From Octopus vulgaris (lineage: Eukaryota), in assembly GCA_951406725.2 (NCBI GenBank), contig OX597816.1:66526001-66590000 (forward strand): a stretch of DNA of 64,000 nt, read 5' to 3'. This document shows, in pieces, positions 1 to 64,000 of this stretch (position 1 is the stretch's first letter; every line of letters begins with the position of its first letter). A program made the translations under genes and the position numbers. Below the pieces are notes generated by a model. It worked only from the letters and a program-made list of their open reading frames with translations, did not search any database and was not told the DNA's origin.

Positions 1-105
1 TTTTAATTAAAAACTAATTACAAAAATATGCAAATTTACTTACCTACACATGCAAATACTAAACACACACACACATTTACACATACACATTCACACACAC
101 ACATT

Positions 106-140
<35 letters not shown>

Positions 141-354
141 TCATATATAGGTATGGGCATGGTAAATTGTAGGCATGGCCTATTGTGGATACAGTTATTT
201 GTTACCACGTAGTCTTGAGTTCTGTATTTCTTTGTTGCACATTGGGCAAAGGTCATCCACTTGTAGCCTCTGACCAACCACTGCCATGGGAATGGATTTA
301 GTAGGCAGAAACTGTATGGAAACTCATCAAAGTGTGTATATTTATGTATACATT

Positions 355-459
355 GTCATCATCATTATCATCATCATCGTCATCAACATCACCACCACCA
401 CTACCACCAAAACTACCACCACCAACAACACCACCATCACCAACACCACCACCACCACC

Positions 460-493
<34 letters not shown>

Positions 494-495
494 TT
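355..495. repeat. (CAT)n/(CAC)n trinucleotide microsatellite
   Basis: Direct repeats; explains the poly-P/T/G/V ORFs. Confidence 0.92.
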
Positions 496-555
496 CGCTG
501 ATTGCATATGTCAGACAGAATTTGTTCAGGTACATACACACACACACATTATATA

Positions 556-1609
556 TTAGGTTGTCAAGAAAGTTCTTGTGGAATTTTTGATTTTGGTTTT
601 AAATGAAGTATTTTCAAATTAATTGTCGTTAAATTACTTTGACTTTAGATATCATTTTAAAGCCCATTTTTCGCTCTATCATGTTACTCTTTTTCTTTTT
701 GAATAATTAGGCCATTTCTTCCGGAACGTTGAATACATGGACAAAAAGCAAATTTGCACAATTTTCTTATTTCAGTTCAAGCTAGGCAGAAAAGCTGCTG
801 AAACAGCTTGTAATATCAACGATGTTTGGCCCAGGAACCACTGGGCAAAAACAACACCAAGATGCAATTCACTCTACCAGAAATTTGGAAACAACATGCT
901 ATACAGCTTGGCATTCATGCCAGAAACTCTCAGTATGAACATTTCAGAGTGTTTGGGTGTGAATCTGAGGATAGTGCAGTCTGAAGACATGTACTGAGAG
1001 TGAGAAAAATCAAACATCAAGGCAACATCATGGTGCTTGGAGTGATCACTAATGATGGTGATGTTATGCCTCCATTCATCTTCCCACATGGCCTCAGACT
1101 CAACAAAGAGGCCTACATCAAGTGTCTGGAGGAGGTAGTGCTGCCCTGGATCAAGAAGGTGGATGCTGGTAGACCCTATGTCTAGCAACAGGACTCTGCA
1201 CCATGCCACTCAAGCAAGAGAACCTAGTTATGGCTGTCAGACAATTTCTGTGGCCACATCACTCCTAACATCTGGCCACCTAACTCCCCAGACTGCAACC
1301 TCCTTGATTATTATGTGTATAGTTGAGCAAGAGACCAACAAAATTCTTTGTAACACCTAAGATAAACTGAAGACAAGGATTATGGCAGCATTCACCAACT
1401 TAAACAAAGAGATCATTCAGAAGAGTTGCAGGAGATTCCAAAGTCATCTGGAGGCCATGGTTGAAGCCAATGGCAATTTCATTGAATAAAATTGCTCTTT
1501 AGTATTTCAAGATATTTTTATGTAATTTTGGTAAATATATCTGTTAAAATGAGAAGTCAGTGTTATTTTCATTTTTGTGTAATTTAGATGACAATTTATT
1601 CACTACACT
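556..1609 (+). mobile_element. Composite mariner 5' end plus Tc1-like transposase remnant
   Basis: TA-ttaggttgtc terminus; MDKKQICTIFLFQFKLGRKAAETACNIN (mariner N-terminus); then IMVLGVITNDGDVMPPFIF...QDSAPCH...WPPNSPDCN (Tc1-type DDE) with stops and frameshifts. Confidence 0.85.
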
Positions 1610-1629
1610 TGACCACTAAATCTACAAAT

Positions 1630-1785
1630 ATTTTTCTTCTCTCCGCTTGTTTCTTCGTGTTCATTTCTGTTGAAGAGTGTAAGTTTGAAACATAAAGACT
1701 TTCTCACCTACCCGAGCATCAAACTAATAAACCTGCTTGTTGTTTATACACTTATCTTCGTCTTTTGTTTTTCTGTAAATTTCAA
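1630..1785 (+). mobile_element. Family 2-related repeat with degenerate hammerhead (1664-1697)
   Basis: TTT CTGTTGA A GAGT gta AGTTT GAAA CA T A AAG, then gagcatcaaactaata...tcttcgtcttttgttttt shared with the 56460-56620 copy. Confidence 0.5.
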
Positions 1786-2344
1786 CTATACACACACACA
1801 TACACACAGATATATATATATATATATATATAAAATATATATATGTAGACAATGGGCTTGCTTCCACACAGGTTTTGTTTACCAAATCCACTCATAAGAC
1901 ACTGGGTCAGCCCAGGGTTATAGTAGACACTTACACAAGGTGCCATGCAATGGGATTGAGCCCTAAACCTCACAGTTGCAAAGCAAGCTTCTTAATTATG
2001 CAGCCATATCATCACCCTATCTGTTACCCTTCTTGATTCCTGTCACCTTTAGCTCATCACTAAGCACTATACCCAGTGCTTTCTTCCCAGAACATTGCCC
2101 CTCTGGAAGCTTTCCTTGCTCATGTGTTGCCTGCAGGTGTTGACCTGTCACAGCGGAACTGGAACAATAGCAGTATCAGTCTCAGAAGGTACATGATTCA
2201 TCAGGAATGTTTTGCCTATGTCACCAGGAGCATCAACAATGAACAATTCCCTTTTGTCAATTTCAATAATTTACTTGATGCCATGATAGGCCTGCTTTTG
2301 CTCGCTCACCAATGAAGAATTGAATGACCAAGATTTGATATCAA

Positions 2345-2790
2345 TCATCATCATCATCATCATCGTTTAACGTCTGCTTTCCATGCTAGCATGGGTTGGA
2401 CGATTTTGACTGAGGGCTGGTGAACCAGACGGCTGCACCAGGCTCCAATCTTGATTTGGCAGAGTTTCTACAGCTGGATGTCCTTCCTAATGCGAACCAC
2501 TCCGAGAGTGTAGTGGGTGCTTTTTACGTGCCACCGGCACAGGGGCCAGTCAGGCGGTACTGGCAATGACCTTGCTCGAATCCTTTTACACATGCCACCA
2601 GCACAGGTGCCAGTAAGGCGACATTGGTAACGATCACACTCGAATGGTGCCACTGGCACGGAAGCCAGTTGGCTGTTCTGGCAACGATCACGCTCGGATG
2701 GTGCTCTTGGCACCCTACTAGCACGAGCACATGTGCCAGTAAGGCGATGCTGGTAACGATCACGCTCGAATGGTGCCCTTTAAGTGCCAC
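2345..2790 (-). mobile_element. Retroposon family C with (ATG)n tail and internal tandem subrepeats (representative copy)
   Basis: catcatcgtttaacgtc.gctttccatgctagcatgggttggacg block. Copies at about 29460-29910, 32176-32515, 42100-42395, 44030-44232, 44850-45075, 48700-48925, 49060-49345, 51040-51195, 57510-57965, 59450-59985. Confidence 0.85.
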
Positions 2791-2799
2791 TGGCATCAA

Positions 2800-3160
2800 T
2801 GGTATCAAAAAGTCCCCAGACTAGTTCTGGTAGTCCATGGTTGCTTGCATGCATGGTGAGAGCAAGCAGTGACCTTCACGAGGCAGTGTGCCAAATGGCA
2901 TTGCTGTGTTTACTTCACAAGTTGTGAAATTTGTGTTTTTGTGATCACAGATATGCTGTAGTCTGTGATTTTTGTCATGGATAGGAAGTTGGAATAAAGA
3001 GCCAATGTAAAATTTTGTGTAAAACTTGGGAAATCTGCTACAGAGACAGTGAGCATGCTTCAACAAGCTTACGGCAATGAGGCAATCGGTCTTACACAAT
3101 GTTTCGGTGGCATGGGTGCTTCAAAAGCAGAAGAATGTCCCTAGAAGACCATGAGCCTTA
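2800..3160 (+). mobile_element. Mariner 5' fragment
   Basis: Translates as DRKLE*RANVKFCVKLGKSATETVSMLQQAYGNEAIGLTQCF, a mariner helix-turn-helix region. Confidence 0.75.
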
Positions 3161-3504
3161 GATTTGTACCAAGTGTCTGGATTTTAATAGTGTTTTTTGT
3201 TCATGTGTAAGGCAAATATGGTACCCAAAATCTTTATCTTTTACTTGTGTCAGTCATTTGACTGTAGCCATGCAGGGGCACCACCTTGAAAGATTTAGCC
3301 AAACAAATTGACCCCAGTACTATTTTTCTAAAGTCTGGTACTTATTCTATCAGTCTCTTTCACCAAACCACTAAGTTACATGGATATTAACACACCGACA
3401 CCAGTTGTCAAGTGTTGGCAGAGAAGAAGCACAAATTCAAAGATACACATGCACACACACACACATGCACACACACACATGCACGCACACATGCACGCAC
3501 ACAC

Positions 3505-3623
<119 letters not shown>

Positions 3624-5387
3624 GGTCTCTATCTACAAAATCTGCTCACAAAGCTTTGGTCAGTCTGAAGGTCAAGTAGAAAGCACTTGGCCAAGGTGCC
3701 ACTTAGTGGGATTGAAACTAGAATCATGTTATTAAGAAGCAATCTTTTTACCACACAGCCAGTCTGCACCAAAAAAAATCAACAAAATTAAATCAATAAA
3801 TATATAAATGGTTGTGAATACTATTGAATAAATAGTAAACCCAAGACTGCAGACTGGGTTCAATTACTATTCAAGTCACTTCTCTTCAATTATATATCAA
3901 TTACATGTTTATAATGAAACAAAGTAAGAGTTCAGATGTAAAAAAAAAAAAGAACAACAATCCTTTGTTTAAATTCAAACAAATTTGTTGTTTTTGAGTT
4001 TCCTATCTACAAATTAAAATGTAATAAGTTGCAATTGTCCTTTGTTACAATCATGAATAACATTAAGCACACATAAAAATAATTTTTTAAATTGGTGCCT
4101 AAATACGAAGCAAATAAGTTTTCTGATTTGAACAAAGGTCAAGGAAGGGTTTAGAGAAAGGATTTTTGGAAATAATAGAAAACAAGGAATTTGGGGAGGG
4201 TGAGAGAAGAATGTTACAGATTTGAAATTTGAGGGTATGATGAAGGAATGGTGAACATTTAAAATTTGGCAGGGATGAGAAAACGCTAACGAACTCTTGA
4301 AACTGGAGGGGAGGAGGAAGGAATAAAGAACACTCAAAACTTTGGGAGTAGGAGGCAATAACTTTTACCTACTTGAGATTTGGAGATAGGAATGAAAGAA
4401 TGGTGCACAATTGAAGTTTATGGACATACGGCATTGTTTCTTAAATAAATACAACAAATAAATGATTGAAACAATGGTTTTTAAACAAACAGACGTTTGG
4501 AAATGTTGCACTTCTTTCCTCACCCCCACCCCACCCCACCCATTTCTCTTCCTCTCTCTCTCTCTCATAGATACACAGACACAAACCTGCCCCCACATGC
4601 ACACAGACACACACAAACATACATACATATATTTATATGCTCATATAAACATGCATATATATATATATATATATATATATACATGCATACATACATACAT
4701 ATATACATACATACATACATACATACATACATACATGCACACATACACTACACAATTACACACAGACATATACACACACACACACACACACATACATATA
4801 CATCACTCTCTCTCTCTCTCTTACTCTTTCACTATACATATATATATATATATTCTCTTTTATGAGCCAAGTGTTGTATTTCTCTCTTGGGAAGGTAAAT
4901 GTTTCCTCTGATTAGCTTAGCATACCTGAGATGCTAGCTGCTCAGCAAGGCACAGGCAAGTTCATCATCACCATAATCAGCATTATTAGCAACTACAGTA
5001 ACACTACTGCTTCCATCACCACCACTGTGACTATCCAGCCTCCTGTATCTTCCCATTCTGCTATGCTCTGAAACTCCCCCTAAATTTGATTACATGAGGA
5101 ATAGCTGCTAGAAGAATGCACATAAATTTGCACACATCAAATTGTCATCCACACATATGTGGACATTGTTGTTGTTTAGCTTCAGGTTAACCCTAAGTAA
5201 GCAGATCTATGATCAAAAGGGATCCATCTATGACTAAAATCCCTTCAAATTTTTTTTTTCCAGTAATAATGTACACTATACAACATAATCCAATGTGACC
5301 TTTGTTTAGACAATAGTGTGTGGCTTGAGGGAAATTTGGCTGATATTTTTATCATACTGGTTTCTTTGTATGCATGGTTTATGGGTA

Positions 5388-5905
5388 CCGTAAATCCTTG
5401 AGTATAGTCTGCCCATGGCCCTTGAGTATAATATGCAGGGGAGTTTTAGGGGGCTGTACCTGTGAAAAACCTAAACCTTGTGTATAATACGCACCCTTTC
5501 TCTAACTTGAGTCAAGGAGGCCTATATAACGTCCTCGGTTTGTAAAAATGTATACGGTAACGTCCTTTATTAGTATTGTATATATAACATAATGCAAACG
5601 TGTAGCTTTTTTGTGCATTTTGTTTGCAGAAAATAAAGAAATAACAGTAATAATGTGTAATAAATGTTGCTTACTGCAAGTTATGGATGATTCTTTTATG
5701 ACTTCATTGCTTTCAACCTTAGCTTAAGGTATTTTCGCATCCAACATCACAAAATGCATCTGAATAAACATTGCCGGACAGCAAATAGAGTCTTGGACAT
5801 TGCTTAGAAAGTAATTTTCATTTTAACTTTGTATATAGTACACACTAGGGATTTTGACCTTTAAAGTTTGGGAAAAAAATGCGGATTATACTCGAGGATT
5901 TACGG
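5388..5905. mobile_element. Tc1/pogo-type MITE, copy 1
   Basis: Terminal inverted repeats (TIRs) CCGTAAATCCTYGAGTATA with TA flanks; near-identical, oppositely oriented copies at 20307 and 45446. Confidence 0.9.
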
Positions 5906-6134
5906 TATTTTAGTCAAGCATTACGACACAATATATAGTTATCTTGAAGGAATTCTATATTCTGCCATTTATTAAGTTTATCTTTTTTTGTTTTGTTTTT
6001 AAATCTTTCTTTTAATGGGATGATGAGTAGCTACATTGATGGATCATACTGTACCAACATACCAACTTAAGCTCTTCACTCTCCATGATGTATAGGCCAT
6101 CAGCAACTTTTCCCCGCTTCTCTTGACTCTAGAT

Positions 6135-6462
6135 CAGGGGTTCTCAACCATTTTTTATCTATGGACCCCTTTGATTACTATTTTATTCCGGTCGACTTGC
6201 ATAGCCATTTGATGTTTAAGAACTAGTTTTATAGAAACTTCTTTCAAAATTCCTATTTTGTTTATCACACATTAACTTGTGTAGGTTGAACTTGCAATAC
6301 ATACCCATACATACATCTAAAGAAAAATATTTTCAGGGGCCCTTAAAATACTATTATGAATCCCTAGTTTACTATTTTGCTTGCGTGGGCACCCCAAAAT
6401 CTTATATGGATCCCGGGGGTGGGGGGGCAAAGGGCTATATGAATCTCAGTTGGGAACTACTG
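6135..6462. mobile_element. hAT (Charlie-like) MITE
   Basis: TIRs CAGGGGTTCTCAAC / GTTGGGAACTACTG; 8-bp TSD ctctagat at 6127-6134 and 6463-6470. Confidence 0.85.
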
Positions 6463-7282
6463 CTCTAGATTGTCTTTTTCTCTCCCAAGTCTCCTTGATT
6501 TCAAATTGTCATTGATGCTTCTATAACTTTACTCTGTCTTTGTAGAGGTATTACCCTACACAAATCCATTTTTACCTCTGCAAAGAAGTGGTCCATATTA
6601 GTTTCACTTTTATCCTTTGACCTGTCCAACATGGGAGGCCCTACATGGAGCTTGCACTCTACTGGCATAACTCTCAGAGTCATTGTAATACCCCATGCAC
6701 CACACTGCAACAAGGACTGGCCCTTGTGATGCATACTGCACCAACACATGCATGAAAAAAGCTCATTCTTTTATTTAGTCACAAAGACATACAAAGAACA
6801 TACATACATACACACACACATACATACATACATACATACATACATACATACATACACACACATGGACATACATATGTACATACATTTGTACTTGCATAAA
6901 TACATACTACATACATACATACTTACATGCATATATGTACAGATGTATATATACATACATATGTAGATATGTATGATCATACATATATACATATATATGT
7001 TTGCACATATGTATATTCATTCATACATATGAGCATATATTCATGCATATGTTCATAGATAGATAGATAGATAGATAGATACATACATACATACATACAT
7101 ACATACACTACATGACCTTAAAGCTGTTTCAACATACCCTTTCGATGGCAGACCTATTCTGCATGGTCTCATGTGCCATGCTCAATAATACAACAGCAAA
7201 AAAAAAAAAGTACAAACTACCGTAACAACCATATGTAGCAACAACAGTGATGCTCCAACAATCAAAGCTATTCTGCAATTAT

Positions 7283-7504
7283 TTCGTTTTGGGATTTGGC
7301 TTGCAAGACTCTCTATATGAGTTCGTGTGTTGAAGCATATTGTATTGTGCCTGGGGAGAGTCATTTTCTTTTTGTGCCTTATTATTGCAAGACACAACGA
7401 AAATTTTGGGACAATAAAAATAAGAAAAATGTGGAAATTTTACTGGTGAGTGTGTTACATAATAAGGCACAAAAAGAAAATGACTCTCCCCAGACACAAT
7501 AGAA
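7283..7504. mobile_element. Asymmetric inverted-repeat insertion with 14-bp TSD
   Basis: About 42-bp inverted arms at 7343-7384 and 7460-7501; tattctgcaattat duplicated at 7269-7282 and 7505-7518. Confidence 0.7.
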
Positions 7505-7524
7505 TATTCTGCAATTATATTATG

Positions 7525-7760
7525 TATTTGTCAGAGAGGTGTCCTCATTTTGGTTGTTGCTCTCACCACCTTCAGGTGTCTTGTGATTCACCTTAGTGCC
7601 TTGCCTGGGACTGAACTCAGAAACTTTAGTTGACTGCACTGCATTAACTAGCACCTTTATCCACTATGCTATTCCCGTAATAAAAGCAACAACCAAGATG
7701 AGGACACTACTCCACTAATGCATGATATAAAATTTCTCATCTAGGAAAATACGGAACTGT
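7525..7760 (-). mobile_element. Diverged relative of family 1 (tRNA head, partly deleted hammerhead, inverted tail)
   Basis: Minus strand reads TAGCATAGTGG...GAGTTCAGTCCCAGGC...AGACACCTGAAGG...AACAACCAAAATGAGGAC. An inverted tail copy at 7685-7760 resembles the family 1 tail. Confidence 0.5.
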
Positions 7761-8066
7761 TTCCCACAATTAAAATTTTTTTCCCACTACACTCAATGTT
7801 AATATCTTTCCAAAATAACCTTGTACCGTGTTTCAAGAACGTCATGATGATGATAACACAATTTTCTCAAATTACATCTAAAATACTTAAGCTACAAAAG
7901 TTCAACTATGGGCACAGGCATTATTGTGTGGGAAGAAGCTTGCTTCCCAACCACATGGATTTTGGGGTTCAGTTCCACTGCATGACACTCTGAGTAAGTG
8001 TCTTCTTCTAATATCCCTGAGCTGACCAATGCTCTCTGAGTGAATTTGATAGATGAAAAATTAGGC

Positions 8067-8226
8067 ATAGGAGTGGCTGTGTGGAAAGTAGTTTGCTTAC
8101 CAACCAGATAGTTCAAGGTTCAGCCCCACTGCGTGGCACTTTTGGCAAGTGTCTTCTACTATAGCCTCGGGCCAGCCAAAGCCTTGTGAGTGGATTTGGT
8201 AGACAGAAACTGAAAGAAGCCTGTCG

Positions 8227-8265
<39 letters not shown>

Positions 8266-8460
8266 ATGTGTTTGTGTGTCTGTGTTTGTCCTTTGATAAC
8301 CGATGGTGGTGTGTTTACGTCCCCGTAACTTAGCGGTTCGGCAAAAGAGACCAATAGAATAAGTACTAGGCTTACAAAGAATAAGTCCTGGGGGTCAATT
8401 TGCTCGACTAAAGGCAGTGCTCCAGCATGGTTACAGTCACATGACTGAAACAAGTAAAAG
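8067..8460 (+). mobile_element. tRNA-headed SINE family A (representative copy)
   Basis: Head GGCATAGGAGTGGCTGTGTGG...GGTTCAGCCCC, internal TA/TG microsatellite, tail ATGACTGAAACAAGTAAAAG. Other copies at about 3238-3765(-), 9935-10310(-), 19675-20046(-), 32998-33367(-), 53027-53365(+), 54065-54430(-), 60853-61232(-), plus many fragments. Confidence 0.85.
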
Positions 8461-8789
8461 AGCCCATCATATGTGCATGCATGTGTATATGTGTGTGTGT
8501 GTTTGTGCGTGTGTGTGTGTGTGTTTGTGTGTTTATGCATGTGTGTCTTTGTGTTTGTGTTAATCCTTCACTACTGGTTAGCCACTGGTGATGGTTCCAT
8601 TACATCCCTATAACTTAGTAGTTTGACAAAAGAGACTGATAGAATAAGTACTAGGCTTAAAGATAAGTACTGGAGTTGATTTGACTAAACACTTCAAGGT
8701 GATGCCCCAGTATGGCCACAGTCTAATGACTGAAACAGGTGAAAGAAAAGGAAATGATTTTCAGTGCAATATAAGTCAAACCAGATTCC

Positions 8790-9260
8790 TGTACAGGTAT
8801 TCAATATGAATGTTGTATCCTGCCAGATTGTGTGGAAGATGGCAGAATCCCCAAGGACATACTCTACAGAAGGCTTGCTCGGAGCACTAGGTCTGTTGGA
8901 AGGATGCTTGCAAAAGGGACATGAAGGCCTGCGACATCAATATTAGCAACTGGGAAGCAGTTGCCAGCAACCGTGGAGATTGGCGACGTACCGTAAAAGA
9001 GGGAACACAAAGGAGTGACATAGAGGGAGAGGAGAAATGGAAAGACAAGAAAAGACGTCAACAAGAAAGTATGACATTACAACCAGCCAGGCAAAGTCTT
9101 TGCTACATTTGCGGCACCTGCCAGAGGAAGTGTTTGTCCAGGATAGGGCTACACAGCTACAGCAGGAGATGTATTAGGACATGAAATGTAAAAGCCGGAC
9201 TAGATTATTTTATGTGCAACTCCATTGTCTCCCAAGACAAAAAGGATGCCAACAACAATA
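8790..9260 (+). mobile_element. RTE-clade LINE 3' fragment
   Basis: GRIPKD..., MKACDINISNWEAVASNRGDWRRTVKEG and C-terminal zinc finger CGTCQRKCLSRIGLHSYSRRC. Confidence 0.85.
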
Positions 9261-9657
9261 ATCCTACCAGATATACATACATATAATGATAGAAGTGTAA
9301 GCAATCTAGTACATGCATGCATGCATATGTAATTGTACATAGAGAAACATCAATGTAATTACAATCATAACCACATCTTATCTATGATATTAAAAAAATG
9401 AGGCTTCTCCTGAACCAGTGGGAAAATGCTTATATATTTTTTCTATGTCAATGGTTATTCCACTCCAATGTTTCAAATACCAGTTTCCTGTTTGCTTTTT
9501 TTATTTAAAATAAAATGTATATTTTGATTATTTACTCTTACCATTTTTTTTCTTCTTTCAACATTTCACAATCAACTAATATTTTAAACTAGGCCATATG
9601 CTAAAGAACTATTTAGATTTTGTCTCAATTTGAAGCTTTCCTCCTCCTCCTCCTTAT

Positions 9658-9883
9658 CATGAAATTGATAAAAAAAACTGATAAAGATGAAATTGATTAA
9701 AAAACTGATTAAAATGAAATTGATAAAAAAAACTGATTAAAATGAAATTGATAAAAAACTGATTAAAATTAAATTAATAAAAAAACTGATAAAAATGAAA
9801 TTGATAAAAAACTGATTAAGATGAAATTGATAAAAAAACTGATTAAGATGAAATTGATAAAAAAAAACTGATTAAAATGAAAT
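9658..9883. repeat. A-rich minisatellite, about 26-29 nt unit (AAAATGAAATTGATAAAAAAACTGATT), about 8 copies
   Basis: Direct tandem repeats visible in the sequence. Confidence 0.9.
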
Positions 9884-10639
9884 CTATATAGGTTCAGAAA
9901 GTTATATGTAACCTTTTATTTGTTTCTGTCATTTTACTTGTTTCTGTCATTGGACTGCAGTCCATGCTGGGGTACCACCTTGACGGGTTTAGTTAAACAA
10001 CTCATTTCCAGTTTTTCAAGTCTGATACTAATTCTATTGGTCTCTAACACTGAACCACTAAGTTATGGGTACATAACAAAGCAACACCAGATGTGAAGCA
10101 GTGAGAGAAGGCAAACACAAAAACACACACACATATATATATATATATATGATAGGCTTTCACAGTCTCCATCAATCAAATTCACTCACAAAGTATGGAT
10201 CAGCCCAGGGCAAAAAAAGAAGACACTTGCCCAAGGTTCCACACAATGGGACTGAACCTAAAACCACAGGGTTGTAAAACAAGCTTCTTAATCACACGGC
10301 TATACTGGCACCATAAAATTTAAATATTCACATTACAAAATCATTAGTGTCTTTCAGTAAGGTATATTGCACACACAATAATTAACTGAGGTTGACTCCT
10401 TAAATATTGGTTTTAAATTCTGGCAGAAGGCCAGCAATTTGTGGGGAGAGCATAAGTCAATAACATCAACTCCAGTTCTTGACTGGTACATATTTTATTA
10501 ACCCCAAAAGGGATGAAAAGGAAAAGTTGATCTCAGCAGAATTTGAACTCAGAACATAAAGACAGATGAAATTCCAACTGCTTAAATGCTAATTAAATAC
10601 AAGTATCCCTTGAATTGTTCTAGTTATATGCCTATATTA

Positions 10640-11205
10640 TTGGGTTGTTCAGAAAGTTCATGCCAGTTTTTAAAGGAAAGAAAAAGGTCAATAAATACTT
10701 GCCATTACATTTTTAATCAACCAAATATGAACCATTTTGTTGCACAAGGCATCTCCATCTTTCCTTTAACTTAAAAATACCCTCTTCCCAGAATTGAGGT
10801 GGTTTCATGGTAAAGAATTCATCAAGGTATCTTTTTACATCATCCAAGGAATTAAAATGTTTACCATTAAGACTATTCTGCAGAGAACTGAATAAATGGA
10901 AATCCGAAGGAGCAATATCTGGTGAATATAGAGGGTGGGATAACACATTCCAGCTGAGCTGCAGCAATTTTTGTCTGGTTCCCAAAGCATCAAGTGCCGA
11001 AAATGAGCTTTCTTATCTTCCATTTTAAAAGGTTACAAAATTAACACAGGTTATAGGAACATAAACCTTCTTCCACGAAAAGCTAGCTTAAACTGTGCTC
11101 TAAATGGAGGTGTAGTCAAATCCTATTTTATGGACTCAACCATGTTCTAAAATATGTCGAAAGGTAAGCTATTATAAATTGGCATGAACTTTAAGAACAG
11201 CCCAA
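10640..11205 (-). mobile_element. Internally deleted mariner with both TIRs
   Basis: TA-flanked TIRs ttgggttgttcagaaagttcatgcca / tggcatgaactttaagaacagcccaa; ORF contains HPLYSPDIAPSDFHLF (YSPDLAP motif). Confidence 0.92.
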
Positions 11206-11603
11206 TAGAATTAATTATCCATTTCCCATGCTGGCATGAGTTGGACAGTTTTATAGGAGCTGGCAAGCTAGAGACTTCACCAAACTCCAATGTTTACTTT
11301 GGCACAGTTTCTATGACTGGATTCCCTTCCTAATACTAACAACTTTACAGAGTGTACAAGGTGCTTTTTTTCATAGTACCAGCATCAGTGAAGTCACCAA
11401 TTAACTTGCAAGAAAAGACACGCCTCAACTGAGTGGGGGTGTAGCATTGACTGAAGTAGTTTTATGCCAAATGATGAGAGGCTACAATAAAGGGGCAGAG
11501 ACAGGCTATCTTACTGTAGAGAAGATATATAGCTAACCCAGTTAGACAAAAGAGAAGGTGGTGGTAAAGAGGTGTAAGGGCAATTTAAATTAAGCTGACA
11601 GAA

Positions 11604-11835
11604 GGTGGCAAGCTGGCAGAAACGTTAGCACGCCGAGCGAAATGCTTAGTAGTATTTCGTCTGCCGTTATGTTCTGAGTTCAAATTCCGCCGAGGTCGAC
11701 TTAGCCTTTCATCCTATCGGGGTCGATAAATTAAGTACCAGTTATGCACTGGGGTCAATGTAATCGACTTAATCCCTTTGTCTGTCCTTGTTTGTCCCTT
11801 CTGTGTTTAGCCCCTTGTGGGCAATAAAAAAATAA
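11604..11835 (+). mobile_element. SINE family B (CORE-like; representative copy)
   Basis: GGTGGCRAGCTGGCAGAAACGTTAGC...GAGTTCAAATTCC...TTTCATCCT.TCGGGGTCGATAAA. Copies at about 19386-19592(+), 33645-33867(-), 54462-54692(+) and fragments. Confidence 0.85.
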
Positions 11836-12292
11836 GAATCATTAGAACACCAGACAGAATGCTTAGCAGCACTTTGTCCATCTTTAAATTCTGAGTTCAA
11901 GTTTTTACCAAGGTCAGCTTTGCCTCTCATCCTGCCAGGGTCAATAAAATAAGTACCAGTTACGCCTGGGGGGGTTGATGTAATCAACTTCTCCCCTTCC
12001 CCAAGATTGTTGGCCTTGTGCCAAAATTTGAAACCAAATTAAATTAAGCTTCAATTGTTTGCTTAATAATTCAATCTTTTCTTATACAATTCACTACATC
12101 AGTGAAAAATGAATGCTTTTAGCAATGAGCCATATCTAAGCATTAGCATCTGTAAAGGGAAGCTGAACCAAAAATGAGATGATTCTGAGACTGGATTCCC
12201 TGCTACTTGCTGCCAACATTACGACAATACATCACTTGTTGTTGTTTATCGTGTTTCACAAATAATTTGTTTTCTTTGTGTGTGTATGTGCC

Positions 12293-12333
<41 letters not shown>

Positions 12334-12586
12334 ATGTTTTGGCACCAAATCTAAAAACAAGGGAAACACTATATTCTGAATTAAGTAATTATTCCAAAAG
12401 CAACATAGCAAAACACGATTAAAACTAGAGAATATGGTTAAGTAGGATATGTTATATACTAATTTACTCTGAGTATGAGCACCATCAATTAGTTGGCATT
12501 AAATTCTCTTTAATATGCAACTTTATTCCTCTCTATTTGTTAGTATTTATTTATTGTTAGTGAGAATATCAATAGAATACCAGACA

Positions 12587-12855
12587 ACCAGCCAGCCAAT
12601 AAACCAACCAACCAACCAACCAACCAACCAGCCAGCTAACCAACCAACCAACCAACCAACCGACTGACCGACTGACTGATCAAACGACTAACCAATCAAC
12701 CAACCGACTGACCAACCAACCAACCAACCAGCCGACTAACCAACCAACTGACCGACCAACCAACCAACCAACCAACCAACCAACCAACCAGCCAGCCAAC
12801 CAACCAACCAGCCAACCAACCAACAAACCAACCAACCAACCAGCTAACCAGCCAA
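12587..12855. repeat. (AACC)n microsatellite with AGCC/GACT variants
   Basis: Direct tandem repeats. Confidence 0.95.
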
Positions 12856-13273
12856 TTAAGATGTCCTGTGTCTTGTCACTGTAAGTATAAATGTGGCAAA
12901 CATATCTAACATTTAGTGTTCAGGGTGTTAGACTCATGATTGTAAGATTGCGGTTTCAATTCCTGGGCCAGGCGATGCATTGTGCTCTTGGGCAAAACAT
13001 TTCATTTCTTGTTGCTCCTGTCCACTCAGCTTGTAAAAATGAGTTATCCTGTGATGGACTGGTGTCCTGTCCAAGTGGGCAATATGTACACCACAGAAAC
13101 TGGGAAAATGGTCCTATGGGTCTAAATGACCCAGGAAGAATCTTATCCTTCATTATCCTTATGTACTCAATAGAGAACTCTGCTTAATGTAGGAACGAAT
13201 ATCTTAATACTGAAAGCAGCAGCTGCACTGAAATTGACAAGGACTGGTTTTAACTTCATCTATGTGTCTTGTC

Positions 13274-13335
<62 letters not shown>

Positions 13336-13359
13336 AAGGTTTAATCAGTTGTCAACACT

Positions 13360-14345
13360 TTATTGAAGCAGAATAAAACAGCCTAGGGTGGTATATAAAA
13401 AAATGCCGTGGAGCCACTGTTGAAACACACAAAGAGGGCCAGCATCATCAACACTGAAAATTGTGTAACTAAAAAAAATTTAAACAAGAAATGAACAAAA
13501 AGAAAAAATAAAAAGCATGGAAGGAAAAGTAAATGCACAGTCTGTTTGCAAGAGATGTGAATGCCAAGACAGATATAGAGGGCTGGTGATTATGGATGAG
13601 GAGGAATGACCTGAAGATAGAGACAGAAGCACTCATATGCGCAGCTCAGGAACAAGCATTAAGGACCAACTATATGAAGTACAGAATAGGCAACACTACC
13701 AATAGTGACAAATGCAGAATGTGTGGTGAGAGGGGTGAAATGGTTTGGCACATCGTTAGCAAATGCCCGAAATTGGCACAACGCAAATACAAAAGATGCT
13801 ATGACAATGTGGCAATAATGATCCATTGGGAGCTTTGTGGAAATCCTGGCTTGCAAAGAGCAAAGATGTGGTAAGAGTAAACTCCAGAATGAGTCACTGT
13901 AAATGAGAATTGTAAAATCCTGTGTTATCACCTGACTAAACATTGGAAACCAGACATTGTTGTGGTGAATAAAAAAGAAAGAACATGTACGATTATCGAC
14001 ATAGCATGCCCCGGTGACAACAGGATCAATGTGAAAGAAGAAAAAATAAACAATGATGATTTGAAGTGGGAAATATGAAGGGTGTGGTCAATGAAGATAG
14101 TAGACGGGATACCAATAGTAATTGGTGCGCTTGGAAGCATCAGCACTCAACTACCAACATAGCTGAAAAAGATTGGTGTAAGTGTGAAGGCAGAATGCCT
14201 ACAAAAATCAGTATTGCTTGTAACTGCAAGAATTCTTCACAAGGTTCTTGAAGCATGACCAGCAGACTAAGTGCCATCTTAGTCTGCTGGCTGTAGACAG
14301 CTGATACTTTCCATCATGCCCAGCAAAATAAGTTGTGAGTTTCCA
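13360..14345 (+). mobile_element. Dong/R4-like LINE 3' fragment (restriction-like endonuclease type)
   Basis: LKIETEALICAAQEQALRTN, CCHC motif CRMCGERGEMVWHIVSKC, KPDIVV...IIDIACP.D endonuclease motif, and a (TAA)/(TGA)n tail. Confidence 0.85.
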
Positions 14346-15329
14346 TATAATAATAATGATGATGATGATGATGATGATGCTTTGTAAAATAGACGCAAGG
14401 TACAAATTTTAAGTGAGAGTACAGTTGACCTTAGTACTTGATGGCTACTTTATTCACTGCCTAACAAGCTTTTCTAATTTTGGCAAAAGGCCAGCAGCTT
14501 CGAAGGAAGAAGGAAGTCAATTGTGCTGACCCAGCTGCTCAAGTGGTACTTATTTTATCAGGAAGAAAGACAAAGTCAACTTTGGCTGCATTAGAACTCA
14601 GAATGTAAAGAGCTGGAAGAAATGCTGCTAATCACTTTGTCTGGTGCAGTAATGACTCTGCCAGCACGACACCTTCTTCCTCCTCCTAATAATATATTAA
14701 ACATAAAAAGCAAATAACAAAATACTTTATTAAAATATTTTTCTTTATTAAGAGTAATGAAATAATTAATTAAAAACCATACAAACAGTCACAGTTTTGT
14801 GATTACGCACACATAACATATACATATATTATTTCATGAACTACATTTATGAAATGCTAGAAGTTTGGTTCAATCTTTGCCAGAGTTATGCACTAAAATA
14901 CTCATATATTTTATGGGCAGGGTTGGTGGTGTTTCTGATTATGTTTAACCATACTTCATTATCTCAGATTACGAGCTCTTAGCAATTAATAACAATTTTG
15001 TTGATTTTTGTCTTGAGAACTCAAGTAGTTTTTAGAAAAATATCTCAAAATTCCTATCGCTTCAAATTAGCTTTTGAAAAATCAGAGAAGAGATTTAGAC
15101 ATTGGAATCCAGGGAATTTTAAATACTTCCTTCTCAAATAACAACAATGGCCTGGTTTTCATTAGGAGTAGAAGAAATAAATCTATATTAAAAAAAAAAA
15201 GGTAGGGTTGATTTCTTCCTGCCAACAGTGTTGATGCTGTTGTATGTATAGATATTTTGGAATGAAATGATTAAAAAGTAAACATATCCTCTATAAACAG
15301 CAAAAAAACAAAACAAAATTGTATGAACA

Positions 15330-15375
<46 letters not shown>

Positions 15376-15899
15376 TTTCTGATAAATGCACAAAGCCTGA
15401 AATTTAGGACTAGCAGGGGAGCATTATGATGCCATGTGTTGAGAGGAATTCTTTGGGGTTTGAATAATTCATCTTTGGAAATATGGTTGTTTCATTCAAC
15501 ATCCTTAAACAACCCTTATTCAGGAACCTTTTGAGTGGGATGAACTACTCAACCTGAAGAAAATTCTAACTGGATTCCACCTGCAAGGTCATGTGCTGTC
15601 TATCTTGATATGAAATCACCATGTCGTTCACATATGGATGTGATGCATGTGTCTAGTGTACTCTTATCAGACAGGTAATCATGATGGTATATAGGGCTTC
15701 ATATATTTGTACCCTAGTGTCACTTTGATGGCAAGTGTCTCTCTTCAAGCATTTTAATCTTGCCCCCCATACTGATCTTTTTGCTAAAGTTATGAAATAA
15801 AGAAAAACTAGTTGAAGCAAAAATGTAGGGCAATCCTCATTATGGACTCAGTTGATAGTTTTATCTCTGTTATATAATACAACAGTTGCTTGAATACAC

Positions 15900-17280
15900 T
15901 TCATAAGTCAGAAATGCTTGAATTGTGTGCAGAATGGTTTCATTGTCCAGCACATATCCCGGACAAGTTCAATTCTGCTGTATCTACTGAGTTCATCTAG
16001 AGCCAGCAATGCCCTTTGTTACCACTGTCCAAGCAAGAAGTTTTTTGATGTCCATAGTTCCTGGTATAATGGTCATCCACCAAAGATTGTTCAGCTGATT
16101 CTTGTCAATGCCCCTGAGTTTCATTACCACTGGTGTTGTGCACAAACACCACTGATATTACAGGATGCAGAGACTGATGTCCAAGTGGAACTTGTTTGAC
16201 CAATGATAGCGGTTCTTTCAAAGAGACCACTTCTTGATATCGCTACAAATGCTGCAACATCAGCATATTATCAATCACTGCAAGCTGAGCTCTCCATCAG
16301 CTGTTAGCAAAATGGACCATTTGGCCAGAGAAACATTTCTCAGCAAGTCTGGCCATCATGTTCAATAACCCCATCCCAGGTCCTCTCTGTTTAGAGGTAT
16401 GGCTTGAACCAGAGAGCAAAGATCTCAGCAGAACTAGAGGTTCGTAATGCTGACTAACATGGACTTGCCTCTCCATGTGCTAAGATGCAAACTACTGACA
16501 TGTGGTACTTAATGCATGCACCTATCACCAACTTGCATATTCCTTCAGTAGAATGCTGATCACCTCATTTTGAATGATGGTAACATCCTCTATGCAGCTG
16601 ACATGGCTTTCCTTCATCTTAGTTTGAGCAGAAAGCTTCTCAACATCTCTATCTTTTGCAACAAGGGTTCAAGAACTGGGGCAATGATAAGAGGGCATCC
16701 TTGCCAAACCAAGCATATGATTCAAGCTTCCATAGGTAGAAATTCAGTCCCACTATGAAGCAAATGCCATTGTACAGTGGACTGTTGACTAGTAATTATA
16801 ATCAGCTCTATCAAAAATTTTGGAACAATCCCAATGGATTAGAGCTCCATTAAAGTGAGCTTTGTTACCAGCCCTCTTCACTATTTATCATGAGGTTAAG
16901 GTTGTAGATAAACTTGCTGGAAATGCAGGCATGTGCTTATATCTACATTCCCAACTACACTACCAGCACCTTGGCTAAGATTTTAAACTCTGCATTCAGC
17001 AGTTATGGGTCAGAAATTGCAGATGATATCTCCTTTGTTTATGTTATGTCCTTCCTCAGCAGGGAAAGTTTCAAATCTGTGACCAGTTGTGATAAACATC
17101 TGTCAAGAGAGGACAATTAGTGTGGCATGTCCATAAAGCACATACCATCCAAATCAAGCAATGTCTCTCACAAAACCACTCACTGATAATCATATGTTAG
17201 CTGCTGTTATTAATTTTATGCAACATTCAACCTTTTTTGCTGAGAGCCATCAAGGTAGGTATTAAAGCCCACTGCACTTG
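15900..17280 (-). mobile_element. Degraded L1/Tx1-like reverse transcriptase fragment
   Basis: Minus strand gives ...LLNAEFKILAKVLV near 16960-17005 and FDRADY near 16800-16820, with many stops and frameshifts. Confidence 0.6.
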
Positions 17281-18032
17281 GTTTACTAGTATTGCAGTAA
17301 ACTATGGAATTTTCCTAATAATTTCAATTCAAGTGACAATGAATAGGGTGTAAAACTTAAATATTTTGGTTGTATTACGTTTCTTTGTTCTGAGTTCAAC
17401 TTCTGAGAGGTTGACTTTGCATTTCATAATTGATAAAAAAAAAAAAGAAAGAAAAACCTATCATACACAGTAGTTAATTTAATTAAGCTATAACCTGCTC
17501 TACCCTCAAATTGATTTCTGGCCTTGTATCATCTTGAAATCATTATTGTTTCAATGTTATTTAATTCAAGATAAGCTGTGATTGACCAGACTTATAATAA
17601 AAGATACCCAGTCTTATTGTCAGTAACTACATTGACTGATATGTCCTCTCTTTTTAAGGTGTGTGTGTGTGTGTGGGGGGGTGTAATTGGAAGAAGATTT
17701 GGTTGCTATTTCTAAAATGTCACATGACTGTATAGATTTCATATTGATTAGTAGTTTCAATGGTATCATAGCTCACAGTATAAATGAATCACTGCATGAT
17801 TTTGTGAGTGTGGGTCTGAATATACCATATATTTTCTCATATATCTTTCTCTGACAAAGGTTGCCTTCCACTGCCAGCTTATAGCTTGTGTTGAGTGCTT
17901 TTCTCATTTCCAATCTTCACCTGTTTCTAAGCAAAGTAATATTTCCCCTAGTTCTTCAAACATGAACAACATTAAAGCTGGACATGTTTTCAGGGAAGAC
18001 TGCAAATGAATGACATATGATGGCAGTGTTTA

Positions 18033-18503
18033 TCTGTATATATAAAAGGAAGGATGTGTGTGTGTGTGTGTGTGTACGTGAATGTAATTTATGCACGTCC
18101 ACAAATTCGCACGCATGTCGCTCCTATTTTAGGAGGACATTCGTCATTATCCTAGCCATAGTTTTGTCAAATTATTTTTGCTAGAGGCACCAGCGAATAG
18201 CAGTCAAAATAAATTTTCAACCAAAGCTTTGAACAATTTTCAAGTTGGAGAAATCACCATTGTTTGCAAACATGAGTTAAGTCCCTTAAGTAAGTTTTTT
18301 TTCTATCGAAGAAAAAAAGTGTTTTGTTGATATATGGCATGTATGTAATAGGTTACGTACGTACGTGTGTGTTGCCCATATATATGTATAAACCAATTTC
18401 AACGGATTTCACGTCGTTGTTACTTAGTTTGGTTTGAAATAAAGAACTTGATGAGCTTAATAATCCTAACTTAATCCCGGGCAAAGCTGGGTTATACTGC
18501 TAG
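18033..18503 (+). mobile_element. Non-autonomous Helitron
   Basis: A|TC 5' end (TCTGTATATATAAAAG), 3' hairpin CCCGGgcaaagCTGGG, CTAG|T end, no TSD; it interrupts an older repeat. Confidence 0.8.
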
Positions 18504-18952
18504 TTTACAATAAGCACACAATGTCCAGACAAAGACAGTTTTGCACACACATATGATGGGTTTCTGTCTACCAAATTCATTCACAGGGATATGGTCAGCT
18601 TAAATTTATAGCAGAAGATATTTACCCAAAGTGCTTTGTAGTATAAGTAAACTTGATTGTGAAGCAAATTTCTTAACCACACAACCATGGATTTATACAT
18701 GCACACACACACACGTATATAAAAACTCTAAACAGAACATACAAGCGTGACAACTAAAGCTTACAATTCAGGCAAGCTAGATGAATTAATACTCATTGTG
18801 TATTTTGTGATTTTTCTAAATAGTAGATTGTGAATTTTGTGCAGCTCATTATGATCTACTGAAATTTAAAATTTAGTCAAAAGGTTATTGTTAAAATGCA
18901 TCCACAATATCAAAATTTGGTGACTCTCAAAAAATAGAAACACTTCTGAAAT

Positions 18953-19871
18953 ACACTCGACTTCAGATAGAATGGATACGAATATAACAGACAAAATTGT
19001 CTGGTCTGGATTTTCGTAATGTAAATTTCATATAGATTTTGGCTCCTATAACAGACCAGGTGCTCATTATTTGGTTCAGACAAGATTACTCCAAACTGGA
19101 TTTACATATTGATGGGGAAATATTGATACAGAAAGCAGCATATTTGCAAAGGAATTCAGCCATAAAACCATGCCAAATACTGCAGGGATTGAAAGGTGGA
19201 AGAAACACTGGAATGTAGGATCCTGAAGTCAGGTGAATCCGGTGTGGACCTGGATGTGGTTAAGGAGTGGAGAGAAGTTGTGATGAATGACATTCTGACA
19301 TGCTATCAAGAACATGACATGTTCAATTGTGACAAAACTGGTCTATATTGGCAAATGTTACCAGAGAGAAGCCGCGGGTTTTGAAGGTGGCGAGCTGGCA
19401 GAAACGTTAGCATGTCGGGTGAAATGCTTAGCGGTATTTCGTCTGCTGTTACGTTCTGAGTTCAAATTCTGCTGAGATTGACTTTGCCTTTCATCCTTTC
19501 GGTTCAATAAATAAAGTACCAGTTATGCACTGGGGTTGATGTAATTGACTTAATCCCTTTGTCTGTTCCCTTGTGGGCAATAAAGAAATAAGAAGCCGCA
19601 GGTTTATTGGTGAAGAAAATAAAGTGAACTAATGAAATTGTCACAGAATTGAGAAGCTCCACAGTCGACACATTCTTTCTTTTATTTATTTGTTATTTGA
19701 CTGCAGCCATGCTGGAGCACCACCTTTAGTTGAGCAAATCAACCCCAGGACTTATTCTTCATAAGCTTAGTACTTATCCTATCGGTCTCTCTTGCTGAAC
19801 CGCTATGTGATGGGGATGTAAACACACCAGCATCGGTTGTCAAGTGATGTTGGGGGGACAGACACACAAAC

Positions 19872-19902
<31 letters not shown>

Positions 19903-21087
19903 CAACGGGCTTCTTTCAGTTTCTGTTTACCAAATCCACTCACAAGGCTATAGTAGAAGACACTTGCCCAAGGTGCCACACAGTGGGACTGAATCCAGAA
20001 CCATCTGGTTGATAAACAAGCTACTTACCACACAGCCACTCCTGCCTGTGTTGATATAGACGACAAAGCTGGTGATGATGATAGGAATAAAGAAGGTGGT
20101 GAATCCAGTACACCTCTCACAAGTGGTGATGCATATTCTACCTTGAATATTTTGTGATCGTTTGTACTCTCAGTAGAATGGCCAGAGGCGGAAGACATTT
20201 TCGATTGTACAGTGAAAATAGAGAAACTGATTCACAAGAATACACATACAATTCTGAAACAAAAGAAAATGACCAACTTTTTTGAACCGAAACCAAAATA
20301 AATGTACCATAAATCCTCGAGTATAATCCGCATTTTCCTGCCAAAATTTAAAGGACAAAATCCTTAGTGCATACTATATACGAGGTTAAAAATGAAAATT
20401 ATTTTCTAAGCAATGTCCGAATCTATTTGCTGTCCGGCAATGTTTATTCAGACGCATTTTGTGATGTCGGGTGTGAAAATACCTTAAGCTAAGCTTGAAA
20501 GCAATGAAGTCATAAAAGAATCATCCATAACTTGCAGTAAGCAACATTTATTAAACGTTATTAGTTATTTCTTTATTTTCTGCAAACAAAATGCACAAAA
20601 AAACTACAAGTTTGCATTATGTTATATATACAATAATAATAAAGGACATTACCATATACATTTTTACAAACCAAGGACGTTATATAGACCTCTTTGATTC
20701 AAGTTAGAGAAGGGGTGCGTATTATATACAAGGTTTAGGTTTTTCAGAGTAACAGCCCCCTAAAAATCCCCTGTGTATTATACTCAAGGATTTACGGTAT
20801 TTGTATGTGAAAATGAACATCTTTGTATGTACCTAATCTCAAATCTGTCGATTTTATAACAGTAGATTAGCAACAGTACAGTAATTCAATGTGTTGATTC
20901 TTATTTAGTACTCATGGATCCTGAGATTGTGACATGATACCTTATCCTGATGAATCTCATTGTGTACAGTATACTTCATAGAATGGTGTGCAGTACAAAT
21001 GGGTTTCACTTCGTTTTTGGTTATAATGGTTAAGTGGATATGATGGACAAATTTTCCTGAGGTGTCCATTATATCCAAAGTCTACTG
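18953..21087 (+). mobile_element. Tigger/pogo transposon relic interrupted by two SINEs and a MITE
   Basis: DMFNCDKTGLYWQMLP (DDE_1 motif) near 19310-19365; C-terminal LKQKKMTNFF near 20255-20285; degenerate TIRs. Confidence 0.75.
20307..20797. mobile_element. Tc1/pogo-type MITE, copy 2 (nested in Tigger relic)
   Basis: Same TIRs and interior as 5388-5905; TA flanks. Confidence 0.9.
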
Positions 21088-24032
21088 TAATGCTTTTCTT
21101 GAACCTTCTACAAAGAATTCAAACTAGAAATGTGAAGAACCTCATTGACTCTCAGTGAAACCAAAGTTATGCTTTTATGTTTTTGAAACTACGCCTTAAC
21201 CCTTTCATTACCGTATTTATTTTGAGATGCTCAGTGTTTTTTTTTTCAATTACTTTAAATATAACAAAGAATTTAGTAAAATAACCTAGTTATCATTCAG
21301 CTAGTGTTAGGAACATAAATTGTGACTAAAGTTTGGTGGAAGATTTTAATTCAAAACTTATGAAAATAATACATCTGTACTCAGAGCCAGAGCTGGGTTG
21401 GTAATGTTTTTAAGGTTTTTCAAATTTTTCACATCTTTGTTGGAAGCAGTGAAAATGAATAGAAATTCATCTTCTCTTTGCAGCAACAATAATGATCTTT
21501 ATCATTTTATCCTAAATTAAGATACTTTGCACTGCTAAAGCAACCAAAGTTTGTAGTGGCAGGAGCCAGTTAGTTGTGCATTGATATTGTTGTTGGGTTA
21601 GATAGAGTTTATTGAGGCAAACTTTGTTTGGCCAGATGCCTTTCTTGTCACCAACCATTACCGTTTTCCAAGCAAGGTAATATTTCCCTATGTCCAGACA
21701 TATTTTCACAGAACATTGGAAATAATCGACATTGCTTGTATGTCAGTGACACTCACACATATATGTACATGCACACACACACACACACACGTAGCTCACC
21801 TAGAGCTATAGTAGAAGACACTTGTCCAATGTGCCACACAGTGGTACTGAACCTGGAACCATGTGAATGGGAAGCAAACTTCTTACCACACAGCCACAAC
21901 TGCACATATGTTGCAGTTATTTTCATATGCACTAAGTATCTGCATCTATTTTACTACAGTTTTTTTGTATTTCTTGCTGCTGCTGCTCAACAACAACAAC
22001 AGCAGCAGCAACAGCAACAAAAAAAAAAAACATCTGTTTTCCATGCTGCATGGGTTGGATTGTTTGTTAAGAGCTGACAAACCAGAAGGCTTCACTGTCT
22101 GTTTTGGCATGGCTTTTATGGCTAGCTGCCCTTCCTAATACCAAGCACCTTACAGAATACTAACCAGTGATTCCGTAATCCTTAGTAACTGAGCCAGCAA
22201 TCTATCAGACATAATCTGTCTCAGTGATCGATGCTTTTAAGAATAATCTAAATTATTTTCTTTGTAAAAGGCTTATCAATTAATACATGGAATGAAACTA
22301 GCATAGAATTAAAGAAAGCAAAATATCAAAATAGAATGAAATTTGGAAACTAAAAAGTAAAAAACTCAAAAACAAATGAACAAAAAGACAATAGTTTTTG
22401 TTTTATTCTTTGAAATTCTTATATTATTGTTTTTTTTTCAATATTTTTATTTTCCTCTTCCCTTTAGTTTCAAACATCAAGAGATTCACTCCACAGGATT
22501 CTGTGGGGGCGCTTAGGTATGTGATTATATTTTATTCATAGGCAGCTACACACCACATGTACACATTACATGCAAACAAATTCACAGACCTTTAATGCCA
22601 ATTTACAAGGAGCTTGTTTAGTGAATTACTAATTTGAGAGACAGAAGAAAGTTGCATAGTTTCAATTTGTGGATAGAGGGAGAGCAGTGTTATTTTCACA
22701 GAGCATTCCTCTCACATGCATACATACAGACAATCACACAGACATGGTGACAAACATTTTTGAAAATATACAAAAGGACTTGACAGACAGAGATTGAGTC
22801 CAATGGAGCGTGTGGAAAATATAGGGAAAAAGAAAAGGAAAAGTAGTTTAGCAAAAAACACAAGAAAGAGATTTAGTTGATGGGGGAAGAGCTGGAAACA
22901 ATCAGCAAGAGGAGGAGAATAAAATGGATAGAGAGAAAGAAACAAGGGGAGGGAGAAGAAATAGGAGTGGAGAAGTAAAATGGAAGAAAAAAAAAGCTTA
23001 AAAGATGTTGAGAATGAAAGGAAATAGAAGGAGCAGAGAAATTATAAATATCAAACTGACCAGCTATCTAAAAATTATTTTTTAGGATATTTGTAATGTA
23101 AGTTGGTAGAGGGTTTGTTAATGATTTAATTATGCAGCATACTTAAAATGTCAATTAAAACCACCATTTCAACAGGGAGGGGCAATTAATAATTTTTCAA
23201 TGAGAAACACCTTTGAGATAAATTGATGGGTGTCAGTCTATTCTCAGAAGTGCTCTTGGTTCGAGCTCTGTCAATGGACAAATCTTACAACAGAGGCAGG
23301 AGGAGTCCGTTTATCTATGGCTTGAAATGCTGAGTTTGAATCTTCTAGAGATGACCTATCTCTCTACCCCTTCAAGCAGACTTGTCTTGTGTGAAGATGA
23401 AAAACTTTAACACAAGGTACAGTTTATCCACCCATCCAGTCATCTCTTGGATGACACATCAGAAACAAATACCACTTTGCACATGTGTCTCTCAAAGATG
23501 CCAAATGACAAAAGATGTAATTTTGAACATGTGCTCCTTTAGATGTCGTCTACAATTGTGTGTTTGTGTGTATGCATGTCTGTGTGTGTGTGGAGAGAGA
23601 GAGAGAGAGAGAAAGGGACAAAGAAAGAGAGTGAGAAAGAGAAAGGGAATCAGAAGTGACATTTTTTTTTTCACTCAAGTAAACCACTCACAAAAACACA
23701 AAAATGTTTCCTTCCATAACTTCATTCATATATTCAAGTACTGAATGTATTTCAAGAGCAAAAGAGAGAAACTGAGAAGGAAGGAGAGAGGGAGACATAT
23801 ATGAGAGAAAGAGAGATCGCTTGCATAGATATATATATATACAATATTGCTACATTTCTGTAGTTGGTAAATGTATTTGTGTGTGTGTCTGTGTGTATAT
23901 ATATATATATATGCACACATATACATGCACACACACAATTTCACACATAAAAATTGTTCTTTATAATAGTCAACAATGCATTTCAGTTCACAAGCAGATG
24001 GATGGACGTACAGGCAGCAACTCAACTCGAGA

Positions 24033-24301
24033 CTATGTTGAGACAAGAGGTGTCTGCTGCTGCTGCTGCGCTGCTGTCTGCGTTTGTTGCTGTGATGACG
24101 GCTGTGATTGCAGCTGCAAGGGTGAAGACGACCGTGATGAGTTACAGTGGTTCTCCTGCTCAGCTTTGATTCGATGCCAGGTGTCTCCGAGTGCTTTTGC
24201 AAAATGGTCGTCCACTGATTCGATTAATACGTCAGTCTTAGACTTCAAATTCGTCCACGTGCTATTCCCTAGTGATCTTGCAAAGTGGTCGTCGACAGAT
24301 G
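24033..24301 (-). CDS. VGLL4: VGLL4/Tgi-like gene, terminal coding exon C, Tondu motifs 2 and 3, stop codon
   Basis: Acceptor ctttccttttactttcacag|CA (phase 1). Encodes ASVDDHFARSLGNSTWTNLKSKTDVLIESVDDHFAKALGDTWHRIKAEQ...PLVST*. SVDDHFAKALGDTW matches VGLL4 TDU2. Confidence 0.95.
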
Positions 24302-24415
24302 CTGTGAAAGTAAAAGGAAAGAAAAAAACGTTTAAGAAACATGGTTAATAGCAGAGTTCTTGTGTAATAAAATAAAGTATGCTTAATTACTCCCTGACTT
24401 TATTTACAGGTGTTA

Positions 24416-25221
24416 CAGTCAACTCTCGCTACTATGCCACCCTGCGGGACTGAGCCAAAGTGGCATAGTACCGAGAGTGGCATAGTACCGAGGGTCTGTT
24501 ATCTAAACACTACATAACCAAAAATTTACTGAACATACGAATAAAAATTCATAGGGTAGGAAGTAAGGCCAATAAGAAGTTCAATGCAATGGTGAAAAGA
24601 AGACATCCAAGTTTATTAAGTTCAGATTGCTTTTGTTAATCCCGAAGCTCTCAAAAATTGTCGGCTGACGCATCTTCTTTCGGCGGATTTCATTCATTTT
24701 GTTGTCTAGCCTATCACACGCCTGCATAACGCTGGCTTTTCCGCTGCTCTGCTGCTGCATAAACTTTCGGATAGTGCTCCATGCTCTCTGGGCATCTGCA
24801 AACGAAACGTATTCCTCTTCCACAATTACCTCGTCGTCTTCACTTTCCACCGGCTCTTCGTTATGCATTACCTCCTTTGCTATTTCTTCTAGAGTGAAAC
24901 ATGTCGGACAATACAAGGGGCGGTAACTTGTATCAGATATTACTAAAGATACGAGGGGCCCGACAGTAACATTTTTTGCAGCATCGATAATCTCCTTCTT
25001 TTCCTTCAGCGTAAACTCAGTCCGCTTGCGTTTCTGAGCTGACATTGTGTGCTACTTTCTGAACTTTTCCACAAGATTACAAATATGAAATGTACAAAAT
25101 GTAGGAGTACAAAATTTCGAAAAGTTGCGTGCGCTTCAGTTTACAAGTGGCATAGTAAAAATCTTTTGTTTATTATTTGGCCGGGACCATGCAAAACTGG
25201 CATAGTAGTGAGAGTTGACTG
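24416..25221 (-). mobile_element. Internally deleted Tigger/pogo element with open 154-aa ORF (24581-25045)
   Basis: TA-flanked TIRs CAGTCAACTCTCRCTACTATGCCA; N-terminus MSAQKRKRTEFTLKEKKEII (psq-type HTH start) joined to C-terminus RRKKMRQPTIFESF. Confidence 0.9.
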
Positions 25222-28210
25222 TATTGCATGTAAATAACACACCTTATGTGGTCAAGCTAAAAAGGAAGAATCTGTATCAGACATGGGCAATTTATTTTGA
25301 TGCAGGTCACATGAGACATGACCCCTCATTAAGTGGGCCAGTCGAACTTCTAAAAAAAAAAAAAAGAATCAAAAGGAAATTTTTTTTGTCCGGCATGCCA
25401 TTCAGAAGATCCCGTGGGCTGTAGGTTGCCCATGACTGATCTATATTGTTGTTTAATTGCTAGAAATAGCAGCAAAATCTCCTACAAGCCATGCCTTCCC
25501 TTCTTGCAAAACAGAAGGGTACACTGAATAATACAAAAGTAGACACTTCTAAAATGACGGAATGATCATGGCCAATGAAGAGCTAAATAAAACAATAAGA
25601 ACCTCATATTAGACATTCCCTGAATCTATGAAGAGATTTTCAGAGTATCCTTAAAAGGGCTTCTGTCAAGCCAGTGTGACAGAGTAGGCTCATCAAACCA
25701 GTATGATCTCAAGCCATTCTCTGGTGGAGAGAATATGCTGAGGCCATTGTCCTGCAGTGGACAGGAACATAGGTAATACACTCCAATCCTTAAAAGGGAA
25801 CACGACACCTGTGTTACTTTCAATTGCATTTGGACTCAAATCAAATGCATATATTAAGGAATTAGCTTTGTTCCTGACACTTTAGCTCATGGCAGACACA
25901 TAGCTAAACCCCTTAAAATTGCTAAGAATGATAGTCCTTACTGTATTTGATTATCTCTCATGCTGAAGCACCATGTTAGCATAGGTCAGACTAAGTTTAC
26001 TGAGGTAGATTTTCTATGGTTGGAGGCCCTTCCTGTCACCAACCCACACCTGTTTCCAAGCAGGTAATATTTCCCCATGTCCAGACCTGTTTTTGCAGAA
26101 CACTGAAAATGAATGACAATCATGTGATGTCAAGACAAGGAGACACAAACACTCACTCTTAGGAAATGTGGAGGCATGTGGCTTAGTGATTCGGGCATTG
26201 GACTCATGATCGTAAAATTGCGGTTTTGATTTCCGGACAGGGAGACGCATTGTGTTCTTGAGCAAAACACTTCATTTCACATCGCTCCAGTCCACTCAGC
26301 TGGCAAAAGTGAGTAATCCTGCGATGGACTGGAGCCCCATCCAGGTGGGGAATATATACACCATGAAACCAGGAAACTGGCCATTGTAAGTCAATATGAC
26401 TTGAGAAGGTGACTTTATCTTTACCATACTCTTAGGAAACAAAATATTTTTGCAACTTCCATCTTTGAGTCAAATTACAATACTCATTTCAGCTTATCAC
26501 TAAGGTTAATCCCTTAATGGTATCCTATGATTTCTTGGAGGTTACATTTAGGAACAGAGTAGTCCTAACAGTATGGTTACAAATTACCTCGTCAACAGAT
26601 AATAGTATATCATACCATGTCACTGCCAACCCCTCCGGCTAACCCCTTAATTTCCAATGGTTCAGTCCAATTAGGTGCAAACAAGTATTGTACAGCATGA
26701 ACAATCAGTCACTGCAAAATAAATTTACAAGTGCTACATGAGTTGGCAGTACTCTGTTGAAATAGGTGACCAGGAGGAATTTTGGATTTCTATGAAGAAT
26801 TGCAACAACTTTTTATCTAAATGAAATAATAGCATAAAAATAGAGTCAGTGAATTTTGAATAAATCTTTAACTACCAGAAATGCTAAAACTTTTAAACTT
26901 GGAATGATAAAAATAAAAAGAAAAGTCAGTTTCATTTTAAATTCAATGTGAAAGTCTGTTGACTCTCACAAATATTGAATCAGCAAAATTTAGAGAGCAA
27001 GATGTAATTCAACATTGTCGCTTTATTTCAATTAACAATTTTGAAATTTTTCTCCGTGCACTCTTGCTAAAAGATAGAATTTCAGCACATTCTAATGAAT
27101 TTTCATAAGGAAATGAGAGATTAAATTTGGAAAAGGTAATTAATAATAAGAAAACAATTAAAAATAATGCCAAAATAACAATTCTGAAAAACTAAAATAA
27201 AAGGTCCAAATTTGTGTGGTCAATTAACACTAGCTGTAAAAGATCTACATGCATGTCATATATGTTTGATTCACTTAAGTTACATCTAATTTTGGAAATG
27301 GTGAGAAACCTTCAAAATGGATATGTAATGCACTTCATGTTTTACTTCTCACTTGCATTTTAGCCCTAAGTCAGCTCTGATTGAGCAGACTTAATAATCA
27401 ATTCCATTTGTTTTTAGGTATAGTATTTCTAAAAAAACATTATCCAATATGTCATCACTATTTTTAAGGCAGTAGGGTGTGATTTAAGGAAGATTAGGCT
27501 GACATTTCTAGCAGATTGAGTGCTCACTCATTGCTTTACTGGCAGTGATAGTGATACTAATGGCTTGTCCCTTCTTAGCTGCTCCAAGTACAAAGACTAT
27601 CACTGAAATAGGGGCTTAGTGGTCATCTGCATGTTAGCCAGAAGAGTTTAAAAGTAACTAGGGCAACAGGGGAAACTTAGTTTCCAATGTCTTCATTGGA
27701 ACCATACTAAGATAAATATGAAAGACCTAGAGGTGCATGTTTGGACTTTACATCTATTTTTCTTTGAGGGACAGAATTGATAGAATACATCACATCACCA
27801 TTCATCTTAATCTTTTGGCTATTCAGTTTTGAAGCCCAGTATTCCAAACTCTGAATATACCCCACTTCTTCCAAAGACTTGCTAAGTCATAAGTACCTTC
27901 CACTATCAGTACACACCACCTTATTAACCTGGCTCTTTTTGTTCATTCACATCACACATTTCCTACATGCATCATTTGGTGCAGTTAATACTCAGCTGCT
28001 CTCTCAGCACACAAGCACTGTCTTTCAATTCAAATTAACTTTACACGTCCATCAGTTGAGTACGACCAGCTAGATCAGTGGATCTCAACAAGGGTCCACA
28101 TTATTTCTTGGGGGTTCATATAAAATTTTGCTATTAAAATTCATCTGCAATAAAATGATTATACACAAAAATTTATAGTAATTTTTAATACAATTCCTAA
28201 TAATATTTAA

Positions 28211-28557
28211 ACAATTGCAGCATGGAAGGTGTTTATAAGCCATTTAAGAAACACACAAAAACCGTTGGATTCACTTCATCAGTTAAATTTAATTTGCCAA
28301 AATATTTTTGTCGCTTTGAGACTGCGACTTGTTCACTGACAAAATTCCGTGCTGCATGACGTAGTTTTGTCAGTGAACAGGTCGCGGTCTCAAAGCGACG
28401 AAAATATTTTGGCAAATTAAATTTAACTGTTGAAGTGAATCCAACGGTTTTTGTGTGTTTCTTAAATGGCTTATAAACACCTTCCACGCTGCAATTGTTT
28501 TCGTTCCAGCACACGATCTCAGATCAGGTCACTTGCTATGCATGTACATCTCCGTAA
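28211..28557. mobile_element. Asymmetric inverted-repeat insertion (family 3) with about 13-bp TSD, nested in a hAT MITE
   Basis: 28209-28345 is the reverse complement of about 28364-28500, followed by an unpaired tail at 28501-28554. taataatatttaa occurs at 28198-28210 and 28558-28570. Confidence 0.8.
28366..28416 (+). ncRNA. Variant minimal hammerhead motif with G3:C8 core (family 3, right arm)
   Basis: TTTGTCA GTGAACA G GTCGC ggtctcaaa GCGAC GAAA ATAT T T TGGCAAA. 7-bp stem I, 5-bp stem II, AATATT palindrome. Confidence 0.65.
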
Positions 28558-30208
28558 TAATAATATTTAATCATAAAAAAAATATGATGGGACTTTTTAA
28601 AAATGAAATGGCTTGGGGGGGGGGTGTGTAATAGAATAAAATGGGAATCAAAGGGGTCCATAGGCAAAGAGTGGTTGAGATCCAGTGAGCTAGATCATAC
28701 TCATTTCCTTTCAGCAAACAGTCGGACCATCTGCCTTTAATGCCTATATAACACAATAATGCAGTAAGAATACTGAAAGAAAAACAAAGTATTCTTTTGA
28801 TATCTCAGCCAAAACATGAAAAAAAAAAGATTGAAATTCTAATTGAAACTTACGGCTGTTTTCTTGTGTTGTCAATAGGACAAGCCGCTCACTACAGGTT
28901 CCAACAGGTTCGTTATCACTGCTGTTCACTGAAACAAAGTCATGCAACAATATTATATAGATATCAGAAAGCACCAATGGCAGTGGAGAGTTTGTGAATA
29001 CATGAGGAAGTAAGAGCAAAACTACTAATTGTACATCGTTGAAAAACAGTAATACATAAGCAATATTGGTTGTGATGCTAACTTGACAAACTGCAGACAA
29101 TATGGTCAGGAGTTCAAATCTTACTATCAGAGCCACTGGGGGAGACACATAAACACAAAAATCTTGATGTTAGAGTTTGCGGAATAAATATACATCAGGT
29201 TCCACTCCTACTTCATGGTTGAGTTGTCAGAAGGATAGCTAACCATTAAAAAAATGCTCCAACACAAAACATTATGCTAAAGTTGTCACAGCAAGCAGGG
29301 CTGTGTAGTTATGAAGTTCACTTTGCAACCGTGTGCTTTCAGGTCCAGTTCCACTGCGTGCCACTTTAGCCAAGTATCTTCTACAATAGCCCCAGATTGC
29401 CCAATACCTTGAGAGTGAATTTGGTAGGCAGAAGCTGTGTGTGTGTGTGTATACATATACACATGTGCCAGTGGAACATTAAAAGCACATCCGAGTGTGA
29501 TTGTTGCCAGGGCCACGGATTGGCTCCCGTGCAGGTGGCACATGAAAAGCACCATTCGAGCGTGATCGTTGCAAGAGTTGCCTTACTGCTGGTGGCACGT
29601 GAAAAACGACATTCAAGCATGGTCATTGCCAGTGCCACCAGACCGGCTCCCGTGCAGGTAGCATGTAAAAAAACACCTTTTGAGCATGGTTGTTGTCAGT
29701 ATCACCTGACTGACCCTTATGTTGGTGGCATGTAAAAGCACCTACTACACTTCGGAGTGGTTGGTGTTAAGAAGGGCATACAGCTGTAGAAACTTTGTCA
29801 GATCAGATGAGCCTGGTGCAGCCTCTGGCTCACCAGTCCTCAGTCAAACCATCCAACCCATGCCAGCATGGAAAGCGGATATTAAATGATGAGGATGATG
29901 ATGATGATAATGACATGCATGTAATGTGTCTTTGTTTCCTGCCACTGCTTGACAACCAGTGTTGCTTTATTTACATCCCTGTAACTTAGCAGTTCAAATG
30001 GGGCCAAGAGAATAAGTACCAAGCTTAAAAATAAGTTCTGGGATTGATTTGTACAACTAAACCCATCAAGGTGGTGCCCCGGCTTCAGTCAACTGATTGA
30101 AACAAATATACGACTGAAGCTGGACAAATGGATGCGTGATGGAGAAGTGGAAGGACAGGGATGAGGAGGGGAGTAACCAATGAAATATTTATGATACAAT
30201 AAACCAAG

Positions 30209-30351
30209 ATGCAGCACAAAGTTTTGTCAGTGAACAGGTCGCGGTCTCAAAGAGACGAAAATATTTTGACAAATTAGATTTAAATGTTGAAGGGAATCTA
30301 ACGGTTTTTGTGCGTTTCTTAAATGGCTTATAAACACCTTCCACGCTGCAA
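30209..30351 (+). mobile_element. Single-arm copy of family 3 with a G3:C8 hammerhead motif at 30223-30273
   Basis: Near-identical to 28364-28494. Stem I is a perfect TTTGTCA/TGACAAA; stem II has one mismatch. Confidence 0.75.
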
Positions 30352-30839
30352 ACTTTTGAATACATTAGTATAAATATGTTTAATGCAGTGAGTATTAAAA
30401 TATTATAACCTCTTCAGTGAAAGAATGACTTTATTATACTTAAGTAACGATGAGAGAATCACAAAGTAAATAAACTATTGAGGTTAATTACTCGGAGATG
30501 GTATACAGAGAAGTCTGAGTAGTTAAGAAGCTCACTTTGCAAATGTGAGGTTCTGGGTTCCATCTCACTGCATGGCAGCTTGGGCACATGTCTTACCCAT
30601 AGCCTCAGGTATTTGTAAGTAGAATCAAGTACACAGAAACTGTAAGGAAGCTTGTTAGATGGAATATACCTATAATACAAAGGGCCAGCCTTGTTATACT
30701 GTGCTGCTGAAAATTACATTAACGGGACATATGTCTGTGGAATACCCAGCCACTTGGCATGCAAATTCAATGGGCAAGTTTATGAAGTTGATCAAACAAC
30801 TGTATGTTTATATGTCGAAATAACCAAGAACGTCCATTA

Positions 30840-30842
30840 TAT

Positions 30843-30882
<40 letters not shown>

Positions 30883-30915
30883 GCATATACATACATACAT
30901 ATATATATGCATATG

Positions 30916-30955
<40 letters not shown>

Positions 30956-31206
30956 TATGCATACATACATATATATATATGCATATGCATACATACATAT
31001 ATATATATGCATACATACATATATATATATACATATGCATACATACATATATATATATACATATGCATACATACATATATATATATACATATGCATACAT
31101 ACATATATATATATACATATGCATACATACATATATATATATCCATATACATACATACATATATATATATATATCCGTATACATACATACATATATATAT
31201 ATATAT
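30840..31206. repeat. Compound minisatellite, about 26-nt unit ACATATGCATACATACATATATATAT
   Basis: Direct tandem repeats; source of the spurious YI/HT/CM ORFs. Confidence 0.92.
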
Positions 31207-31430
31207 TTCTTGTTATGCTAAGAAGCACTGCATATATGACAATTTTCAACTCAAGTCAAATATAACAAACTACTCCAAATCCTTGTTAGAGTATCTGCAT
31301 ACATGGAGTCTGGACCGGCTAGTTTGTATTACTATCAAGTCACATAAGTTACAATAATGAAGCCAAACCAAATAATAATACTTTGAAATCATTTAAAAAT
31401 CTAAGTTTCAAGTATATATATATATATATT

Positions 31431-31485
31431 TTTTCATTTAGAGATAGTAGGTGAGATGAAGGAGCCTACTATCTCTAAATGAAAA
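31431..31485. repeat. Perfect 21-bp inverted repeat with 13-nt loop
   Basis: ttttcatttagagatagtagg / cctactatctctaaatgaaaa. Confidence 0.9.
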
Positions 31486-32033
31486 TATATATTTCTTAAT
31501 TGAGAATAATTTGAACCCCTGTTATGCCGGAATTTTTATTCCCTAACAAATAAAATTAAATAAAATATTATCATCGTTTAATGTCCGCTTTCCATATATA
31601 TATACACACACACACACACACATATATATAATTAAGATTCAGTTGAATTCGGTACTTAGATTGAGGCACCTTGTTAGGTCAGTATAATCTGCACACCCAA
31701 ACAATATTAATTGAATATTGAATATCAGAACTCTGTGCAGGAGTGTTTGCACCTGATATTCCTGTCGTGTATGCAGACAACACAACCTAGCTGAATGAAG
31801 ATATCCGCTCTTGGCAGATCAGACATGTACTTTATATAAAGGTACTTTCTGTAGTATTTCTGAAGTGAAAATTCCAAGGTAGGTGAAAAAAATATAAATA
31901 AATGTGTAATGAAGATGTACAGGTGTCAATTCATTAAGGCCTTTTCAAGCGACCCCTTTAATTGATTAATGGAAACATTACATCATTTGAAGGAAACTGT
32001 TCTTGTCAGATGACCACATAGACTTCTGTTGTC

Positions 32034-32127
32034 ATATCTCTGGCAGAATGAGTATATAATAATAATGTTTTTATAGTAGATTTGACAAGGTATGCATTAC
32101 TTTCTAAACTCATTCTGCCAGAGATAT
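32034..32127. repeat. Perfect 20-bp inverted repeat with 54-nt spacer
   Basis: atatctctggcagaatgagt / actcattctgccagagatat. Confidence 0.85.
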
Positions 32128-32701
32128 AGCAGAAACAATGTAAATATTTTGAGCTCCATATCAAATTTGATGACTGGCGTCCGTGCTAGCGGGGTGCGAA
32201 GAGCACCATACGAGTGTGACCATTGACAGAGCGACTAACCGGCTTCCGTGCCAGTGACACTTAAAAGACACCATTCGAGCATGATCATTACCAGCATTGC
32301 CATACTGGCACCTGTGCAGGTGGCATGTGTAAAAGATTCAAGCGAGGTCGTTGCCAGTACCGCCTGACTGACCTGTGCCGGTGGCACGTAAAAGCACCCA
32401 CTACACTCTCGGAGTGGTTGGCATTAGGAAGGGCATCCAGCTGTAGAAACTCTGCCAGATCAAGATTGAAGCCTGGTGCAGCCATCTGGTTCACCAGCCC
32501 TCAGTCATTCGTCCAATGACGAAACGACGATGATGTTAAAGCAGTTGTGGTATCCTTTAAATTTGAACTCGAAGCCATGTAGTTGGGAAGCAAACTTTTT
32601 AACCACACAACCATGCTTACACCCTTATATATATCTATAAATGTATACATACATGCACAACATTACAAATATTACTGAAGTTGAGAGGAGCAAGGGCTTA
32701 C

Positions 32702-32818
32702 CTGATGCCACAGAATCCGTAATCTTAGTTCTAGTCATGGGAACAGGAGATTGGCGATTTAATTTCTTATAGTCCTTTCCTAAGGACCGACGAAAATGCT
32801 CCTCTGGATCACACATAC
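32702..32818 (-). CDS. VGLL4: VGLL4/Tgi-like gene, coding exon B (117 nt, phase 1-1), Tondu motif 1
   Basis: Acceptor ttttacag|GT and donor TCAG|gtaagc. Encodes GMCDPEEHFRRSLGKDYKKLNRQSPVPMTRTKITDSVAS, compared with vertebrate VGLL4 CDPVVEEHFRRSLGKNY. Confidence 0.93.
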
Positions 32819-35800
32819 CTGTAAAATGGTAACAAATACATTTCAGATTTTCTGTAGTTGTAGGATTTTAAACAGATTAGGCATTCACTAATAGAATGGT
32901 TAATCTGTTCTGTTGAAAAATTTGAAGAACTCAGACACCCAGTATATTTCAGATATTGAAAGCTTGGTAAGCTTCATGCTTTGACGATATCATTACTCTT
33001 TTACTTGTTTCAGTCATTTGACTGTGGCCATGCTGGAGCACTGCCTTTAGTCAAGCAAACTGACCCTGGGACTTATTCTTTGTAAGCCTAGTACTTATTC
33101 TATCGGGCTCTTTCACCGAACCGCTAAGTTACGGGGACGAAACACACCAGCATCGGTTGTCAAGAGATGTTGGGGCGGACAAACACAGATACACAAACGT
33201 ATACTCACACATATATACAACGAGCTTCTTTCAGTTTCCACTCACAACGCTGTGGTTGGCCTGAGGCTATAGAAGACACTTGCCCAAGGTGCCACGCAGT
33301 GGGACTGAACCCGGAACCATGTGGTTGGTAAGCAACCTACTTACCACATAGCCACTCCTATGCCTATAATTCATTGGTCAACTGAATAGTAAAACCTAAT
33401 TCAGTTTTCATAAATAGATTACCTGTCCATTTTGATGTTTGTTTTCAGTATTTTAGTTAACCTTTGTTTCATACATTCTGAGTAATACAAAGCTTTCATT
33501 TATTAAGTTCCAAGTTACTCTGGTAGTTGAAAAAATTGAGAATGTGTATCATATATGATGCATGGCTGCCAGGGAAACATGTTCTGTGTATCACATGTGA
33601 TGTACAGGACAAGCAAAAGATTATGATAATTCAATTCTATATATATTTCTTTACTACCCCAAGGGGCTAAACACAGAGGGGACAAACAAGGACAGATAAA
33701 TGGATTAAGTCAATTACATCGACCCCAGTGCGTAACTGGTACTTAATTTATCGACCCCGAAAGGATGAAAGGCAAAGTCGACCTCGGTGGAATTTGAACC
33801 CAGAACGTAACGGCAGACGAAATACAGCTATGCATTTCGCCTGGCTAACGTTTCTGCCAGCTCGCTGCCCTATGATAATTCAATTCTATATAGTTGAGTG
33901 TCTAGAGCAGAGAAAGCGTAGGATTGTGACGGCCCTTTCTTCCTGACTCACTGAGAACCTGACAATCTTTCTAGTGCTGGTAGCACGAGAAAATGCACCC
34001 ATTTCATACTATAAAGCAATTGGTAATAACAAGGGAATTCAGCTATAGAAACCAAACCAAGATGACATTTACAAGTACAGCCCTATATTCAAAGAAGTCA
34101 TAAACTTCAAAGGAAGGTCTCATATAAGATTTCAATAATTACAGAAATACATGGATTTTCTTTTCTCTAAAGTGAAGGAGCTGAATTACTGATTTAAACT
34201 GATTTAAACCAAGCTGTATACCAAAGGAGTGTGTAGACTGCAGCAGGCAGTCTATCTCTAAAACAGATTACTCTTCTAGTTTCAAAGGCAAACTAGTCTG
34301 CTGCTGGAGAGATACTACATTGCAAAAATGTCTTTCTTGAAGTAATATGCAAACTTCTAATTTGACAACAACCAGCCAGTCCATCTATGCAAACATGTAA
34401 AAATGCAAAACAGTCAGGGGAAAATATTCGGTCTTATTTTCAACTATGCTTGTAGCAGCCAATGTGCTGCTATGCATTTTACATTTTAGGTAATACTTCT
34501 TAAGGCTGGTTAATTCTAGATCCACATTCATTTCTCTTAAAATAATAAATAAAATAAGATAAAATAACAAAAAAATTCAGGTGTGAAGTGTAAAGACAAA
34601 ACAGGAAAACAACGAGGAAGTCGATGAGCAAGTCTTCAGCATGATATATAATTAGTGTAGCAAGGGTTAAAACAACATCTGACAAATTTTAACGAAGGTC
34701 TTTTGGATGCTGTTGGTAAGGTAGGTGGCAGTAAAGAAAGAAAGAAAGAAGGAAAGAAATTCCTGTAGTTTACAGTTTCTCAATACAAATTCTCAGGATA
34801 ACCATTTCAGAGCGGTACTAAATACCAGTGAACATACATGGCATTCTTGATATAATGAGCTAAAGTATTCAGTTACATTTTATATGGAAATATGCTTGCT
34901 TCAGAGAAGGAGAAAAACGGCAAAAACAACAAGATACCCTAAATGAAGAATTTATGCTATAGCGATTGATGCTGAAAACACAGATTTTTTTTTGTCAGCT
35001 TACAGAAGTTAAGGCATTGCTAAGACAAGCAAGCACAGTTCTTAGATGAGTGACAATTTGAGCAATCCATCTAAAAACTAGTTAACCATAACAATTATAT
35101 TACTCCAGACCGCCTCAGTTTGTCATTGACACCACCACTACCATCACCACCACCACCTAAACTTCAGCTCCAAATATCACCAAACACACTGCTTCAAATA
35201 CACCCCTACATTCAGTTATGAACATGACTGACACTACATCTTTAAATACCAAAACTAATACTGAATAGTATTCCAGTTAACTTACAATTAGTCTCACCAT
35301 TTCTACATGGTGTGGTTTTCTTTCACATTCATAACCACAACATTCTTCTCACATTTTACTAGTTTATGGAAGTACTAACTCATAAAATCTTGGATAATAA
35401 TTTCTGATGAGAGAGAGAGAAAAAAAAAACTGAAAAAAACCGACAGATATAACAATTTCAACACAAATAAGTACAGGCGTGACTGTGTAGTTAGGAAATT
35501 TGCTTCCCAGCCATGACGCCTTGGGTTCAATCCAACTGTACTGCATCTTAGGCAAGTATCTTCTACAATAGCCTTGTAAGTGGATTTGCTACATGGAAAC
35601 TGAAAGAATCCTGTTGTGTGAGTGTGTATGTATTAGAAAATGGAGAATAGGTAAGGGGTGTGTGAATATAATGAATGAAGAACAAATATGAGTTGTGGAA
35701 AAGTGGGAGAGAGTAGGGGATGACTGACAGCGCAGAAAAGAGGGTAGGGAGAGAGAGGCAGGTATAGTGTACGGGAGGGTGAGAAATGTATGATAATGGA

Positions 35801-36887
35801 GAAGGAGAGATAATTTAGTGGCTCAGAGAGGGGTCTTGATTTATGTAAAATGTGGGTGGAGAGAACTGTATTAAGGGTGAAGGAAGGATATCAAGTGAAA
35901 TGTTGTGGGTGGCAAGCAAATATTTAAATGTTCTTGGTGCAGGGAACCATCTGGCAGCATCTAAAGTTATAAAATAAATAATGCTGACCACTGGGAATAG
36001 TAAAAGTTTGGTAACCTAGTGCTAGAACAAAGCCGATGTTGAATTAAAGAAGGAGCCACTAAGTGGTTGATTGATTTATAGATGTAGCAGTCAAATCCTT
36101 CTCAAATCACACTCTAGCATCTTCAATAAAACAGCCTGCTAATCATGCTTGGAATAGCTTTGATCATAGGTTTACTTGCGCCAGGTTAACCTGATGATGT
36201 TTGAAAGGGGAACAGATGAAGGTTGCTACTTATAGAAACAAATAGGTGCTTTTCTGTTTGTCTACTAAAAACAAACAACATTCATCATCATCATTATTTT
36301 ATCATCTACTATTCTATGTTAGCATGGATCAAATAGAATTTGTTGAGATGGATTTTTTGCAGCCACATGCCCTTCCTGTCACCAACCCTCATCTATTTCC
36401 AAGTAATTTAATATTTCCTCATAAGCAGACATGTTTTTTTAGGGAAGATTGGAAACTGCTTGCATGATGTTGACACTCACAACTATCATGTTATGTCAAG
36501 GCAAAGTGACAGTAACACATACATAATATAACTCACAAAGCTTTGGTTACCCCAGTGCTATAGTTGAAGGTACATGCCTATGGTGCCACACAACAGGAGC
36601 GAACCCAGAACCATATGGTTGGGAAGTAAACTTCTGACCACATAGCCACTCCTACAGCAATATTAGATGTTTAAAAAGTGAGGCCCTGTACGGCAATCAA
36701 GATTTTCTGCAGCAATTTGACAGAAAAGAGCTGGGTATGGTTAATCTTATGTACAAGTGACTTAAGAATGTCATTGGACAACAAGCATATGTTTATAAAG
36801 TTAATCCAAACATGAAAACACAACAACACGAGGACGTGCAACAAATATAGTATTATTGGACGCTCAGGAAGGAAGGGAAGAAGGAGG

Positions 36888-36922
36888 GTTTTACGTTTCG
36901 AGCGGAGCTCTTCGTCAGAAAC
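36888..36922 (-). ncRNA. Minimal type I hammerhead ribozyme motif (family 2) within a short repeat at about 36808-36991
   Basis: Minus strand reads GTTT CTGACGA A GAGC tcc GCTC GAAA CG T A AAAC. Intact core, ACGT palindrome, GUA triplet. Confidence 0.82.
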
Positions 36923-38042
36923 ATAGGAAAAGGAAAGATCAGGGAAGGGAAGACGGAGGAAAAAAAATCGCCAACGGTACACACACGGTCAGAAGAAGAT
37001 ACAGATGTAAACGCATGCAGAGAGATTGGGTGAAAAGTGTCTTGAGTTTATGATTTACAGTACTCATAAAATAAATCTTTAGTTAAATATATTCAATGAG
37101 AATTTTATATACTGAATTTACATTGAGTGCTCTATTGTATCAAAGTATTAATACTTTTAAGTATTTATGTATTTAATACGAGTAATTATATATATTTTAT
37201 AATATATTATTATTTATACAGATTAATATTAGGAAATCAATACCAGAAAATTCTTCAGAGAAATATATACGCGTGAAAAATAATTGTATCAAAAATATAA
37301 ATAAGTATAAGTATAAATATATAATGTATTTGACAGTTTAAAAGTTTTGAATTAAGTTTTTAAAGCATCTTATGATCGTTTCGCAGAAGTGCTGTCCCTA
37401 TAATGGAATCCTATATTGGAAAGTATTTATAGACAACTCTTCTGCTCTTCAGAGATATAAAATTTGAATTTTGTATAATTTATCGAATGGTAATTTAAAA
37501 AAAAAAAATGAAGTAATACTATAAAATGGTGTTTGTTTGAAATATAAATTAAAAATTAAGAATTACTGCTTTTGATTTTGGTAAGTACACTTTAGTGTGA
37601 GAGTCCTTAAATCCATATATACATTCTTGGTTAGTCTTCTGTAATAATCCATAATAGTTATGTGTAACATCCATTATATTGTCTTGTATTCCAAATATAG
37701 TTCATAGACTTAGATAATATAGAAATATTATACTCATAAAATAAGAAGAAATTGTATCACAGCTAGATCTCAAAGAGTCAAGAGACAGTTGGCAATGGCA
37801 GTAACCAATCTTTGAGAGGTGCCAAAAACTCTTGGACTCTTGAGTCACTATGTAACTTTTGCTGGTAGTTATAGGATGTTTCACAAGCAATCAGCTCTGA
37901 ATGCGCTGCTTCTTATAGCAGAAACAGCAGTAAACTAACGAAAGTGATTACACAACTCCTGTTCATTTAATTCAGTTCTATATTTAAAAGATAAGGAATT
38001 ATTTACATTTGACGGATGTTTGTCCTCATCTTGTTTGTTGTT

Positions 38043-38088
38043 AACACAACGTTTCGACTGATATACCCTTCAGCCTTCATCAGGTGTC
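38043..38088 (-). ncRNA. Minimal type I hammerhead ribozyme motif (family 1, left arm)
   Basis: Minus strand reads GACAC CTGATGA A GGCTG aagggtatat CAGTC GAAA CG T T GTGTT; one G-U wobble in stem II. Confidence 0.82.
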
Positions 38089-38377
38089 TTAGGGAAATTT
38101 CGAACCTGGGTTCTCATTCCTAAGGTATTTTTCAATGTTGTTGTCGCTATTATTATTTTTCAGGTCACTGCCTGGAACCAAACTCAGAATCTTAAGGTTT
38201 GTAGCCCACGCTCTTAACCACTACACCCACGGGCATATGGCATAGTGGTTAAGAGTGCAGGCTACTAACCCCAAGATTTCAAGTTTGATTCCAGGCAGTG
38301 AACTGAATAATAATAATAGCGACAACAACATTGAAAAATACCTTAGGAATGAGAACCCAGGTTCGAAATTTCCCTAA

Positions 38378-38423
38378 GACACCTGATGAAGGCTGGAGAG
38401 TATATCAGCCGAAACGTTGTGTT
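38378..38423 (+). ncRNA. Minimal type I hammerhead ribozyme motif (family 1, right arm)
   Basis: GACAC CTGATGA A GGCTG gagagtatat CAGCC GAAA CG T T GTGTT. Intact core, 5-bp stem II, palindromic ACGT stem III, GUU cleavage triplet, stem I GACAC/GTGTT. Confidence 0.85.
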
Positions 38424-39649
38424 AACAACAAATAAGATGAGGATAAATATCCATCAAATGTAAATAATGTCCTGTTCATTTGTCATATATTAATTAATAT
38501 TATGCTCTGTACCTGCCTAACATTTTACACCGAAGCATAGATATATTAAGTTTTAACAACTGGTTATTAGTTTCGCTATGCTTAAATGAAATCATAAAAT
38601 ATGTATATATGTAAATTACTGCAAATAAAAATACTTTTCATGTAGAATGTACACATGGGTACATACTTAAACACACATGATACATATCTACACATTTACA
38701 AATGATCACAGTAATAGAAGTTAATACATAAGTACAAAAGTTGTATGTGCAGGCAGAAACAACTATATATACGTTTGTGTGCGTAAGTGTGTTTACCTGG
38801 GCACTTGTGGAATGTTGCCAATTTCAACATGATTTATAGACTGAAGAGCTCTTATATAGACAAATGTCTATACTCTTGAATTTAAAACTGTTTTCTGCCG
38901 CAGCTCTTTAATTATGTTGTATAGTGTGTCATGATGGATAGCCATTTGTAACATGGAAAGTCTGTAAGCTTTTTGGCAAGCAGAGAAGTGGATGAAGAAC
39001 TGGCAGACAAGAGCGGAAAGAAACAAGTGATGACACTAGATATATCTAGATTGAAATTATATTTCTTTGAAATGCAAGTTGTAGCTGGTTGAGTCAGTGA
39101 AGTGAAATTGGTTGAAATTTTGCTGCTTACCATATTTAGCAGTGAAGTGTCTATGACAACTATCAATAATTCAGTTCACCACTACCATCACCATCAATAT
39201 TTTAATGTCCCCTTTTCCATGTTGAAATGGGTTTGATGGAATTTGCTGGGGCTGATTTTCTACAGTAGGCTGCCCTTGTTGTTGCCAACCTTCACCTGTT
39301 TCCAAGTGAGGTAATATTTCCCCCCAGTCAGACTGGAAACGATGGACACCAGTTGTATGATGGTAACACTCACAACTATCACACAATGCTAAGACAAAGA
39401 GACACACACACACAATGGGCTTCTTTCAGTTTCCATCTACCAGATCCACTCACAAGTCTTTGGTTGGCCTGAGGCTATAGCAGAAGATACTTGCCCAAGG
39501 TGCCACACAGTGGGACCAAACTAGGAGCTATGTTTTTGGGAAGCAAACTTCTCAACTATACAGACACATCTGTACCCTTAAAGAATAAATGTAACAAAAC
39601 AGAATTAAAAAAAAAAGGGATTTTAATATTTTGATGTTAGATGTTGTGA

Positions 39650-39982
39650 AGGCGCATAGCTCAGTGGTTAGAGCATCGAGCTTATGATCGTAAGGTCATG
39701 AGTTCGAATCCCGAACTGGGCTGCGTGTTGTGTTCTTGAGCAAGACACTTTATTTCACGTTGCTCCAGTTAACTCAGCTGTAGAAATGAGTTGCGATGTC
39801 ACAGGTGCCAAGCTGTATTGGCCCCTTTGCCTTTCCCTTGGATAACACTGGTGGTGTGGAGAGGGAAGGCCAGTATTCATGGGCGACTGCTGGTCTTCCA
39901 TAAACAACCTTGCCCTGACTTGTACCTGGGAGGGTAACTTTCTAGGTGCAATCCTACGGTCAGTCATGACCGAAGGGGCTCT
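39650..39982 (+). mobile_element. tRNA-headed SINE family D (representative copy)
   Basis: A box TAGCTCAGTGG, B box GAGTTCGAATCC, then TGTGTTCTTGAGCAAGACAC. Related copies at about 12915-13140, 26168-26420 and 49880-50185. Confidence 0.85.
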
Positions 39983-40054
39983 CAGAAGATGTTGTATGCT
40001 TATATGTACAATACACTGCATGTAACAATAGCAAGTTGTGAAACTTTGACTCAC

Positions 40055-40530
40055 CTGATGTAAGTTCTCGACGGCTTGGACTATGTGGCTGTACAAAGGT
40101 ATTCATGTTCGTATATCTATTGGCGAAGGCACAAGTTATCACAGATGGACGCAACTGCTGCTGTTGGGTAGACAGTGCTGAGGAATTGGCAGGTGAAGGG
40201 ATTGGAGAGGAGTTGTTGTTGTTGTTGTTGCTGTGGTGGTGGTGATGATAATGATGGCTGTTGGTGTTACTGTTGTTGTTGTTGTTATTGTTATTATTAA
40301 TACTATTGCTACTACTACCACCGCCACTGTTGTTGTTGTTGTTGTTGTTGGAGACAGAGAGATTTAATGGAAGGTTTTCAGTATCCATATCGAGAGATTG
40401 AGAAAGACACTGTGAGACCATAGATGTTGACTGTTGCTGTTGATGGTGGTGTGATTGATGTGACTGATGGTATGGTTCAGCAATCATTACTACTTCGCCA
40501 TCACGGCTGAATTCAAAACTAGAAAATTGC
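40055..40530 (-). CDS. VGLL4: VGLL4/Tgi-like gene, coding exon A (476 nt, phase 2 to phase 1); upstream exon(s) not located
   Basis: Polypyrimidine acceptor ttttcag|G at 40531-40533 and donor TCAG|gtgagt. Encodes QFSSFEF...PLNLS...(N/S/H/Q low complexity)...RPSVITCA...RRELTS. RPSVITCA is a conserved VGLL4/Tgi motif. Joins exon B in frame. Confidence 0.9.
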
Positions 40531-40684
40531 CTGAAAAGAAAAAAGAAAAAAGAAAAAATGTAAACAAAATAACCACAGAATTTGCTGGATATGATGTAAG
40601 ATCTGGATGCTGTTATTATGAGAAGATGTGTATGTGTACAATAAGTTTGGACAGGTCCTCTAGGTTCTAGATTCATAGAGTGAG

Positions 40685-40744
<60 letters not shown>

Positions 40745-40750
40745 TGTGTA

Positions 40751-40804
<54 letters not shown>

Positions 40805-41305
40805 TATATAGGGTAGCGAGTATTCGTTATAAATATCACTACCAGTGGTCTAACATGTATAAATAGTCAATAGACAAAATATTCATATTTTAAAAAGTGT
40901 ACATTTAAACACAAGAGAAAACCACCTTTTAACAGGTAATTTTTACATGCTAGAAATAGCAGCCAACACGGCCAAAACCATGATTTAATAGCAGATTTCG
41001 AAGGAACTGAAAAATAAAAGCTTTTATCTTGTTATTTTAATATATATATATATATAAATAAAACAAGGGAAGAATGGAGTTGGTGGCATCACATTTCTTC
41101 CATGGTTTACAGCTGTTTCAACATGTAGGTAAATATATCATTTAACAAGTTGATAAACATGAATGAAAGCAATGATTATATAACATTGATTGTATAATAA
41201 TGATTATGAGTTCAAATTCTGCTGAGGTTGACCTTGCCCTGCATCCTTCTGGGGTCAATGAAATAAGCACCAGTTGAGAACTGGGTTCAATGTAATCGAC
41301 TAACA

Positions 41306-41351
<46 letters not shown>

Positions 41352-41624
41352 AAATCAAAATCAAAATGCGGGTGAAAAAATTGGATATTAATTTGATAAC
41401 ATCAATTTTAACATCAGTGGTCTAGCATATAAAAAAATTGAGATTCAGTAAATAATAATTCATACATAAATATAAGAGGGAATTTTTTAACCACTATGTG
41501 GAAACCCTTATGCTAGAAGAAGATCTGCTATGGTCTCAACCACTAAGAATTCTTCTCCAGAAAATTTAGCACACCAGAAACATAAGCAAGCAAGACAAAT
41601 GAAAAATAACAAAAATATAGATTA

Positions 41625-41702
41625 ATCACAAACAATTGTTTCACTATCAATAAATTACATAATTTTACTTATACAATTTATCTGTAGGATCGTCAGTGTG
41701 AT
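41625..41702 (-). ncRNA. Hammerhead-like motif with long stem II (family 4)
   Basis: Minus strand reads ATCACA CTGACGA TCCTACAG ATAAATTGTATAA gtaaaa TTATGTAATTTAT TGATAGT GAAA CAATTG T T TGTGAT. ACAATTGT palindrome; the 10.1-11.1 pair is non-canonical. Lies between inverted arms 41470-41508 and 41814-41852. Confidence 0.65.
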
Positions 41703-41877
41703 CCTCTTTGCAAGATGTAATTTGTAGAACTCCACGCCAGATATCAACACAAGGTTGAAAATGTATGTAGTTCCACCTATTATATTTGCAGTTATTTTCA
41801 AAAGTCTTCGTTTAGGGTTTCCACATAGAGGTTAAAAAATTCCCTCTTATATATATAAAAATAAAAACAACCAACAC

Positions 41878-41918
<41 letters not shown>

Positions 41919-42046
41919 AAGTGTTAATGAAAAAACTCTAGTATTATGCAATAAAGTGTGTTGCTCACTCCATTCTCCTTGTTTATATATAGGGTTGGCC
42001 AAAAGTCATCCAACTGTAAATCAAAATTCCATAAATACTATCTGCA

Positions 42047-42097
<51 letters not shown>

Positions 42098-42396
42098 ATA
42101 TCATCATCATTTAACGTACATTGTTCATGCTGGCATGGGTTGGATGGTTTGACTGGGCTGGCACATTGGAAGGTTGCACTAGGATACAGTCTTATTCGGC
42201 ATGGTTTCTACAGCTTGATGCCCTTCCTAATGCCAACCACTCCGAGAGTGTAATCGGTGCTTTTATGTGCCACTGGCATGGGTGCCATTTGTGTGACACT
42301 GGTATCTGCCATGACTGCGATTTGCTCAGCTTGATGAGTCTTCTTCTCAAGCATGACATAATGCCAAAGGTCTTGGCCATTGCCTCAGTGAGGCCC

Positions 42397-42455
<59 letters not shown>

Positions 42456-43332
42456 GTGTAGAAGTAGATTCCTATCTCTGCTTCATATTCAATCAGAAGA
42501 AATGATGGCATGGATTTAATTATATTGTTACACACATATATAATTTTGATGAATCCAAGCAATAGAAGAATAAAAATAAACATCATTAATTAGGAAATAA
42601 TTTTATTAGTTATTAGAAACATGAAGAAATTGGTAAATTATCTCATAGAGGATAGATTTCTTTTTTTTCTTTCTTAATAAGTAAGGTTGGTTCTTCTTAA
42701 ACAACAAGATAAAAACAAAATTGACAAAAATAAGAGAGAGAGAAAGGAAGATGACAAATACACAGATGTAAGTATAGTTGTAACTGAGGTAGGTGAACAA
42801 GAATTACAAAGACATTCCTCTGTAAGAATTTGTTACTAGTTCTAAATACTTGGTGCTGGTGTAACACTAACTACAGCAGAACAGAATAGTGGCTGTATAT
42901 AATAGCAAGTAGCTAGAGATTTTCTGGTCTCCTAATTTTAGGGTTACAACCATGTCTAGAGAGGATTTTTATTTACATTTTTAGGACGGAAAATATGTTA
43001 TAGACAGGGGAGTAGTAACAGTTTGGACTAACTGTATGAGAGTGATCCATACGTCCATATTTTTAGCTCATTAAAAAGGGCAATGGAGGAACATTCTGGT
43101 TCCTTTTACTTAAATCTGTTTAGGGGGTTTTTAAGTGCGGTTGCTTTTCATACACAGGTTCGGGAGGTTAAATCATCCTTCTGACATTGCTACGAAGACT
43201 ACTGTTATTAATAAAACCAGACAGCAAATATAGGAAAGGTTAAAATGACATTTGTAAGTTTGACTATATATATATATATATATATGTGTGTGCATGTGTG
43301 TGTGTATGTATACATTACATATGTATGTCTAC

Positions 43333-43371
<39 letters not shown>

Positions 43372-45445
43372 TATGAACACACAAAAGGTTAGAGTATATA
43401 TATATATATATGAACACACAAAAGGTTAGAGTAACATTCAGATAAAGCCACAAGTATTGCACTAACTGAACCTAAGCAAAAAGCTAAGAGTAATGGTGGT
43501 GTGAGACAGTTGTTTTTGGAAGAAAAAGAGATATTTCAGTGAAAGAATGAAAGTCTCATGGTGAAGAGGTTTGAGGTTCTGCATAAACAAAAGAAAGAGC
43601 TGAATAAATAATGCATGTGTAACATTCAATTACAGCAGGTATTTTAGTAGCCTGGGATTAAAATGCAAGCTAATACATAACTGATTCAGCAGTATTTATA
43701 GAACGAGAGAGGCCATACTGGTACAGCAGCGAACAAAGAATCAAATTACCGTAAGAACCAAGATCTAAACAGTGTCTAAAATAAGATGTCAGAATCCCCA
43801 AAGCAAAGAGAAAATAAATAAACAATGAAGTTTTAAGTTGTCTGCAAGCCAGCTGAGATTGAACCTTGTTTGACTTCTCAGTTAAAATGGCAGCAATGAA
43901 TCAGATCTTAATTTTTATTTCACAAATCAACAGGAAAAAAAAAAAAAAAAAAAAAAGTATAACTACAACTGAGTCTGCATTCGACACAATACTGATTGTT
44001 ATAAAATAAAATATTCAAAATAATAATTCGCCTGACTGGTCACCATGCCGGTGGCACGTAAAAAGCACCCACTACACTCTCGGAGTGGTTGGCGTTAAGA
44101 AGGGCATCCAGCTGTAGAAACTCTGCCAGATCAAGATTGGAGCCTGGTGCAGCCATCTGGTTCGCCAGCCCTCAGTCAAAATCGTCCGACCCATGCTAGC
44201 AAGGAAAGCGGACATTAAATGATGATGATGATGTTTCTAACATAGGGCACAGGGCCAGATATTTTTGGGAGAAGGGTTAACTTCACTACATCATCAACTC
44301 TACCTACATCACCTACCAAAGGACTCAACTGGTGCTTTATTTATTTTATCAACCTTGGAAGGATGAAAGGCGAAGTTGACCTTGGTGGGACATGAACTCA
44401 GAACATAAGAGTGACACAACTGATTACCACAAAGGACTATTTTCGACACTCAAGCAATTCTGCTAACCTACTACCCGCACTGCTGCTGCTGCTACTACCA
44501 CTACCACCACCACCAACAACAACATACAATGATAAAAGGAAAGAAAAAATGGCATTACTTGCTGAAAGATCAAGAATGCATGATGTTTAAAAAACCATTG
44601 TGTGAAATAACTCTTGTGCAAAATTGCAGACATTAGAGGAATGGTATGTAATCAGAGGATCAAGAAGTAATGTGCAAAGAGATATGACAGTTTTGACAAA
44701 ATAGAAAATAAAAAGACAGAAAATGCTTTTACACCCCAGGAGACAATTTGTTTGTTTATATATGCATTAAAAAAGATGAGAAAAAGAAAGGAAGAGGAAG
44801 AGAGAGAGAGAGAGAGAGGTGGGGGTGGGGTATTGAGGGATGTAGCTTAGTCATCGTTTTATGTCTGCTTTCCATGTTAGCATGGGTTGGACGATTTTGA
44901 CTGAGGGCTGGCGAACCAGATGGCTGCACCAGGCTCCAATCTTGACTGGGCGGAGTTTCTACAGCTGGATGTCCTTCCTAACGCCAACCACTCCGAGAGT
45001 GTAGTGGGTGCTTTTTACGTGCCAGTCAGGCGATACTGGCAATGACCTCGCTTGAATCTTTTTACACGTGCCAGTGAAGCAACAGTTGCAAAGTGTTATG
45101 TATGTAGAGTGGCAGAGGGGAAAGATCTAGAGAAACTAAAGACAATCATTAACAATGCCCAATATCAAGTAAAACACTGGCAGATATGGAAGGAATTTGT
45201 TCATGAGGAATGGGTACCTTAGGACTAGAGATGGATTGAAGGAACACCATAAGATTCACTTTCTGCATAAAGGATTCCTTATGATGGTGAGAGAGGCAAA
45301 AGTTGGAGTAAATCATTGGAAGAAGTGCCAAGGCCAGATCTCAGGGTGCTGAGCCTTACACAGGAGATGACAAACGTTTGAGATTAGCAATGATATGCTG
45401 TAAGACAGAACCATGACGACATGGTAAAACACATTAAAACAATTA

Positions 45446-45957
45446 CCGTAAATTCTTGAGTATAATCCATATTTTTCTCCCAAAATTTAATGGTCAAAAT
45501 CCTTAGTGCGTACTATATACGAGGTTAAAAATGAAAAATATTCTCTAAGCAATGTCCAAGTCTCTATTTGCTGTCCGGCAATGTTTAGTCAGATGCATTT
45601 TGTGATGTCGGGCGTGAAAATACCTTAAGCTAAGCCTGAAAGCAATGAAGTCATAAAAGAATCATCCATAACTTGCAATAAGCAACATTTATTAAATGTT
45701 ATTACTGTTATTTCTTTATTTTCTGCAAACAAAATGCACAAAAAAGCTACACATTTGCATTATGTTACATATACAATGATAATAAAGGATGTTACCGTAT
45801 ACATTTTTACAAATGAAGGATGTTATATAGACCTCCTTGACTCAAGTTAGAGAAGGGGTGCTTATTATACACAAGGTTTAGGTTTTTCAGAGTTACAGCC
45901 CCCTAAAAATCCTCTGCGTATTATACTCAAGGGCGGACTATACTCGAGGATTTACGG
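45446..45957. mobile_element. Tc1/pogo-type MITE, copy 3
   Basis: Same TIRs and interior; TA flanks. Confidence 0.9.
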
Positions 45958-47914
45958 TATGTTGATGATGATCATATAAGATTGATTACAATAGTAAACC
46001 TAAATTGTGTGTATCTAAAACTAATTCCATCACAGTCTGAGATATTCATTCAACAAATAAGGCTGAAATACATCCAACACTAGTTGGATGCTGCTGGGAT
46101 GATTTTTTGTTGCTCTCTGATAGTTATTGTGCTTTTAAAACATCAAATCCACAAGATATTCCATCTCAAGACAATACTGCAGTAACTGGCCTATCTAATG
46201 TGTATATACATTAAGTATGATACATAGATAGCTATTTTTATTTAATATTGCCTCAATTGCACTTTCTGGGTTTTCATTGATGTTTTACTTTTAAGGACCA
46301 ATAGTTAGAAAATATTACTGCTTACAATAAGAAATAACTAACTATATATATTCTATTTAGAACATTGTAAGAGGGATTACTAAATGAAACCATATACTTA
46401 CAGAAAGCAGTAATATTACTTATTATCTTCAAATGCATTCAGAAAACACATTTATATTCATGCATAAGTATGCTTTCATAAATACATCACTACACATGAT
46501 AATAACAGGGAAATGTTACTGTTGTTATGTTGCTGTCATTATTATTATTATTATTATTATTAGCCAGCATTTAAAATAAGAACAAAACATCAACAATGTT
46601 TCTTGACGTTTACATGCATGTTGAATTTTCAACTAAAGAATTCCTTGTATATCTCTGAAGAGGTCTGTTGGAATATTAGCATGATTGTTCAACAGGCATG
46701 AAGAAACACGCACACAAGCATGCACACACACACACAAGCATGCACACACACACACAAGCATGCACACACACACACAAGCATGCACACACATACACACACA
46801 CAACCACACACAAACAGTCACCCCACCTCCTCCCTCCCACAAGTAAAAAGAAAATATGAATCTGGTGATGGCGGTGGCAATGGTAGCAGAAATAACATTT
46901 CAAAAGAGAAAGAAGTGCATTGGTGCTGGTGTGATGAAGGAAGGGAAGAGAGGAAAAAGAAATAAAACAATTTTTCTTCTATGGAGGTAGGAGAGAGAGA
47001 GAGAGACTTTGCACTAATTCTTTGCAGAGAGGAAGAGGTAACTACAGCAGAGAATAGAGAAATGGCACAGAACACATGATATATGAGAGAGAGAGATGGA
47101 CAGACAGACAGAGAAGGGAATTAATCTTGAGGATATGAAGAGAAAAAGAAAAAAAAAAGGAAAAATGAAATAAAAAATATTTTCTTATATTTTTTTTTCT
47201 TTTCTTTTCTCTCTCATCTGTTTCTTCTTTTTTGTCATTTCAAACATTTTTTCTAAAACTCAAGAAGTCTGAATTCCTCTGTGGTAGTGATGCTATCTCT
47301 GAAATCTCCCCTGCCGCTCTCACTTTGGCCAAGCTGAAGCAGAGAAGAATATGCAGGGCATGGAGGTGGTGTACAGGAATAAGTGTCTGCAAAATGGTGT
47401 TAATGCTTTACCAGTCATATTTTGCAGACATAATAAGACAGCGGTGAGATAATGGCATTGTGTGGGAACATAGCTTCAATCAGTGCTTTTGAAAACCAAA
47501 ACAGTGAAAGCCAGCCAAATCAATCTCAACCAACTTTTAAACTCACACAATTTGCTGTCTCTAGAATCCACTAGCACACAGTTTCCCAACTAATTGATGA
47601 CCATAAGGTAAAATTCTTTTCAATCTAAGAATAAATGTGGGCAAATTACAATAAGATAAAGAAAGAGAGAAAAAAAAAATGAACACTGATATATAAATGT
47701 ATTTTATATATTAAGGGCCTACGTAGAGCTACTGTTCGAGGTCTCCATGGAGGAACAGGTGTGGTTGTGTAGTTAAGAAGTCTGCTTCCCAACCACATGG
47801 TTTTGGGTTCAGTCCTTCAATGTGGGACTTTGGCATGACCAAAGCCATGTGAGTGGATTTGGTAGACAGAAAGAAACTGAAAATAGTGCATCTTGTACAC
47901 ACACTCCTACATAC

Positions 47915-48650
47915 ACAGGGAAGTCAAAAATTATCTACACTTTTACCAAAATTTTCTTTAGACTGGCTCCACTGCCCTTGGTTCTTGTGCCAAAAGGTGA
48001 AACTCTGGTGGTTACAGAATGGAGGCTTGACATTGATCACTCCGGTTTTCTTTCTTGTGTTATAGAGTAAACATGGCCGCTCCACTGGCAATGTGTACCA
48101 AGGAAGAACAGAGATCAGTGATCTGATTTCTCTGGTCTGAGAGTGTGGGGGGCTGAAATTTGCTGTGGGCTTTCAGCACAATATGGAGACAGCACTCTAT
48201 TGTGTAAAAGTGTACATGACTGGATTGAAGAGTTTTAAAATAGCTGGACAAGTGTGAAGTATGAAGAGGGAGTAGGGCACCCTTCAAACTCCACCATTGA
48301 CCTGAAGATTCAACAAGCTCAAGAGATGATTCTGGAGAATCAACAACCAACCATCAATGAGGTGGCATGTTCTCTGCAAATTAGTCATGGTTCTGCATAC
48401 GATATCCATGACAAACTTTGCTTTCATAAAGTTTGTGAGGGATAGCTGCCAAGAGAGCTTACAGAAGAGCACAGGAGCAATCATGTGGAGATCGGTCAAT
48501 GCTTATTTGACCATTACACTGATGAAAGCAAACATTTTTTGGAGAGAATAGTCACAGGAGACGAGACCTGGGTTCATCACTTTGAACCAGAATCCAAAAC
48601 ATCAGGAATTGCCAGCAAAAAAGAAATTCAGGAGAAAAAGTGATGCTACA
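47915..48650 (+). mobile_element. Mariner transposase remnant
   Basis: MAAPLAMCTKEEQRSVI*FLWSE... and LERIVTGDETWVHHFEPESK. Confidence 0.88.
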
Positions 48651-51600
48651 CCATTATTTATTTACAAACTGATGAGTGAAGCACATACATAGATGAGATT
48701 CAAGCGAGGTCATTGCCAGTGACGCCTGACCGGCCCTCGTGCCGGTGGCACGTAAAAAGCACCCACTACACTCTTGGAGTGGTTGGTGTTAGGAAGGGCA
48801 TCCAGCTGTAGAAACTGCCAGATCAAAATTGGAGCCTGGTGCAGCCATCTGTTTCGCCAGCCCTCAGTCAAAATTGTCCAACCCATGCTAGCATGGAAAG
48901 CGGACGTTAAATGATGATGATGATGACACAAACTTGATGGGTTTCTAATTTCTGTCCACCAAATCTACTTACAAGGGACTGGGAGTTTCAGTAAAGAAAC
49001 CATGCAGTGAAGCTGAAACCATGTGGCTGGGAAGCAAACTTCTGAACCATATCTGCACATCATCATCATCATCATCATCGTTTAACGTCTGCTTTCCATG
49101 CTAGCATGGGTTGGACGGTTTGACTGTGGGCTGGCAAACCAGATGGCTGCACTGGACTGCAGTCTTGATCTGGCAGAGTTTCTACAGCTGGATGCCCTTC
49201 CTAACGCCAACCACTCTGAAAGTGTAGTGGGTAATTTTACGTGCCACTGGCATGGGGACCAGTCAGGCAGTACTGGCAACGACCTCACTTGAATTTTTTT
49301 TTTTTACACATGCCAACGGCACAGGTGCCAGTAAGGCGATGCTGCACCTATATATAAAAGCATTAAGTATATCCAGTTGGCATTAGGAAGAGCATCCATT
49401 CATAGAAACTGCCAGAGTAGACAGTAGAGGTCAGCAGTCTTGTGACTTGACAGCCCCAGCGACTGTCAAACCAGCCAACCTACGCTAGCATAGGAACCTG
49501 AGGTTAAATAATTACGCACACACATACACACACAACAGGAAGTCAATAGCTGACAACTATTGCAATTTTGGGTAATCAATGATCAATAAGACCTGCTGTG
49601 GTAACTCTGAACAGAAATGGGCTGGGGTGGGGTGTTTGTTAATTGAGATTAAACTTTATACTAAATTTGTGTCACCCATCTTGTGACCATCATGCCTTCT
49701 TTCTTGCATGGTAAAATGCAGAATTAGTTTAACCTGCGTATCTTTCTGGTGCTTAATTCTGACAAATAGGTTAAGTGAAGCAATGTAGAATAAATACAAC
49801 AAAAGGCTTGCAACAGATTCAAACTTATAATCAATGGGTGATAATCTAATACAGTTTTCACAGCTATTTCATACCTGTGGAGGTACAATGGCCCAGTAGT
49901 TAAGGCAGCAGACTCGGGGTTGTAGGATCGCAGTTTCAATTCCCAGACCGGGCGTTGTGAGTGTTTATTGAGCAAAAACACCTAAAGCTCTATGAGGCTC
50001 TGGCAGGGGGTGGTGGCAATCACTGCTGCACTCTTTCGCCACAACTTTCTCTCACTCTTTCTTCTGTTGGCCTGCTCGCTTAGCCAGCGGGGTGGCGTTA
50101 CTTGAAGGCTAAAACAATGCAAAGCGCATTGTGACCAGCGATGTGTAGCACATCTGATAGCCTGGTCGGTCACGGTGATCATGGTGATTTCATACCTTTC
50201 ATACTAGAATAATAAGTAGAAACGTAGAGGTTTGAACCAATGTTGACAGAGACAAAGCTTTGCGATCCTCTTCCTCTCTGTCTCTCTAATTCTCTCACTC
50301 ACTAATATCTAATACAACAGAGCTAGGTGAGAGAGAGAGAGAGAGAGAAAAGCAACATTTTCTTAATCATAGTAAGTCAACAACTACTTGTGATTAGTGT
50401 CAACAAAATGTCAACAGCAGTTCAAATGAAGTTTTCTACAAACTACACGGGCCAAGCAAATTTTTTAACCTTTTAATCATTACCCGATACACCTCGAGTA
50501 CTAATATTTAAATTAAAACCACAATAAAGATCTTACATGAATTACAATGCAAGATTTCAGTAGATAAACAGTCTTTTGAGAGGTAGATAAACAAACATTT
50601 GTTATATATTAGCAATAAATATTTTTTTAAATGTTATTTTACTAAACAATTCCAATTTATTATCATTTTTTCGCAAATTACCCGAAGAACACAGGTAGAA
50701 AATGTGAAAACCAAAGAGTTAAATCTGATTCCTACAACAGTATGCAGATGGAAGAGAAATTGTAATCTGGATAAGATTATGTTCTATCACTGAAAACTTT
50801 CTCAGAACTCTCATAAAAATTAATTACAGAGTAAATGTGGCTCACTTAATCACACAATGAAATAACTTGTAGGAGACATGAACTCATAATCTAGGAGTTA
50901 GCACTTAAGTTTCTTTTCCATTTGGCTATTTCACCGTATTACAACTGAATGTAATGTAAACACACCAACATTGGTTGTCAAGCGACAGAAGGGTGACAAA
51001 CACAGACACACACGTGTGTGTGTGTGTGTGTGTATATATACATCATCATCATCGTTTAATGTCCGCTTTCCATGCTAGCATGGGTTGGACAGTTTGACTG
51101 TGGGCTGGCAAACCAGATGGCTGCACCGGGCTCCAGTCTTGATCTGGCAGAGTTTCTACAGCTGGATGCTCTTCCTAACGCCAACCACTCCGAGTTTTCA
51201 GTTTCTGTCTACCAAATCCACTCACACGGCTTCAGTTGGTCCAAGGCTATAATAGAAGAAACTTGCTGAAAGTGTCACACAGTGGGACTGAACCTGGAAC
51301 CATGTGGTTGAGAAGCAAGCTTCTTACTACACAGCCATGCCTGTGCCTATATACAGATAATAACTTTTTTTTTTGTTTTCTGAACCTAAAAATATACAGG
51401 TAATTGCCCTTCCTCTCTTATATAATATTAATACATACACAAAAATACTTTTATGAAGCTCCGAATGAATGTATGTGTGTGTGTGTTATGCTATTCCATA
51501 TTTGTTAATGCTGGGGCATTGGAGATGTAAGCTTGATGAGATCTTAATCTCTTTCTTGGAGTTTAACCATAGAACCATCATAACTGCCACCACAAAACTG

Positions 51601-53206
51601 ATAGAGAAAAAAAAACGAAAAAAAATATAAAGAAAAAGAAATGAAGTTAGAAATATTTGGAATAGAATTTTAAGTGAAATGCAGCGATACATATGTGTGT
51701 GAGCACGTGTGTGTGTGCATGCGTGTGAAGAAAATGTTTCTCCTTAAAGAACTAACATTCTCAGAATTCTCTTAGTTTCTTAGCTCTTGGTTCTTAACAT
51801 CATCATCGTCATCCTGATGATGATGATGATGATGATGGAGCTTAGATTATCAGCAATGCATATTATGCCTAGTTTAGCACACCGTGCAAACACATTCTAG
51901 TCACTGACTGCATACTGTGTGCATGTGTATGCGTGCGTCTGCTTGTAAATTTGCATAGCCCCATCTAAGTAATCATTAACATCCTCATCCTTCTCCTCCT
52001 CCTCCTCATCATCACAATACAAGCAAGGTAAATTCCACACCGCCCACCCATTTTGTTAGTCCCCTCAGATGACATCTGGAAAATATAAACAGTCCTCCTC
52101 CACTCAATAATAATAACAAGCAAATTAAAATAAACAATAACAATAATAAACATCCAGAAAAATATCTGATTTGTTTTATTTATAATTTTTATTTTATCAT
52201 AATTATCATCATCACCTCATAATCATCATCACCATCAGCATCATTATTATCACTCTTCTTCTTATTTTTGTTGTTATTATTATCATTATTATTCAACACC
52301 CACCTTTCTAAATACATACCATAGCTTAGTCTTGCCAAATATTTGCCAAAGAAGATGACGTTTATGGCAGCATAATAGAAATGACATGGCTATTATTATT
52401 ATTATTACTACTATTATTATTATTATTATGTAAAAAAAGATACAAAGAAAAAATAAAAATATAATAACAAGTGCAAAGATATGCAAACAGTTATTTTGAG
52501 AGAATAGAAGAGAAAGAAAGATGGAGAAGGTATTTTTAAAAAATATTTGTTTATCTTTTTTGCACGATGAATTGCAAAAAAACAAAAGCAAAAAAAAAAA
52601 AAGAGGGGGTAGACCTTCATGTACTCAATGTAGCATGAAGTTAGGTATTTGGTCAGTAACTGCAGCTATTGTAGAACATCAGATACCCAAGATGAAGCAA
52701 GACATGTCCAGCTATGATCAGGCGATGGCTGAGGATCTTTCAGCCTGTTTTTCATTGGTCCCGTATCACACTTTAGATTGGCACTGAGATAGAATATCTT
52801 GATATTTTGCAACCAGGTGAACTGGGAGATAAGCAGGAAAATAATTGTCATGTTTAATTACAAATGCATTGTTTCATAAGCCAATGAAAGAGTCTTCGTG
52901 TGGACACTTAACCTGCAAGAAGTATAACTTAATCTCCCTCAAATTGCACACAACTGCCTTAAAAGTGGAAAATACTCGATTGTATGCAGTTTTAGATGCC
53001 CTGTATGTGATGGTCACAACTAGCTATAGGCATAGGAGTGGCTGTGTGGTAAGTAGCTTGCTTACCAACCACATGGTTCCGGGTTCAGTCCCACTGCATG
53101 GCACCTTGGGCAAATGTCTTCTACTATAGCCTCGGGCTGACCAAAGCCTTGTCAGTGGATCTGGTAGATGGAAACTGAAAGAAGCCCATCATTTATATCT
53201 ATGTAT

Positions 53207-53252
<46 letters not shown>

Positions 53253-53398
53253 TTGTGTGTCTGTGTTTGTCTCCCCAACATCGTTTGACAGTCCTGGTGT
53301 CAATTTGCTTGACTAAAGGCGATGCTCCAGCATGGCCGCAGTAAAATGACTGAAACAAGTAAAAGAGGCCATACTTGATGAGAACTGACTTGGGTTAA

Positions 53399-53612
53399 CC
53401 CTTTAGCATTTAAACTGGCCATGTTTGACCCAAATATTCTACTAATTCTATGTTCAAACTGACCAGACCCTGCCTCTCACATCTACACTACAATGTCATT
53501 CTAAAAATATACAATCACATCACTGAAATCTCAAAGCCACAAGACAGTCCATGATTAATTCAAAAACAATGTGAATAAATAAACATTAATTTTGATAGAG
53601 AAACCTGAAGGG
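53399..53612. mobile_element. piggyBac-type MITE
   Basis: TTAA|CCCTT...AAGGG|TTAA termini. A similar partial element starts near 21200. Confidence 0.65.
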
Positions 53613-56410
53613 TTAAACAACAATAAAAGCAACCTCATCATCTATTTATCCATTAATAGTGCTGGAAGCCAAGATTGTGGTTGGTCCTGTCTCCAGTGAT
53701 ATAAGCTTGTAGCTACTTTTAAGTTAATCAGTAGTAGACAGTGGCCATGCTCTTTGGAGCCTCGCCCTCATTAGTGAGATCAATGTGGCTGATGTCTAGC
53801 TTCTACAGATAAGGGTCAATGTCAATGTCAATTTAAGAATGTTATTTTAAAGCAAGGCATGGCTTATTCAACCAGGCAAAATAAGTCCTAGTCAAAATGA
53901 ATAAGGTCAAAGTGATACAGAAAACTATGCACAGGGAGTAAACTGGGGGTCTAATTCGAAGAGACCAAATGTCAAGGTGGTGGTGGGCAGAGATGGGATA
54001 AGCCTACCACCTAAATTTTGACCAATAGAATAAAACATGTAGATAGGTGGCAACAATATGCCTTTCCTTTTACCTGTTTCAATCATTAGATTACGGCCTT
54101 GCTGGGGCACCGCCATGAAGAATTTTTAGTTGAATGAATCAACCCCAGTATGTTTTCTTGGTACTTATTCTATCAAACTCTTTTGCCAAACTGCTAAGTT
54201 ATGGTGACATAAACATAGGAACATCATTTGTCAAGCAATCGTGGAGCATGAACACATAGACACACACACATGGCAAAATTCTTTCAGTTTCCACCTACCA
54301 AATCCACTCACAAGGCTTTGGTCAGCCTGAGGCTATAGTAGAAGACACTTGCCCAAGGTGCCATGCAGTGAGGTGGGGGGGGGGGGGGGGCTGCACCAGG
54401 GACCATATATTTGGGAGACAAGCTTCTTTATTTCAAGATTTTGCCATAAAGGCATTACATAGGTGGCGAGCTGGCAGAAACGTTAGCACGCCGGGCGAAA
54501 TGCATAGCCGTATTTCGTCTGCTGTTAAGTTCTGAGTTCAAATTCCACCGAGGTTGACTTTGCCTTTCATCCTTTTGGGGTCGATTAAATAAGTACCAGT
54601 TACGCACTGGGGTTGATATAATCGATTTAATCCATTTGTCTGTCCTTGTTTGTCCTCTCTGTGTTTAGCCCCTTGTGGGCAGTAAAGAAATAGGCATTAC
54701 ATAGAGGGAGAAGCTTGCGGGCTGGACATAAACATTAATGAGATGAGTGATGGAAAGGATGGTATTAATGGGGGAAGACAAAAGATGCCTGCCGATCTTT
54801 TGCTTCTCTGAAAGAAACAAGCTTCTTACCACACAGCTACACCTGTGTTACTAACAATATAATGTGTATTATTGTTAATAATAAGAATTAAAGCAACACA
54901 TCCTGGATATAACTATTTTCCCTATCAGCTCTAAATCTGAAAACAAGGGAACTAAAGCTAACAAGGCAGTACAAAGCCGATGAAGGAGTTTCTATGCAGT
55001 TGTTTAACTTGTTAGAAATAGCTGCTAAATTCCCTTCAATCACACTATCATTGTAGTTTTGGGCTACCTACACATAAGGAAGAAATAAACAATGAAATGC
55101 TTGCTTTTGATCACATGTCTGCTCAACTAGGGCTAACCGGGACTAAACAACACCAACAGTAATAAATAAAGGAAAACTCCTTGATAGCTGATGTTTCTTC
55201 CACAACAAAATCCTCCTTCTAAACACACACAAGCAATCATGCACAACATAAACTTCATTCATTTTAACCAATGCTGATGTTCTAAACCTGCAGAAATTTC
55301 AAAGAAAAACAAACTAATCTAAAACAATCAGCTTCTGTTAATTTCATCACTCCAAGGAGGGCTCTCTTGTACGCTTTAGGCCAATCAGCTTTACTCTGGA
55401 GTTAATGGTGAGGAGGGAGAAAAACATGATACACAAACATACATATGTACATACACACATATAAAAAGAGAGAGACACGCATACATAAGTGGGAAAAAAC
55501 CCCTCAAAAAACAAGCATAATAAAATCCTCCAAAAAGAAAAAAAAATCAACAGCAACCCAAACTATTGTAAGCACTTGTAGCTTAAGTTTTTGTCACGTT
55601 GCCAAGCATCTCCTTATCGGTACAGCGATTGTCAGTTACAAAATCTCAGTATCTGACAAGCACTATGATTTGTTTTACTGGAATCATTCATTCTTCCTGT
55701 CTGATTTAAGGGAAACAATTTTGGAAATGAAAGCCACTCAAAAATCCTTACCAATTCCCTTGCTTAATTTTCAATAGAACTGCATACCATTCTTACTACT
55801 CTACTAAGATTAAATGAAATAGCCTTCACTTCTCTGAACATGATCTCTAACTATTTTCATAAGAGCCAATGGAGAAAAATTTATGCAATGAATTGACACA
55901 CTAGAAAGAGCAGGCCCAAATCTGCCTAAGATCATACCCTACTTTCTTAAAAATAAGAAAGAAAGCAGACGTTTGATAAATTTGCCCTAGATGCACAATG
56001 CTTGAAAACATTAATGGTGGAGTAGCTAGTGGTTGCTCAACCTGTTAGAAACAGTAACCAATTCTTTCTCAAATCACACTTTACTACATTAAAAGAAGAG
56101 AAACCTACTCTGACATGGAATAGTGCAGTCTACATTTTCCTGCATATAGGGAAAAATGGGAAGCTAAGCCTGCAATACTTTTCATCATGGGTCTACTTCA
56201 TTAAGGCTGATCTGGGATTAAAACAACAATCTTGCTTGTATGATGATGATGATGCTCATTTACAATCAGCACATGATGTCTAGACAAGAGTACATACACA
56301 TAACATATATAGGATGCTATATCAGAGACATTTGTAGTATGCAGTGAGACTGAACCCAAGAGTACATGGTTGGGAAGCTAGCTTATTAATCACACACAGA
56401 TATACCTGTG

Positions 56411-56446
<36 letters not shown>

Positions 56447-56459
56447 AGAAAGGATGACC

Positions 56460-56618
56460 TCCCTTCGTATATAGGGAAGGTTTACGAAAAAAACAAAAGA
56501 CGAAGACAGGTGGTGTACAAAAACAGATGTATTAGTATAATGCTCAGGAACAGAAAAAGTCTTTTACGTTTCGAGCCAACGCTCTTCTATAGAAAGGAAC
56601 ACAGAAAAAACAAGGAGA

Positions 56619-56620
<2 letters not shown>
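56460..56620 (-). mobile_element. Family 2-related repeat with degenerate hammerhead (56561-56596)
   Basis: CTTT CTATAGA A GAGC gttg GCTC GAAA CG T A AAAG. Stems intact, core positions 5-6 altered; downstream ...CCTGAGCAT..TACTAATAC resembles 36808-36890. Confidence 0.6.
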
Positions 56621-56659
<39 letters not shown>

Positions 56660-57031
56660 AATAACAAATAGAAAGTCCTTGGTACAGAAAAAAATGAATA
56701 GAAATAGCTTTTCTAATAAATTTTCCACTTTGATAATTAAGGTTGAAAAATGATCAGAAAAGCCATTTCTATCCATTTTTCAAATATATTTATGTATGCA
56801 TGTATACATACATTTACATACCTACCTACATATATATATGTATATATACATGCATATATGGCTACAGAACATAAAAAAAAACATTGAACACAATGAGAAA
56901 CGAAAACATAAAAACAAAAACATAGAAACGATCTTTTTTTCAAACAAAGAAAAAAACAGAGAAACAAGACATACAACACAAGGAATATTCCCCTTCTTCA
57001 GTTGTCCCTGTTTCACCTACTCCATGTTTCG

Positions 57032-57073
<42 letters not shown>

Positions 57074-57120
57074 TACATACACACACACACACACACACAC
57101 TATACTCTGATTCTGGCCAA

Positions 57121-57199
<79 letters not shown>

Positions 57200-57507
57200 T
57201 ACATAAAGCATTTCTGGAATGACATGACGCTTGGAGAAAAGCTGAATATATTCTTTTAATAGGAGATGAATGTTAGACATTGTTTCATTCCACATTTCAT
57301 TCCACTCTGGTTAGCAAGAAAGATGACAAACGGTCATAGTGTGCAGATTTCATCACCTGTATACAACTTTAAAGATAGCAAATATGTGAGATATTCATTA
57401 TGTAAAGCTGAAGAAAACAATGATACAAAAATAAAGAAGTAACATTCTTCAGAGAATTAAAACAAAGTGTATGGTGAATGCTTCAATGTTAGGACTTAAC
57501 CTCGTGG

Positions 57508-57539
<32 letters not shown>

Positions 57540-60500
57540 TTAATGTCCACTTTCCATGCTAGCATGGGTTTGACGATTTGACTGAGGTCTGGTGAACCAG
57601 ACTCCAATCTAATCTGGCAGAGTTTCTACAGCTGGATGCCCTTCCTAATGCCAACCACTCCGAGAGTGTAGTGGGTGCTTTTACATGCCACCGGCATGAG
57701 GGCCAGTTTGGTGGTACTGGCAACAGCCACGCCCAAATGGTGCTTTTTACGTGCCACCTGCACAGGAATCATTCCAGTGGCATTGCCGACGACCTCGCTC
57801 GAATGTTTCACGTGCCACCAGCACAAGTGCTAGCAAGGCGACATGGTAACGATCATGCTCGAATGGTGTGTTTAACGTGCCATTGTCATGAAGGCCACCT
57901 TGTTGCTCTGGCAACGATCTCACTTTTATGGTATTCTTAGCACTCCACTAGCAACAGATGCCAGTCACCGAGTTTGATTTCGACTTCGATGTGTATGCTT
58001 ATCAAAACCTGGATTCATAAGACACCAGCAGAGCTATAATTGTAAAGTATATATTTCTGAGTGCCCAATTTTCTTAATGGTCAGCAATAGTGTTCTGCAG
58101 TCATGAGTGGAAAGCCATCACATGAGTGTGTGTGTGTATATGCATGGAAGCACGTGATGATGTGATGCATATCTTCCAGCAGTGTTTATGCTGATGTACT
58201 CATAACGCATCATGAAAGTACACATTAGATGGTAGTATAAGTATAAAGGTAGTATAAACATAAATATCATATAGATACAGAAGTGGGTGATACTAAAAAC
58301 AATGGTTCCAATCAAACAAACTAAACAAGGTGAAGAAAAAAAAAATCAGGTGATAATTTATAGGTAATAAAAGAAATTATGTAAGAGCTAAAAAAATAAA
58401 ACAAACAAGTACAGGGATAAAAAAAAAAAGCAATGTAAAGATAAATAAAAAAAAATCAGAGTTGGAATGAAACAAAGAAACATAGGAGGAATGATATGTC
58501 TGTTGAAAGATTCCAGTTATTTCAGCTAGGAGTTAGTTGTATGGCAAAACTGTAGACAGAACTTTTTTTCTTTCTCTTTGTTTTTTTTTCTCCCTTTCTA
58601 ACTGTAGTGCCAGATTGCTATCTCTGACAAAAAATAAAAAGGAAAAAAAAAATGTAAAGAAAGATGCAGTTTATGAGTGAATAATATTTACTGGAGGGTT
58701 GAATAATACTTTCCTTTCTTTCTGTCTGTCTTTCCTACAAGTGTGTGTGTGCATATATATATACATACACACACATATGTATATATACACACACACACAC
58801 ACACAGGTACATACACACATAATTGTTATGATTCTAATGTCTGTTCTTCGATGCTTGCATAGTTCAGACAGGATCCATTGAGGCAGATTTTCTATGGCTG
58901 GATGCCCTTCCTGTCACCAACCCTCACCTGTTTCCAAGTGAGGTAATATTTTCCCTTGGCTGGACACGTTTTTGCAAATGATTGGAAATTAACGAAACTG
59001 TTAGTATAGTGAAGAACTTTGTTTAACACTATTATGCAATGCCAAGATAAGGAGACACTTGCACACAGGCAATGGGCTTCTTTAAGTTTCCACTAACCAA
59101 ATCCTCTCATAATGCTCTGGTTGGCCTAGCGCCATAGTATCAGACACTTGCCCACGGTGCCATACAGTGGAATTGAACCTGAAGTCACATGGTTACAAAG
59201 CAAGCTTCTTAACTACACAGTCTGCCTTTATATATGGTTCAAAATTGTACAAAAATAAAAGAAGAGAAACAGAGATAGGTGAGGGAACAACAGACAAGGT
59301 GTATTAGAATTTGATGCTCAGGAAAAATGAAAGAGTCTCTGTATATTCATATATATATAAGCAAGAAAAAACAACAACATCCAAACATGGAAATTTCCAG
59401 AATGCATTGTTTGAAAGAAGCTTAAGAGTTTACTATGAAGGAAGAGATCATCATCATCATTATCATCATTTAACATCCGCTTTCCATGCTAGCATGGGTT
59501 GGACGAATGACTGAGGGCTGGCAAACCAGATGGCTGCAGCAGGCTTCAATCTTGATCTGGCAGAGTTTCTACAGCTGGATGCCCTTTCTAACGCCAACCA
59601 CTCTGAGAGTGTAGTGAGTGCTTTTACGTGCCACCAGCACGGGACCAGTCAGGTGGTACTGGCAATGACCTCGCTTGAATCTTTTTACACATGCCACCGG
59701 CACAGGTGCCAGTAAGGCGATGCTGGTAACGATCACGCTTGAATGGTGTCTTTTACGTGCCACCGGCATGGAGGCCAGATAGCTGCTCTGGCAACGATCA
59801 CACTCGGATGGTGTTGCCAGTACCGCCTGACTGGCCCCCATGCTGGTGGCACATAAAAAGCACCCACTACACTCTTGGAGTGGTTGGCGTTAGGAAGGGC
59901 ATCCAGCTGTAGAAACTCTGTCAAATCAAGATTGGAGCCTGGTGCAGCCATCTGGTTCGCCAGCCCTCAGTCAAAATCGTCCAGTTGGGACTGAATCCAA
60001 AACCATGTGGTTGAAAAACCAAACTTCTCCTCCATTCGGCCATGTTGGTATCCTTTCTATACACACACCCATAGATGAGATAACACGAGACCCAGATATG
60101 CAGAGTGATGCTGTATTTTAAATCTATCTAATCCATGTCAGTAGGGGAAAAGCCTTCCATTGAACTGCTAATGATAACAAAGATGAGGATGCTGGAAAGG
60201 ACAATTTGTAGCTTTGCTTATATTTATCCATAACTGTTACTGTTAAAGATAAGACTTTCTTCTGAGAGGCAAAAAAAAGAAAAAGTTATATTATCATTGA
60301 ATCTTAATATTATATGATGTTTGTAGCATAATGTTTCTTAGATAAATGCAAGGTTATTTAGTAATCATGTTTGTGTTACTGTTTTACCTTATTGGAAAAA
60401 AAACAAAACAAAAAACAACCTAATTCTTTTGCTAGTGGAATTCTGTTTTAAGAATCCTATATAACCCCTCATAACTTTTTTTATTTTATTTTTGGGAATT

Positions 60501-62789
60501 TTCAGAAAACTTTTGTGTATTTGTGTTCTACATACAGAAATTCATATGGTTATGAAAAAAGAAATTTAAAAAAAATTTTTCAAATTTAAAAAAAAAAAAG
60601 TTTAAAATATGGACCATTAAATGTGCTTATGGAAAGATATTGAAAAACATCAATACATCAGAGTGACAAAGAAACAACTAAATAGCCCTTAAATCACAAA
60701 TACTTTTTCCCCCCTTTTTTCTTTGTTTTTGCATAATTGTATGAATTCCTGTGTAAAACATATTTGTAAAAATTTTCTGAAAATTCCCCCCAAATGAGTG
60801 GTTTATATGGGGTGATTAAAGCAGTATTCCACCTTTTTGCATACTCTCTTTCTCTTTTACTTGTTTCAGTCATTTGACTGTGGCCATGTTGGCGCACCGC
60901 CTTTAGTCGAGCAAACTGACCCCAGGACTTATTCTTTGTAAGCCTAGCACTTATTCTATCGGTCTCTTTTGCTGAACCGCTAAGTTACGTACGTAAAAAC
61001 ACCAGCATCGGTTGTCAAGCGATGTTGGGGGAGGGGGGCAAACACAGACACACACACACACATATATATATATATGACAGGCTTCTTTCAGTTTCCGTCT
61101 ACCAAATCTATTCACAAGGCTTTGGTTGGCCCGAGGCTATAGTAGAAGACACTTGCCCAAGGTGCCACGCAGTGGGACTGAGCCCGGAACCATGTGGTTC
61201 GTAAGCAAGCTACTTACCATACAGCCACTCCTACATACGATAACGTATGGCATCTACATATCAGTTGCTTAATAGTAGCCACAAATCATCAAAGTAGGAT
61301 TTGTTGAGATTGAGGAAAAAAAAAATCAACCATTTGATATACAGAAATTAATAAAACATGCCCCAGACTGAAATAAGCAATACAGGGGTTTGCTATGATT
61401 GACTAGAAAAACCCCTGAAGGCAGCTCCCCAAGAATTCCCCAAATCAATGAAAGAAGATTTGGTTGGCTGTCAATGACAGCTCTCTTCTGTTCAGTCAGT
61501 TTTTAAAATTTTATAAAACCTAATGAGCTTTCATTTTTTTTTTTTATTCTACCATCAAGTTCCATCTTGCTACCGAAAATTTCAAAGTATACAATAATCT
61601 CAACTTGGGCTTTTTATTTAGGGATATTTCTAAATACAGTTTAAAAACAACATTTTATTATTATATTTTTGTACTTGGTTTGCAAGTAGACTTGTTTGTT
61701 GAAATAGATATTGTTGTATCCCTGGAGAGTTACAAATGCCAACAATGTTCACTCGTTCTGTTTCACTGCTTTTGTTATTATTAGTTAACTATTTAATCAT
61801 TTAACCAATTAACCGATCAATTATTTAATTAATCATTCAGGAGACCCAAAGGAGACCCGAAGTAGAGAAGGTAGATCACTGATGAGGTTGCAAATAGTGA
61901 CAAAAGGACTCTGGACAAACCAAGCTTATTGATTGACTAAGCAATCAATTAGCTAATTGGTTAAACAATTAACTAGTTGATGAATAATAAATGAGGTAAA
62001 TAGAACCACTGTGTGTGTGTGTGTTTTTTATTACTGGCATGATGACTCCCTCAAGACAACATTTTATTACTGCAAGCATTGTTTTTAATCTCTTTGGTGA
62101 TATCACATTGATTTCTAAAGTCTACTGTAAGAAATTCATTCAAACTTAAATTAGAAATAGATGGGAGAAAGAAAGTGAGACATTGTAGAGACATTTTATG
62201 CATTTTACCAGAGTCATTATTGATGTAAATGGTAAGTACAGTAATTTTTAATTCAAAGTAGAACAACTATATTTCTTAATTGAACCTACTAGCTGTGATG
62301 AATTTACTCTGAAAATCCTTGCAATCATCAGAAGACATGCAGCCAACCATTTTACCCACATGTTAATGTGGGAATAATTCATATAAGAGACACAGAGCAG
62401 AATTATTCTGTTGTGATTTCAAAACCGTTTTATTAATATGAATGTATCTCAATGCGTTGTTCACAAGACTTTAGCCAACTCTTTCATTGTCATGGGTCTA
62501 CTAGCTAGCAGCTGCTTTCAACTGTCATACCTCCATGGCTGGTTGTTCGAAGAATGATTTTTAAATAAATAATTAGTTGCTAGTGATTTGGAAGTAAAAA
62601 TATAATAACTAGTTTTATTTACCACCTCTTCATATTTTGTTAAAGAAATAACAATGAGGTATTAAGCGCATCAGAAAGGATTAAAAAAGAAAATTGGCTG
62701 ATTATTTGGAATCACATCAGATAGATATAACTAAACACCACATGGCATTTTGCCCAATGCTCTGCTGAGTTTCCACTAGAAGATGTAGT

Positions 62790-63195
62790 CCTTGGTGAAG
62801 AATGGTGGCTTGTGTACCTTAGCAACATTGAGAGCTATGTCACTGGAGCATAAGCTCCTGATAAGGCCTTCCATGCTGAACAGTTCAAAGGACAGAGGCC
62901 AGACTAATATGAACCACCTCTTCTTAATGGTAAAAATGAGTTTGTATAGGGCCAACTACCCTACAAAGGATAAGAAAAGATGCAGAAGCATCAAGAACAA
63001 CTCAAAACCAACAAGACCTAGGAGAAGGCCTTTTCTTTAGGGAAACATCTGGCATGGTGCAACAAAACAGGAAGAGCTGAAAAAGGAAACATCTAACTGG
63101 AAACAAGCAGAAAAGACAACTTAGAGCCGAGAACAGTGGAGAAAAGTCATCAATGGTGTATGCTTCATAAAAAGTAAATCACATAAGTCTATTGA
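62790..63195 (+). mobile_element. RTE-related short element; related minus-strand copy at about 6060-6720 is split by the hAT MITE
   Basis: Shared AGGTCAAAGGA(T/C)A...AACCAC(C/T)TCTT...GGTAAAAATG block and RTE-like 3' end (WKQAEKTT*SREQWRKVINGVC). Confidence 0.55.
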
Positions 63196-64000
63196 GTTTA
63201 CTAATGATAGTAATAGTAGTAGTTGTAGAAGTTTCTAATGTAAGTGCAATGCCAGCAATTTGGAGAGAGAAGTGAGATGATTAAATTCACCCTTGTATTT
63301 AACTGGTGCTTTATTTTATCAACCATGGAAGGATTTGAACTCAAATCAAAAAGCCTAAACAAAAACCACAAAACATTTCTATATTTCTGAGATTTTATAT
63401 TATGTATTAGTCAGAGTGGTGTTTGACTATAATATACAATAAAAACCATAAGGTATTTTAGCCGACATTCTAACAGTTCAACAAAGCCAAATAACATCAT
63501 GATAATAATAATAACAATAATAATAATAATTCTTTTATTTGCCATAAGGATGCCAAGTGAGGGCACATTAAAAGGACAAATTACAAATAACAATGAAGGT
63601 TTATGCAGGGTTGATTGTGAATAGATTACATAACAAACTTTTATGAGTTTATGCTGACAGCAGTCTCAAGAAAGAAAGAAAAAGAACCACGTTTTCATGT
63701 GTCTTTTTATAGCCTTATAACTTAATGGTTCATCAAATATCAATTAAAACCCTTGAAAGCACCACCTTAGAATGGTTACAATCCAATGACTGAAACCACC
63801 AAAAATAGTAACACACACATACGCACATAATAATAATAAATATTAGTCATGTAGCATACAATCAATCACACATGTGTGTAAAGCCTCAAAATTTCTAAAA
63901 CTGCAGCTACCTCCTACACGCACACAAACAAACAAAAACAATTTTAAAGCAGTAACATTTATTGTATGTAAATGGTCTGGGGTTTTTCCTTATTTATTTA

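Follow-up and report, generated by a model that had tools for sequence, protein, structure and literature searches.

An inverted pair of pseudo-LTR copies of a Penelope-like element with a tRNA-derived head and a minimal hammerhead in the Octopus vulgaris genome

The closest described systems are Penelope-like elements (PLEs). For Poseidon of Anolis carolinensis (PAc), the available sections of Frangieh et al. (2024, PMC11167929) describe nicking of both strands and two internal priming sites from about +111 of the ORF; the first 172 bases of the ORF are needed, the hammerhead overlaps the ORF start and its cleavage is dispensable. Pen2a and Pen3a of Adineta vaga (Arkhipova et al. 2013, PMC3846280, in part) and the general scheme of PLE insertion (Craig et al. 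2021, PMC8557442, in part) offer further points of comparison, and opposite-strand pairs of hammerheads 100-700 bp apart have already been noted in excerpts of Cervera and de la Pena (2014, PMC4209133). The PLE promoters described in the excerpts of the literature at hand are of the Pol II type. SINEs, for their part, are normally regarded as separate parasites of LINEs.

We found that a 525-bp unit (37957..38481) in the window, i.e., the whole 64,000-nucleotide stretch of Octopus vulgaris DNA analysed (contig OX597816.1, positions 66,526,001 to 66,590,000), consists of two inverted pseudo-LTR copies of an abundant autonomous PLE with reverse transcriptase (RT) and GIY-YIG domains. The two arms, 37998-38223 and 38243-38468, are 226 nt long, 92% complementary and arranged head to head, and, read outward, each begins with a tRNA-like head, which is followed by the (AAT/AAC)n linker, then by the minimal hammerhead and finally by the 3' part. 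The sequence TCCTGTTCATTT is present at 37957-37968 and again at 38470-38481, a direct repeat that frames both arms as a target-site duplication (TSD); the first T of the right TCCTGTTCATTT doubles as the last base of the element, so that the TSD is 11-12 bp. The features of the unit are as follows.

37957..37968, + strand: left target-site duplication, TCCTGTTCATTT
37969..37972, - strand: 4 filler bases separating the tail from the TSD, likely templated, since 3 of them agree with the full element where its ORF goes on
37973..37997, - strand: the Penelope 'tail' of the long arm, 25 nt, ending at repeat position 275, +154 from the ORF ATG
37973..38227, - strand: inverted copy of the pseudo-LTR (left arm), covering repeat positions about 12-275 but lacking one 9-nt unit
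38043..38088, - strand: left-arm hammerhead (minimal type I), with cleavage predicted after U38048
38174..38227, - strand: left head, with its B box (38174-38183) and A box (38218-38227) both decayed
38222..38237, no strand: junction of the arms at the element's TGCCC-AC-GGGCA hairpin
38227..38470, + strand: copy of the pseudo-LTR (right arm) that covers repeat positions 1-243 and stops at the short priming site
38230..38305, + strand: tRNA-derived head; the A box is at 38238-38248, the B box at 38283-38292
38306..38329, + strand: (AAT/AAC)n linker, its length varying greatly from copy to copy
38349..38470, + strand: PLE ORF codons 1-40, ATG at 38349, in frame through the hammerhead
38378..38423, + strand: right-arm hammerhead (minimal type I), with cleavage predicted after U38418
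38470..38481, + strand: right target-site duplication

This anatomy, with its tRNA-like heads, minimal hammerheads and 12-bp repeat, is that claimed in the preliminary description. The same account attributed the unit to one insertion event, in agreement with the single TSD around both arms and with the recurrence of the layout across the family. Its figure of 29 extra nucleotides for the left tail needs correction: the one-sided tail is real, but comprises 25 nt of element tail plus 4 filler bases. The A and B boxes are more decayed in the left arm than in the right. We also observed that the linker has grown into long microsatellites in many copies, including L312, L316, L317, L318 and L322, and that a tRNA-like stretch at 39652-39722 (+; Rfam tRNA, 19.7 bits, E 1.5) is probably the head of another SINE.

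At six early loci, the sequence upstream of the head was a GIY-YIG-type frame, and the repeat follows 28 of the 30 best loci for the GIY-YIG protein, starting within the first 25 nt of the head in 26 of them; the stop codon of this ORF lies 30 bp before the head. The order repeat-ORF-repeat was seen at L156 and L145, and ORF end, head, hammerhead and ORF start follow one another in a single run at L227, L233 and L235. The PLE unit measures 275 + 2376 nt (2651 nt, 2.65 kb), with the ORF ATG at repeat position 122 (38349 in the window) and a frame that crosses the hammerhead into the RT. An RVT_1 match (E=2.7e-6) was obtained within a 569-aa open frame, and the GIY-YIG-type C-terminus was recognised by eye, the Pfam GIY-YIG model giving no match to it. 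Protein relatives numbered 2980, with full-length ones of 810-855 aa; relative P0003 (55% identity) aligns from the hammerhead codons on (44% over 177 aa), and the peptide coded by the hammerhead core is kept in it at this protein level of comparison. Metagenome contigs yielded no DNA surrounding the protein relatives. No intact full-length ORF was present among the 150 best protein matches, in which the longest frame was 569 aa, and a comparison with solved structures returned no match. The features of an EN+ PLE are present, namely RT and GIY-YIG in a single ORF, a partial-tandem pseudo-LTR, an inverted 5' copy with tail and TSD, and a minimal hammerhead. Penelope machinery had been invoked beforehand, and the RT/GIY-YIG ORF followed by the head-bearing repeat (28/30 loci) confirms it; a PLE pseudo-LTR sharing the tail half of the arm had been envisaged, and the one found shares the whole arm, including the head.

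We tentatively place the element in the Penelope/Poseidon clade, from its motifs (a GIY-YIG at the C-terminus that lacks the cysteine knuckle of L037) and from likeness to PAc. The PLE family mainly returned by the Pfam GIY-YIG search was rejected as the partner, its end repeat being different and the arm unmatched in 30 loci. In addition, an abundant PLE, present at L091 (G000:C16:20835000-20841500) and many other sites, has intact 781-aa frames and direct end repeats, was probably active recently and carries a degenerate hammerhead-like motif in its end repeat; it is presumably of the Neptune type, judging from its motif. At L228, L231, L234, L240, L243 and L244, the first 230-460 bases of the ORF are followed by another end-repeat piece, suggesting template jumps.

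Querying the genome with one arm gave 62 matches among the 40 scored of 3935 candidates, and an exact 36-letter hammerhead word occurred 1427 times (reversed control, 0). No copy was found in 11 blind 10-kb stretches, and the copy number was therefore taken from word counts, which give roughly 32,000 hammerhead-spanning arms when scaled from 5 exact words in 113 unselected arms. Arms diverge from the consensus by 3.8% outside CpG (265 arms). Contigs from organisms B, D, E and F contain the family as well. No empty site came to light, the flank contigs of D, F and B entering the tail by 26-30 letters, below the bridging threshold.

The insertions have a regular structure. At least 49 of 90 hammerhead-anchored arms have an inverted partner, and 36 of the 41 pairs with classed ends (8 further pairs without an end class stand outside this number) combine a long with a short arm (~275 + ~241-250), against 3 short/short and 2 long/long pairs (P=8e-7). 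In ORF coordinates, these ends lie at +120 to +129 and at +154. Exact TSDs of 10-15 nt flank 21 of 60 pairs versus 0 of 500 mismatched controls, and the TSDs of the inverted pairs are mostly 12-13 bp. In the 21 pairs with clear TSDs, a count that excludes the 39 of 60 without an exact TSD of at least 10 nt, 24 of the 32 bases lying between the tail and the TSD agree with the ORF as it continues (P=1e-6), including 14 of 16 from position 277. The templates therefore likely extended into the ORF, a stretch that solo copies could not provide; the match could partly reflect a preference of the endonuclease for AT-rich sites. Variants are shared by the two arms of a pair at 9.4%, compared with 2.8% in random pairs (71 pairs); for example, the variant at position 67 was in both arms 7 times and in one arm twice, and that at position 231 in both 6 times and in one 4 times. 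Such sharing fits one source per insertion, not strict copying of one arm from the other. Simple fold-back of one arm was rejected as a general rule, the short-ended arm often being the longer one (L074, L117, L141). Extra tandem 9-nt units were observed at the short-arm ends of L062, L068, L166 and others, suggesting initiation slippage or repeated copying.

The head's best match in the genome was tRNA-Asn, with 47 identities over 75 nt (z 8.8), followed by tRNA-Arg(CCT) (45 identities; 31 genes of 8 isotypes compared), a ranking that is not decisive for the isotype since the tRNA-Asn genes were found with a head-derived pattern. About 20 tRNA-Asn(GTT) matches were clustered at G000:C20:52848000-52928000. 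Both the A and the B box are intact in the consensus, and the tRNA-derived head of the preliminary description is upheld by them and by the tRNA-Asn likeness. Exact words of the head numbered 4931, compared with 919 for a word 65-70 nt upstream, so that about 80% of the copies that reach the head stop there. In the hammerhead-anchored set, 26 of the 32 arms reaching the head end between -15 and +25 and 6 extend past it; 31 other arms begin at the variable linker, some of them without a clear end. Among 30 head-anchored copies, one extended far into the ORF and two to -17 and -23, the rest starting near or within the head. Many head ends are extended as the mirror image of the head from the TGCCC-AC-GGGCA hairpin. 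This fold-back form gave 760 rows, or about 585 places after correction for 23 of the first 77 places having been counted twice, versus 637 read-through copies.

The G of the hairpin lies 13 nt before the A box, which is a usual distance for a Pol III start. The sense consensus has no TTTT over 2651 nt, as against 9 runs in the 2343-nt ORF of another PLE; the gap is modestly significant (P 0.008, 0.017, 0.028 and 0.087 under four nulls), and GGGG is likewise absent. RNA reads on one copy numbered 10154, 7709 and 7059 in three runs (one study, organism B), with the strands equal. No pile-up of RNA starts or ends was seen in these three runs, and a coverage step at the head was also present in DNA contigs. 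A Pol III start, part of the earlier account, is probable in that the 5' ends and the TTTT gap fit it, although the RNA reads show no start. Pol III RNA is uncapped, and translation would thus need another route. We tentatively propose, as a possibility of somewhat doubtful standing, that a PLE captured a tRNA-derived promoter, purged Pol III terminators from its 2.65-kb unit and came to be transcribed by Pol III, each transcript giving rise to a SINE-like stub because the PLE RT primes within the 5' portion of its own message.

Both arms have CUGAUGA, an extra A, a 6-bp stem II, GAAA-CG-UU and a 5-bp stem I, and stems I and II form in the predicted folds of both. A hammerhead descriptor found three sites in the window, the two arms and an unrelated one at 36918, and none in 20 Markov simulations; neither Rfam nor ARAGORN recognised the hammerhead or the head. 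The identification as a PLE-type minimal hammerhead holds, the motif matching the published description of metazoan PLE hammerheads. In 75 unselected arms, the core varied at 28 of 697 positions (4.0%) and the remainder at 265 of 5969 (4.4%), and the greater conservation of the core over its flanks that had been set as a test was thus not found; a core no better conserved than the rest is as expected of dead copies. Production of the copies by self-cleavage, as formerly suggested, is not supported either: the cut site is repeat position 191, to which arm ends do not map, lying instead ~50 and ~85 nt past it, and no RNA read ends were found at the predicted cut site in the three RNA runs (one study, organism B). 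The hammerhead, if it cuts at all, would do so apart from the insertion step. The N-termini of P0003, P0119 and P0029, three of the five relatives with long N-termini, begin, as predicted proteins, with peptides that a hammerhead would encode (by eye, protein only). A second, unrelated minimal hammerhead with 4-bp stems lies at 36886-36926 (-), inside a different repeat family (about 36800-36990) that also matches 6 other fetched loci.

These data are probably best explained by a single insertion in which both pseudo-LTR copies were reverse-transcribed from a head-started RNA, likely the element's own Pol III transcript. By analogy with the Anolis Poseidon protein, the endonuclease would nick both strands about 12 bp apart, and each nick would prime a cDNA at one of two internal ORF sites. 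The cDNAs would extend back to the 5' end of the RNA, where the terminal hairpin would fold back or anneal and so join the arms head to head. A head-started transcript would yield a 275-nt SINE-like stub, of which the element would have produced tens of thousands, and a read-through transcript from a tandem copy an ORF-bearing insertion. Stubs would retain the promoter and lack the ORF past +154, so that most would be dead ends, where the need for 172 ORF bases is carried over from PAc by analogy only.

Alternatively, solo copies of head and hammerhead might constitute a true SINE, with Pol III transcribing them and PLE proteins copying them anew in trans. We consider this unlikely, although head-started copies exceed ORF-linked ones about fivefold, single head-started copies with their own TSD exist (L005, L029, L087) and PLE proteins can act in trans (PMC3846280, in part). 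The majority consensus is identical in head-started arms (123) and ORF-linked arms (59 and 23), with no SINE-specific diagnostic change; variants are common to both groups, and the somewhat different frequencies at which they occur (position 67: 23/49 versus 30/121) are a point in favour of a SINE. Rather than a distinct family sharing only the 3' end of its partner, the whole unit proved to be the partner's repeat, with the head belonging to the autonomous element, and the filler bases continue into an ORF that solo copies lack. The separate SINE family of the preliminary description is thus not supported, the head being in the pseudo-LTR of an autonomous PLE with the same consensus. The short copies, then, are likely cDNAs that ran off the end of a PLE transcript started at the head (by Pol III), and not a self-propagating SINE.

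It is likewise improbable that the head is what remains of a captured tRNA or SINE and plays no part as a promoter, the pile-up of ends resulting from long Pol II or read-through RNAs on which the hairpin induced RT switching or fold-back. Palindromes at the inverted junction have been reported, in the excerpts consulted, in PLEs without tRNA heads, about half of the hairpin-retaining copies are folded back, and the absence of a discrete start in the RNA reads would fit as well; the hairpin by itself could cause template switching, which would count against the Pol III reading. However, a hairpin of 5 bp with a loop of 2 nt is a weak cause for 80% of copies stopping, the ends lie past the hairpin at the Pol III start distance from an A box, both boxes are intact in the consensus, and the unit is free of TTTT. 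A retrozyme, whose template would be a circular RNA made by hammerhead cleavage and ligation, would explain the complete minimal hammerhead with its palindromic stem III and the direct repeats of the 3' part in some derivatives, and retrozymes have been proposed, in a source available in part, to be PLE derivatives; it is nevertheless very improbable, the copies being inverted pairs or singles with no head-to-tail arrays, and both arm ends and read ends being off the cut site. Separate insertion of the two arms, a local inversion at a later time or faulty assembly would accommodate the difference between the arms at ~8% of positions. The chance of this is negligible, given that both arms lie inside a single TSD, that at least 49 of the 90 arms sampled show the same layout, that the arms of a pair share variants well above random pairs (9.4% versus 2.8%) and that fold junctions are present in the RNA runs. 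A single insertion from a head-started PLE transcript thus remains our preferred explanation.

If this explanation is true, a protein-coding retroelement would be read by Pol III and be a direct source of SINE-like repeats, there would be a route by which SINEs arise inside their own autonomous partner, and part of the annotation of a SINE-rich genome would correspond to PLE stubs. The family also offers natural insertion products by the thousand in which the 5' end of the RNA is fixed, making the origin of the inverted arm and the junction palindrome in PLE insertions testable. The inverted arms, the one-sided tail, the junction palindrome and the hammerhead are all published features of PLEs. 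In the literature searched, no PLE came up whose head was of tRNA or Pol III type (Repbase, Dfam and supplementary libraries, which may hold the family, were outside this search), and the available parts of a retrozyme preprint and of an octopus repeat annotation make no mention of one. The tRNA-derived head inside the pseudo-LTR, which we did not find in print, is the unusual part, the shape of the insertion being known.

Compared with known systems, the octopus repeat, with its putative Pol III promoter ahead of a hammerhead in a short unit, resembles the SINE-like elements Sm-alpha and Sj-alpha of Schistosoma; the latter, in the accessible parts of PMC6765202, are tandem repeats freed by cleavage, whereas the former is the terminal repeat of an autonomous PLE, in inverted pairs. 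The octopus SINEs OR1, OR2 and OK also have a tRNA-derived head, possibly in the same host group, and OR1 and OR2 are cited as CORE-SINEs (PMC4758252, PMC4824008, both in part), the comparison with our repeat being by description only. Like the metazoan PLE type I hammerheads in excerpts of Cervera and de la Pena (PMC4209133), the octopus motif has an extra base between 9 and 10.1, G10.1-C11.1, a long helix II, a short helix I and a palindromic 15.2-16.2, but it has U rather than C at the cut position, and a tRNA head is not reported in those excerpts. Pen2a, Pen3a and the general insertion scheme (PMC3846280, PMC8557442, both in part) have in common with the octopus element inverted pseudo-LTRs, a 30-40-bp tail on one arm, a TSD (of 8-10 bp in those elements), a junction palindrome interpreted as self-priming and a pseudo-LTR holding the first codons; the pseudo-LTRs of Pen2a and Pen3a have TATA/Inr-like Pol II motifs, whereas the octopus repeat has an A/B-box head and TSDs mostly of 12-13 bp. 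A notable likeness is to PAc, with which, in the available sections of PMC11167929, the octopus PLE shares one ORF that encodes an RT and ends in a GIY-YIG domain, an arrangement in partial tandems, a hammerhead that overlaps the beginning of the ORF, two priming sites ~110-155 nt into the ORF that give a one-sided tail, AT-rich targets and the absence of RNA ends at the cut site. Unlike PAc, for whose pseudo-LTR no such head is described in those sections, the octopus PLE has a tRNA-derived head with a putative Pol III promoter, and most of its copies are putative promoter-started stubs.
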